Part shown: one piece after another, positions 1-64,000 of the stretch
Numbering within the stretch: position 1 is the first letter of the stretch
Layout of the letters: each line of letters begins with the position of its first letter
Assembly (NCBI RefSeq): GCF_037042905.1
Contig: NC_087245.1
Span: forward strand, 1,674,001-1,738,000
DNA length: 64,000 bases
Reading direction: 5' to 3'
Source: Lytechinus pictus
Lineage: Eukaryota
Translations under genes and position numbers: made by a program
The notes under the pieces: model-generated
Databases searched by the model: none
The model's input: the letters and a program-made list of their open reading frames with translations, nothing else
What the model was told of the DNA's origin: nothing

Positions 1-42
1 TTCCAGATGACCCAATATTGCTTCTACAACAGATTCGGCCAT
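1..42 (-). CDS. 5' end (first 14 codons, MAESVVEAILGHLE) of a paralogous TRIM/RBCC gene running off the window edge
   Basis: Bases 1-84 are essentially identical to 16989-17072, the start of the RING-B-box ORF. ATG at 42-40 in the same CAAACC-ATG-G context. Upstream flank homology continues to about 570. Confidence 0.85.
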   Translation of the reverse strand, partial: MAESVVEAILGHLE

Positions 43-2189
43 GGTTTGTGCGGAAAGAGAAACATCAAAGTATGGTTCAACTCCTGTACAACTATAAAAC
101 AGGTAGGCCTATTACGTTAGATATTTTGCTAAACACGACTTACGAAACTTGGAAATGATACTCTCCGCTGTTTTGCAATGCACAGAGAGATGGGTTTTCC
201 CCCAATGAACTATATTTGGCATCATTCAGATGCAGTGGTCTCCGCGTTCTCTTTAGCGCTCACGTGTAATACTACTTTATGTAGTGTATGTTAAAGCTAT
301 CCATTATTCTGTTATTAGTCTGCAGGCAGCGACCTTTGGTTTTCGCATAATGAAGTAGATAGATTCACTTATTTGAGAATTTGACATCTTGTCTTTACCC
401 GAGACATGGTATGATTGGTTAAGGTATCAAATATGGGTCTCTTCTGGCAGACTAATCCATTGTCAGTTGGTCCAGTCATGAATGTAGAAATTAATGGTTC
501 AATGTCAGAGCTCTGACATGATATTCCAATGGTCTGATGTTACTAGATCCAATATTATTTCCTACGTGAGGTTTGTTTTTTATTAAAAAAAATCGATTTG
601 ATAAAAAAACTAAATCAACAGAAATGAAACAATTCATATTTTATCATTTAGCAGAATATCCAATATCTTTTACATGCTGAAAATATGAAGTTTTTTTTCA
701 GCATTTTTTTCTTCACTAATTTATTTATTTATTTTCAATTTTATAATTTTTTTCTTAATCTTTTTTTTTTGGAGGGGGGGGGGTTGTCCTCTACCCAGAC
801 TACCCTCAAAAACTTGTTTCCAGTAACAGTGCTGGGGGCCGTTTCATAAAGCTGTGTATAGGGCACCTAATAAATTCCTCATAAAATCCAGTCATGAAGG
901 TACTACTACTATTCCAACATGATACTAACATTAAACAGTAATAGATATCGCAAAGCATCAATATCCGACGTAGCAGTAATAGAAAAAGTGACCCATTTTC
1001 GCGCAAATGTCACAATTTATCTGATCAGACAGGTGTTTCATAAAGATGTTCATACAGTTACACGCGACCAGTCATGGATAAACTCATGTGAAACACCTAC
1101 CAGAGTGACTAGACTTCGATCCTCAGGTTCTTCGCAGAGTATAAAGTTTGGCGTTGAGTGTGTGGCCCATGGAGTTCCTTCCTTCGTAATAGTTTCTCAT
1201 TTCATGTCCATTAAAGAAAACAATGTGTAAGAGTATTTATATATTTGATTTATATCTTGGCAGCGGCATGTTGCATGTCGGGCAACAGTGCTGAATTTCG
1301 CTTTTGTGCCCCCTGACCCACATGCCATTCCCGAATTTCTTTGCATGTTCGCATACTGTAATTTTTTTTCTAATGTAATGTGTATGTATTTTTTTATACT
1401 TGTCGAATAATAATAATAATGACACGAAACACATGCGATTTCATTGATTTGAGAGTGTATATAGAGAATGCACCCTCACGCCAACATACCTCACGTACAT
1501 ACGTGCGCGTACATAGCAAGTGCTGAAGCACCCGGGGATGCTGCGTGTATTATTTTCCATAGGCAGCACCCCTTGGAATTCGGGTTGGTGTGTCAAATTG
1601 ATTAAATATATGGAAAATTACCAAAACTTTGTGTTGAACCCCCTCCCCCCACTTTTTTTCTTTTGCTTGTCTAATTTCTTGGGACCAAACCGGTCAAAAG
1701 AAATATGGTCTGTCACAGATTTAGTTGCATTAAAAAATTGATATTCATTGTACTAAAATTGAGAAAATCCATGGGTGAAAGAATAGCCGAGTTATAGATT
1801 TATAAAGTTATGAAATTGAGGTCATGTTCCCCCTCATTCATCAGTTTTCATGAACTATTAAAAATAACAAGTTATTCCACTGGTATTAAATGACATATGG
1901 GAGACCTAAATAATTATTTGATGTAAAAAAAAATCAAACAATAATTCATAAGTATAAAATTCTTATTTTTATTGTATTTTGCCATTCGTTCCTTTTAATT
2001 ATCTATTATCTATTTTCTGCATTTATCCAAACAATTAAACTTCAGACTAACGTGAATGTTATCAAGATTTTACAGGTCTAAACTTATTATGATGAGTAAT
2101 ATTCTGAGTATAAAAACTAGTCTCTCAACACATCGAAAACATAACACAACTCTAGTCAAGACTAACACGGAAATTACAGATGAATATAA

Positions 2190-2700
2190 TTTTAGTAAGT
2201 ATAGATCTGACTCATTTCATCTTTTGAATTTCATTTATTTTATTTATTTCAATTTCTCATTAAAAAATACAACATACCCTTCAGATAGAAATAATACACT
2301 GTATAAAAATAAAGATACAACACTGATAAAAATACAATTACAAGAGAGAATAAATGAGAATATGTGGGAGTCAGCATAGATCAAAGGCCTTTCTAAGGCT
2401 GGGCTACCGAGACCGTAGAGAAATTTTGCTGTATTCTTGGTGATAAAGAAATTTCCTCTTATTTTTCAGATTTATCTATCGGCGTCAATTAGGTGTTTTT
2501 TATAAATGTCTTTGAAAGAGGCTGATGTGCATCTTTTTATTTAGTATTTTGTTCCATAACATATAACTCCAGCATATTTTACAGATTTTCTAGGAGATTC
2601 ATAGTTTAACAGAGACAAATATTAGTCACTAGATTGTCTTGTTGAATATGAAGGACATTTTCAGTCAATATAAAATATTTTGTGAATACGGGAGGAAGCT
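2190..2700 (-). mobile_element. Decayed 3' end of a CR1/L2-group LINE
   Basis: Minus-strand translation TRQSSD*YLSLLNYESPRKSVKYAGVICY resembles the C-terminal 'TR..S.KY.G...WN' motif of CR1/L2-group ORF2. It is followed by a 3' UTR-like segment and an A-rich tail. Confidence 0.5.
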
Positions 2701-3076
2701 ACTGGTGCTCAAACACATACACTCTAAAAATAGTTGGGCAAAAAATGCCCAACTTTTAACCAACCCTGGGCAACATACTGTCTACAGAACTCCAAATTGG
2801 GTAATAAAAACTAATGATTGGGTAATAAATTTGCTCAATTTGATAATAATTGCCCAGAATACATATATTTTTTACCAACATACATAACCCAACACAATGG
2901 ACAGTATGCTGCCCAACTCTTCAAGTGTGTACATAAAAGATGCTATTTGTAAATATCACCAATTTTAAGAACTTTAAACTTTTAGAATAGTGGTACAGAA
3001 GGTGTTCTGGCATGGGAGCAAGTAAAATTGTGATGCAGGAAATATAAAAGAATATTGGGTCAAATGCATAAAAAGT

Positions 3077-3604
3077 GGCTCGGTTTAAAAATGGCAGTGG
3101 AAAAAATGGCAAAGGTAAATATGGCAGAGGAATAAATAGCAGCGGTAATTATGGCAGAGGTAATACTGGCAGAGGTAAAAATTTGAGTTGGTATTTTTTT
3201 TTCCTGGACATACATGCACGACCTCCTCATGTGAAATCGCTCTTCTAATATTCAAATTTGAAGAACACTTTGGATCTCAAATATTGTACTTAATTCATTA
3301 CAGGGGAAATTCACACTGACATAAAGTTTATTAAAATGATATTGGTGAGGGTTTTAGGGAATCCATCAAAGATTTAAAAAGCTACTAAAATTTTACATGT
3401 TAATTACCTCTGCCATTATTACCTCTGTCATTTTTACCTCTGCCATTTTTACCTCTGCCATTTTTACCTTTGCCATTTTTACCTATGCCATTATTACCTC
3501 TGCCATTTTTACCTCTGCCATTTTTACTCTGCCATTTTTATATACATCTGCCATTATTACCTCTGCCATTGCCATTATTACCTCTACCATTTTTACCTGA
3601 CACC
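3077..3604. mobile_element. Small foldback-type remnant: inverted arrays of a 15-bp subrepeat (AAAATGGCAGAGGTA / TACCTCTGCCATTTT)
   Basis: Left array about 3077-3181 starts GGCTCGGTTTAAAAATGG. Right array about 3402-3604 ends CCATTTTTACCTGACACC, the reverse complement in geometry. No TSD found. Confidence 0.55.
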
Positions 3605-6600
3605 ATCTATTCGGATCCAATATGATGAATTTAATTGAATTGGATTTATTAGAACTTCACTGGCAATTGCCAATATTTTGTTCATAACAAGAAGTACAAA
3701 ATGATACAAGACAAATATACAATGCAAGGAATATAAGCAAATAAACAAAAACAAAATAGTATTTCGTCAAAAAGAAAAAAAAGAAAGAAAAAAAAGAAAC
3801 AACCTATAAGTTATATACAAATATACACAACTTTAAGTCAGTGTGAATTTCCCCTGTAATCAAATATACACAATGATGTTGAAATATGAATAATTAAAAG
3901 ATTTGTTATTTTTCTGTTATCCAAGTTATGTAAGTGGTTCAAAGAAATCCCGAACTCGTCTATTTTCAGTGTGTTAATGGTAGCGCACATTGGTGTTTTC
4001 ATTAAAATTCGTTTGATATGTATGTGATGAAGTGCTGTTTTGCTATACGAACTGCCCAATATAAATCCTTTCATCACTCATTAATTAAAATCATTTTGGC
4101 ATGAAAATGTTTGAGTTTTATCATATCAACGATTAAGTACAGACCTAAAATGGTGAAAAACAATCCAAATAATATCTCATCAGTTCATAATACTCATTTC
4201 GTCGAGGAGTTCATTCAAGGTCAATAATTATGACTGATATTAAACGGAAAGGCTCTATCTTTTCCTTGCTGATGTAGCATGTCATGATCTTTACCTCTGT
4301 CATGTCTGTCATTTTTGCCTCTGCCATTATTACCTCTGTCATTTTTACCTCTGCCATTTTTACCTCTGTCATTATTACCTCTGCCATTATTACCTCTGCT
4401 ATTTTTACCTCTGCCATTTTTACCTTTGCCATTATTACCTCTGCCATTTTTACTCTGCCATTTTTATATACATCTGCCATTATTACCTCTGCCATTGCCA
4501 TTATTACCTCTACCATTTTTACCTGACACCATCTATTCGGATCCAATATGATGAATTTAATTGAATTGGATTTATTAGAACTTCACTGGCAATTGCCAAT
4601 ATTTTGTTCATAACAAGAAGTACAAAATGATACAAGACAAATATACAATGCAAGGAATATAAGCAAATAAACAAAAACAAAATAGTATTTCGTCAAAAAG
4701 AAAAAAAAGAAAGAAAAAAAAGAAACAACCTATAAGTTATATACAAATATACACAACTTTAAGTCAGTGTGAATTTCCCCTGTAATCAAATATACACAAT
4801 GATGTTGAAATATGAATAATTAAAAGATTTGTTATTTTTCTGTTATCCAAGTTATGTAAGTGGTTCAAAGAAATCCCGAACTCGTCTATTTTCAGTGTGT
4901 TAATGGTAGCGCACATTGGTGTTTTCATTAAAATTCGTTTGATATGTATGTGATGAAGTGCTGTTTTGCTATACGAACTGCCCAATATAAATCCTTTCAT
5001 CACTCATTAATTAAAATCATTTTGGCATGAAAATGTTTGAGTTTTATCATATCAACGATTAAGTACAGACCTAAAATGGTGAAAAACAATCCAAATAATA
5101 TCTCATCAGTTCATAATACTCATTTCGTCGAGGAGTTCATTCAAGGTCAATAATTATGACTGATATTAAACGGAAAGGCTCTATCTTTTCCTTGCTGATG
5201 TAGCATGTCATGATCTTTACCTCTGTCATGTCTGTCATTTTTGCCTCTGCCATTATTACCTCTGTCATTTTTACCTCTGCCATTTTTATATACATCTGCC
5301 ATTATTACCTCTGCCATTGCCATTATTACCTCTACCATTTTTACCTGACACCATCTATTCGGATCCAATATGATGAATTTAATTGAATTGGATTTATTAG
5401 AACTTCACTGGCAATTGCCAATATTTTGTTCATAACAAGAAGTACAAAATGATACAAGACAAATATACAATGCAAGGAATATAAGCAAATAAACAAAAAC
5501 AAAATAGTATTTCGTCAAAAAGAAAAAAAAGAAAGAAAAAAAAGAAACAACCTATAAGTTATATACAAATATACACAACTTTAAGTCAGTGTGAATTTCC
5601 CCTGTAATCAAATATACACAATGATGTTGAAATATGAATAATTAAAAGATTTGTTATTTTTCTGTTATCCAAGTTATGTAAGTGGTTCAAAGAAATCCCG
5701 AACTCGTCTATTTTCAGTGTGTTAATGGTAGCGCACATTGGTGTTTTCATTAAAATTCGTTTGATATGTATGTGATGAAGTGCTGTTTTGCTATACGAAC
5801 TGCCCAATATAAATCCTTTCATCACTCATTAATTAAAATCATTTTGGCATGAAAATGTTTGAGTTTTATCATATCAACGATTAAGTACAGACCTAAAATG
5901 GTGAAAAACAATCCAAATAATATCTCATCAGTTCATAATACTCATTTCGTCGAGGAGTTCATTCAAGGTCAATAATTATGACTGATATTAAACGGAAAGG
6001 CTCTATCTTTTCCTTGCTGATGTAGCATGTCATGATCTTTACCTCTGTCATGTCTGTCATTTTTGCCTCTGCCATTATTACCTCTGTCATTTTTATCTCT
6101 GCCATTTTTACCTCTGTCATTATTACCTCTGCCATTATTACCTCTGCTATTTTTACCTCTGCCATTTTTACCTTTGCCATTATTACCTCTGCCATTTTTA
6201 CTCTGCCATTTTTATATACATCTGCCATTATTACCTCTGCCATTGCCATTATTACCTCTACCATTTTTACCTGACACCATCTATTCGGATCCAATATGAT
6301 GAATTTAATTGAATTGGATTTATTAGAACTTCACTGGCAATTGCCAATATTTTGTTCATAACAAGAAGTACAAAATGATACAAGACAAATATACAATGCA
6401 AGGAATATAAGCAAATAAACAAAAACAAAATAGTATTTCGTCAAAAAGAAAAAAAAGAAAGAAAAAAAAGAAACAACCTATAAGTTATATACAAATATAC
6501 ACAACTTTAAGTCAGTGTGAATTTCCCCTGTAATCAAATATACACAATGATGTTGAAATATGAATAATTAAAAGATTTGTTATTTTTCTGTTATCCAAGT

Positions 6601-7131
6601 TATGTAAGTGGTTCAAAGAAATCCCGAACTCGTCTATTTTCAGTGTGTTAATGGTAGCGCACATTGGTGTTTTCATTAAAATTAGTTTGATATGTATGTG
6701 ATGAAGTGCTGTTTTGCTATACGAACTGCCCAATATTAATCCTTTCATCACTCATTAATTAAAATCATTTTGGCATGAAAATGTTTGAGTTTTATCATAT
6801 CAACGATTAAGTACAGACCTAAAATGGTGAAAAACAATCCAAATAATATCTCATCAGTTCATAATACTCATTTCGTCGAGGAGTTCATTCAAGGTCAATA
6901 ATTATGACTGATATTAAACGGAAAGGCTCTATCTTTTCCTTGCTGATGTAGCATGTCATGATCTTTACCTCTGTCATGTCTGTCATTTTTGCCTCTGCCA
7001 TTATTACCTCTGTCATTTTTACCTCTGCCATTTTTACCTCTGTCATTATTACCTCTGCCATTATTACCTCTGCTATTTTTACCTCTGCCATTTTTACCTT
7101 TGCCATTATTACCTCTGCCATTTTTACCTTT
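3402..7131. repeat. Tandem array of four ~926-bp units (periods 926, 822, 926), each a 15-mer array plus a ~690-bp spacer
   Basis: Near-identical ORF-track entries recur at 3838/4764/5586/6512. The units differ by only a few SNPs and by subrepeat number. Confidence 0.95.
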
Positions 7132-8173
7132 TGCTTGCGGTTTGAACAATAGTGACGTCACGCTGCGCTGGTGCGAACAATAGCGACGTCACGCTGCGCT
7201 GGTGCGAACACGACTCACAGAACAAAAGCGGTATTTGAAGCAAAAGTGTGGCAGTGTAAAATATCGCTTCTCTCCTGTCTGCCTGTAACATCTTTTCCTC
7301 AAACGTGCTGTCAAACATTTCTCTTTTCTAATTAAAAAATGTATAATTGGCATTCAGTTCGCACTTACTAGGAAGAAAACATGAACATGTAGGATACTGT
7401 ACACCTTGGGGTTCTCTCTCAATTTACTTAAACATGTTCTAAGACGCGATCGGGCTGATCAAGCCCCGGCCGGATCAAGCAAACGCTCAAGCTGCTCTGA
7501 AGAATCTTTGGAAAACCCAAGGAAGTAAAATCATTTCATTTGAAGTTCGGCATAATGTTAGGAATGATTAAGTCTTTATTTTGCCCTATGCAAAAACCCT
7601 ATGCAACAAGTTCTGCATGTGATCGGAGTAAAATCCAAATCGGCTTCAAGTCGCAGCCGATGACCGTTTGACGTCATTACGATTTGGAATTAAATTTGCT
7701 TTTATTCCTACAGGGAGTCTCGAACTGAACCGAGTTTCGATTTAAGTAGCCCTACCACCATTCTTTACTCTTATCGCTAAGATTCTATTGGCTGGAATGT
7801 TCATATCAAATGTTATTACAATTTCTTTAAACTTCGGATCGCAGTGACTCGCATGGTGTGCGCCGGGCTTTGGTTTGATTGAACCGTGACTAGACGACCA
7901 AAGACTAGTACGCGTAGTAGAAGACGGATGATAACATTTAATATGGGCAAGATTATGAAATGAATGATAGGTAACTAGCAATCATCAACTGGTACAATAT
8001 GGATTAAGTTTGATTTATGAATACATTTTGATCATCCATTTTTCTTATCCCGACCCCCCCCCCCCCCGAAAAAAAAATTGACGAAAAAGTGGTCTAATAC
8101 AGAATAGCAACGTATTGTTCTACCCGTTTCCTTGATCATGATCGCCATGTTTTCTGCTAGGGTAAGGGGATAC

Positions 8174-8597
8174 TTTTTTTTCTTTCAATGATTTTTTTAT
8201 TTTCATAACTTCATATACATATAACAAACATCATCATTATACATTGTACATATTATATACAAATTGAAAAAAAATACAAAACAAAGCATAATAAAAAAGG
8301 GGTAAAAATTAAAAAATAAATAAAAAACATTTCAGGATTGAATTGTTATGACATCACATTTGATTTCGTTTTCCATCAAGCTGCCTAAACTATTATATGA
8401 ATGAGGGATGTAGAATTTTCCATTTCTTTTCAAACTTAGATAATTTTTTATTCTGAATGCCAATTTGTTTTTCTATTTTGTATATTCGTTTCAGCTTTAC
8501 ATAGAACAAATCAAAAGACGGTGAAATATTCAAATGCCTGCATGTATAAATCATTTGTTTAGCTACAACTAAACTACAATTTTTCTTTACATCACCT
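8174..8597 (-). mobile_element. 5'-truncated Tx1/L1-clade LINE 3' end (ORF2 C-terminus, 3' UTR, A-rich tail)
   Basis: Minus-strand translation NCSLVVAKQMIYTCRHLNISPSFDLFYVKLKRIYKIEKQIGIQNKKLSKFERKWKILHPSFI* (stop 8395-8393) aligns with the C-terminus of the 11427-15230 ORF2 (NCIIFFIKYAIF...EEEKCLAIKSGKLSLHVKKWEEL). AATAAA and an A-rich tail lie near 8200-8174. Confidence 0.8.
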
Positions 8598-9097
8598 CTA
8601 GTTCCACGTCGAGTTGGGGGGAGAGGAGCAGTTACTGAAAGATTTATGAGTGTTAAAGAGATACCTTGGTAGTCGTTCAGCTTCCCTATTTAATGATAGA
8701 AGCTCAGTCCTGATTTTGGTACTTTCTTTACTATGCTTGTGTATCTTGCCATGGTCTTCAATATTGGGGTCTGGGTTGGGGTTGTTAAGTCCCCCTCTCA
8801 AGATTTCTACTTGAAAAGAACTCAAAGTGTTAGAATAGTTTGGTACCATAGCCTTTGTGAAGCTTTTCCGAACAAAGGCAGTGCTGGGCATTGAAGTTGA
8901 CTGCTTGCTATTCAATAGTTGAGAGTAGTTATTATTAGAACATACATAAAGGCCAAACAGCGCCAGAATAATACAAAACTGGAGAGCATCCATGGTGTAA
9001 TACAGGAAGCATTTCTTTCTTGATGACATTGTTGAGCACTGATAGTGAGAAGTCTGCTCATGCGATATTTGATCCTGTGGAACTTCTATCTCTTCAC
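8598..9097 (-). CDS. Putative terminal exon 2 of the TRIM gene: linker, hydrophobic/TM helix, degenerate 2A-like motif
   Basis: Strong acceptor (ttttgttcctctcacatacttctgcag|GTGAAG, AG at 9099-9098) in phase 1, matching the phase-1 donor at 16081. The frame is open to the stop at 8600-8598 and contains ALQFCIILALFGLYVC and YSNTLSSFQVEILRGGLNNPNPDP. Confidence 0.5.
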
Positions 9098-9216
9098 CTG
9101 CAGAAGTATGTGAGAGGAACAAAATATATCAGAGAATGAAGTCAAATGCAGAAAATATAATTTCATGGATTTAGCATTCATGAACAATGCCACCTGTCCC
9201 ATTTTCAGTAATTTAA

Positions 9217-9376
9217 TATATATATATATATATATATATAGTATATATATATGCGAAACAAATGATAATATTCACCAGTAATGTAAGTTTGCAATGCCAA
9301 CAAAGTTTTTTATTAGCTTTCTAAATTTCCGGTAGTCATCTACCTTCTTCGGGAAAGATTCATGAAGATTCATATA

Positions 9377-9423
<47 letters not shown>

Positions 9424-9446
9424 AGGGTGTGTGTGTGTGTGTGTGT
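9217..9446. repeat. (TA)n and (TA)n(TG)n microsatellites
   Basis: Directly visible at about 9217-9252 and 9383-9446. Confidence 0.9.
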
Positions 9447-9447
9447 G

Positions 9448-9523
9448 GAGGGGCCGTGGCCGAGTGGTCTAAGGCGCCTGGCTATACATGGAAAGTTCGG
9501 GGTTCGATCCGCGGCACCTATGC
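9448..9523 (+). mobile_element. tRNA-derived SINE, 5' fragment
   Basis: A box TGGCCGAGTGG and B box GGTTCGATCC. Same family as 26267-26425. Embedded in (TG)n. Confidence 0.75.
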
Positions 9524-9555
9524 TCCTATGTGTGTGTGCGTTAGGGTGTGTGTGT

Positions 9556-12500
9556 CTTTTGATTAGTAATGTGTCTTAATCAAACTAAATAATACGAGGT
9601 TTCAGCTTTACAGCTTGCTTACTCTTTATTTTTGGAGCATGGAATTGATAATGGAATTTATCAGGACAGGATCCCCCCTTAATTTTTTTTGGGGGGATGT
9701 TTTGTTTTCAATTATTTTTGTCATCGCAGTGGTTTTTTTTTAAATGGAAGGTTTATGAATTGGTACCACAATGGCAAATAAAAATATAATGCGCTTTATT
9801 TTCAGTGCTAGTTTTTAGTTGTGGTAAAACTGGAATTGAAGAGGAAGTGGTAAACCAGACGGGTGCAGTGTTTATCAGTCTATTCCTCAATTGCAGGAGG
9901 ATCCACCCTATTCACGCATTATTTGGTTCCTATAGAATTTAATGTTGGAAATAGACTTGAGTTCTTTGGATATAATATGTTTGGGTTATTAACTTGGTGT
10001 TGGCATATTAGCTATGCATGACCGCCAAGTTAATGGCATGGGAAAGTGTGGTTGGGTGACTGGCGAATTGTTGCTTTGGATATGTTGGATGTTGAATGAA
10101 TTTGATTAGAGTAAATAGGTCTTTAGTCCTCATTAACAAGGGAAAAAAAAGGACTGGAATGTTGATATTATTGAAAACAGGTATATGCTCAGAGAATAAG
10201 AAATCATTCCTTCATTATTTATTCATTTCCTTTGTGTATGGAATGTAATTGCTTTTTACGTGCAAAGTGCAGGTGTAGTTAACCATTCACGTGTGTAGGT
10301 CCTTTTAGCTTTTTATCTCTCTTTGCCCTGATTAGGGCTCTGATGCATAACTCCGGCAAGGCAAGGCTATCAGTCTTTGGAAAATATTTATGGAAAAAAA
10401 AGAATGCGATTTGATTAGTTATGCGTCTTAATCAAACTAAAAAATACGAGGTTTCAGCTTTACAGCTTGCTTACTCTTTACTTTCGGAGCATGGAATTGA
10501 TAATGGAATTTATTAGGACAAGCTCCCCCCTTATTTTTTTTTTTTTTTTGGGGGGGGGGTTGTTTTGTTTTCAATCATTTTTGCCACCGCAGTGGTTTTT
10601 GACAAGGAAGGTTTATGAATTGGTATTATTATAATACACTCACTTTAAAGATATAGATGTAAAGTTGTAAGGAAATGGTGCATGATTTTCGTTGTTTGAT
10701 TATCCTTACATCAATGATGTAAGAGATGTTCTAGCTAGTTGCAGCTAGACGGATAGCTAGCTGTATAGCCTTTTTCATTTTAGTATGAAGATGAATAATT
10801 TAGTAGATCGTTCTCTTTTATGTCATGTTTGCATCTGAGTAAAACCAAGAAGAGATTTCTTTGAAAAAATCCAAACCCCCACTTTTTTATGCTTGAGTTA
10901 TAGTACATGAAGTAAAGATGAGAATATTCATTCTGAAACAAATTTAGGCACATCGGAAAAGTCTCATTGCAGTTGGTTTTATGGGGGGGGGGGTAATTTA
11001 GAAAGTAATGGAAAGGTATTTTCTTTTCTACGGTAAACCAGACAGGTGCAGTGTTAAACAATCAATTCCTTGAATTGCAGAAGGATTCATCCTATTCACG
11101 CATTATTTGGTTCCTATAGAATTTAATGTTGGAAATAGACGGGAGTTTCTTTGGATATAATATGTTTGGGTTAGGCTTAACTTGGTGTTGGCATATTAGA
11201 TATGCATGACCTCCACGTTAATGGCATGGGGAAGTGTGGTTGGATGACTGGCGAATTATTGTGTTGGATATGTTGGATGTTGAATGAATGGGGGTGTTTG
11301 GAGTGTGATACTATGAGAGGGCGTGGTTGTATTGTGTTTGTGTTGCCTGTTTGCATTTCATGGGTAGTCTTTCATGTCTTTCATTCATTCAGGTTCTGTT
11401 GTATTTTTCGGATTGGGTAAAAGTGTATGGATAGAAGGTTATATTTTACTTTACTCACTTTAAATGTCAGAGGTCTAAGAGACAAGGCTAAAAGAAAAAA
11501 CATTTTTGAATTTTGCAAAAATAAAGGGAGTAATATTGTGTTTTTACAGGAAACCTATAGTACGGAAGAGGTTGAAGAGAAGTGGAAATTAGAGTGGAAT
11601 GGGCCTATATTGTTTAGTCATGGAACGAACCATAGTAGAGGTGTTTCAGTTCTCATTTCTCCAATTTTAAATATAAAAATGGATAATGTTATTTTTGATG
11701 AAAATGGAAGATACGTCGTTATGAAGTTTGAATTTCAACAATCTAAAATAATTTTAGTTAATTGTTATTTCCCCACAAGAGATAAGGAGAAGATGCAAAT
11801 TGAATTTTTAGAGGAACTAGATAAATGTATTTCAAAGCTTTACAGCTCTGAAGAAATGATAATTATTGGGGGAGATTTTAATACAATAATGAATGGAGAT
11901 TTGGATTATTTAGGTCCAAGAATCTTTTATAAAAACAGATTTAACAAGAAATTTGATGGATTTTTAGATAGATTCGGTTTAGAAGATATATGGAGGAGGA
12001 TGAATCCTGAAAAGAAACAATTTACATTCAGGCAAAAATGTCCTATTATGCAAAGTCGATTGGATTATTGGTTCGGGTCCTCTGCTTTTCAGCATTTAGT
12101 TAATGGTTGTGATATTGTAACATCAATCACGCCAGATCATTCGGGCGTTCTGCTTCAATTAACAAGCAATGTAGACAAGCCACACTTAGGCAATTCATAT
12201 TGGAAGTTCAACAATAGTCTGTGCGCAGATCAGGAATTCGTGAATTTATTCAAAGATAAAATAGTTGAATTAAAAAAAGAATGGCTCCCGAAAATAGAAG
12301 ATAAATTATTGTTGTGGGATTTTTTAAAAATGAAAATGAGGGAGTTTATTAATAAGTACACAAAGAAAAAAGCAAAGCTTAGGAAACATGAAATTGAAAA
12401 ATTAGAGGAAGATATAAGAAGTTTGGAAATCCACCTATCGACTCAGCCTTCGAGGAAAATACTTGATGAAATGGAGGAGAAAAAGTCTAAATTGAACAGA

Positions 12501-15500
12501 TTGTTTGATTATAGCCGACAAGGTGTAAAAATCCGATCAAGAGCTTTTTGGTTTGAGGAAGGAGAACAAAAAACACAATATTTTGAACAGTTATTAAAAT
12601 CAAACAAACGGAAAAGTGTAATAAAAGAAATATATGATCAAGGTGAACAGACTATAAAAGATAGGAGTGAAATATTGAAGAAGATAAAGTCATTTTACGA
12701 AAAATTATATTCATTGAATGAAGTGATTGTAAATGAAAACTCTTTTTTCCTGAAGGATATTCCTAAATTATCCAAAGAAAGTCGAGATATTTGTGAAGGT
12801 AAAATTACTATTCAGGATTGTTTAAGTGTTTTGAAAGAAATGAAATTTAATAAAACCCCTGGAAACGACGGTTTTACTGTTGAATTTTATTACACCTTTT
12901 GGAATTTATTGGGGGGATTTTTGGTGGAAGTGTTAAATGAAGTGTATAATAGGGGATTATTAGCAACTTCACAAAGGCAGGGAGTGATTACACTATTAGA
13001 AAAGGAAGGCAAAAACCCTTTATACATTCAAAACTATAGACCAATCACGCTTTTAAATGTTGATTACAAGATCTTATCAAAGGTACTAGCAAAAAGATTG
13101 AAAAAGGTTCTGAATGAGATAATTCATATTGATCAAATAGGGTATGTTGAAAATAGGAACATTGGAGATGGTGTGAGATTAATCGATGATATTTTATTTC
13201 AGTCCTCTTTTGGAAATATTGGATATTTGATTACGGTGGACTTTGAAAAGGCTTTTGATTCTGTTTCCCATGATTTTCTTTTTCAGACTCTTAAATTATT
13301 TGGATTTGGCCAGTCTTTCTGTTCTTGGGTTCGTGTTTTATATACAGATATAACTAGTTGTATTATGAATGGAGGTTATTCCACTGGTTATTTTGATATA
13401 AAACGAGGGGTAAGACAGGGGGACCCCATTTCTCCTTATCTGTTTTTGCTCTGTATAGAAACACTAGCTTTGGCAATAAGAAGAGACGCTCTAGTTGAAG
13501 GAATTCAGTTTGGATCTCATGAAATTAAGCAAATATTGTATGCCGATGATATCACTCTGTTTGTTAAAAATAGCAATTCTGTTAAACGGCTTAAATATCT
13601 TTTGGAAGAATTCGAAAAAGTGAGCGGTCTGAAGATAAACAAAGGGAAAACAAACTTTTTTTGGATGGGAAAAGATCAAGACAGACCTCAAACTCCGCTA
13701 TTTGGAAATTTGGTTCAGCAAATTAAAATCTTAGGCGTTTATTTCTCTCTAAATGTAATAATAAAAGAAGATCTAAACTTCAAAGAGATACTAAGCAAAA
13801 TAAAAAGACTTTTGGGATGGTGGAAACAAAGGGATCTAACCCTAATGGGTAAAATACAATTGTTGAAAAGTTATGCATTATCAAAATTAAATTACGTCTC
13901 GTCACTTTTAGTTGTTCCTAAGTGGTTGTTCGTTGAGGTGGAACGGATCACTTTTGAGTTTTTATGGTCAGGTAAAGACCGTATAAAGAGAAACATTATG
14001 TATCAGGATTACTCACACGGTGGGTTAAGAATGATGAATTTTAAGTTGTTCATAAAGGCCCAACGTCTAATGTGGCTGAAACGTCTATTATACGGGGAAC
14101 GCAATGCTGGGTGGAAATTGTATTTTGATTTCTGTTTTAGATCACTCGGTGGGAGACTGTTATTTCTATGCGATTTTGATATTTGCAAATTAACACAGAC
14201 AATGCCACAATTTTATTCTGAAATGCTGAAGGCTTGGCAAGATATGAGAAAATATAGATATACAAAAGAGGAAGTAAACCCGATTATATTTAATAATAAG
14301 AATGTATGTGTAAGAGGTAAAATGATTTTTGATATTGATCTTTATAATAAGGGAATATACACTGTAGATCATATTTTTGATAACGGGGTTGTGAGACCTG
14401 TGGCTTATTTTCAAAATCTTGGGGTAACCGCAGATGAACTGCTCCACATTATTGATATAGTACATGCTATTCCAATTACTTGGAAAAATGCCTTTAGCTC
14501 TATTAAATTTATAAAGATTGACGATGAGAACTTCAATGTTAATTTGAATATCAGTAAGCTGGAAACTACTTTTGAGGTGATTAAATCAAAAATTATTTAT
14601 AGTTGTTTTGTTGAAAATTTACGGGAAACTTACAATTTAACATTGAAAGATAAAAACATTAATTTGAATTTTACAGATGTTGAAATGTGTAATAGGCTTG
14701 CCCAAACCAGGAGCATAACTTTGATTAGGAAACAAAGAGAATTCCAGTTCTTACTTTTACACGGGGCGATTTATACCAAAGAACAGTTATTGAGATTTGG
14801 GTATGTTAAAGACAGTTTATGCTCTTTTTGTGGCAGAGAAACCGAATCATACATTCATATTTTTCTAAATTGTCCCAAGGTAAAACCTTTATGGGAATTT
14901 TTCATTAAATATTTCTGTATGTCTGAATTAAGAGATTTAGAATGGAGAGATATACATTTGGGATTATCTGGAAGTACGAATAGAAATAATTGTGTAAACT
15001 GTATAATCTTTTTCATCAAATATGCCATTTTCCAATCCAGAACTAATGGTCAGGTTCCTTCCTGCCATAAAATACAAAAATATATTGCGGAACGTAGGGA
15101 GGAAGAAAAATGCTTAGCTATAAAATCGGGCAAATTGAGTTTGCATGTAAAGAAATGGGAAGAACTGAAGGTGAATGAGGCAGTGAATGCAAACAGGTGT
15201 GAAGCGTCTGCTGGTGCTGTGAGTATGTAATGGTATGTCCGCGTGTGAATGCGAGTGTGCAATGGTATATGTCCGCGTGTGAATGTGAGTGCTTGCTGCC
15301 AGGGATGGGGGGGGGGGGGTTCCTATCTCCATGGTTAGCAAAATATATGTTTGAGTAGATCCAAAAAGAAAGAATATTTTGTTTGGGGTGTGGAAAAGGT
15401 TTTGTTTGTTTTATTTTGTTGATGTTGTGTTTTGTTTTGTTTTCGTGTGTGCTTTATATACAAAATCTTTATTCAGATTATTGTATACTTTCTAAGAATA

Positions 15501-15881
15501 AACATAGAGACTTTTTTTTTTCTGTATTGTCTTACAAAATTTGGAGGAATGAATATACATGTATAAGTACTTTTTTTTTATTATGGGATAACCTCTTCAC
15601 TTAAAAAAAGTCTGTACTTTTGATTTTTCATCATACAATACGGTATTATTATACAGTAAATACATGTGAAATTACGAGGTTTTTGTTATTGGTATTATGG
15701 GTTATGATACTATTTGTTCGAAAAATTTATATCAAGATGTATATTATTTCATATGTTATATTGCTGTATAAGTGTACTTCACTTTAATTTGCATACATGT
15801 ATTTGATTTATTACCCTTGTACATGAAAAATGTAATAGTATCTGAATAAAGGCTAAAAAAGCAAGAGAAAAAAAAAAAAAA
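9556..15881 (+). mobile_element. Tx1/L1-clade non-LTR retrotransposon with intact ORF2, ~1.9-kb 5' non-coding region, ~650-bp 3' UTR and poly(A)
   Basis: Intact APE-RT-zinc-knuckle ORF. AATAAA at 15845-15850 and poly(A) at 15868-15881. The 5' boundary is approximate and no TSD was identified. Confidence 0.85.
11427..15230 (+). CDS. LINE ORF2 polyprotein (apurinic endonuclease, reverse transcriptase, zf-RVT), 1267 aa, Tx1-like
   Basis: APE motifs TLNVRGL, FLQET, GGDFN, SRLDYW, PDHS. RT motifs KTPGNDG, YRPITLLNVDYK, DFEKAFD, GVRQGDPISP, YADD. C-terminal CSFC...HIFLNC. No stops or frameshifts. Confidence 0.97.
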   Translation: MDRRLYFTLLTLNVRGLRDKAKRKNIFEFCKNKGSNIVFLQETYSTEEVEEKWKLEWNGPILFSHGTNHSRGVSVLISPILNIKMDNVIFDENGRYVVMKFEFQQSKIILVNCYFPTRDKEKMQIEFLEELDKCISKLYSSEEMIIIGGDFNTIMNGDLDYLGPRIFYKNRFNKKFDGFLDRFGLEDIWRRMNPEKKQFTFRQKCPIMQSRLDYWFGSSAFQHLVNGCDIVTSITPDHSGVLLQLTSNVDKPHLGNSYWKFNNSLCADQEFVNLFKDKIVELKKEWLPKIEDKLLLWDFLKMKMREFINKYTKKKAKLRKHEIEKLEEDIRSLEIHLSTQPSRKILDEMEEKKSKLNRLFDYSRQGVKIRSRAFWFEEGEQKTQYFEQLLKSNKRKSVIKEIYDQGEQTIKDRSEILKKIKSFYEKLYSLNEVIVNENSFFLKDIPKLSKESRDICEGKITIQDCLSVLKEMKFNKTPGNDGFTVEFYYTFWNLLGGFLVEVLNEVYNRGLLATSQRQGVITLLEKEGKNPLYIQNYRPITLLNVDYKILSKVLAKRLKKVLNEIIHIDQIGYVENRNIGDGVRLIDDILFQSSFGNIGYLITVDFEKAFDSVSHDFLFQTLKLFGFGQSFCSWVRVLYTDITSCIMNGGYSTGYFDIKRGVRQGDPISPYLFLLCIETLALAIRRDALVEGIQFGSHEIKQILYADDITLFVKNSNSVKRLKYLLEEFEKVSGLKINKGKTNFFWMGKDQDRPQTPLFGNLVQQIKILGVYFSLNVIIKEDLNFKEILSKIKRLLGWWKQRDLTLMGKIQLLKSYALSKLNYVSSLLVVPKWLFVEVERITFEFLWSGKDRIKRNIMYQDYSHGGLRMMNFKLFIKAQRLMWLKRLLYGERNAGWKLYFDFCFRSLGGRLLFLCDFDICKLTQTMPQFYSEMLKAWQDMRKYRYTKEEVNPIIFNNKNVCVRGKMIFDIDLYNKGIYTVDHIFDNGVVRPVAYFQNLGVTADELLHIIDIVHAIPITWKNAFSSIKFIKIDDENFNVNLNISKLETTFEVIKSKIIYSCFVENLRETYNLTLKDKNINLNFTDVEMCNRLAQTRSITLIRKQREFQFLLLHGAIYTKEQLLRFGYVKDSLCSFCGRETESYIHIFLNCPKVKPLWEFFIKYFCMSELRDLEWRDIHLGLSGSTNRNNCVNCIIFFIKYAIFQSRTNGQVPSCHKIQKYIAERREEEKCLAIKSGKLSLHVKKWEELKVNEAVNANRCEASAGAVSM

Positions 15882-16061
15882 GTTAATACGTTTCCCTTCT
15901 CGCCGTTCTTATTCTCCAAGCCTCTTATCGAAAAGAGAACTTTCAATGACAAAATCTTCAGTAAAATCTTTGTACACATCTCAAATGACTTAAAAGTTGG
16001 AGATAAAAGTGCGATTACAAACAAATCGATATGCCTGAAACTCATTTCCATTTAGAGGAAA

Positions 16062-17030
16062 TTATGAAATTGTGATCGTACCTTGGTTATTAGCTTCTGG
16101 AACCTGCAACCGAAGGACGCCCAAGTTAGGTGCCTCAAAAACCGGTGCCTCATTCTCGGAGAAATGAAAAGATCCAACTTTGGTACATTGACGCCTTGCA
16201 GCTACATCATTAGGAATTTGTTGGTCTGTTCCTTGACGGAGGCGTTTTGCCAAGTCCTCGTATCGCAAAACAACTTCCTTTGGCTCAGTACTATCCAAAA
16301 GTTCTTCAGCAAATTTGATTTCTTCTGTGACTTTGGAAACCGCTTCCCCTACAGGTATCAATATGTTGTCTAAAGCTTCGTTAAGATCACTCCGATTGGT
16401 TTTGACCTCTGCCAGGAGCTCCTCTTTCCTATGATTGATGATATCAGTAATACGTTCTAAATACGAATTGAAACGTACTTTGATTACTTCTGATATATTG
16501 TCAAGTCGTTCATTTCCTTCCGCTTGTTTAGCCGCATAGTCTCCACGAAAATTCTCAAAAGACTCCATCCATTCCGTTGCTTTACTCATCAATTTTACGA
16601 TTTCTTCCACTTTTGCTGCGGAAGCTTTTTCCAAGTTCTTAATCAAGAATGTATGTTCCCCGTGATTGCAAAGGGCACACTCGCTACAGATTAGCACGTT
16701 ACATTTCTCACAGAAGAATTTCTTTCCGGCACCATGCTCCTTGCAGAATTCTTTCTTTGATTCAGAATCCTCATGGCGTTTGATTTCTTCGATGATCTGG
16801 TTGGCCAACAAATTTGGTCTCAGAGCTTCCGATCTATCATAATCATAACCTGTTTCTTGACGGCATATCGGGCACCTGATCCTATTACCTGCATTTGCCT
16901 CTATTGCCCGATTAATGCAGCTCTCACAAAAAGTATGCAAACATTTGAGGCATTTTGCATGTTCCAATCTGCAGTGACAGATAGCACATTCCAGATGACC
17001 CAATATTGCTTCTACAACAGATTCGGCCAT
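16062..17030 (-). CDS. TRIM/RBCC-family E3 ubiquitin ligase (RING, B-box 2, coiled coil): 322 aa unspliced, or exon 1 (17030-16082) of a 482-aa spliced form
   Basis: C3HC4 RING (CAIC...CLKCLHTFCESC...CPIC), B-box2 (CKEH...CEKC...CSEC...H..H) and a heptad-rich helical region. The ORF ends abruptly after a donor-like CAAG|GTACGA. Confidence 0.92.
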   Translation of the reverse strand: MAESVVEAILGHLECAICHCRLEHAKCLKCLHTFCESCINRAIEANAGNRIRCPICRQETGYDYDRSEALRPNLLANQIIEEIKRHEDSESKKEFCKEHGAGKKFFCEKCNVLICSECALCNHGEHTFLIKNLEKASAAKVEEIVKLMSKATEWMESFENFRGDYAAKQAEGNERLDNISEVIKVRFNSYLERITDIINHRKEELLAEVKTNRSDLNEALDNILIPVGEAVSKVTEEIKFAEELLDSTEPKEVVLRYEDLAKRLRQGTDQQIPNDVAARRQCTKVGSFHFSENEAPVFEAPNLGVLRLQVPEANNQGTITIS

Positions 17031-17100
17031 GGTTTGTGCGGAAAGAGAAACATCAAAGTATGGTTCAACTCCTACACAACTAAGAAGCAGGTAGCCCTAT

Positions 17101-17234
17101 ATGTTGAATATTTGTAAACAAAACTTATGCCTTTGGCATAGAGGTGGGTTTTCCCCACTGAACTATATATAGTTCAGTGGGGAAAACCCACCTCTATGCC
17201 AAAGGCATAAGTTTTGTTTAGAAATATCCAACAT
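17101..17234. repeat. Near-perfect 134-bp palindrome (106-bp perfect core 17115-17220) upstream of the TRIM ATG, carrying two inverted Rel/NF-kB-like GGGAAAACCC sites
   Basis: Centre AACTATATATAGTT at 17161-17174. The arms pair base for base from 17115 to 17220, with two mismatches further out. Confidence 0.92.
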
Positions 17235-20200
17235 TCAAGTTCAGTAGTCTACCCGGTTCACAGAACCTTTCAGTGCACGTGTGTAATACTACTTTCTGTA
17301 GTGTATGTCAAAGCTATCCATTACTAGTTTGCAGGCACAGACCTTTATTAGTTTTTGCATAGTGCACAATGCAGATTTTGAAGTGGTGAGGCTAGATTCT
17401 CTTACTTGACACAGACAGAGAATTTGGCATCTAGTCCTCACCCTAGACTTGGTATAATTGGACAAAGTGTCAAACATGAGTCTGTTCTTGCAGACTAATC
17501 CATCGTCGCTTGGTTCAGTCATAAAAGAAACAAATTCTTGTAATTGGGATTTCAAACATTCAACATTCTGTTCTAATTTTCATGTATCAATTATTCTGTA
17601 CCCGTTTAAGAAAAAAAAAACGCTTTCATCTCAGTAATGGAATTTCTGCAAACTTCCCCTTCTGTCAGCTGATACATTTGTAAATCACTGTCCACGAAGT
17701 AATGGCACCTGTATATATGTTATATCATGTATAATAATTGTAAATACATGTATGTTATTGTTAACCTTTATATACATGTACATGTAATATGAATAAGCCT
17801 TTATTTGCCCCAACGGGGCCAAAAGGCATTCTTCCAATAAAGTTCAAGTTCATAAAGGTAGAAAGAAATGATTTAATGCACTGAGTTCTGATATTCTAAT
17901 GGTCCGATGCTATTCGATCCAGTATTATTTCCTCCGAGAGGCTTAAGTGTAAAAAAATCCTTTAAAACCATTCCGCAGCCCCTGTATAGTGCGAGTGAGC
18001 ACATCGAGATACATGGTATTCAAGGGCGTCCTATTAAGGGAAAATATTAGAGATTTTAAAGCCCTCTCAAAAAATTAATCTTATGACATTGCAAGATTGA
18101 TTGTTATTGATTCTAATTATGAAGTTTAGCAAATGATTTTGTGTCACACGATAAAATCGATTAATTGTTATTATATTCTTGAGGCACTGGTACTGTGCAT
18201 GCACCCATTTTGATATGGTCATATGCGCCCAAAGTGTTTCAATTATTGGGGTAAATGGAATAGCGGAGCGGTAGAACGACTTGAATTTTGCGTTTAACGC
18301 AAATTGAGTCAATAAGCACCGATATTCAAAAAGCATTCAATTTGATTCTAACATGATATCATTTTCGCGCATGTAGGTGTGTGTGCGTTATTTGTGTGGG
18401 AACGTGTGTGGGTTATACATTTAATAGTGGTTGCTAAAGCCCAAGCACCCCCCCTCCCCATTCGTTTTGCGGCACAAAATGTAAATTTTGTTACATAAAT
18501 ACCACTTCATGGTATAGAGCTTGATCGATCGAGAAACTCATAGGCGAAAACTGCTATCAGAAATAGAGAGATAGTAGTATACTCAAATAATTTAAGGACG
18601 GTTCACTTTAAAGGGGAAAAAATGAGCTATTATGAAGTTGGTTTACTAAGTCAAAAATGTATTTCCATTATGCAAGTATAAAAACGAGTTTAACATTCTT
18701 AACCAAAAATATTCGTTCAAGCAATATGCGCGCGCACATTTATGATGCACAATGAATATGCTAACAATTGATATAAATGAAGCCCATACGAAATCGCGCC
18801 TGAAAATCATTATTTACAGCTTCAAAATGGTTGATTGTAAAGTGACCGGAAACACATTAATATCATTGCATAGACTAAAATGTAGTTTATTAATCAACTC
18901 AGAGGTGAAGTAATGATGATTTTCCAGTTACAAATATCTTGAAAGCGTCTCCATTAATTTTTTTTTCTACCTGGGTATTTTTTTTTCATTCATATGAACA
19001 TTATTAAATAGCTAGAACTAATAATCAAAGTTCATCATTTTATTAATAAGACCTTTTTGATACTAACCTATACCTTTAGTAGGGGAGGTAGAAATTGGGT
19101 AAATACGGTAGATTCGAGGTCTGTTTCCTAGACTGGTCTGTATATACCTTCATGCATGGCAGGGGAGGAGGGAATGGTGGAGCAGGGGCAGTTGCCTCAA
19201 GAAGTTTCTCAAACTTATTTTTTACTAAATATTTTCACGAAATCACCGAAATTTAAAGTGTGCATGAATCTTTTAATTTATTTTTATTAAACACAAAAGC
19301 GCCCCTGACGATCTCGGTCGCTTCGCTCTCTTGCTTTCGAGTTTCTTCGAAAATTGTTAAGTGTCTTGCCCCCGCCCCCGGAAAAAAATCTGCGTGTGGT
19401 AATGAGTACCTTCAGTCAGATGACAGCAATTATTGTCGGTTTTTACAACAGGTTGGACAGAGAATATAATAACAACAAATTAACAGATTTAATTAAGAGA
19501 AAATTATAAACCTGCATGTCCTATTTCTCTATCATAGGTTTAATTACTATAACAAACGAAAACTTTAGATAAATTGTATTAAAATTGAGAAAATCCTTGC
19601 GTTACAGAATAGCAGAGTTATGGATTTCTAATTTTCTGACATTTTGAGATCATGCTTCCCTTATTTCATGAAATTTTTATTCTATAAAGTGTAATTCAGC
19701 AGTCATCTTTGATGAAGACGTAGTTATACTACCTATATTAAAGTGTATAGAAGAGCTGTACGATCATTTGACGTCAATATTAAAAATTAAAAAACTAATG
19801 TAAAGAATAAGATTCTTATTTGTATTGCCTTTTGTATTTTACCATTCATTCCTTTTAATTATCTATCATTTTCTGTCTTTATCAAAACAAATTTAATTTC
19901 AGATCAGACTTCCCCCTTATTAAGCGAGACTCAGATTTATACCTCGTTTGCGCATGCGTGTCGATTATTAGATCCAACTGGAGTCACGATTGAAAACTGC
20001 TCCTTTAGTCATTTTTAATTACTAATCATGCTTAAAATGACATAAATAGTTTTTTAGAATTCACAAGAATTGATAAAAAGACACATCCTTGCGATATTTA
20101 GCAAAATGCCAGTCTTTGTTTGTTCTACATCAGCAGTATACTTCCTAACAGAAATCGTTGGTTGTTTGTAATGTGAAAGGAAAAGGCAATTGGATTTGCT

Positions 20201-20795
20201 GACGACCTGACAGTCATCACATCTTCGCCAGGTTAAGGGAGTCCGTTAGTCATTCTCCCGCTCAAAGCAGAGTAAAGTGGTTCACTGTGTATGAGAGGAA
20301 TGAATAGGAACAAACATATTTAGAGTTCGGAAGCAGTGGAGTAGCACTCCCAGTCGTTCACTCGTTGACAGAAGCTTGATTTGGTGGGCAAAGGAAAGTC
20401 GTTCATTTATGCAATCGAGAGCTCTTTTATCTTCTGAACTTCTTTACCCGACTGGAATTTTGTTTTCTTGTTCGGTCTAGCGCCCGTTCACTGTGAGCAC
20501 TGATTTCATAGTAGTACCATTTGGTTGTATCTGGTATAATTTCAGAGTATGCACTATTGGGTGAGATTGTCTATCTCACTATATATTATCAAGATGATAA
20601 GCAATTGATAATTTAGTAACGTCAACCAGTCAAATGGAGTATATTACTTTTTGAAGTAAATGAAAATCTGCAAGAACTTATTCTATGAATTGAAAGATAC
20701 GGGCTTCTACCCGCTGCTTTTCACCTAAACTTCAGACTGGGGTTTTGACAATTATAACTGTACAACTGTCATATGATTATTGTTCTCTAGTCAAA

Positions 20796-23700
20796 ATGAG
20801 CAGCAAGAAACGTCCAGTGTCAAGGACCAGCAGTAGCAGTGTAACGGATGCCCTCTTTCCTGGTGTTAATCTTGAACAAGCGGAAAAGGATGCCGTGCTT
20901 AAGGAAGGTACAATTGACAAGGAATCTTCAAGCCTCTTCTATCCCTGGAGACCTAAATTTTGCGTCCTCACTCCAGAGAATCTAACCATCTTCCGCTGGC
21001 ATTCCAAAAAGAAATCATCCCAAGAGAGGGTTCGAAATATTCTATATCGGATGCCCTTGGATGATGTTACAGCAATCGCCAACATAGCCAAAGGGAAGAA
21101 ACATATTCACTTCACAATGGTGACGAAAGATGGCACTCTAGATCTACGTGTTGGTCTGAACAATCGCGAGTGGCTCACACAGATTCAGATGGCCGTTTTG
21201 GCGCGGAAAAATCGACGTGATTTCGTGAAAGAGTTAAAGACAAGATCGTCTGTTGTAGCCAATAAATTCAAAAGGAAAGCATTAAGACGAAGATCGTTTA
21301 CTAAAGATCCAGAGTACGGAGATGGTAAGAACAATATAATATATTTTGACAGAATTATCCAATAGCTTTGAAGTACCATACATTAACTGTGAAGTTTAGA
21401 AGGTTTTAATTTATAAGTTATATTTATAAGTGCATATGGCATATTGGAAAACCCTCAGCCAAAAGTAGTAATCTATATTTTCATAAACTTAATTTAATAA
21501 TCTCATCTAAGATTCACCTAAATAGCAACTAAAGGTGAATTTGCACGGGTATTCTGTTTGTTAATGTGTCGCTTTAGTTTATTTTTTTAATTGATTATTC
21601 CTATTAATATATTTATCTACCTGCACATTAACTGGCGTATGGATGCTCATTTTTATCATTCATCTTAATATCTTTCTTGGGTGTGCATTATGTACCATCG
21701 GTCATGAACCCTAAGGAAAGACACACGTCATCATCATCACAATCATGACCGACAGTAACCTTATACCAAGGAATGATTTTATACCCCCACCCTTCCCCTC
21801 CCGTCCTCAATCCCAGACTTTGAAAACAATGCAAATTCTCTACTGCAAGATACCATAATAACTTTAATTCATTTCGAGACGTCCCTCCCTTTAATGGAAA
21901 TCGGAAATGAATTTGTTGGGAGGGATTAACACGAGGGATAATCGAGTCTAGTGCAGGCGCGTATATAGGAGACGTCTGATTAACATCGACTCTCTTTTTG
22001 TTTTTACTGTAATAATGTTAGAAGTTTCTGACTCAAGCTTATGTGACATTCGTTCATGGACATTGGCGATTCATAACAATTGATTTTCAATAATATGCGG
22101 AGGAACCTTAGACATTTATATTTGAGCTACTGTTTTAGTCATATATAATAATGATACGTGAATCACGCAGTATAAACATGACCACCGTTATTACGATGAC
22201 AAACATTAATTCTATACCAACTTCGAAGATTTAGTAATATCTTTAATATGTTTACCAACAAATTTATTTACGTATTAAAGCATGAATATTGTTGTTTTCA
22301 TACATGTTGCTCCAACAACTGACCATCAACGTTTTGATGAAACGTAGAACCACATTACTTTTCCCTGAGTTTTTTTTAAAGTTTAGTGCCTAAAAAGTAC
22401 AGAGTATTGTTTTCCGGTAAAGGTTATGTTGAGTCATCTGGGGAGCATTTCATGAAAGCACTTGTCAGACGTTTTATCCGACATGTCCTGTTTTATCCGA
22501 CAGTTACCATAGTAACAGTGCTTGTCAGCCAATCAGAATCCAGGAAAGTTGTCAGATCTGACAACTTGTCGGACAGAAATGTTGATGAAACGCTCCCCAG
22601 ATTTCATTAATCTAAGGTCTTCAATCCACACTACCAGTGGGCATACCTGTCCAGTAGGTTCATATCAAATTTAGATAAAGTAAAATTCATTCAAAAATAG
22701 ATTGGGTAACATTGATATTCAAAGCCATTCAGAGTTTAAATCTGCTCAGCACTCGTTCTTTTTCGATATCATCCTGTATAGTTTAAAGACAGTGAAAGGT
22801 TTTAAGCAGTTTAAGTGTTCAGCGTTTTCACTCCGACCACAATAAAGTTGTCCGACATTAAAAAATATTAATGATGGTATCTCACGTTTCCCTTCTCTTT
22901 CCTCAGGTGGACATAATAATTAAAACGATGACGGTGATGCATTCTCTTTACAATACAATACTTCATCAACAATGTTACTTTTGGTCATTTATATTATTTG
23001 TCATTGTTTTGTTCGTTTATTAGTCATACGACCATTCACTTTGTCAGAAACATAAAGTGTGCCAAGAAAACTCTTTTCATTCTCTCTCTTTAACAAGGTT
23101 TACGAAAAAATCAAATCTCTAATATTTTTTATTATTTGAATTTATTACATATCTTTAAAAAATAGCTACTGCTATTCTTTAAAAAACAAAACAATTTCAT
23201 GTTCTAACTGGTGTATCACCACAAAATACGTCATCATAGTGCTGTCTTGTTTATTGAACTGAAATGACTTGATATTTCAAGTTCTCATATAGCTTTTTTT
23301 TTTCCAAGTGGGTTGTCGAATTGTCCGAAATATTATTTGATCGTATTCATGGTATTAGGATTTCATGACCACGGCATAGTATTGGGAGGGGTTATTATGG
23401 GATAATGGAGTTTTTCTTTAGTCTTTATGTATCTTGCTATGACAATCAAGGACTATTAAAATCACAGCCATTACTCATCCATCACTACTTATCCTATCCT
23501 CATAAGGCTTTTCGCATTCGTCTAGGCCAAGGTGCATTTTGGAGGCCGCATAATCCGTTTCTTTCCCCTACACGTTTTAATGTATGAGGAACTATACATG
23601 AGACCTGAAAAATGACAGTCTATCATCGGTCTATTACTACGCAAAAATACTGTTCGCCCATTAATAGTCACGAGAAAATTATTAAGGACAGGTTTTTAAT

Positions 23701-24276
23701 TATAACTTCCCTTGGAATAGTTATACAAGAAGGCTGTGAATACACTTGCAATGGCATTGTCGGGAATCTTATCAAAATAAAATGTCAAGACAATTGAAAA
23801 TCAACGGATCTTCTTGCCTTTTTTGTTCTTCTTTGTCTTTTCCCCCTTTCCTAGCATTTTTATTTCCGCACTTAGACCACGTACTACTACTCCATTGTCA
23901 TAGTGCTTTCCCTTTTTCTCCCTGTCAATGTCCTTCTCCCCCCCCCCCTCCTCACCACTTTTTCTTTCCATACTCCTAGCTTGTCCATGTTATAATATCA
24001 ATATATTTGGATACGTTTTTTTAAGGGGCAATTGGACATGCGTAAGAGTGTCGAAGAACAAAATGGTCAGATTGTCATTGACGATAAACATGATAATGCC
24101 AGAAACATTAATTTGTCGCCAGTGTGATCAAATTCAACCATTTCTCGTTTTGACGATACTAAGCAAGTTGTTGATTTATACGATGAGGTTCCATGGCGGA
24201 TTTTAATCTTTCACCCCCAAATATCTATGTCATATTACATTATTTAATGCGAGATTAGATCCAATTGCATTATAAT

Positions 24277-24318
<42 letters not shown>

Positions 24319-27300
24319 CTGTTTTTATTATACAAATTGAAATTTGATCCAGACTAGGCATTTATTAAACAGGGAAAGGCATGACTTTTTGAGTTCCACT
24401 CACTTTCCAAGAAGATATTGAGTTGATGTATGTCCTCATGAATCTTGCACTTCGCAGGCTCCCATTTGTTATTAATAGAACATCACGTAGAAGACAAAGG
24501 AATTAACCCCTAATCTATCGACCTTGGCTGTGATGTATCATAACTTTCTGTATATAAGGGAGTGTGTATTGCGGGGAATGGATTCTTTGATAAGTTATCG
24601 ACCTGGTATCGACAAAATATTGGAAAGGTGCTTTTCATTCTTGTGACTGATTCGAACAGACGGTAGTAGTAGTATACTATTGTCTAAATATTTTTTTACT
24701 CATTAATAAAAAGAAAAGCAATATTTCGAAGATGATAATTCATGAGAAAAGAGTCCTGTTCTAGACACGTGCTTGCAGGTCCCACTCCTATGAACCCACA
24801 TCCACACACAAAAACAATGGTCATGAAGTTTGCACCCCGGTTCATTTTGCTTGAGACTAATTTAAAATGAACGTCTGGCATGGCCGAGCCTAAAATAAGA
24901 CCTTCCTTCATTATTTCCTTTCTCTTTAACACTGCTCATTCCTGATACTGTTTCCTTAACTCTGAATCATCTTTTCTCGACTCTCTGCGGAATTAAAATG
25001 AAGGGGACAAGAAATAGAAAAAGAGAGAAAATGAAAGAGAGAGAAGAGGGGGGGGGGGTAGGAGATCAAAGAAATTTGTGGTATTTTGTTTGTAGATACT
25101 GCTGAAGGTAATAGGATGCACAGAGTATCTAAGGACACCCCCCCCCCCCTTCGACACACACACGCAAGCACACACAATGAATAAACTTGGGTAGAATGAC
25201 GATGCCAAATTTTCTCGACATTGTTAATAATGTGTGATTAACAGAAGAGACAAAAAAGTTCGTAGTCTGTGAAGGCAGACAAAGAAGAACACAGAGAGAC
25301 AAAAACGCATAAAATGGCCATATATGAAACTAAATATCAAAAATATGAATACATACTCATTCGTTTGGACTTCAATTACATGTTTACACCCTCGGTGACG
25401 GTGGCAGATAGGAGATTATGTTAGCAATGATGAGATACGAATAACAAGAGTGACTTGTGATTCGGATTTAGAATTTGATATCACAGTCTTTCTCCAAACT
25501 TAATGACGGGCTTATTTCGTAGTTGTAGAGTTCAAGAAACTTTTTAAACGGAAATTTTGATGAATACAAACAACGCACACAATCATTATCATATTTCATT
25601 ACTACTGTTGATTATAATCATTATTGTCATCATTATCATGAATAATGATAATTTATTGTCACAAGTATAATTGTTTTTGCTATCATAATCACAATAATCA
25701 TCATCATCATTATTATTATTATCATTGATTATCATGATTAGAGATATTCTTTTCCTTTCAGGTATAGGAATAACAATAAAGAATGAGGGAGAAACGATCG
25801 TTGTTGCTCGGCTCTTCTCTGATGGCCCAGCGGCTAAGAAAGGAACATTAAAAATCGGTTAGTGTCAGCAAATTATGCATAATTTGTATATTACAACATT
25901 ATGTGTAAAATATATTTCTTGCAATTGAACATGTTGAATATCATCTATTTCAATATCAAGTTGAACGAGGAAATACCGTACAATGATTTCCATGAAAACT
26001 TGCAGAAATCGTTTGTGCGAGTCTTCTACTTTTGTGTCATTATAGGCTTAACGTCAGTGCGACCTCAAAATATTCCACACACATATTTTACAAATGAAAA
26101 TAATTTTTAGTTTCAGTTTCTATCGGGCATTTCAGGAGATTCCTAAGATTAATGTTAATAATGCAATGTTAACTAAGGAATACAGATGTCCAATCACAAA
26201 TAAATGAAATACAATATCGAGGTATAGAAATCGAGTGATCGAATGCTATCGATTAGGCAAGTAAAAGAGGTTCCGTGGCCGAGTGGTCTAAGGCGCCTGG
26301 CTATACATGGAAAGTCTGGGGGTTCGATCCCCGGCCGCTGCACCTATGCCCGTGAGCATGGCATTTAATCTACAATGCTCTTTTATCATGCCTTAAAATA
26401 AATGGAAATGCTATATGCATTATTAAAAAAGTAAATTTAAAAAAAAGTCCAGGGTTCGATCTCAGGTCGGGACACTCGTGCATGTGCGTTCATAGAAATA
26501 CAAAATGTATATTGTGTATAATAATGTGAGATAACACATGACAAATTTAACGACAGTATAGATTTATCTGAAAATTGATTTCAATTATTCCCTACCCCTG
26601 AAAAAAACATTAAAGATAGTATTACCTTCTACATTGGATCCAATCATCTGTTTCTGTTTCTAATTCGTTTGCAATAAAAATTGCAATTTTTGTTTGTTTT
26701 CGTTCGCTCTTTCTCATCTTCCCTTTATTACATTATAACATAATTATACGATTATCCATTTCTGTGCATTTTATTTGCCCTCTTCAGATTCAGATTTATT
26801 TCTAACCGAACATAACGAATAATACAAATTATTTTCATACATTTTCATTTTTATGTGTTTATCTATTAATTTGATTTATACAATTATCTATATCGATTTC
26901 TACTATTCATTCATCTATTTGTAAATATATATCTTTATTTTTGGATGTGTTTATTCATGAGTTCAATGATTACTCGATGTACTTATACATTTCATTTTTT
27001 ATATAAATACACGCATTTAGCTATTTTTGTTGTTTTTTAGTATTCATTTTTATTTCTTTATTTCTTTGTTTTGTAGGTGATGAGATTATAGAGGTGAATG
27101 GTCGAGATGTTCATGGCCATCATGCAGAAAAGGTGGCGTCTATCATCAAATCACAAACAGACAAAGTTATTCTAATGATCAAATCTTCAAAGTAAGACGC
27201 TTACTTATATCGTGTTTCTACGTGTTCTAGTACATATAAATTAATATTGATTTTAATATTAATTTCCTTTATTATAATTATTTTTTTATATCTTTATTTC

Positions 27301-30300
27301 ATTATCAATTTTGTATTGCTGTTTGCTTTTGGCCCATATAGATTTAAGTGTTATACTTTTTTTTCTTGAGTGGTCCACACTTTACAAGCTTTGCTTTTCA
27401 GTGGGCCACTCCATTTTTCCAACATATCTTGCATATTGTTATTATCAAATTGGAAATATTATCTTCTGTATCAGGTGTATACTCTTTATATTTGGTTCAT
27501 TTGAATATTTATGTCATTTATATTTTCTGATGTTATGTTTTATTTATTGTAATTATTGCATTATAAATTTTGTTGGAAAAATGAATAAATAAATGAATTA
27601 ATTAATTAATTAAGTTGAGATATTTATTCATTCATAGATCATACTATTATGCGTTCAGCCATGTCATGATAACCTTTTTTTTTTAGCAATACCATTACAG
27701 AAGATATCAAGTATACATAAAAATTCGTTATTTGTCAATGTGCATTATAAAGCTACGGATCTTTTTTTTTTTAGAAAAACTATCTCACATCTGATTTTAT
27801 TAACTGATTCTAAATTCACTTGATGTCAGTTCTACAAATTCAATGTGAAGTAATTAAAAATATTTTATTAAACTGGAAATTAATGGATGCCAATTGGTTC
27901 TTAGTTTTCTCGAAAAGAAAACAATAATGTATCCTAGTTTGTAGTGGTCCTGACTCTTGCCTGGAATCGAATTCCACCTTTGGCACTTCAATCCTTTGAC
28001 AAAACATCAGTCCACATCATGCCACCTTCTATCGTGTCTACCGAGCTGTTAAAATGGTACTCGGGCAGTTTCATAAAGCTCACCGTAAGCTAAGATCAAC
28101 TTTAAGAACGACTGGTGATCATTTTTTGTGGTAAATGATTTTCACAATTAAGATGTTCATGGTAATTATTTAGCGCGTAAGAAAGGATCACCAGTCGTTC
28201 TTCAAGTAGCTCTTAACTTACGAACTGGGGGCCGTTTCATAAAGATGTTTGTTAAGTTAAGAGTGACGCGCTAAATAATCACCAATGGTGAATATCATTA
28301 ACCACAAGAAAGGATCACCAGTCATTCTTAAAGTCACTCTTAACTTACGGACATCTTTATGAAACGGCCTGCGGCTTTATGAATCATCCACCTGATAGGA
28401 TGCAAAATAAAATAAGTCTCACTGGCGTTCAGATTATTCCTTCCATCCACAAAGTAGTTTCACGATGAAGGGGGGGGGGGAAGAATGTTACGGATAAGGA
28501 TTAAAATATGATGTGATTTGTTTAATAATACACAGTACCAAGTTTTATCACAAAATAATATTTGATTTTGAAAAGGCCGTAATTTCCCCCACATAGGTCA
28601 ATCTAGCCCCGTTGCTCATTATTTCACTTCTGAGCTTAGCAATTAGAGTTACACAGTCTTACTGGAATGTTCCACAGGAAGCGGAGAAAGTTCAGTTCGT
28701 GTAGTACAAGCTAGATCTGTAAAGTGGTTATGTTTATGTTTTGTGTAGAACAAACAATGACACAGGACATAGCGGTCGCGATTACTAACATTTTACCCAT
28801 AAACTGAACTTATATATATAAAAAAGTTTAATTCCTATTTCAAATAATGGAGTTTGATTTTTTTTATACTTTACAATTTTCTTTAGTTCGAAGATCTCAG
28901 TTGGAACACAAAGCGAGTATCGTCATACAATATGTGGTGATGCACTGAAAAGACCAAGACCACTCAGTATAGTTACAGGATCAGCAATATCCAGTAAGTA
29001 GCTTTACTTGATAAAGATAATGATGATGATGATGATGATGACGATGACGACGACGACGGCGACGGTGATGATTATGACATCACTCGTGGAGAACAATTCT
29101 ATGCTACTTGACATGCTTAACCTATAAGAGGATCAGTCTTCTATTGTGTTCAATTATCATTTTGTTAATAAAACCATAAATATATATTATACACACACAT
29201 CCACCCACACTCACGCACAATTAGTGTTCTGTATGCTAATAATCAAACGTTCGCATGTTCATATTGACCTAGAGTACCATTAGGGAACGTGGATGAGAGA
29301 ACGGTATAGGCCTACCAAACACAAGCCGCTGTGACTCTGAAATAAAATATGCTTTCATATTCCGATGAAGACTGAGAGTCAACATGGCGCTCTTGTTCTT
29401 GTTGGATTTTTATCCTTTTTCCTGCCACCTGTTCCTTGCCTTATTTCAAGCCTTAGTAGTTGCATGATTCACCGTGCGGTTGTAGATCTTTAAGTGAATT
29501 CTAATCAGAATGCCATGACTGCACCTTCACAGTGTATAGAATAAGCACGTTTATAGAAAGTGACTTGTCATGGTTTAGGCATAGAGTAATAGCTCCATGG
29601 TTTAGGCAGGGACGTCAGAGGGAGACTGGTTTAGGAAAGGGTCAACGGGGATGGGTCAGGTGGACTCCATTACCTAAATACCAAGACTGTTTGCGATTAT
29701 TATTATTATTATTCATCTATCTTAAGTTCATAGTTTAACACCGAAGTCCTTTCTTTCCCAAAATGAATAGTTCAGTAACGTCTGACTACGGGTATTGACA
29801 ATTAAGGCATCAAATATAAATAGGATATTAAGAAAGTTACGATGTTTGAAACAGTTATGCATTGTATTGTAAACATTAATATTATGAGCTGGGTTTTATG
29901 CAAATCAACGAGACAATGTTATTTCAATCCCCCTTTTCCTTACGTACTTTATTTTATGCCAAATATGAAATATAACTGTGAACAAAGACCCACTTCTAAT
30001 AAGAAAGTGATGATGATCTCAGACATTTGAACTTTATTTTATGACGTGAAATTCAGGTGAGCCGATTAGTATGATTTGATAACACTTAAGCCCAAGTTTA
30101 AAAAAAAATATACTTCAAAATTTTGAAGTGTTTACTTTCCAAAGTAATCTATAAGACTGTGGCGTAATGTATCTGTGGGGAAAACACCGTATTGGGCAAG
30201 TATGAAAATTTCAAATATCTCACGCTAGAGGTTAGCGCTTAAATCGCACCCCTTCTGACTTTTGATGGCGGCAGATTTACGAGCTTTTTTTCCCCCGAAA

Positions 30301-33300
30301 GTCGCAACCGCCTAACCCCCTCGAATACTCCATACTGAGATTTGGTTGACGACACAGCCGTCGGAAAAAAACGGGCCCTGAGTGTCGCTTAAAATTGTAT
30401 GCAGGCGAGAAGATAAAAAAAAGTTGTATTACTATTTTTAATTTGATCATTGAATAGAAATTGAATTAAATTATAAATACTACGATGGAGGAAAACAATT
30501 TCACAGATAACAGAGCAACACATATCCACATAAATCGACATGGTGACCGAGAAAAATGTTCTAATAAATTTCCATCAAATCGAGTATGCGATTGAACAGG
30601 CCACTTAAAACGTCTTCCTGAAAGTGTAGTTACAATAATCATGTGAAGTGAAAGTTGTAGAACATGCCAGATTTCAATCACCAAAGGAGAACACTTCTAA
30701 ATCAGAGCTACCCAAAGCAATATGTTAGGGGTGAGATAAGAACGAAGAGGTAAATGGGGATTAGAGAAAATACATTGCTTGGCAGGCGCTCTGCCATTTA
30801 ACATTATTTTTAAAGAATGCCACAATTCACAAGGTAGGACTCCAGTGCCTGTGAATAAGAAATACATATTGAAGGTTACAATATCATACAATGAGAATGT
30901 TGAAGTTAAAACGATGTTCAGTTTTATTTTTCTAAAAATATACAAGTATATATATATCTTCACATACGAAGATATATTTTCAACGAAATAAAACTTCAAA
31001 TCGTTTGCACTTCAAATGTCTCTATGTATGATATATTATAGACTGCAAAAGCCACAATTGATCAAGTTATTATGCAAGGTACAAGATTCAAAATCCTTTC
31101 GTCATACTGGTATAAACAGAGTATATATACCAAGTATTCCAAATGAACAAGCATATAATTGAATACAAACATAATATAAGAGATACTGATGCTTGTAATT
31201 AGGTAATTCGACGAATTCGTTGTTGTATTACCCATTTATATACTTCTATTTTCTTTGTATGTTCCCTAAATACCATAGACTATCTACATGATCTATGCGG
31301 ATATTTTTTTTAATAAATATTATATTATTCCTTGTAATGATTTGTTAAATTATCCTCCATGCGTTTTCCTTTAATTGTCGGCAGTCCTAAGTTTATATTA
31401 TTTTGTATTTCGTTAATTCTATCCAACTTTTCAACTTACACATAATTTTGTCTATGTATCAAGCGCTTAGAAACAATGCGTACTAAGCGCTTTATAAGTA
31501 ATGTATACTATTGTTTTATTCAAAATAATGTACTTTTATTACCAAAACTCAATGAATATATGGAATGGAAATCATAATCTTTGCTCTGTTGTTATAGCTT
31601 TATTAAGGACAATACGTACTACATATCGACCTTATGTTTACCCTCTTATGAAATTCGTGTTAATAAGATAAACCCACAGGAGGAAATCAAATTAAACTTC
31701 TTTTCCGTGAAGGCAACTTTCAGACGTGCTTCTCGCGGATGGTAGCCAAGCTGGCCGGTTCGACCCACTAATGTATAATGTAAAAGGGGGGTAACATAAA
31801 ATCTGATCCAGACAAATGTCTTGATTGCCATCTTATCACTAGCGTACTGGTGAGTTTACAAGGGATGGAATGCCCCCACCCCCTGTTCTCGCCCCTATAC
31901 CACACAGACACACAAGTTGTAATTCTTCGTAAAATCATTGTATTGTATTTTTCAAAATCACGATTTTCATCAACACATTTGATATCACTTATTACAAAAC
32001 AATAGTATTTCCGAAACATTGCTCCATGTGAAGATTCATGTAGAAGATCTGTATAGGATTCTAGTGAGTCAACTTGATTTCAAGTCATTCCATAGCAATG
32101 ATAACTACAAAATGAGGATTAAAACAAAACATTTCATACAGTGATCACATAATGATACCAGTGGGTCTCTTGTGCGACAGTTAGCTCCATTGACCAATGA
32201 ACATTTTTTTTTTCATGATTATCATTGCGTATATTGTGTATATTGTGAACCAAAAATATGCTCTTGGCAGCCTGATCTCTATGATCTTCTGAATAGTAAT
32301 GACAAAGCTTGGCAACCCTATCATCTTAATTCCTTTCCCAAACTAAATTGTTTGCAAACAGACCTTCATGAAGTATTGATGAACTCAAATCGAGTGAAAT
32401 GGGGCTAAGTGCGACTAAGGACTACAAAATATGATCTGCCCAACCAACCCAAAACAAGCCCTAAACTGCTCCATTTCTCTCGCAATGCTGATAAATTTTT
32501 GTACAGACGTTTAAATGTCCCACCGGTCTGAGGAAAAACCCCATCTAAATATACTTTCCGTTTTCCATGTTACGATGATCACATCTTTCCCCTCGTGAGA
32601 AAAGGAGGGAACCCATTAGTGTTTGTTCATCTGACTTTTGCTTGCTTGATGTGGTGTCCCAAAGCAGACAACTGTTAATGAATGTTGGCATTTATGGACA
32701 CAGTCATGCTTTTATTAAACTTTTTAAAGGGATAACAAGAGAGATTTCGATTTTGCTTTGCCGATTCTCAGACTATGAGCCCACCCACCAAAAAATTCAA
32801 CGTTTAGTGTTTCTTTTTGTTAAGGAATGAAAGGCAATGTTGCTCCAGGAACGGAACAAGCTTTCACTCTTTATACCCTTCTTCATATTTTACTTCTTGA
32901 ATCACGTGTTTATAATAAAATGCTTGGTGATAGTGGTCGGGTGGGAAGGGGGTGATAGCGGTCGGGTGGGAAGGGGGTGATAGCGGTCGGATGGGAAGGG
33001 GGTGATAGCGGTCGGGTGGGAAGGGGGTGATAGCGGTCGGGTGGGAAGGGGGTGATAGTGGTCGGGTGGGAAGGGGGTGTTAGTGGTCGGGTGGGAAGGG
33101 GGTGATAGCGGTCAGGTGGGAAGGGGGTGATAGCGGTCGGGTGGGAAGGGGGTGATAGCGGTCGGGTGGGAAGGGGGTGATAGCCACGGTCGGGTGGGAA
33201 GGGGGTGATAGCCACGGTCGGGTGGGAAGGGGGTGATAGCCACGGTCGGGTGGGAAGGGGGTGATATCGGTCGGGTGGGAAGGGGGTGATAGCGGTCGGG

Positions 33301-36300
33301 TGGGGAGGGGGTGATAGCGGTCGGGTGGGAAGGGGGTGATAGCGGTCGGGTGGGAAGGGGGTGATAGCGGTCGGGTGGGAAGGGGGTGATAGCGGTCGGG
33401 TGGGAAGGGGGTGATAGCGGTCGGGTGGGTAGGGGGTGATAGTGGTCGGGTGGGAAGGGGGTGATAGCGGTCGGGTGGGAAGGGGGTGATAGCGGTCGGG
33501 TGGGAAGGGGGTGATAGCGGTCGGGTGGGAAGGGGGTGATAGCGGTCGGGTGGGTAGGGGGTGATAGTGGTCGGGTGGGAAGGGGTGATAGTGGTCGGGT
33601 GGGAAGGGGGTGATAGCAGTCGGGTGCCAAGAGCCAAAAATTTCCCGGTCATAATCATGGTATGAACAGGCAGTGAATGGTGTAATGAGGCAACATTTTT
33701 GAGGGGGCCAGATATGGCGTATCGGGCAGAATTTATTATTTATAAAAAGTTGCCAGCAGGCGAATCGAGCGATTAAAAATTTTGACATTTTCATTTCAGA
33801 AATCAAATTTTGTGACAGATTTTGACATAGAATTCAAAAAATGATATCATTTTTACCCTTCCATCTTTCCTTTTCTTTTCTTTCCTTGTTTGTTTTTAAT
33901 TATTTTTTTTGTCTGTACGCCACTGTGAACAGGATTCTTTTTTTTTTTTTCCTTTTTCCCGTTTTTTTATTTTCCCGTTGAAATCCGCCAGCCTGCCACC
34001 TTTCTGTTGCGTCACTGGTTTAGTTTCATGGAACTATAGCCTATCTATTGCTTAGCTCCCATTCGAGATAATCAATTTTAAGGTTTGGTTATTAATTGTT
34101 ATAAAAATTATATTTCTTGCCTGTCTTTTCTGTACATTGTTTCGATGTTCAGTGTTTCAACTCACTATGTGGCTCTTTTCAGGTGGCTGTTTAAAAATGC
34201 AAGATTTTTTTTTTTTTTTTTTTTGGGGGGGTTGATGTACCTCTTACTTTCCTCACATGTCGAGCATGTCTCAGTTGGTGAGTCAGTAATCCGTTTCTTA
34301 TGCGTGCTACGGAACCCTGCTCCACTGACAGGAAAGATGATAGACAAATGAAATTCAAACATTTAGGATTTTCTGAATGATTAACATTCAAGCATCCCAC
34401 TCATTCTTACACCTAGATGAAGGTCATTTATTAGACTCCGTCAAAAATTTTAAACAGCCACCTGAAAGGAATTAAAAATCTTCTTCTTCCAAATTTTTCA
34501 ATCATGTCAATGGTAATCTTTAGAGTCATAGAATTATTACATCAATAATGTCAATATTCTCAATTTTGTGAGGAAGACATGCCGGGCGCTTGTTTTCAGT
34601 GTTTTTTTTTTTCTAATGTGCATTCTGAACACATATGTATAAGAATCAGCACTATAGAACTGTACTCGGAGAATAATCTTAAACTGTGTGAAAGTGTTTG
34701 ATTCGGGTATAAGGATGAGTGACGCATTTGCATGATATTTCTGTACAAGGCAGTTTGGGCTTTTTTTCAAAACCACATTTATATATATTTTCTCTTTGCT
34801 GTCTATGTCAACGATACCCCCTTAAACGAATGTAACCATATACATGAGATACCCCCAGGCCTAATTGCGAAATTTGGGGGTCATTCTCTTAAATTGCGAC
34901 GTATATAAAAACTCTTGTTAAAACCCACCCCCTCTCATTTAATGGCAATCATACGCCGTAATGAGTCATGTTTATAATGTTCGTGTTTCATATCCATTAA
35001 TACTTCTGGGAGCAAACCTTTCAAAATCTGTTTCCGACATATGTGTTCCAGTTTGGGAGTCTAGAATAAACCGCATTTAAAACTCGTGCAGCATTAAAAT
35101 GTTATCAATTTAGTCTGGCTTTCTCACTCATGGGATTATTTTTAATATGAATAGTCTAATATCGAGGAGTTTCATAAATGAAACGATGGGTAAAAAATGT
35201 TAACGATCATTACAAAGTTGACAGAATACGTGCATACTTATTTGATTTGGCAAATCTGAGTGTCTGCATGCGTACGTTGCTGTATAATGGGTCGTTGTGG
35301 TAGTGGTGATGATGATCAGACATCGTGCTCATGACGACGACGATGATGATAACGACGATAAGATGGTTTTGATGGTGATGACGGTGAAAAATGATTCATG
35401 AATAGTTTCAACTGTGATGATTGTGAAAATGACGAAGACGACGAAAGTGATGATAATGATACAATGACTACGTTTTTTTTTTTTTTTTTTTTTTTTTGGG
35501 GGGGGGTTATTATGATACTACTAGGATACGTACCCCCCGGGGCACTTAACGCAATTGATGTACAAACGCCCGAAAACATACTTTCAAAACATCCCTAAAC
35601 GTGTATTTTGCTTTTGTTTTCTTGGGATATTATTCATTTAACGCAATAGCAGCAAAATTTAGACCAGATGGGAGAAACATATTCTACACACAACATGGAA
35701 ATGAAAATTATACAGCCTTTTATCGGTTCGGGAAATAAAGATATAATTTGATCCTCCTCTGTTTTATATGACGAACACCTGGCAAGAAATCAAAAGGTCC
35801 CATTAGTATTTTACTATGACTCGGTTGATGATTGGTCCCAACACCTTCTTGTTCATTAGGCGGGCGGACGTCCTGACCACTGAGCCATCATTCCAGTATG
35901 AGCCACCGTTCAGTGTGTGCAAAAATGAAAGAATAATAAATAAATCAATCAATATAAATCAAATAAATGAATTAATTGATTGATCAAATAATTGTTTAGT
36001 TGATTATTAATTAATTACTTAATTAAATAATTAATTAGTAAGGAATTAACCATTATGATATTTGTATGCCTATCTGTTTGAAATGAGGCCTTCTTAATGT
36101 GTTTTTAATTTTGTGGAAATGTTCATACGAAGCCAAAACAAGAAATTCCGGTACAGGAAATAGGTCTAGTATAATCTCATGATCTAATCATAATTCATTC
36201 TGTTGTATTTCACTCATTATAGATTCTCGATCCCGACGTCCCCACTCCTATGCACACAGTAGCTCGTCCGATGCGACCGGCGATCCGAGGTCGATGACGG

Positions 36301-36434
36301 CCGATCTTCTGAAGTCAATGAGGGTGGATGAAGAGGAGAATGCGTCTGGTTCGGACGGGATTTTTCGACCTCTAACTCGGGAACGACATCCGAAGCTAAG
36401 CCGAAACAGCAAGAATCTATCGCTCCCACTCTAA
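20796..36434 (+). CDS. PH-domain plus PDZ-domain adaptor protein, 5 exons, 352 aa
   Basis: Exons 20796-21324, 25762-25857, 27077-27191, 28887-28993 and 36223-36434. All have GT-AG boundaries and consistent phases (1,1,2,1), total 1059 nt. PH: VLKEGTIDKES...WRPKFCVL...REWLTQI. PDZ: GDGIGITIKNEGETIVVARLFSDGPAAKKGTLKIGDEIIEVNG...HAEKVASIIKS...VILMI (MPP/CASK-like). Exons 4-5 are less certain than exons 1-3. Confidence 0.8.
22441..22597. mobile_element. PIF/Harbinger-type MITE (157 bp)
   Basis: TIRs GGGAGCATTTCAT / ATGAAACGCTCCC flanked by CTG / CAG (CWG 3-bp target). Confidence 0.75.
26267..26425 (+). mobile_element. tRNA-derived SINE
   Basis: A box TGGCCGAGTGG, B box GGTTCGATCC, then a GCACCTATGCCCGTGAGCATGGCATTTAATC SINE-body-like segment and an AT-rich tail. 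Matches 9448-9523. Confidence 0.75.
27290..27612 (+). mobile_element. LINE 3' UTR/tail remnant (CR1/L2-like)
   Basis: Hairpin GAGTGGTCCAC...GTGGGCCACTC followed by a T-rich UTR and an (AATA)n/(AATT)n tail. Confidence 0.45.
28063..28392. mobile_element. Two nested Harbinger-type MITEs of the same family
   Basis: The outer copy begins GGGCAGTTTCATAAAGCT. An inner copy (about 28228-28371, TIRs GGGGCCGTTTCATAAAGATG / CATCTTTATGAAACGGCC) interrupts the outer right TIR at a CWG site. Confidence 0.7.
32926..33625. repeat. 25-bp G-rich minisatellite (GGTGATAGCGGTCGGGTGGGAAGGG), about 28 copies
   Basis: Directly visible with period 25. Three consecutive 28-bp variants carry a CAC insertion. Confidence 0.97.
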
Positions 36435-36768
36435 AATAAAAACCTAGAATATTACGAAGTTCAAGTCGTTTGACATCTGAATCACAATATAGAACTAATA
36501 TGAAAAGCAAAACTGTGAACAAGTTCGTTCTGATCAACTGAAAAATATCAAAACGTTATGAATGATCAAGTTGAATTTCAAATTATCAAAACTTTTCTGG
36601 GATTAAATAAGCATTGAAGCGATACCACTCTATCATCATGTGATCTGCTACTAGTATATGAAAAGGTATAGAGATAATTTGAATCAAATTCTGGAAGAGA
36701 AATATGCATGATGCGATGTCACATGAAAAAAAAATGTTTGGTAGGTTTTTGTATATTCAATCTATGAA

Positions 36769-37405
36769 TTAAAGGATAAGTCCATCCCAATAAAAATTTG
36801 ATTTGAATAAAAAGACCCCCAAAAATCCAACAAGCACAACATTGAAAATGTCTTCAAAATCGGATGTAAAAGTTATGACATTATATTAAGTTTCGCTTTA
36901 TTTCACAAAACTTTTATATGCACATCCTGGTCGGTATACAAATGAGGGGACTGATGACGTCATTCACTCACTTTTTCTTTTCTTTTTGTTTTTGGTATAA
37001 AATATGAAATATTCTAATTTTCTCCCCATTGTCCTGTGAAACAAAGTTTCATTCCTCCCAAACATGTCTACTTACCATTGTTTTAACATTTTGTTTCAGT
37101 CAAATCGGTCCTTAGTGTCATATCTTTAAAAAAAATATATCTGTAAAAATAAGATATTGTGTAATTCATAAAAACAAAAAAAAACAAAAATAGTGAGCGA
37201 GGGATATCATCGACTCTCTCAGCATTTTTACGTCACTGGATTACGCATTTAACTGTTCCAGTTGTGACAAATACGCGAAACTTTACAATTTTACAACCTT
37301 TCTATTTTATATCCGATTTTGATAAAATTTTCAGCGTTATCGGCTTGCTTGATTTTTCCCTATTGATTCAAATCAATATTTTTCTGGGGTTGACTTGACT
37401 TTCAA
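36769..37405. mobile_element. Non-autonomous DNA transposon with TTAA-type ends (Kolobok-like)
   Basis: TTAA-AGGATAAGTCCATCCCA at the left end and TGGGGTTGACTTGACTT-TCAA at the right end, with long imperfect subterminal inverted repeats. Confidence 0.6.
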
Positions 37406-39984
37406 GAAAAATAAAAATTTCTGGATTTCTGTGAATGTCAAAGCATTATATTCTAAGTATCATTTCAAATTCCAAAAATATTTTTTGGCATTTTTATTTC
37501 ATGCAAAAGTAATTTTATGTATATAAATGTATTTGCAAGCCCCAAATTATCATCTTGAAACTAACAGACGTGGTCTAAGATATTATTTCGTTTTAATTCT
37601 TATATTTCATGTATATATAGGACCTACAGACTTTAAGGTTATTTCTGCATATAAATATTTGATCTTTTTATAACCGGTGTATTCCAACTATGGATATACC
37701 ATTGAATTAGTCGGTTGCAGTCTTTCTCTACTCCCAATTCAAGTTCCTGATCCTTTGTGTTTCTTTTGAATCTGACTCCAAGTTGATAGGTATGAACAAA
37801 GTTGTCATTCACTTCAATTCGGGAACAAAATTAAAATCATTGATAGTTAGGGTATGTACCTATTGTATGAGTTTGTAAACTATACTTTTTCTTTTACAAA
37901 AGTTATTTCAAAGGGCTTTATCTATGTATAGAAGTGAGGTCAGTGTATTTTGTTCATATAGAGGATAAACAAAGGAGAGTTTGAGGTGTTTTTAAATGGA
38001 AAAATTAGATGCATGAAAAAGAAACCTCTCTTTTCCTTTCTTTCTTTTCTTTCCCTTTGTTACTCTTCCCTTTCTTCATCATTAAGTAATCTTGGGTTGG
38101 CCTACCCGTTGCCCGCCAATTTCCGTGTATGTTGAAATGGTCTTTTACTATTATAAACTAATTCTATTTCGAATTTTCCCCAACTTGCAGTTCCATGATT
38201 ACAAGATTCAAAGTAATGCCTCAACACATTACCAAGTTATGCACCTGTTGGTTGTAACCTAAATCCCTCTACTTTGAAGCCCATACACTGAGTCCTCCAA
38301 CCTGATGATTGACACATCTTTATTTACAAAAAGGGGAAATAAACATAGTAAGCAAAAAAAATATATATATAATAAAATAAACCCTGACACACTGTTTCCA
38401 TAAAATGTGTTTTGTAAAAAAAAAAGGGGGGGGGTGTTCAATTTACCCTATCGGTACAATTCATTCAGGTCTGGTTCACTGTATATAATGTAAATTTTCA
38501 GATAAATTACATGGAATACTTTTTGGATGATATGCTAGCACAATCATTTGGCAATGGACACGATTATTTTAATCTGTCAATATTCAGATAAATTAGGTGA
38601 ACTAGAGAATTACACTGGAATTGTTAAAGAGAATATTTAAATCTACGTTTTTATTCAAGGGTCCAGATGGGATAATTTTCAAAATGAAAATCTGTAATAT
38701 CAATTTTAGTGCAATTAGGAACACTATATTGTATTATATTCCAAAGTATAGCTGTTTATTCTGTGTGACTTTTCCATTGAATGTGCAATTAAAATGTATC
38801 TTTATTTTAATGATGGCTTTCGTGTGTTGTTTTATGTGCTCAGGACGAGATCATGAGAGAGGATGTGACAGCATAGGTGGAGAGGAAGAAAGAGAGAGGG
38901 GAAGAAAGAGGAGGGGTGAGATATGGGGAGAGGGGGGGGGGTGGAAGAAGAGGGGGAGAAAGATAGATAGATTGATACATAGAAAACAAGGAAAGAAACG
39001 TCAGAGAGAGAGAAAAAAAAACTGATGCAAAGATAGAGCAGATAGAGTAATTAATGAACCTCATTAAAATAGGATAATTCATCTAAAAGCAAAACCGGAG
39101 AAGAGATTCTTATATTAATTTGTGAATGTTAGATTTTTAATATGCTAATTGTTAAATGCAACCTTGTATCAATATTGCTAAAGCAAGCAACAATACATAT
39201 TACATCATAGAGCTATTACAGAATAGCTCTATGATTACACATAAATGACTGGCATTCTGTCGATCCCTCACATTAGAAACATGTAGTTACTAAAAATAGT
39301 AGTCACAACGCAATGCAACAATTATAAAAGAAAGGCATAATTATAAAAGAGACCAATAGATAATGAATAAGGTTACATGATAACACATAGAACATGTACA
39401 GTTAATCTGACAAAACATATATCAATTGATGTGTATTTAAAAACTAAATTAGTGCTTCAAAATTAAGTTATAAAATTGAAAAATACAAAAATTTGAAATA
39501 CAAAAAATACATCATATAAACACTGCACATTGCTTATTTGCATTGCCCATTACATCACAGCATCCATAAATTACACGCTCAAATGATACATTAATTGCTT
39601 TACTGAGATTTGTACATTATGTAGTGTATAGAGTGATCATGAAAAGTAGGTGCTTTTGATTCCATACACATCCATCATAGAGGATGATTAAGATACATAC
39701 ATGTATAGACTATTAATTTTATTGTCCTGTTAAGCCAAGCATCCCTAAAGATTATTTGAAAATTTAGATTTGCGATTAAAATAAATGAAATGAAATAAGT
39801 TAGAATAGAATAAAATAATAAAATTAGATGCAATAGAATACATTTTACAACAGTGAATTTTTGCTAGTAATGTACTGTTATAAATCTATTGAATTACATG
39901 TAACTAGAACTGCCTGTCAGTCGGCAAGCACATGAGGAAATAAGAGTGAATAAGATCGCTAATATACAAAGCAATATCAATTCA

Positions 39985-40702
39985 TTAACCGTAAATAGAC
40001 TGGGCTATTTTGACCCCTAAGAAGATGGGGGCTGAATAGATCTTGGCCGTTGATCGCGTGATCACAACAAAAATTAACATGCACATTACCCATGACATAA
40101 TCTACAAAACAGTAAGAACAATATTCTGCGAAAAATCTCTTTACTAATTTATTATGCAAATTTATGCGCAAAATCAAAAGTTTTCTCTATTTAACTAAAT
40201 AATGCCCCTAAAATGCTTATTTTTGGTTCACAGACTTTATAGGATTTTGATCAAATATACTTTAAAATAAAAACAATATCACATTTATTTTCTTATGTAT
40301 TTTATTGTTTTCTAAATTTCTTATGTATATCTATATTTTTCGACTTTGTTTTTTATTGTTTTCTCAATGGACATTGTCAGGGACTTTATTTTGACCATAA
40401 ACAAGATGAAAGTCATTGATTTTAATCATTAAAAGGAAAAATAATGATACATTTACGAATTTCGGCTAAAACACTATTTGCATTGGATTTGAACACAAAT
40501 TCACGTTTTTGAGCAACTTTGGGTCTGCATGTACTTACAAAACGTTGCATCATTTTCGGAACTGCGTACCCGGGGGTCGCAATTTTGGTCTCAAAAGTTG
40601 TGTGAGACTTGAAAGTAAAAGTCAAAGAACAAAAATTTTGCGTGGCAGATTCATCGCGAAAAATGTTGAAGGGTGGCTGAATCAGCCCTCCCCCAGGGTT
40701 AA
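39985..40702. mobile_element. Non-autonomous piggyBac-like element
   Basis: Bounded by TTAA-CC and GGG-TTAA. Internal GGGGGCTGAAT and GGCTGAATCAGCCC subterminal motifs. The right TIR is partly deleted. Confidence 0.45.
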
Positions 40703-42070
40703 GGGTGTTATTATTGTACAATAAACACATTTGAAATGCTAGAAATATATCCACTATCCACATGGCAAAAAGGTTTAATCAGTCAATTCCAAATATATAT
40801 GTTTAAGCTACCAGCTCACTTTCATTGTTCCTATATTTTTCAGAAACTCATATTCTTAAGCTTTCCAAATAAAGATCTATATATTAACCAAAACAGTTTG
40901 TTGGGATCTACTTGAATACAAAATACAATATTGATTGCATCTACCTACAGCATCAAATAAGTCTCCTATAAATCTCTGAAGTAGGATTTTAGATTTCTGT
41001 GGTTTCAACTTTCAAGCAGTTGGGTGACAGGAAAACACAGATCTCATTGGGTTACAGCTACATGCTGGTTTAGTTTGATTAGGAATATCAAAACAAAAGG
41101 GAAGACTATGATTCACTAAATTATTATCATAACATTACCCTTGTACACCTCCATTTCTCATAACTCACTTTATATGAGGCTGTCAAATTGGCTTGTTTCT
41201 AATAAACTACTAAATCACAAAAACAATTATTAAAAGAGGGGAAGCGTGATGCAATTTTACTTGATAGCTCATGTATTAAAATATCCATGGTACTACAATC
41301 TTTATTGCCATGCCTCTATTGCTTATATCTCCAATAAAAAAATCTTAACATTTTTTGGGCTAACTTGAATATTTTCATCCAGTATTATGTCAATTACCCA
41401 TTCAATTTTAAATTGCATCATAATAAATCCAAATAGGGAATTCACAAGATTCTATAAAGATGAGAACAAATTGTTGTTGTTCTTAAGTGGTACATCAAAT
41501 AACATTTAACATATATTATATATTTCACTAATTAAAAAAAAAACACCATCATACTAGGACAATAGGAACTATCAATATTGTACAAATAATATTAGCACTG
41601 TACACACATCTTTACAAACACTAGGTACAAAAATAAAAATCTATAGACATTATTCACATTATGTACAAATCAAGGTGACTTAAGATTATAAAGAATGATA
41701 TCGTGATTACTCTAAGACAGCATCAAAGAAAACATAATTTGAATCAAATGAGACAGTTTTAAGAATATTGATGTCATAATTTCATTCAATAAACAACAGA
41801 TGTATAAATCCCTCATTAAGATTGGTGTACAACCACTGTGTTTACTTTCCATTTGGTCTCATCCCATATGGTCTAATCCTTGTTAATCTACAACCAATCT
41901 GTTCTAACCATTTGGATTAATTGTCATTTAACCCATTTACCATTTGGTCTAATATTCACTTGGTCTAACACTACTTAGTCTATTATGTTTAGTTGACCTG
42001 ATAATGAACCATATTTTCATTAGAAAAAAGTGACAAAGTTTATCAAGTGATGGTTGGACCAAATGGCAAT

Positions 42071-43225
42071 TAGACCAATTTGACATGAGACCAAGTGAGT
42101 TTACCCATGATGGCATTAGACCAATTTGACATGAGACCAAGTGAGTTTACCCATGATGGCATTAGACCAATTTGACATGAGACCAAGTGAGTTTACCCAT
42201 GATGGCATTAGACCAATTTGACATGAGACCAAGTGAGTTTACCCATGATGGCATTAGACCAATTTGACATGAGACCAAGTGAGTTTACCCATGATGGCAT
42301 TAGACCAATTTGACATGAGACCAAGTGAGTTTACCCATGATGGCATTAGACCAATTTGACATGAGACCAAGTGAGTTTACCCATGATGGCATTAGACCAA
42401 TTTGACATGAGACCAAGTGAGTTTACCCATGATGGCATTAGACCAATTTGACATGAGACCAAGTGAGTTTACCCATGATGGCATTTGACCAATTTGACAT
42501 GAGACCAAGTGGGTTTACCCATGATGGCATTAGACCAATTTGACATGAGACCAAGTGGGTTTACCCATGATGGAATTAGACCAATTTGACATGAGACCAA
42601 GTGGGTTTACCCATGATGGCATTAGACCAATTTGACATGAGACCAAGTGAGTTTACCCATGATGGCATTAGACCAATTTGACATGAGACCAAGTGAGTTT
42701 ACCCATGATGGCATTAGACCAATTTGACATGAGACCAAGTGAGTTTACCCATGATGGCATTTGACCAATTTGACATGAGACCAAGTGGGTTTACCCATGA
42801 TGGCATTAGACCAATTTGACATGAGACCAAGTGGGTTTACCCATGATGGAATTAGACCAATTTGACATGAGACCAAGTGGGTTTACCCATGATGGCATTA
42901 GACCAATTTGACATGAGACCAAGTGAGTTTACCCATGATGGCATTAGACCAATTTGACATGAGACCAAGTGGGTTTACCCATGATGGCATTAGACCAATT
43001 TGACATGAGACCAAGTGGGTTTACCCATGATGGCATTAGACCAATTTGACATGAGACCAAGTGAGTTTACCCATGATGGCATTAGACCAATTTGACATGA
43101 GACCAAGTGAGTTTACCCATGATGGCATTAGACCAATTTGACATGAGACCAAGTGAGTTTACCCATGATGGCATTAGACCAATTTGACATGAGACCAAGT
43201 GGGTTTACCCATGATGGCATTAGAC
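42071..43225. repeat. 46-bp minisatellite, 25 copies (TAGACCAATTTGACATGAGACCAAGTGAGTTTACCCATGATGGCAT)
   Basis: Period 46 from 42071 to 43221. Diagnostic variants recur at 276 bp (6 units). Confidence 0.97.
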
Positions 43226-43910
43226 AACCTGAGAATTAGATCATCATATGGTGTTGCAAGAAACTTGGTCCCTAAATCAATCATATGTCTTGCAATTAAT
43301 TGCAAGTCTATTTTTGGTCCCTAAATCAATCATATGTCTTGCAATTAATTGCATTCATGATTGATTGCTTATCTGCTCCTCGAAACAAAGAGTGTAATCT
43401 GATTTGCTCGAGCTAAAATCAATTTCTCACTTATAAAATTGCAACAGAATATTTGCAATTGATTGCAAATATTTTCTTGCAACACCTGACCCCCTAAGTG
43501 GATACTGATAAAGCCATCTGTTAAAACATGAGTCAATCCATTTAGGAAAGAATGATTCCTGACGGCATCTACCAATGTACCTGATCTGACTCAATGATCC
43601 ATATCACATAAATCAAATATTTGCCACTTTGTATTCTCAAAAACAGGGAAAAGGGAGAGAGGCTTGGGTCTTGACCTTTGATTGCAATAGCTTACTTGAA
43701 TTGTTGAATGAAGGTAAATAAAGTATAATCAATATTCTTTCCCCAAAAAACATATTCCTGGTTATTGCACTGTCTGATTTCTGCTTCAAACTTGAAGAAT
43801 TTTCTTTTCGCACTTTCATTCAATGCAGGTAGTAAGATAGTAAGAAAATAAAACTTCATTACAATTGTGAATTCACTTCATTATTTCCCACATACGTACA
43901 TTAATAATCT

Positions 43911-44940
43911 AACAAGGCAAACGCCAAGCGTTGTCTCGCCTGCATATTGCAGTCATGAAGAGACTGCATGTCAAAACTACATGTATGCTATACGACTTAG
44001 TTGGACCTCTGTTACGAGTTTGGCGATCCCACCTCGAAGCTATAGAAAGTTATTGTGTGTACAACACAGCAGTGCCAGTCATGGAAAGTTCATTGACCTT
44101 TGACCTTAATCAAATTCAACTCACATTCGAACTTGACCTGCACCTTCAAGAGATGGACCTCTTGTTTGAATTTGGCAATCCTACGTCAAAGATATAGAAA
44201 GTTATTGTGTGTACAGCACAGCACAGTGCCAGTCATGGAAAGTTCATTGACCTTTGACCTTATTCAAATTCGGCTCACATTTAAACTTGACCTGCACCTT
44301 CAAGAGATGGACCTCTATTATGAATTTGGCGATCTCACCTCGAAGCTATAGAAAGTTATTGTGTGTACAACACAGCACAGTGCCAGTCATGGAAAGTTCA
44401 TTGACCTTTGACCTTATTCAAATTCGACTCATATTCGAACTTGACCTGTGCCTTCAGGAGATGGACCTCTGGTATGAATTTGGTGATCCCACCTCGAAGA
44501 TATAGAAAGTTATTATGTGTACAACACAGCACAGTGCCAGTCATGGAAAGTTCATTGACCTTTGACCTTATTCAAATTCGACTCATATTCGAACTTGACC
44601 TGTGCCTTTAGGAGATGGACCTCTGGTATGAATTTGGTGATCCCACCTCGAAGCTATAGAAAGTTATTGGGTGTACAAAGTTATTATGTGTACAACACAG
44701 CACAGTGCCAGTCATGGAAAGTTCATTGACCTTTGACCTTATTCAAATTCGACTCATATTCGAACTTGACCTGTGCCTTCAGGAGATGGACCTCTGGTAT
44801 GAATTTGGTGATCCCACCTTGAAGCTATAGAAAGTTATTGGGTGTACAACACAATTGTTGACGACGGCGACGACAACGACGACGCCGACACCGGAAATAG
44901 TGATACCTATGTCTCGCTCCGCTACGCAGGCGAGACAAAA
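43911..44940. mobile_element. Tsp/pearl/DINE-type (Helentron-associated) non-autonomous element with internal 154-bp tandem repeats
   Basis: Starts AACAAG, has subterminal TGTCTCGCCTGC and its inverse GCAGGCGAGACA at the far end within a short hairpin. About 5.5 internal 154-bp repeats and a (GAC)n microsatellite before the end. Confidence 0.75.
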
Positions 44941-45338
44941 ATGACAATCATAATTCAAGTCTTGCAGTAAGTACTGCCATAAATGCAACTGTTTCACAAA
45001 GAATACAAAATATAAATTGTTTGGGAAAAAAATATGAACATAATAAGTACTGTTTCATTTCAAAAGCCACTTCACATCACAAGAAATGAGAGATAAGTAC
45101 CATGAATATCTTGGTTCTAAATTTACCTCGAGCCCCAGTTGTCATGGTAATCATAGGCAATGGGCCACAATAGATATGAGAACGAACATTTTGGAGGCGG
45201 ATCTTAAGCCAGGTAAAAGACATCCCTATTCCAAAGAGTAAGAGTAGTTTGTAATCAGGCACCTGTTCTTAAAGTCAATTAAGCAGCAGAACATCTTTTT
45301 GACAGCACACAAACCTGATCGGAGAGGGATGTTTATCA

Positions 45339-48300
45339 TCAGCCTATACTCTCATCATCTGAATACTCAACCGTTTTCCATCCCTTCGCTGCAAAATGAA
45401 CTCCACCTGCAAAAGACAAATGTGAAAATTAACATAATGAATACATGATAAAAATAATATCAATTTGACCTTAAAATTGATGATTCTTTTTAGGAGTAAT
45501 GTGGATAATTTATACTTGAGTGATATCTTTTCAAAAAATCAGTGAAGCAGAAAGATTCAAATAGTGAAACTCATGATCACCATTCTATTAAGAATGGGTG
45601 AACAGTGTCAACACTTTGAACCATGTGTACTTAATAAGAAATATATTGGGAAGATCTACAACGAATATTTTTGTTTAAACCAGATTGTCATCATCGGCCA
45701 TCAATCTTTAGGTAGACCTTTAATCCCCTATCGTGCTAACATTCTTTGTTATTACTTTTACATGATCTATTGAATATACATTTATGTTCAAGTTCATTTT
45801 TTACCTCTTCTTTCTTGGAAGTACTTCGTATATTTTTAGGAAAGGCACTTAAAGAAATAATCACATTATTATTACTATTATTATCATCTCTCCGATAAGA
45901 GACAATGGCTAGAGCAGTGTAGTCATTTCACCTCAATAGTTCATTTTGATTTCAATGTATGTTTACTTACTTGGTGGATCTCTCTCTGTCCTATTTAGTG
46001 CATTGGTTGAACGGGATGGTTTTAGAACTGGAGCCGGTCTCACTGTTGCATCTAATCCTCCTATATGATTGGCTGTCATTTTGGAGGCGTCGCCCCCAGC
46101 CATGGACTGGGCCCAGTCTGGTCTACCATGGGATGATTCAGCAGAAATATTCTGGGCCAAATAAATATACATGTAAAAAATTACAATAGTAACAGTTTTA
46201 TTGTCTGTACTGTAAATGGTTCTAACAGCTTGTACATGTATGTTTCAATATAAAACATTAACTAAATGTTTGTTTGTCTTTCTTTCCAGCAGAGCTTGTC
46301 TTATGGAATGGAACTTCAATAACAATTGTGAAATAACTACGTAACTCTTATTAAAACTTTGAAATAACTGACTTTGCCCCCTTGGATATCAGCACACTAA
46401 ATATTTGGGAATGCTACGATTTTTCACACACTTCTATTTTACTGTGGAAGGAGGAATATAAGAATCAAATATTCAATAACAATATCATGTTTGGTTCCCA
46501 TCACAGTAGGAACTTTCCATTCCAATAATTAAAATCTGTATGATCATATAAGGAGCAGACTTCACACGATTCAAACTGATATAATTATAGACCCCCTCCC
46601 CGGTCAAAAAAACAAACAAGTGGAATGCTTCTGGCGGTCTCACATGCATCACACGATTCAATATAGTAGCAGTGCTGACTTTGAAAACTACTATAAAACA
46701 ATTATTCAAAAAAAAAAATCATATAGTGATACTACGTTCATTGACCTTTGACCTTAATCATGTGACCTAAAACTTGTCAGTCAGTGAAACTTGATTACCC
46801 CTATATCCACATTTTATACACTATATCTATAAACTTTGAAAGTTATGACAGCAATCTTATAATTACCCCTAAAATGGCAAAAGTTCAATGACCTTAAATG
46901 ACCTTTGACTTTGGTCATGTGACCTGAAACTCGCACAGGATGTTCAAAGATACTTGATTACTCTTATGTCCAAGTTTCATGAATCAGATCCATAGACTTT
47001 CAAAGTTATGTTAATTCAACAGATACCCCAACATGGCCAAAGTTCATTGACCTTTGACCTTGGTCATGTGACCTGAAACTCGCACAGGATGTTCAGTGAT
47101 ACTTGATTACTCTTATGTTCAAGTTTCATGAATCAGATCCATAAACTTGTAAAGTTATGATGGTAATTCAATAGATACCCCCAACTTGGCCAAAGTTCAT
47201 TGACCCTAAATGACCTTTGACCTTGTTCATGTGACTTGAAACTCTGGCAGGATGTTCAGTAATACTTGATTAAGCTTATGTTCAAGTTTCATGAACTAGG
47301 TCCATATATTTTCCTAAGTTATGATGACATTTCAAAAACTTAACCATAGGTTAAGATTTTGATGTTGATTCCCCCAACATGGTCTAAGTTCATTGACCCT
47401 AAATGACCTTTGACCTTGGTCATGTGACCTGAAACTCAGGCAGGATGTTCAGTAATACTTGATTAAGCTTATGTTTAAGTTTCATGAACTAGGTCCATAT
47501 ACTTAGTAAGTTATGATGTAATTTCAAAAAACTTAACCTTCGGTTAAGATTTGGTGTTGACGCCGCCGCCGCCGTCGGAAAAGCGGCGCCTATAGTCTCA
47601 CTCTGCTATGCAGGTGAGACAAAAACAATAGGTTTGCTCCTCAAAATAATAACAATGGATATAATGCTACTGGGCCTGTAGAATATTAAATATTAGAACC
47701 AACCCCTGCATAATATGGAGGAAAACCAAGAAATTATTGAAGTTAATGTATTAATTTCAAAAATTTTCTCTGATAGTAAAGACAACAGGATTTATACCAC
47801 TGCATTTTCAGTAAAATTGCAATGCAAACCAAACTGTTCTCTAGCAAGCTGTCATAGCAATGTAATTCATGACTATGCAAACTCTGTAATTTTCTATAAT
47901 AACAACGCAAAGTCCCATTCATTTCAATGTGCATCTAAATTACAAATTTTTCTATTGCTCTCTCTCTCATTTTTTCTTCCCTGTCTTCTTCATGAGCACT
48001 TTTGTCAAAGTGGAAATGGCACTATGAAATTATCATATATTATTATCATAATAATACTGAACATATAAAAGAATATGAGCATACTTACAGAAGCTGATCT
48101 TGCTCTTTTAAGCTTAGCATTAAACTGTGTTGATGGGAGTGTTTTTGATGCCCCACTACTCTTGATGTTAGGGGAATTTCCTGTTTTGTCGGGGGTCATT
48201 GCACCTTGTGGTCTTCTCTTCCCACTGGCTTCAAGCTTTTCCATTCTCCTTTGCCTAGGAATGAAATAGTGGTTTTACAAGTGAGATTATAGGTATAGTT

Positions 48301-51300
48301 TAAAACATTATGGTCAAGTGCACTGAAAACAAGTTCTTATTTAGTATTTGATTACGCTAAATAGAGATACATCATGATGGAGAAGTTTAAAACAATTTAG
48401 AACCTAATTCCGATAGATTTTATCACAATTTAAACATGGGTTATGCAAAATTTTGAGGGGCTAGTGGCGGAAAGGAGGGGATGAGGTGAACTCCATTTCA
48501 AACAACTAGAGCATTGTCTCCATGGCATAGGATGACTAAGTACAAGAACAAGTAAAGATCTTTGTTTGTTTTTTTGTTTTTCAATACATAAACAAGTAAA
48601 ACTTACAAGCCACATTTACTCAATTAACTACCTTGCTTTCAACAATTCATCGTCATTATCCAAATAATTATTGCGATGTGTATCCATGGCAACAGGGGCA
48701 TTGGCCCTCCAAGGTTTATGCTGGAGTGGTTTTGGGGGTTTACTCTTGGTAGACCATGCAGTCTTTCTTGGTGGGGTTACTGTCTTCTTGGTGTCATTCT
48801 CATTGTTACCTTGGCCATTTGTTGTGACCTGCTTCTGCTTTGGTGCATCCTACAAGAAATGAGAAAAAAAATCTTTACCTTGTCAATTTTGAAATTTAAA
48901 AACTGTTAGATTATGATCAATGGTAGTGTAGCAATCATAAAATAATGACGAAAGTAATACCAGATCCTACGTAACAGAAAGCTGTGAACCACGGGCAAAG
49001 AAGACCATAATAGAGACATGATATAAGGTTGAGAGAGAGAAAAGGAAATGACAAAATGAGAGCAAGGGAGGAAAGCAAAACAGAAAGTGAAGAGAGGAAC
49101 TCAGATAATTCTTTCTGCCTAAATTATATGAGAGAAAATATAAGATAGGGAAGAGAGAGAGAGAGGGGGTGGGAGAGAGAGAGAGAGGATAAGCCCATGT
49201 TAAGAAGTTAAAAGTAGGTGAACTAAGGACAGTCAGATGGCACAAAACTGAAACTTTGTACATATTCAACACTAATTATTATTATTATTTTTAAGAAAGT
49301 CAAGATCAACAACATTCAATCTAATCCCCCCAAAATGAGTTTATCATTAAATCATTTAGAGCCTCAAACAGACCATGTGCTTCTCACCTTTGGAGGAAGA
49401 TAGTGTAAGCTACGAACATTCTCAAGATAGTGTCGCTTCCAGACTCCTGTCTCGTACACGCTAGGAGTGAATGTCAGATACCAGCCAAGCTTGAGTGCCT
49501 TAGGCATCCATAGTTGATCCAACTCAGTCAGGTAGCGCCAGTACCAACAAACCTGGTTTTAGAATATCACAATTCATTATTAATCATACCTGTACATTCT
49601 AATAAACTTCAAAATATGATATATATTTGAATCAATTATCTGATACTTCTTTCTCAAAGATATCTCGGCATTATACTTTGATTCCACAGAATGTGATTTT
49701 TTTTTAAGTAGGGAAGTACTGCAAATATTTTGAAACTGTAACGATGTCAGCAAACAATGAGATAATTCACCTTCATAATAAAGTAAAATATTCTCTTCCT
49801 GCAAGTCTGCAAACCAATCTTAACTGAATAAGCGCATACTTAGATCATATCAAGATCAAAATCCAAAATTAGATCCACTAAAAAAAAATCACTTTAGAAA
49901 TCAAATGAAGTATAAATTACCAAATATTTCCATTAAGTAACAAGTAAAAGCGAAATGTTTTCAAATGTTTTAAGTTTCTCCTGTTTGTTGTGGGTACCAT
50001 GTCACAAAGGACATCATCATTGCTAGGTTGTCATTCTCAGACAAATCCGTAAATAACGATGGTGACAAGTTCAATGTCTTTAACTCACTTGAGCAGTTCT
50101 ACAGAGACTCCTAGGATCCAGGAATGAGAAGATGTAAAGACTGAGTGCTCTAGGTAATACCCTTGTGAAGTCCACACGCTCAACAGGTAGCTGCACCTTG
50201 ACCAATGATTTAGTGTACTGGAGCTGGGACATTGTACAACGGTCCACAATGTCCGCTATCACATTTCTCTTCTGTGCATCTGTCCATTTGTCAAACTGAA
50301 ACAAAATAAGAATTGAAGGAACTGAATGAGAGATATACATATCAGCATTGTAGTGCCTTGATGCTTAGCCTTAATGCGCTATAAGACCTATAGTTCCATG
50401 CCTTAGTCTCAGACTTTGATGCCTTTGCACTTTCATAGAATTTCCAAGGCATATATTTCTACTAATCAAATTACTGGGAATGGTAAAAAATATTACGATA
50501 ATAATAAGCATCACAATCATGGTATAGTAGTACTAACTATTAAGCTTATTGAAGTTAACTATTACATAGAGAAGTAATTTGAGTAAAAGTAGAATCACTG
50601 TTTATGTCATTACCATTATACTACTCATATGTAACACTAATGATAAGAATTATATCAGTTATAAACAGTCAGAAAAGAGTAAAAACAAGAATAAAATAAA
50701 AATGAAAGTTCTAGTTCTTTACCCATTTTTGGATGACTTCTCGCCTTTCTTCGAATACCTGTTGGCAAAAATATGTTAAAGGAAATCAATTACTTGTTTA
50801 AAATCATAGAGAAACCCCAAACAAAAAAAAGAGAACATTCTTTGAATACATGTCCATGTAAATAGAGAAAATTCATACAGGCATAATCCTGACAATTTCA
50901 TCAAAATCAATAGCAAAATAAGAAAGTTATGACATATTACAATATAATGAAAACCAGATCATAAATGTAACTGAACAGAACTAGGTATTTGTGTTACAAA
51001 ATTGATATAATTAAAGATTGTTTTAGAGTGTGTGCTCTGCTGTAAGTTGCCTCTAGAGACTCAATACAAACAGGGTGATATCAGGCTGCAAGTGAAAATG
51101 ACATCTTTCTTATTTTACATATTATTTTGATGAATCTTTCATCATTGACATTGTGCTCATTTGATTTTTATCTACATGTATTTAGAAGTCAACACCCATT
51201 AAAATCAAGACAACATTTTGCTGGGATGGACTTCCTCTCTGTTTTAGACTTAAAGGGGAAGTTGACCCTGACAATATGTTGGTTTTAATAAAAGCAGAAA

Positions 51301-54300
51301 AAATAGTGATAATATTGGCAAATTTTGTTAATGAAAATCCATAAAAAATAAGATAGTTATGGATTTTAAATATTTGGCATAATATGGGAGCAGCTTTTAT
51401 GTAATATAAATTTCCTAGATTCATTTTTTATGGTAACATGATGAACAAAAAAAAATGTTCTAATAAAAGGGATGATGAAATGATGTGTCTGAACAGTCTG
51501 ATAATTTATCCACCTCAAGATTAAAATCACTCCCTACATGTATATTTTAAGGAAATGGGCATTTTGCAGAATAAAAAATTCATAACTCAGTAATTCTTTG
51601 ACAAATTTTCCTTAAACCAATATATTCTCTAATCTTTCTGCTTTTATCAAAACTCATTTATCATCATGAACTGAGAATGGCAACACAGACGTGATTGGCT
51701 GGCGCGTTCATACTGTGCATTACGACGACGAACGATCCAAGAAAAAACCTGACTATGTGTGTTTGTCATAAAAATTCAGTATTTTCCAGCATATATTTCA
51801 GAAAGGTGGTAAGCTTATTAAATTCAATATTATTTTGTTGTCATCCTTGCTCCCTTTTTCTCCAATCAAAAGGGGAAATTAAGCAGTAATCGAGGTGGGT
51901 GCACTAGCGCACCTTTTTCTCCAAATGCATAGACGCTGCAGTTAAGCGTCGGTCGAACCTCCACCATTACGAGCCCTATGGCAGACATCCGTCTGTGAAG
52001 GAGGACAAAAAAAATCAGAAAATTTTTTAAAACTCCTTCGAAACAGCAGACATATCAGTCTAGGATAAAGGCAGCGCCAACACATCAGCGAATTCTCTCA
52101 AATGGAGATTTATTCATTTTCAGAAAGTTGGCGGAGTACAGCAAGCCTGCATATAGAGTTGAGGTCAAAAGTTTACATACACCCATGTAATTCAGTGAAA
52201 TTTGTTCGCTTGCTAAACATCGTCAAATTTACTATATCTTCAGAAATATAAATACTACCATGACGAATTTGGTATCAAATGAAAGAGGTATTAAGCTCTT
52301 TCAGATGATAGGGATGACGTTTGGATTAAAATATATTTCAGTAATATTTGTGCCAAATGTATTATATTGTTTGTTATTATATTTTCAAACATCGTTTCAC
52401 AGGAATATATGAATGTTAAATCTATGATTTATATATTTTCTATCATGATATGTAAATGTTTGTATTGATAAGTAACTAGCACAAATATGAAATTTTTTGT
52501 CAGGTTTTTATTTTGAATTTGTCTAAAATATGAAGTTTTTTTGGGGGAAACTGAACCCTAAATGTTTTTCAGCTCCTGATGACAAAGCGATGTGATAAAG
52601 GGGCATGACATATCTGGATCTGTACGATGCAGGGCCTTCCTGGGCATAAACGCATCGGGTGAGAGAGGGCGGAGTGAAGATTAGAAGGTTCTGTCGATGG
52701 CCTTGAATGAGCTTGTCGATGTTGAGTTGATGATAGCGTCACTCAGCTGGTTCCACTCAATGATAGTGGATGGGAAAAACGAGTTCCTGTATTGTTCAGT
52801 TCGTGCTCTGATTGGATTGTAGCATTTGAACATTATTTGTCACTTGCCTATATATAGTATTTGTCGTGTTACAGATACATCGTTTGGATTTTATAGGTTG
52901 AGCAAAATTTTGGATTGGGAGTGCTGGCACCAACCTCCCGACCACTTAGAAGAAGAGGGTGAGTTTGAGGTTCCTTCTTCTTTCCTTCAGGCTTGGGAGA
53001 TGGAGTTCTTCTTCTTCTTCTTCTGGAAACAGTACAGTCCACCGTCTGGTGTATTGTCGTACTGAGTTCTGCTAGCTTGTTTGTGATTAAACCAAATTAA
53101 ACAAGTGGAATGCCTCTGGCTGTCTCATCTGCATCATCCGATTCAATATAGCAGCAGTGCTGACTTTGAAAACTACTATAAAATATTATTCACAAAAAAC
53201 ATCATTCATATAATGATACAATACTACGTTCATTGACATTTGACCTTGATCATGTGACCAAAAACTTGTCAGTGATACTTGATTACCCTATATCCACATT
53301 TTATACACTATATCTATAAACTTAAAAGTTATGACAGCAATCTAATAATTACCTCTAAAATGGCCAAAGTTCAATTACCTTAAATGACCTTTGACTTTGG
53401 TCATGTGACCTGAAACTCGCATGAGATGTTCAGTGATACTTGATGACTCTTATGTCCACAGTTTATGAACTAGATTAATATACAGTACTAACAGATTTAT
53501 GATGGTAATTCAACAAATACCCCCAACATGGCCAAAGTCCATTGACCTTTGACCGTGGTCATGTGACCTGAAACTCGCACAAGATGTTCAGTGATACTTG
53601 GTTACTCTTATGTAAACGTTTCATGAACTAGACCAATACACTTACAGAGATATGATCGTATGATACTGTTCAAAAGGCACCATAACCTTTGTAGCACACA
53701 ATGAAAGGATTTGAAAAAAAATACAAGCTCTCACATACTTCGGTTGAAAAAAAAATGTTTTTGCTTGAAGAAGGAATATTAAAACTAAAACTAAGCTAAA
53801 AGAGAACATATTAAAAAGAAACAACAACAATTCAAGCAAACAAATAGATTTGAAAATGAATTTTGACCGCATAATTTGAAAATTGTGTCAAAGATAATGA
53901 AAAGGTTAAGAGAAAGTCTGCTGATTAGCAAAAAGTCCGATCATCATATTTATCCTTTTATGCCAATCTGGCGCAAGCCTCCTTTTTAATCCCATACAAA
54001 AACATTCCATGTTCGCTCAAGCATGAACGAAACTATATTTTTTAATGGCATTTGAAATATAAGACTTCAGAGCACCTATTAACACCAAAATATAGACATC
54101 ATAATTTGAAACAAAAATTTTATAGACTTTTCAAATCTGTCCCGTTTTTTTTTTTATACGCACTGTACTGATCGAAGCTATAATTATCAATAGATGGGAC
54201 TGAGGTAAGGCCTAGGCGCGGCGTACGCCTAAATACATTCATAAATAAGCTCACCTTGTCTTTGGTAGGTGCATGGTTCATAGGAGTCCATGAACTGAAT

Positions 54301-54365
54301 TTTATTCTCGTATCTAAGTTCTTCTTCTTATTTTCTATCCGCTTCTGTTCACCTGACCAAGCCAT
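45339..54365 (-). CDS. FBXO16: F-box only protein 16, 8 exons, 383 aa
   Basis: Exons 54365-54255, 50758-50723, 50295-50089, 49552-49388, 48849-48632, 48254-48089, 46151-45971 and 45406-45339. All GT-AG with consistent phases, 1152 nt. Motifs SSWTPMNH, VFEERREVIQKWFDKWTD, F-box [33 protein letters not shown]...LDQLWMPK, GVWKRHY, PWR...NYLDN and LKRARS match my recollection of vertebrate FBXO16. Confidence 0.92.
46615..47625. mobile_element. Tsp/pearl-type (Helentron-associated) element in FBXO16 intron 6
   Basis: Starts AACAAGTGGAATGC, has internal ~150-190-bp repeats containing TGACCTTTGACCT, a (CGC)n tract and a terminal hairpin GTCTCAC...GTGAGAC-AAAAA. Confidence 0.75.
52156..52560 (+). 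mobile_element. Tc1/mariner-like left terminal remnant
   Basis: TA followed by GAGTTGAGGTCAAAAGTTTACATACAC, which resembles Tc1-family (Sleeping Beauty-type) termini. No partner end is seen and the right boundary is approximate. Confidence 0.55.
52610..52825 (-). mobile_element. CR1/L2-group LINE 3' fragment
   Basis: Minus-strand CYNPIRARTEQYRNSFFPSTIIEWNQLSDAIINSTSTSSFK carries the SFFP.T...WN.L C-terminal motif, followed by a short UTR and an AGATCC-type tail. Confidence 0.75.
53099..53660. mobile_element. Truncated copy of the 46615-47625 element in FBXO16 intron 1
   Basis: Collinear, high similarity to 46615-47150. Confidence 0.8.
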
Positions 54366-54860
54366 GGTGCAAAAATATTATAGTTAGAAATTTGGGTCCA
54401 TTCGTTTCCAACGAACGCCGTATCTCACACTGAAGATGCTGAAAATTTTACTTTTTATTTCTTTCTATGGTGGTGTTCAACCAAAGAATTGCATGTACTT
54501 TAAAATGATATACTAGTAACAGTATTCCCCCCCCCCCTTCCCATCCCGGTGGTCAAAACGAGGATATTCAGCAAATTCAGAGTAGAGAGAGAAACATAAC
54601 ATCTGAAAGCTAAGAAGTAAGAGAAATATTAGACAGTAAAGGAAATTAAGTTGAAGACACAAAATAGTATACCGTATATCTCTCGATCTCTGTTTCGATC
54701 CTCCGCGCTCTTCGGAGATTAGCGATAAATCGCCGTCAATAGCATAGATGACGTACTGGGATGAAATCTGGCTCATTAGCCTAGTTAGCATGTATAGAGT
54801 ACAGGCGATGGGCATGAATTTTATATATAAAATGAAATAGTCATCTTCAAGATGGAATCG

Positions 54861-55848
54861 TTAAAGGGATGGTCCAGCTAGGCTGGAGATATTTATATCT
54901 CAATAAATAGAGTAAAATTCACAGGGTAAAATGCTGAAAATTTGATAAAAATCGGATAACAAATAAAGAAGTTATTGAATTTTAAAGATTTGCATTATTC
55001 CGGTGAAACAGACCTAGGCATGTCTCATAAAATAAGATTGTAATGTTACACGGAAATCAGCAAGCGAGATCGAGATACCAACTAGTTCTTTATTTAAAAT
55101 CGTGCTCAAAATAAAAATTTCAGCTCGCGCTTCGCGCTCACATCATTTCTGTAGCAAAAACCCATACTTTAATGATTAAATAGGTTAATATAATGTCCCG
55201 TTTTCAGTTCTAAACCTCAAATGAACTCCTGCTTCGATTTGCAATAATCTTTTGTTGGATATATATCTTGTTCTTTATTAAAAGCGTCCATTAAAACCCT
55301 TTTTTTTTTCAGATCGAAATATCAAAATTTTCAGCTTGCGCTTCGTGCTCGCTTCCGTTTCTGTAGGAAGAAAACCCATACTTTTCATGATTAAATAGGT
55401 GAATAGAATGTCCCGTTTTCAGTTCTAAACCTCAAAAGAACTCCCACTTCGATTTGCAATAATCTTTTGTTGGATATATATCTTGTTCTTTATTAAAAAT
55501 CGTCCATTAAACTGTCATTTTTTCAGATCGAAGTATCAATATTTTCAGCTCGCGCTTCGCGCTCGCATATATTGTTCTTCTAGATACCCATCTTAATCAT
55601 GGTACCCAAAATGCTTAAAATAACAAGCTTTCAGGTCAGAATATAAAGAAATTTCAGCTCGCTCTCGGCACTCACATTATCTGTGCAGTGAGATACAGGT
55701 ATCTACCCCCCTCATGAGTTACTACAAACAGTCCTAAACAGGAACCTTTTTCTGTTTTCATGTCAGTATACTAAAAAAAATTCAGCTCGCGCTTCGCGCT
55801 CGCATTAATTTGTTGGTGAGGGAGAGATATATGTCCCTTTCTCATGAG

Positions 55849-55887
<39 letters not shown>

Positions 55888-56785
55888 CATATATGCATAT
55901 ATAATATAGGCCTATGTTTGTGGGGGTATAGGGGTGTGTGTGGGTGAGTTTGTTCGTTTTGTGTGATCGAGCGCCTTTGGAACGTTGATTCATGATTTTG
56001 CCCCCCCAATCTGAAAAATGGATCGTGACGGGTCCATTATGTATACGAGGGGTGCATCCTAGCTTACCACTGCATAGGTAAGTCTGAAAATTAAGTTTTG
56101 CTTATTCCTTTCACTTTATAATGACGTTTTAAATGTTTAAACAACGATAATTTATGAAATTGACACAAAAAATTACGTTGAAACATTAATTGTGTATACA
56201 TTTTATCCCTCTGTAATGCTATTTCCCCCATAAAGCCGCAATGGAACATTCTGCACCACTATAGTCATACGATGATCGCGAGGTCTGCAAACGTCGTCTG
56301 CTATGTTTTTACATGTCCGGTCACTGTATGCAAGGTTTCGATATGTTATGAATATTCATTAGGTGGGCTGAACGATGATGTCATATCCCCACTTGTTCTT
56401 TTGTATTTGATGAAATTAGATTTATTCAATTTTTTTAGCTAGAACTAAAACAATTGGATTGACAACTGATTAAGTGCATTAGTTATTTATTGCCGCAACT
56501 TATTTCATCATAATGGAGAAAATAAAACAATCATGTTTTCATGTAATAACGTGAGAAAAAGAAAAGTTGGGATCAGTGACATCATCAGCCCACATGCACC
56601 TAATGAATATTCATGATGATGTGCCACACAACTGTTTTCACAAAATATTAACTTTAAAATTCAATATCTATGTTATTTGTTTGTTCTCCGATTTTGATAC
56701 AATTTTCAGCGTTTTGCTCTGTGAATTTTACATTTTACTCTATTTATTAAGATATATATATTTTCAGCCCGGACCGTCCCTTTAA
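54861..56785. mobile_element. Kolobok-like non-autonomous element with nested insertions, including a ~220-bp tandem repeat carrying CAGCTCGCGCTTCGCGCTCGC
   Basis: TTAA-AGGGATGGTCC at the left end and GGACCGTCCCT-TTAA at the right end. A related copy lies at about 57590-58264. Confidence 0.65.
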
Positions 56786-59398
56786 CAGTATGAGCAGTAT
56801 AGCATACGCAGGTTTTTTTTTTAAGTGGGAAGGGGGGCTGGTTCAAGCTTATTATGAAATGTTGACAACCCAAAAAAAAAAGGCCTTCAAAAAATTTTAG
56901 GGGGTGATTTCTTGGGGGGTCAGTGGGTAAATTTAAGGGGGGTTGAACCCCTGCAAAATACCCCCCCCCCCCCCGTGTACGCCACTGAGTATGAGGTCCA
57001 TGGTATGAGGAAAGGGAAGGGTCATGCGGCAAGAGAGTGGCGCAAGTCATTTCAATTGGATCATGCATAGGTGTTGAGTGGAGTAATTCTTGGAGAGGAT
57101 TGAAGAGCATCTCGTAAAAGTTTGCTCACTTTGGCCATGAGCCACTGTATGCTGAATCCTTATCATGGCAGAGTGGACATTTCGAATCAGTAATTCTTTC
57201 TTGAGTTTGGTGAGCCGAGTTCGGGTGAGATATAGTCATGTCAGATGTCACACATTGTGCTCTGATGGTATAGTGCCTGTCTGATAATTGATGATGGATC
57301 GATGATTCCTCGGGTAGAGATTCTTAGGGTTGATAGTTTTCCCATGCCAGAATATGAGAGAGGCCCAGTAGATCGTATTGTAACACATTGTAATTACATT
57401 TGGAAAAAATGACGTGAGTGAATAGTATCAGCGAACCCGGCCCCATCCCCCACCCGCTTCCCCTTTCTGTACCCCCCATGAAACAATATGATATGTTACG
57501 AATAAGAAAGGAAACTGATTTTAATGTGTCATTATCTGCAGATTGAACGTGGTCCGATCATTGAGGCCAGGAATCGCTCATGAGTCATGAAAGGGGTGGT
57601 TCGGGCTGAAAATGTTTATAGCAAAATAAATAGAGTAAAATTCACAAAGCAAAATGCGCACTCTTTAATAAAAAAGGGGTAGATTTGAAAGACTGGTCCA
57701 TGGTCAATCGCAGGGTCAAACGTATTTAGGGTATGTTTTTCCCCGGGGTCATATTCTGACGACAACTTGTTTAGAGGCCAAAATGTGTAAATAAAGCCCG
57801 CGAAAAACTTGTTTAGGGGGTTATTTTGCACAGAGAGAAAAACTCGTTTAGGCCGGGGTGTTTGGAAATAATTTGGCCACGCGTGTACTGTACAGCAATA
57901 GATTTGACTGCCCCCCCCCCCCCCGGATCCCCACTTTCCTTTTTCTTATGCTATTACATGAAATCATAAATGTAATTATTTCATACATGATTGTGTAAAT
58001 GATGTGTCTCCATTGTGATGAAACAAGTTGCGGCAATAAATAACTAACACACTTAATCGGTTGTCAATTAAATTAGTTCTTGGTAGAAAAAAATAGATAA
58101 AGACATGCTAGAAATGTTTCCGTCACCGGAATAATGCAAATTTGTAAAATTCAATAACTTCGTTATTTGTCATCCGATTTGGATCAAATTTTCAGCATTT
58201 TGCTTTGTGAATTTTACTCTATTTATTGAGATATAAATATCTTCAGCCTGGACCATCCCTTGAAGGGGATTGATATCGCCGTGGGGCGTACGTAAACTAT
58301 AGGCCTATAATGAAAGGAAATCTGTAGGAAAAGCGCCTAAAATTACACTTTTTATATTTCAGAGAAAACAAAGTAATAGAAAGCGAAGAACATTACCATC
58401 GGTCCATATCCCTAGAAAATCGTTACAAGAAATTTCGAAATGACGAAAAATAGACACAAATTTGTGAGAAAAAAAATCACGAAAGAGGTGGGACAAATCG
58501 GCCCGCGGTCCGAGATGTCCCGAGGTCCGAGTTTTCCCGACCCCATGAGTTATGCTCAGACTTTTTAAAACAATCTTTGTATTGTATGTTTAACTATATG
58601 TTTGTTTTTCATTTTTTCGTTCATTTACTTTTACAATATATAGCGCGGGATATGGAGGTGTGATATATATAGCAAAGTCGGTAGAACACGGGGATTTCAG
58701 ATAGTACAATGACTCGCTTTATGGTATAGGGCATTAATTATACCTCATTTCCAGGTCCCTCGGAGAGGAATTTAAGCCTTCGGTCCTCTAGTTGCTTGCT
58801 AACTTCACGTTTTCCCAGCAATCGCGTAAGAAAAATCACCACAAATATGCAAACTTTATTACACCCCCCCCCCCTCTCTCTCTCTCTCTCCCCCTCTGAA
58901 TTAGGTCAGGATCGAGCATATAGCAAGCTGTGAACTATCCGAGTCGAAAATGATAAATTTGTAATTTGATCTAAATATATTCAGGCCAGTTTAGAGTCGA
59001 AATGTCGATCATTTTGTCTAACAGCAGTATACGTTTTGTAATAAAGCCAAAAGTTTTGAGGGGGGCAGATATGGCGTAGGCCTAAAGATCGAGGCAAAAT
59101 TTCTTTTAAAAAAAATAATAATAAAAGAACCGAGCTTGCAAGAAAATACAAAAATACAATTTTGTGATAGCAGATTTTTACATTATATTCAGAAAATAAT
59201 ATCATAATTATTTTACCCCCTTTTCATATCATTTTCTTTCCTTTTCTCATTTTTCTTAGTCGTGAAAATTTTAAGGGTTCCATATTATGGCCCCCAAGCC
59301 ATCAACCCCATCTGTACGCCAGTGTAACAGTGTGCACGGTACTGTATGCAGGGAAAGTCGATCGCTATATACTCGTAGTTAAGACATGTATAATATTC

Positions 59399-62300
59399 GG
59401 TGACCCGACAATTGCTCCGCCGACATCTGCTCCGCCGACAATTGCTACGCAAAATAAGACAATTGCTCCGCCGACAATTGCTCCGCCGACAGTTGCTCCG
59501 TCGACACTTGCTCCGCCGATATGTGCTCCGTCGACACTTGCTCCGCCGATATTTGCTCCGCCGATATTTGCTCCGCCGACATGTGCTCCGCCGACATCTG
59601 CTCCGCCGAAAATTGCTCCGCCGACAATTAATCCGCCGATAATTGCTCCGCCGACATCTGCTCCGATTATACGACAATTGCTCCGCCGACATTTGCTCCG
59701 TCGACAATTGCTCCGCCGATATGTGCTCCGTCGACACTTGCTCCGCCGATATTTGCTCCGCCGATATTTGCTCCGCCGACATGTGCTCCGCCGACATCTG
59801 CTCCGCCGAAAATTGCTCCGCCGACAATTGCTCCGTCGACACTTGCTCCGCCGATATTTGCTCCGCCGATATTTGCTCCGCCGACATGTGCTCCGCCGAC
59901 ATCTGCTCCGCCAAAAATTGCTCCGCCGACAGTTGCTCCGCCGATATTTGCTCCGCCGACATCTGCTCCGATTATACGACAATTGCATGAACATCTTATT
60001 TCTCCAAGTTGGTCTATGTTAAATGATAAGAAATTCATCCTGATACAAATTGTTTTGTCGTTGTTTTGTTCTTGTTATTCGTTAATGTTTTATTTATTTT
60101 ATTCTCCCCCTATCATCACAGCTTTCTGCTTAAAAAACAAAACAAATTGTTCTCCCTGCCGCTGCCACTTGACAAATTGTAACGGAGAAGGGGAATGACA
60201 CACTCCCCATTGAAATTGTGAATCTGGATTTTTGTTTTATTATATTATATTATTATCATTGGTTTCACTCCGGTCTTGAGCGGGGAGAGATTTTTTTTTT
60301 TTTTTTTTTTGGGGGGGGGGGGGGGTGCTGGACACAATATCTCTTCTGCTTTCCAGCAACTTATACACCATACATTCGCGCGGGCTCTCTCTCTCTCTCT
60401 TTCTCGTTTTGTTCTTTCACGTTGTTTATTTTTATTGGTGACCGCTTGATTTATTGTATATTTATCAGTATTATAATTATTAATATTTTTATCAATAATT
60501 TTTATTTACGTCTTCGGCCTTATCTACCCTTGCATTTTTTTTTCCTTCAATTTGTTTCAAACGAAAGTATGATCATCACTGGCGTACAGATGGGGGAGGG
60601 GCGTGCTAAGGGTCACGGATCCCCCCATTCTCCCTTCCAATGAAAAAAAAAAGAATAAAGGAAAGGAAAATAAATGTCATCCTTGTCTCGCCCCCTCCAT
60701 TTTTTGTTGTTGGCTCATTACGCTACTGGTGAGTTACTATAAAACTAGACTTCGGTTGTATTTTTGTTCTATTCTGTGCAATAGCGACAATATAAATATA
60801 TTATAATAAATAAATAAATATATGTATGTATCTCTCTCATTACGTCTAAACAAATAATGTTATTTTTAAAAGACAATAATATATATACCAGCAATAATAT
60901 AGTTACAAATTCATGAAACCCAATACGCATCTCACTGAATTTATAATGCGAGCACAAAGCACGAGCTGTTATTGACATGGAAAGGGGACATTTATACGCC
61001 TTTTTTTAATTGTAAACATGAAGCATATCTCGGGGGGGGGGGAGATATATCGTAAAAGAAATGAGAGCACGATGCGTTAATTGAATATTTTTGATATATT
61101 TACCAGAGTTACAATTCTATATATTTCTTTTTCTTTGTGTTATTTCTTTCGACAAACTGTAATTGAAGTATTGAAGAGTATATAGGCTGCTATGCCTGCT
61201 GATCATGATAGAATGTGGATTATTTTGCTGATTCATTAGATCTTAACATGTGTTCTTTAAATTTGGTAATTTGGGTACATGTTAGAAACACAGGCATTAT
61301 GCATTCAGATGCACATTGTGGAAATGAGATTCAGTATTCCTTGCAGCTAAGAAAGGTTTTGAAAATGACACTACTCTCAATTACATGTATACTGTGTCCA
61401 TAGTTGCGAGTGTGTGAAAATGAAGGTGTTTGCAGTCATTAAAGTGTAGTTTTGGTTGGAAAACGTTAATAAAACTGTCGAGAACGTACAGTCTTTATGA
61501 TTTCATTTATCTCATGTTCTGATCAGTAAATCAAATAAAAAAATGATAATGACAAGAACTTGTTAAGTTTATCCTTCTATTTCAATCCCATGAATAAACA
61601 GAAATCGCGATATTCAGAAATAATAAGTCATACACCTCCTTTCTTCCTCAAGCTCTCACTCACTCCCCCTCTTTCTCTCTCTCTCTTTCCCTCCATAACC
61701 CTTTTCACAATCATTTTTGTTTGATTTCCGCATAAGCAAAACGACGACGACAATGATAATGATGGTGATCATGAAGATGCTGATAATGATGCTGATGATG
61801 ATAATGGTGGTACAATGATAATGATAATAAGTACATGAACACACGTTTTCTTCTCATATAGTTCATTCTTGGAAAATACATAGGCGGCCATATACACATG
61901 AAGGTATATCATTTATAGAAGAAAATCTTGTTTGATTTTTTTATTTTTTGAAACTACGTGTAAAATTATATCCCCCATCAACAACAAATTGTTACTTACA
62001 TTATAACATCATAATGAATATAATTCGACTATTGGCGGACCATATTTAGATTTAGATTAAGATTTATTCATTTTCCGTTCACAAAGCACAACAAAATCAA
62101 CACAATACATAGTCAAATTTAAAGTACAATATCAATCGGAATAATGCATAAGAATTAGAACGTATAAACAATGAGAACTAATGCGAACTAAAGTAACCTT
62201 GACTAATAACTATATAAAACAGAACATATGGATTTTATTTTTGGATTATTAAAAAAAATTTAATTATCCTTTTTCTATCAGTGAAGAAAACAATCATGAT

Positions 62301-63593
62301 CAACATAAAACAAAAAAGCAACTCACTATTATATACAGTATTATCATAATCTAAAAACCTACGGTGTGTATGACATGATGTGGATGTGGATGTGGAGACC
62401 AGACTGAGAGTGAGAGCACTGTGTGTACGAGAGGATATGGAAACCAGAGTGTGCCGAGAAGGTGACACGACATGTAGCCTTTCACAAGTTGGTATTTTCT
62501 TGAATATTAATTTTTACTTACTGAATGTCTTGGTGAATGTCTGCGTGACTACAGTACAGGTTTTCGACAAAATAAGGTGGGGTATACCGTTGAATTTCAC
62601 CTGGAGCAAATGTCTCCACTTCGGAGCATATTTCGCCAGTCTGAGCGATTTTGACGCTAAGAATGGGGTATGTCTAATTTGTTTCTACTGTTATAACATG
62701 GAGCTATATGGTTATAATAATTACATGAAAACGCGTTTTTTTTCTTCATTTTAATCGCCAGGCACGTAATAAAACTTACACAAATGCTCCCCCCCCCCCA
62801 CCATGAATAAGCATTAAGAATATCTCTCCCTCATTTGTGCTTACCCCTTTTTTCTATTTCTTTCTATATGCATGTATCAGGGGCCGCGGAGCCGGGGGAA
62901 TTAGCCCCCCAATTTTCCAAAGCCGTGTACAAAAAACGTAAGATTGACCATAAGATTTTGATTTTTAGCATGGACAGCCCCCACTTTTGACTCAGCCTTC
63001 ACTTTGAAAACCGTTCCGCGGCCCCTGTGTATGACAGGGGTATGACATGTAATCATGCAAGCATAGTTAAAGTTTACTTTGCAAATTCATGGAGCTATGC
63101 TCCATGGTAAATTGACGCCCTCAGCCTGTGCTACAATTGTTATGCGTATGAAAGTACGAATAAAAAAATAAATAAATAATTGTCGCATTATCGGAGCAAT
63201 TTACGGCGGAGCAGATATCGGCGGAGCAATTATCGGCGGAGCAATTTTTTATTGTCGTATAATCGGAGCAGATGTCGGCGGAGCAAATATCAGCGGAGCA
63301 ATTGTCGTATAATCGGAGCAGATGTCGGCGGAGCAATTATCGGCGGAGCAATTGTCGGTGGAGCAATTTTCGGCGGAGCAGATGTCGGCGGAGCACATGT
63401 CGGCGGAGCAAATATCGGCGGAGCAAATATCGGCGGAGCAAGTGTCGACGGAGCACATATCGGCGGAGCAAGTGTCGACGGAGCAACTGTCGGCGGAGCA
63501 ACTGTCCGGAGCAATTGTCGGCGGAGCAGTTGTCGTATTTTGCGTAGCAATTGTCGGCGGAGCAAATGTCGGCGGAGCAATTGTCATGGAACC
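59399..63593. mobile_element. Complete non-autonomous foldback (TU-like, Mutator-superfamily-type) element, 4195 bp
   Basis: Inverted arms (59399-59986 and 63178-63593) made of 15-bp ATTGCTCCGCCGACA subrepeats. GG...CC termini. Perfect 9-bp TSD ATAATATTC at 59390-59398 and 63594-63602. No transposase ORF inside. Confidence 0.92.
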
Positions 63594-64000
63594 ATAATAT
63601 TCTAACTCTAAATTATCTTGAATATTTTTTAAAATTTGAATATATAGTTTTCATTTTAGAGCGCTTGACGGCATGATGATCATTGGATATTATTCAATAT
63701 TTTTTGTGTATGGTTGAAATATGAAATAATTAAATATATAACAAATAAAAGATAATCAACGCCAAATGCGCAGATTCACTCAGGGGCGGATCCAGCTTCC
63801 GCCAATAGGGGGGGGGGCAATTTTTTTCACCCATATTTTCCCCGATCGGCCAACTGAAAGTTGATTTATGTTTGTTTCTTCGAAGGGGTTGTCCCAGTGG
63901 CGTAATGAGCATGGGTGTCGATCACGGGGGGATGGGGGGATATATCCCCCCAATATTTTAAGTGGGGGGGGGGGATGGCCTGTATTATCATCCCCCCCAA

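What the first reader, a model, noticed from the sequence alone, without database searches (positions are those of the whole stretch)
8598..17030. TRIM E3 ligase that may splice across a LINE into an exon with a TM helix and a decayed retroelement 2A-like motif
Seen: the RING/B-box/coiled-coil ORF ends just after a good donor, CAAG|GTACGA (phase 1, GT at 16081-16080). About 7 kb downstream on the same strand is a strong acceptor (long pyrimidine tract, CAG at 9100-9098), also phase 1. Joining 17030-16082 to 9097-8598 gives an uninterrupted 482-aa protein: ...NNQ|GEEIEV...MDALQFCIILALFGLYVC...PNYSNTLSSFQVEILRGGLNNPNPDP...RTELLSLN...LP. Established: RING-B-box-CC-TM is the architecture of membrane-anchored TRIM13/TRIM59. 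'YSN...SFQ..L..GD..PNPGP' is the 2A/StopGo-like context found near the N-terminus of L2/Crack-group LINE ORFs in marine invertebrates. Inference: an immune-type TRIM may have captured the 5' end of a LINE ORF as its last exon, gaining a membrane anchor while the ribosome-skipping motif decayed (NPGP to NPDP is one substitution). The adjacent Tx1 tail (AATAAA near 8200) could supply the poly(A) signal.
Basis: partly seen in the sequence, partly recalled or inferred. Interest (0 to 1): 0.8.

Follow-up and report, generated by a model that had tools for sequence, protein, structure and literature searches.

The report
TRIM gene tail built from a LINE
A duplicated sea-urchin TRIM ubiquitin-ligase gene has lost its usual target-binding propeller domain and now ends in coding sequence from the front of a jumping gene (a LINE), which adds a possible membrane helix and a dead ribosome-skipping motif; this is a tidy example of a known kind of gene–transposon fusion, and RefSeq already annotates the protein.

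Summary
The donor at 16082/16081, the acceptor at 9098/9097 and the 482-aa join are all real. The joined protein is identical to the Lytechinus pictus RefSeq model XP_063960036.1.

The LINE origin of the tail is proven. The tail is 49-54% identical (E 7e-18) to N-termini of LINE ORFs that carry an intact GD[IV]xxNPGP 2A motif. It aligns in register with several intact ~1070-1090-aa LINE ORFs of this genome. The hydrophobic helix belongs to the same LINE module.

- The acceptor and the first 65 nt of the exon are not LINE. They are 79% identical to the acceptor of the last exon of the tandem paralog, which encodes a 267-aa NHL-type β-propeller. The LINE 5' end therefore replaced the propeller rather than being captured as a whole exon.
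- The 2A core is hit at three invariant positions (D→L, I→N, G→D), not one, so it should be inactive.

A 5'-truncated tail of a young L1/Tx1-like LINE lies 26 nt after the stop and carries sense AATAAA signals.

Membrane anchoring and any immune role were not tested. Verdict: real, a new member of a known kind, of moderate interest.

The parts
16082..17030 (-). TRIM-A coding exon 1: RING, B-box and a helical coiled-coil region (316 codons plus 1 base, phase-1 end).
   Evidence: ORF. Pfam RING and B-box hits. 89.6% aa identity to paralog B and 65% to S. purpuratus. dN/dS against B is 0.35.
16062..16081 (-). Donor GT (16081-16080) and the read-through codons GTITIS-stop. These would end an unspliced 322-aa isoform; the nearest AATAAA is at 15812.
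9098..16081 (-). Intron of 6,984 nt. Only its two ends are homologous to the paralog's intron: about 140 nt after the donor and about 85 nt before the acceptor.
   Evidence: (blastn hits 15942-17127 and 9033-9181).
11427..15230 (+). Intact 1267-aa LINE ORF (APE + RT + zf-RVT), antisense to the TRIM gene and inside the intron.
9033..9181 (-). Ancestral 3' intron end, polypyrimidine tract, CAG acceptor and the first ~65 nt of the family's NHL exon. The reading frame is shifted by indels relative to the paralog.
   Evidence: 79% identity to paralog B's last-exon acceptor region at C1:1666976-1667120.
8573..9032 (-). 5'-end fragment of a 2A-type LINE, single copy in the genome, read in the LINE's own frame. 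An apparent frameshift near 8625 creates the TAG at 8600-8598.
   Evidence: phmmer hit to P0010 with E 7e-18. tblastn 6e-25 over 8891-8616. Intact LINE ORFs match 9026-8667. A decayed relative, L002, is 73.5% identical over 9021-8822. DNA is unique in the genome.
8940..8996 (-). Hydrophobic helix TMDALQFCIILALFGLYVC (protein residues 351-369).
   Evidence: KD mean 1.85. An equivalent helix lies 67-78 residues before NPGP in five LINE N-termini.
8766..8837 (-). Decayed 2A/StopGo relic YSNTLSSFQVEILRGGLNNPNPDP.
   Evidence: Alignment A1. All six LINE relatives have GD[IV]xxNPGP; the exon has GLNNPNPDP.
8174..8572 (-). 5'-truncated 3' tail of a young L1/Tx1-like LINE family, in sense orientation, with AATAAA at 8452 and 8201. 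This is the probable 3' UTR and poly(A) signal.
   Evidence: Copies are 88-96% identical. Copies share up to 1.36 kb ending at a common 3' end. The upstream ORF of a longer copy has a zf-RVT-like C-terminus. Signals located.
1..42 (-). Start of the tandem paralog TRIM-B. Its exon 1 is C1:1674042-1673038 and its NHL exon is C1:1667034-1666231, both outside the window.

Best explanation
This is a tandem duplicate (TRIM-A) of a two-coding-exon TRIM-NHL-type gene of Lytechinus pictus. The family's normal structure is exon 1 (RING, B-box, coiled coil, phase-1 donor) followed by one last exon that encodes a six-bladed NHL-type propeller. In TRIM-A the last exon survives only as its acceptor plus 65 nt. 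At about 9033 it abuts the 5' end of a sense-oriented, 2A-bearing LINE.

The inherited donor and acceptor still join. The frame then runs from the coiled coil through the stump into the LINE's own ORF frame: a pre-2A peptide with a hydrophobic helix, a 2A relic, and a linker. It stops at a TAG made by a frameshift in the LINE sequence. A younger LINE tail just downstream supplies poly(A) signals.

The product is an RBCC E3-ligase core with no substrate-binding propeller and a 165-aa tail that is mostly LINE-derived. The 2A relic cannot skip. Inferred, not shown: the tail is mainly a by-product of the propeller's loss. The protein acts, if at all, through its conserved RING/coiled coil, for example by pairing with the 89%-identical paralog. 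The helix may or may not tether it to membranes.
For: The join equals RefSeq model XP_063960036.1.

Splice sites are inherited. The donor is identical in paralog B and is used at the same position in S. purpuratus models. The acceptor region is 79% identical to paralog B's NHL-exon acceptor, and the homology ends at 9033.

The propeller is lost. Paralog B's last exon folds as an NHL propeller: pLDDT 75.5, with top Foldseek hits to TRIM2, TRIM3, Thin and Brat at E about 1e-10. No remnant of that exon lies elsewhere in the window.

The tail is LINE-derived. The helix is part of the LINE module.

The 2A is dead. The core is mutated at D, I/V and G. D12A alone abolishes StopGo activity (PMC12846837), and non-conservative core changes are inactive (PMC3708506).

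Exon 1 is still constrained. dN/dS is 0.35, and lineage-specific changes are 10 in A versus 9 in B.

The LINE tail carrying AATAAA is in sense orientation.

Sequence-run evidence is suggestive only. Both exons are held by the same small-contig runs of the species: X15 0.82/0.86, X16 0.57/0.79, X1 0.37/0.21.
Against: No junction read was seen. The RefSeq model could be partly ab initio.

No protein containing the tail, other than the model itself, was found in the protein collections. No orthologue was available.

Keeping the LINE-derived frame open is not significant under neutrality. In a substitution-only simulation, 14-21% of sequences stay open at 10-13% divergence.

An AATAAA 250 nt after the 16062 stop could serve an unspliced 322-aa isoform.

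The route by which the LINE 5' end came to abut the stump is unresolved. It could be insertion into a complete exon followed by deletion, or a partial duplication with the LINE at the junction.
Confidence: 0.65

Rival explanations
1. The LINE-derived exon is not used in vivo. TRIM-A is effectively a single-coding-exon gene giving the 322-aa RING/B-box/coiled-coil protein that stops at 16062. On this reading the RefSeq 482-aa model over-extends it.
For: A stop lies 20 nt after the donor and an AATAAA lies 250 nt further on. S. purpuratus has a 328-aa model that ends at the same point. No junction reads were obtained. No independent ORF with the tail exists in the protein collections.
Against: Both splice sites are inherited and intact. 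Gene modellers rarely add a terminal exon 7 kb away that has no protein homology unless RNA alignments support it (inference). Exon-2 words occur in the same probable RNA runs as exon-1 words, and vary between samples of one study.
Confidence: 0.17
2. TRIM-A exon 1 acts as an alternative first coding exon. It splices past paralog B's exon 1 to the intact NHL exon at C1:1667034, giving a full TRIM-NHL protein. The LINE exon would then be a minor or noise isoform.
For: TRIM-A exon 1 is as constrained as B's. Donor phase and sequence are identical, and the NHL acceptor is phase-compatible and lies on the same strand about 23 kb downstream.
Against: There is no model or read for this join. In S. 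purpuratus each paralog has its own NHL exon. A nearer, intact, homologous acceptor at 9098 would compete.
Confidence: 0.1
3. The tail is an adaptive gain. On this reading the LINE pre-2A helix was co-opted as a membrane anchor, turning a cytosolic TRIM-NHL into a TRIM13/59-like membrane E3.
For: The hydropathy peak of 1.85 exceeds the usual 1.6 threshold. The frame is open over 144 LINE-derived codons, whereas a decayed relative has 3 stops in about 70 codons. Some exon-2 words occur in runs of a second species at a share of 0.10-0.15. N-terminal 2A-like sequences of sea-urchin NLRs act as signal sequences (PMC4981915).
Against: The open frame is not significant under neutrality. The 3' end of the tail is made by a frameshift. 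The word share in the second species is lower for the tail than for exon 1, about 6.6% versus 3.7% divergence by my own estimate. There are no localisation data. The AlphaFold model of the whole protein is uninformative (pLDDT 38).
Confidence: 0.15

Closest known systems
TRIM-NHL proteins (TRIM2, TRIM3, TRIM71, Brat, Thin)
   Same: It has the RING, B-box and coiled-coil N-terminal half. The paralog's last exon folds as an NHL-type six-bladed propeller. TRIM-A descends from this family.
   Different: TRIM-A has lost the propeller. No Pfam NHL or filamin hit was found even in the paralog, so the family is a divergent echinoderm branch.
TRIM13 / TRIM59 (RING, B-box, coiled coil, transmembrane helix)
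   Same: The overall order is an RBCC followed by a hydrophobic helix.
   Different: The helix is LINE-derived and not homologous to theirs. It lies about 110 residues from the C-terminus rather than at it. Membrane insertion is untested.
2A-bearing APE-type non-LTR retrotransposons (Odon et al. 2013, PMC3708506)
   Same: The tail aligns with the N-terminal region of single-ORF LINEs that carry GD[IV]xxNPGP upstream of the APE domain. These include intact copies in this genome.
   Different: Only the first ~150 codons are present. There is no APE or RT, and the motif is mutated to GLNNPNPDP. The clade (Rex1, L2 or CR1) was not determined.
2A-like signal sequences at N-termini of sea-urchin NLR proteins (Roulston et al. 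2016, PMC4981915)
   Same: A host gene of a large sea-urchin family carries 2A-type sequence, together with a hydrophobic targeting-like element.
   Different: There the element is N-terminal, 26 aa long and active in recoding. Here it is C-terminal, clearly LINE-derived and dead.
Transposable-element exonisation and gene–TE chimeric terminal exons
   Same: TE sequence supplies the coding 3' end, the stop codon and the poly(A) signal of a host gene.
   Different: The TE is read in its own ORF frame, through an inherited host acceptor rather than a TE-borne one.

Membership tests
TRIM / RBCC | N-terminal RING finger | tested here: met
   Pfam zf-RING_UBOX and zf-C3HC4 hits at residues 14-57.
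TRIM / RBCC | B-box zinc finger after the RING | tested here: met
   PF00643 at residues 92-128, 27.4 bits against a cut-off of 24.1.
TRIM / RBCC | Coiled coil after the B-box | tested here: inconclusive
   Long helices are predicted at residues 123-266, but the model has pLDDT 38.
TRIM-NHL | C-terminal NHL β-propeller | tested here: not met
   Present in paralog B. Absent from TRIM-A and from the whole window.
TRIM13/59-type membrane TRIMs | A transmembrane helix that anchors the protein in a membrane | not testable with these tools
   Only hydropathy is available (KD 1.85). The helix is homologous to LINE N-termini, not to TRIM13/59.
2A / StopGo recoding element | Core motif D(V/I)ExNPGP with a suitable upstream context | tested here: not met
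   The exon has L-N-N-P-N-P-D-P. The D, V/I and G positions are all changed. D12A alone abolishes activity.
2A-bearing APE-type LINE | Homology to the LINE ORF N-terminal module | tested here: met
   E 7e-18 and 6e-25 to P0010, which is followed on its contig by an APE ORF. Alignment A1.
2A-bearing APE-type LINE | APE and RT domains downstream | tested here: not met
   No APE or RT match on the minus strand below 8598. This is a fragment only.

The most novel reading that the evidence does not exclude
The pre-2A signal/anchor peptide of a sea-urchin LINE was co-opted, with its ribosome-skipping motif disabled, to convert a duplicated cytosolic TRIM-NHL ligase into a membrane-tethered E3 that is kept in Lytechinus. 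This would be a convergent route to the TRIM13/59 architecture. It would also be a second case, after the NLR 2A-like signal sequences, of LINE 5' modules being recruited for protein targeting by sea-urchin multigene families.
Probability: 0.15. Interest if true: 0.6.

Novelty: new member of a known kind. Interest (0 to 1): 0.4.

Why it matters
This is a clean, datable case in which a host gene reads a LINE's own N-terminal ORF in frame. It shows the step-by-step anatomy of a domain swap: inherited splice sites, a 65-nt exon stump, the LINE 5' end, and a second LINE tail acting as terminator.

It also shows that sea-urchin 2A LINEs carry a conserved hydrophobic helix about 70 residues before NPGP. 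That bears on two open questions: what the pre-2A peptide does, and where the 2A-like signal sequences of sea-urchin NLRs may have come from.

The protein is already in RefSeq, and gene–TE chimeras are common. The value is therefore illustrative rather than fundamental, unless the tail proves to be functional.

Tried and rejected
No read-level evidence could be obtained.
- Protein searches with the tail alone and with P0006 residues 318-482 found nothing.
- The look-up of encoding contigs had no record for P0006.
- A metagenome scan with the tail peptide and a scan with the exact junction 31-mer both found nothing.
- No retrocopy of the junction exists in the genome.
- P0007/L052, listed in the same protein cluster, turned out to be an unrelated Tc1-like fragment.
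- My first reading of 8572-8174 as a discrete ~400-bp SINE-like element was wrong. Copies share up to 1.36 kb with a common 3' end and a zf-RVT ORF, so it is a truncated LINE tail. No tRNA-like head was found.
- The single-sequence AlphaFold model of P0006 was too poor to use.
- The open-frame argument for selection on the tail was tested by simulation and is not significant.
- The search of earlier findings gave only two neighbouring first-reader notes.
Full report
**What is there.** On the minus strand, 17030-16062 is a 322-aa ORF with RING (residues 14-57) and B-box (92-128) Pfam hits. It crosses a donor AACCAAG|GTACGA (last exon base 16082) 20 nt before its stop. At 9098/9097 a pyrimidine-rich tract and a CAG precede an open frame that runs to a TAG at 8600-8598. 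Joining 17030-16082 to 9097-8598 gives 482 codons. Their translation is identical to P0006 = XP_063960036.1, 'tripartite motif-containing protein 2-like' of Lytechinus pictus. That model lies on a 44.3-Mb contig of the same length as this window's contig C1. The intron (16081-9098) holds an intact 1267-aa LINE ORF (APE, RT, zf-RVT) on the other strand at 11427-15230.

**The gene family.** The genome holds a tandem paralog, TRIM-B. Its exon 1 begins at window base 42 (C1:1674042-1673038; 89.6% aa identity) and has the same donor, CCAAG|GTACGA. About 6 kb downstream, at C1:1667034-1666231, lies a 267-codon last exon. A third pair of the same structure lies at C1:21.93-21.94 Mb. S. purpuratus models join the same donor position to the same kind of exon (P0003 of 453 aa, P0009 of 598 aa). 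A 328-aa model there stops at the donor. An AlphaFold model of TRIM-B's last exon, built from a 5-sequence alignment, has pLDDT 75.5 and pTM 0.77 and is all-β. Its best Foldseek matches in the PDB are the NHL propellers of TRIM2, TRIM3, Thin, TRIM71 and Brat (E about 1e-10, TM 0.62-0.68). Pfam itself sees no NHL repeat. The ancestral gene is thus a two-coding-exon TRIM with an NHL-type propeller.

**Where the second exon comes from.** Window 9181-9033 covers the last ~85 nt of the intron, the AG and the first ~65 nt of the exon. It is 79% identical to the acceptor region of TRIM-B's NHL exon. Both exons start GTGAAGAG (Gly-Glu-Glu). Indels then shift TRIM-A's frame, and homology stops at about 9033. 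No other part of the NHL exon is found anywhere in the window, by protein or by DNA search. About 140 nt after the donor and about 250 nt of upstream sequence are also shared between the two paralogs. The acceptor is therefore inherited, not LINE-borne. This explains the matching phase without appeal to chance.

**The LINE part.** The rest of the exon, from about 9032, is LINE.
- The tail peptide hits the N-termini of intact 1068-1091-aa LINE ORFs (APE + RT) in this genome. These begin with a hydrophobic helix followed by ...YYSNxxxSFQxxLLxCGDIxxNPGP.
- An exhaustive profile search gave P0010 with E 7e-18. P0010 is 54% identical over tail residues 69-161 and carries an intact ...FQVELLRGGDINPNPGP. 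tblastn against the window gives 6e-25.
- On its contig, P0010 is followed directly by an Exo_endo_phos_2 ORF.
- A decayed copy of the same family (L002) is 73.5% identical in DNA over 9021-8822. It starts within about 10 nt of where TRIM-B homology ends, and has three stops in about 70 codons.
- In alignment A1, all six LINE relatives have G-D-[IV]-x-x-N-P-G-P. The exon has G-L-N-N-P-N-P-D-P, so three invariant core positions are changed.
- The helix is part of the same module. In five LINE N-termini a segment with KD 1.46-2.28 lies 67-78 residues before NPGP; in the exon the values are 1.85 and 73 residues.
- No APE or RT remnant follows on this strand.
- Near 8625 the LINE homology appears to continue in another frame (…GTRG…), so the TAG results from a frameshift (read from the sequence together).
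- The DNA of 9400-8573 is single copy in the genome.

**The 3' end.** Window 8572-8174 matches many copies at 88-96% identity. Those copies share up to 1.36 kb that ends at a common 3' end. The ORF upstream in a longer copy has a zf-RVT-like C-terminus. The segment is therefore the 5'-truncated tail of a young L1/Tx1-like LINE, in the gene's orientation, inserted 26 nt after the stop. It carries AATAAA at 8452 and 8201. It is not similar to the intronic LINE.

**Is the 2A relic active?** It should not be. Odon et al. found that only conservative changes at the E position keep some activity (PMC3708506). D12A and N16A each abolish StopGo (PMC12846837). Here the equivalent D is L and the P-site G is D.

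**Is the gene alive?** Between A and B, exon 1 has dS 0.14 and dN/dS 0.35. With S. purpuratus as outgroup, there are 10 A-specific and 9 B-specific replacements, so there is no rate asymmetry. The RBCC half of TRIM-A is therefore still constrained, or is being homogenised by gene conversion. For the tail, a substitution-only simulation leaves the 144 LINE-derived codons open in 14-21% of trials at 10-13% divergence. Openness alone is therefore no evidence of selection.

**Transcript evidence.** This is indirect only.
- Word-index searches show that runs of the same species hold both exons: X15 0.82/0.86, X16 0.57/0.79, X1 0.37/0.21. Other samples of X1's study hold none, a pattern more like RNA than DNA, but the run types are guesses.
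- Runs of a second species hold about 0.3 of exon-1 words and 0.10-0.15 of exon-2 words. By my own estimate this corresponds to about 3.7% and 6.6% divergence. It suggests the tail exists there and evolves faster than exon 1 (inference).
- A 7-kb intron leading to a terminal exon without protein homologs is unlikely to be modelled without RNA alignments (inference).
- I put the probability that the spliced mRNA exists at about 0.75-0.8.

**Mechanism and rivals.** The best reading is as follows. A TRIM-NHL duplicate lost its propeller when a 5'-intact 2A LINE came to abut the exon stump. This happened either by insertion followed by deletion, or by a partial duplication with the LINE at the junction; which route is unresolved. 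The inherited splice sites now deliver the reading frame into the LINE's ORF. The result is an RBCC core with a 165-aa tail that contains a possible membrane helix and a dead 2A.

Three rivals remain:
- The exon is unused and the 322-aa form dominates. An AATAAA lies 250 nt after the stop.
- Exon 1 splices on to TRIM-B's NHL exon instead.
- The helix was co-opted as a membrane anchor.

None of these can be settled without reads or experiments.

**Novelty.** Gene–TE chimeric terminal exons are well known, and the protein is already in RefSeq. The following appear to be undescribed: the LINE origin of the tail, the 2A relic, the replacement of the NHL propeller, and the conserved pre-2A helix. 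Odon et al. use none of the words 'hydrophobic', 'signal' or 'transmembrane'.

Noticed in passing
L011:3295-3768, L013:3060-3566, L047:2011-2517(-), L004:1423-1875(-), P0012: Several distinct 2A-bearing LINE families of this genome share a hydrophobic helix (KD 1.5-2.3) 67-78 residues upstream of NPGP, right after a conserved 'TM' start. The pre-2A peptide therefore looks like a small signal or anchor protein. The 2013 survey of LINE 2As does not mention this.
   Followed up: partly
window 11427-15230 (+): An uninterrupted 1267-aa LINE ORF (APE, RT, zf-RVT) sits antisense in the TRIM intron. It may be a recently active copy.
   Followed up: no
window ~3000-7200: A higher-order tandem array of roughly 0.9-kb units, each embedding a 15-bp minisatellite (TCTGCCATTTTTACC, 10-13 copies). 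It lies between TRIM-A's 3' end and paralog B's promoter.
   Followed up: partly
window 16870-16890 (-), protein residues ~47-50: TRIM-A lacks a 13-residue acidic loop inside the RING that paralog B has; S. purpuratus has a comparable acidic loop there (B has ...ADSDSSDDSITYDRPNH...). The zinc ligands are kept.
   Followed up: no
exon 1 of TRIM-A and TRIM-B versus P0002/P0003: The two paralogs are about 89% identical within each species but about 65% identical between L. pictus and S. purpuratus. dS is lower in the first 130 codons (0.08 versus 0.18). This points to independent duplications or gene conversion.
   Followed up: partly
G000:C8:17.47-17.93 Mb (L016-L019): A dense cluster of at least nine ~630-aa single-exon RING/B-box genes whose C-termini weakly match the same NHL-type domain. 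This is a large tandem TRIM expansion.
   Followed up: no
window 17128-17280: Upstream homology between the two paralogs is interrupted here, where a perfect foldback palindrome lies just 5' of TRIM-A's ATG. That agrees with another first-reader note that only one paralog has it.
   Followed up: partly
protein cluster of P0001: The 90%-identity cluster lists a 43-aa JGI peptide (P0007) that is an unrelated Tc1-like fragment. The 298-aa representative also hides the 482-aa member from searches.
   Followed up: yes
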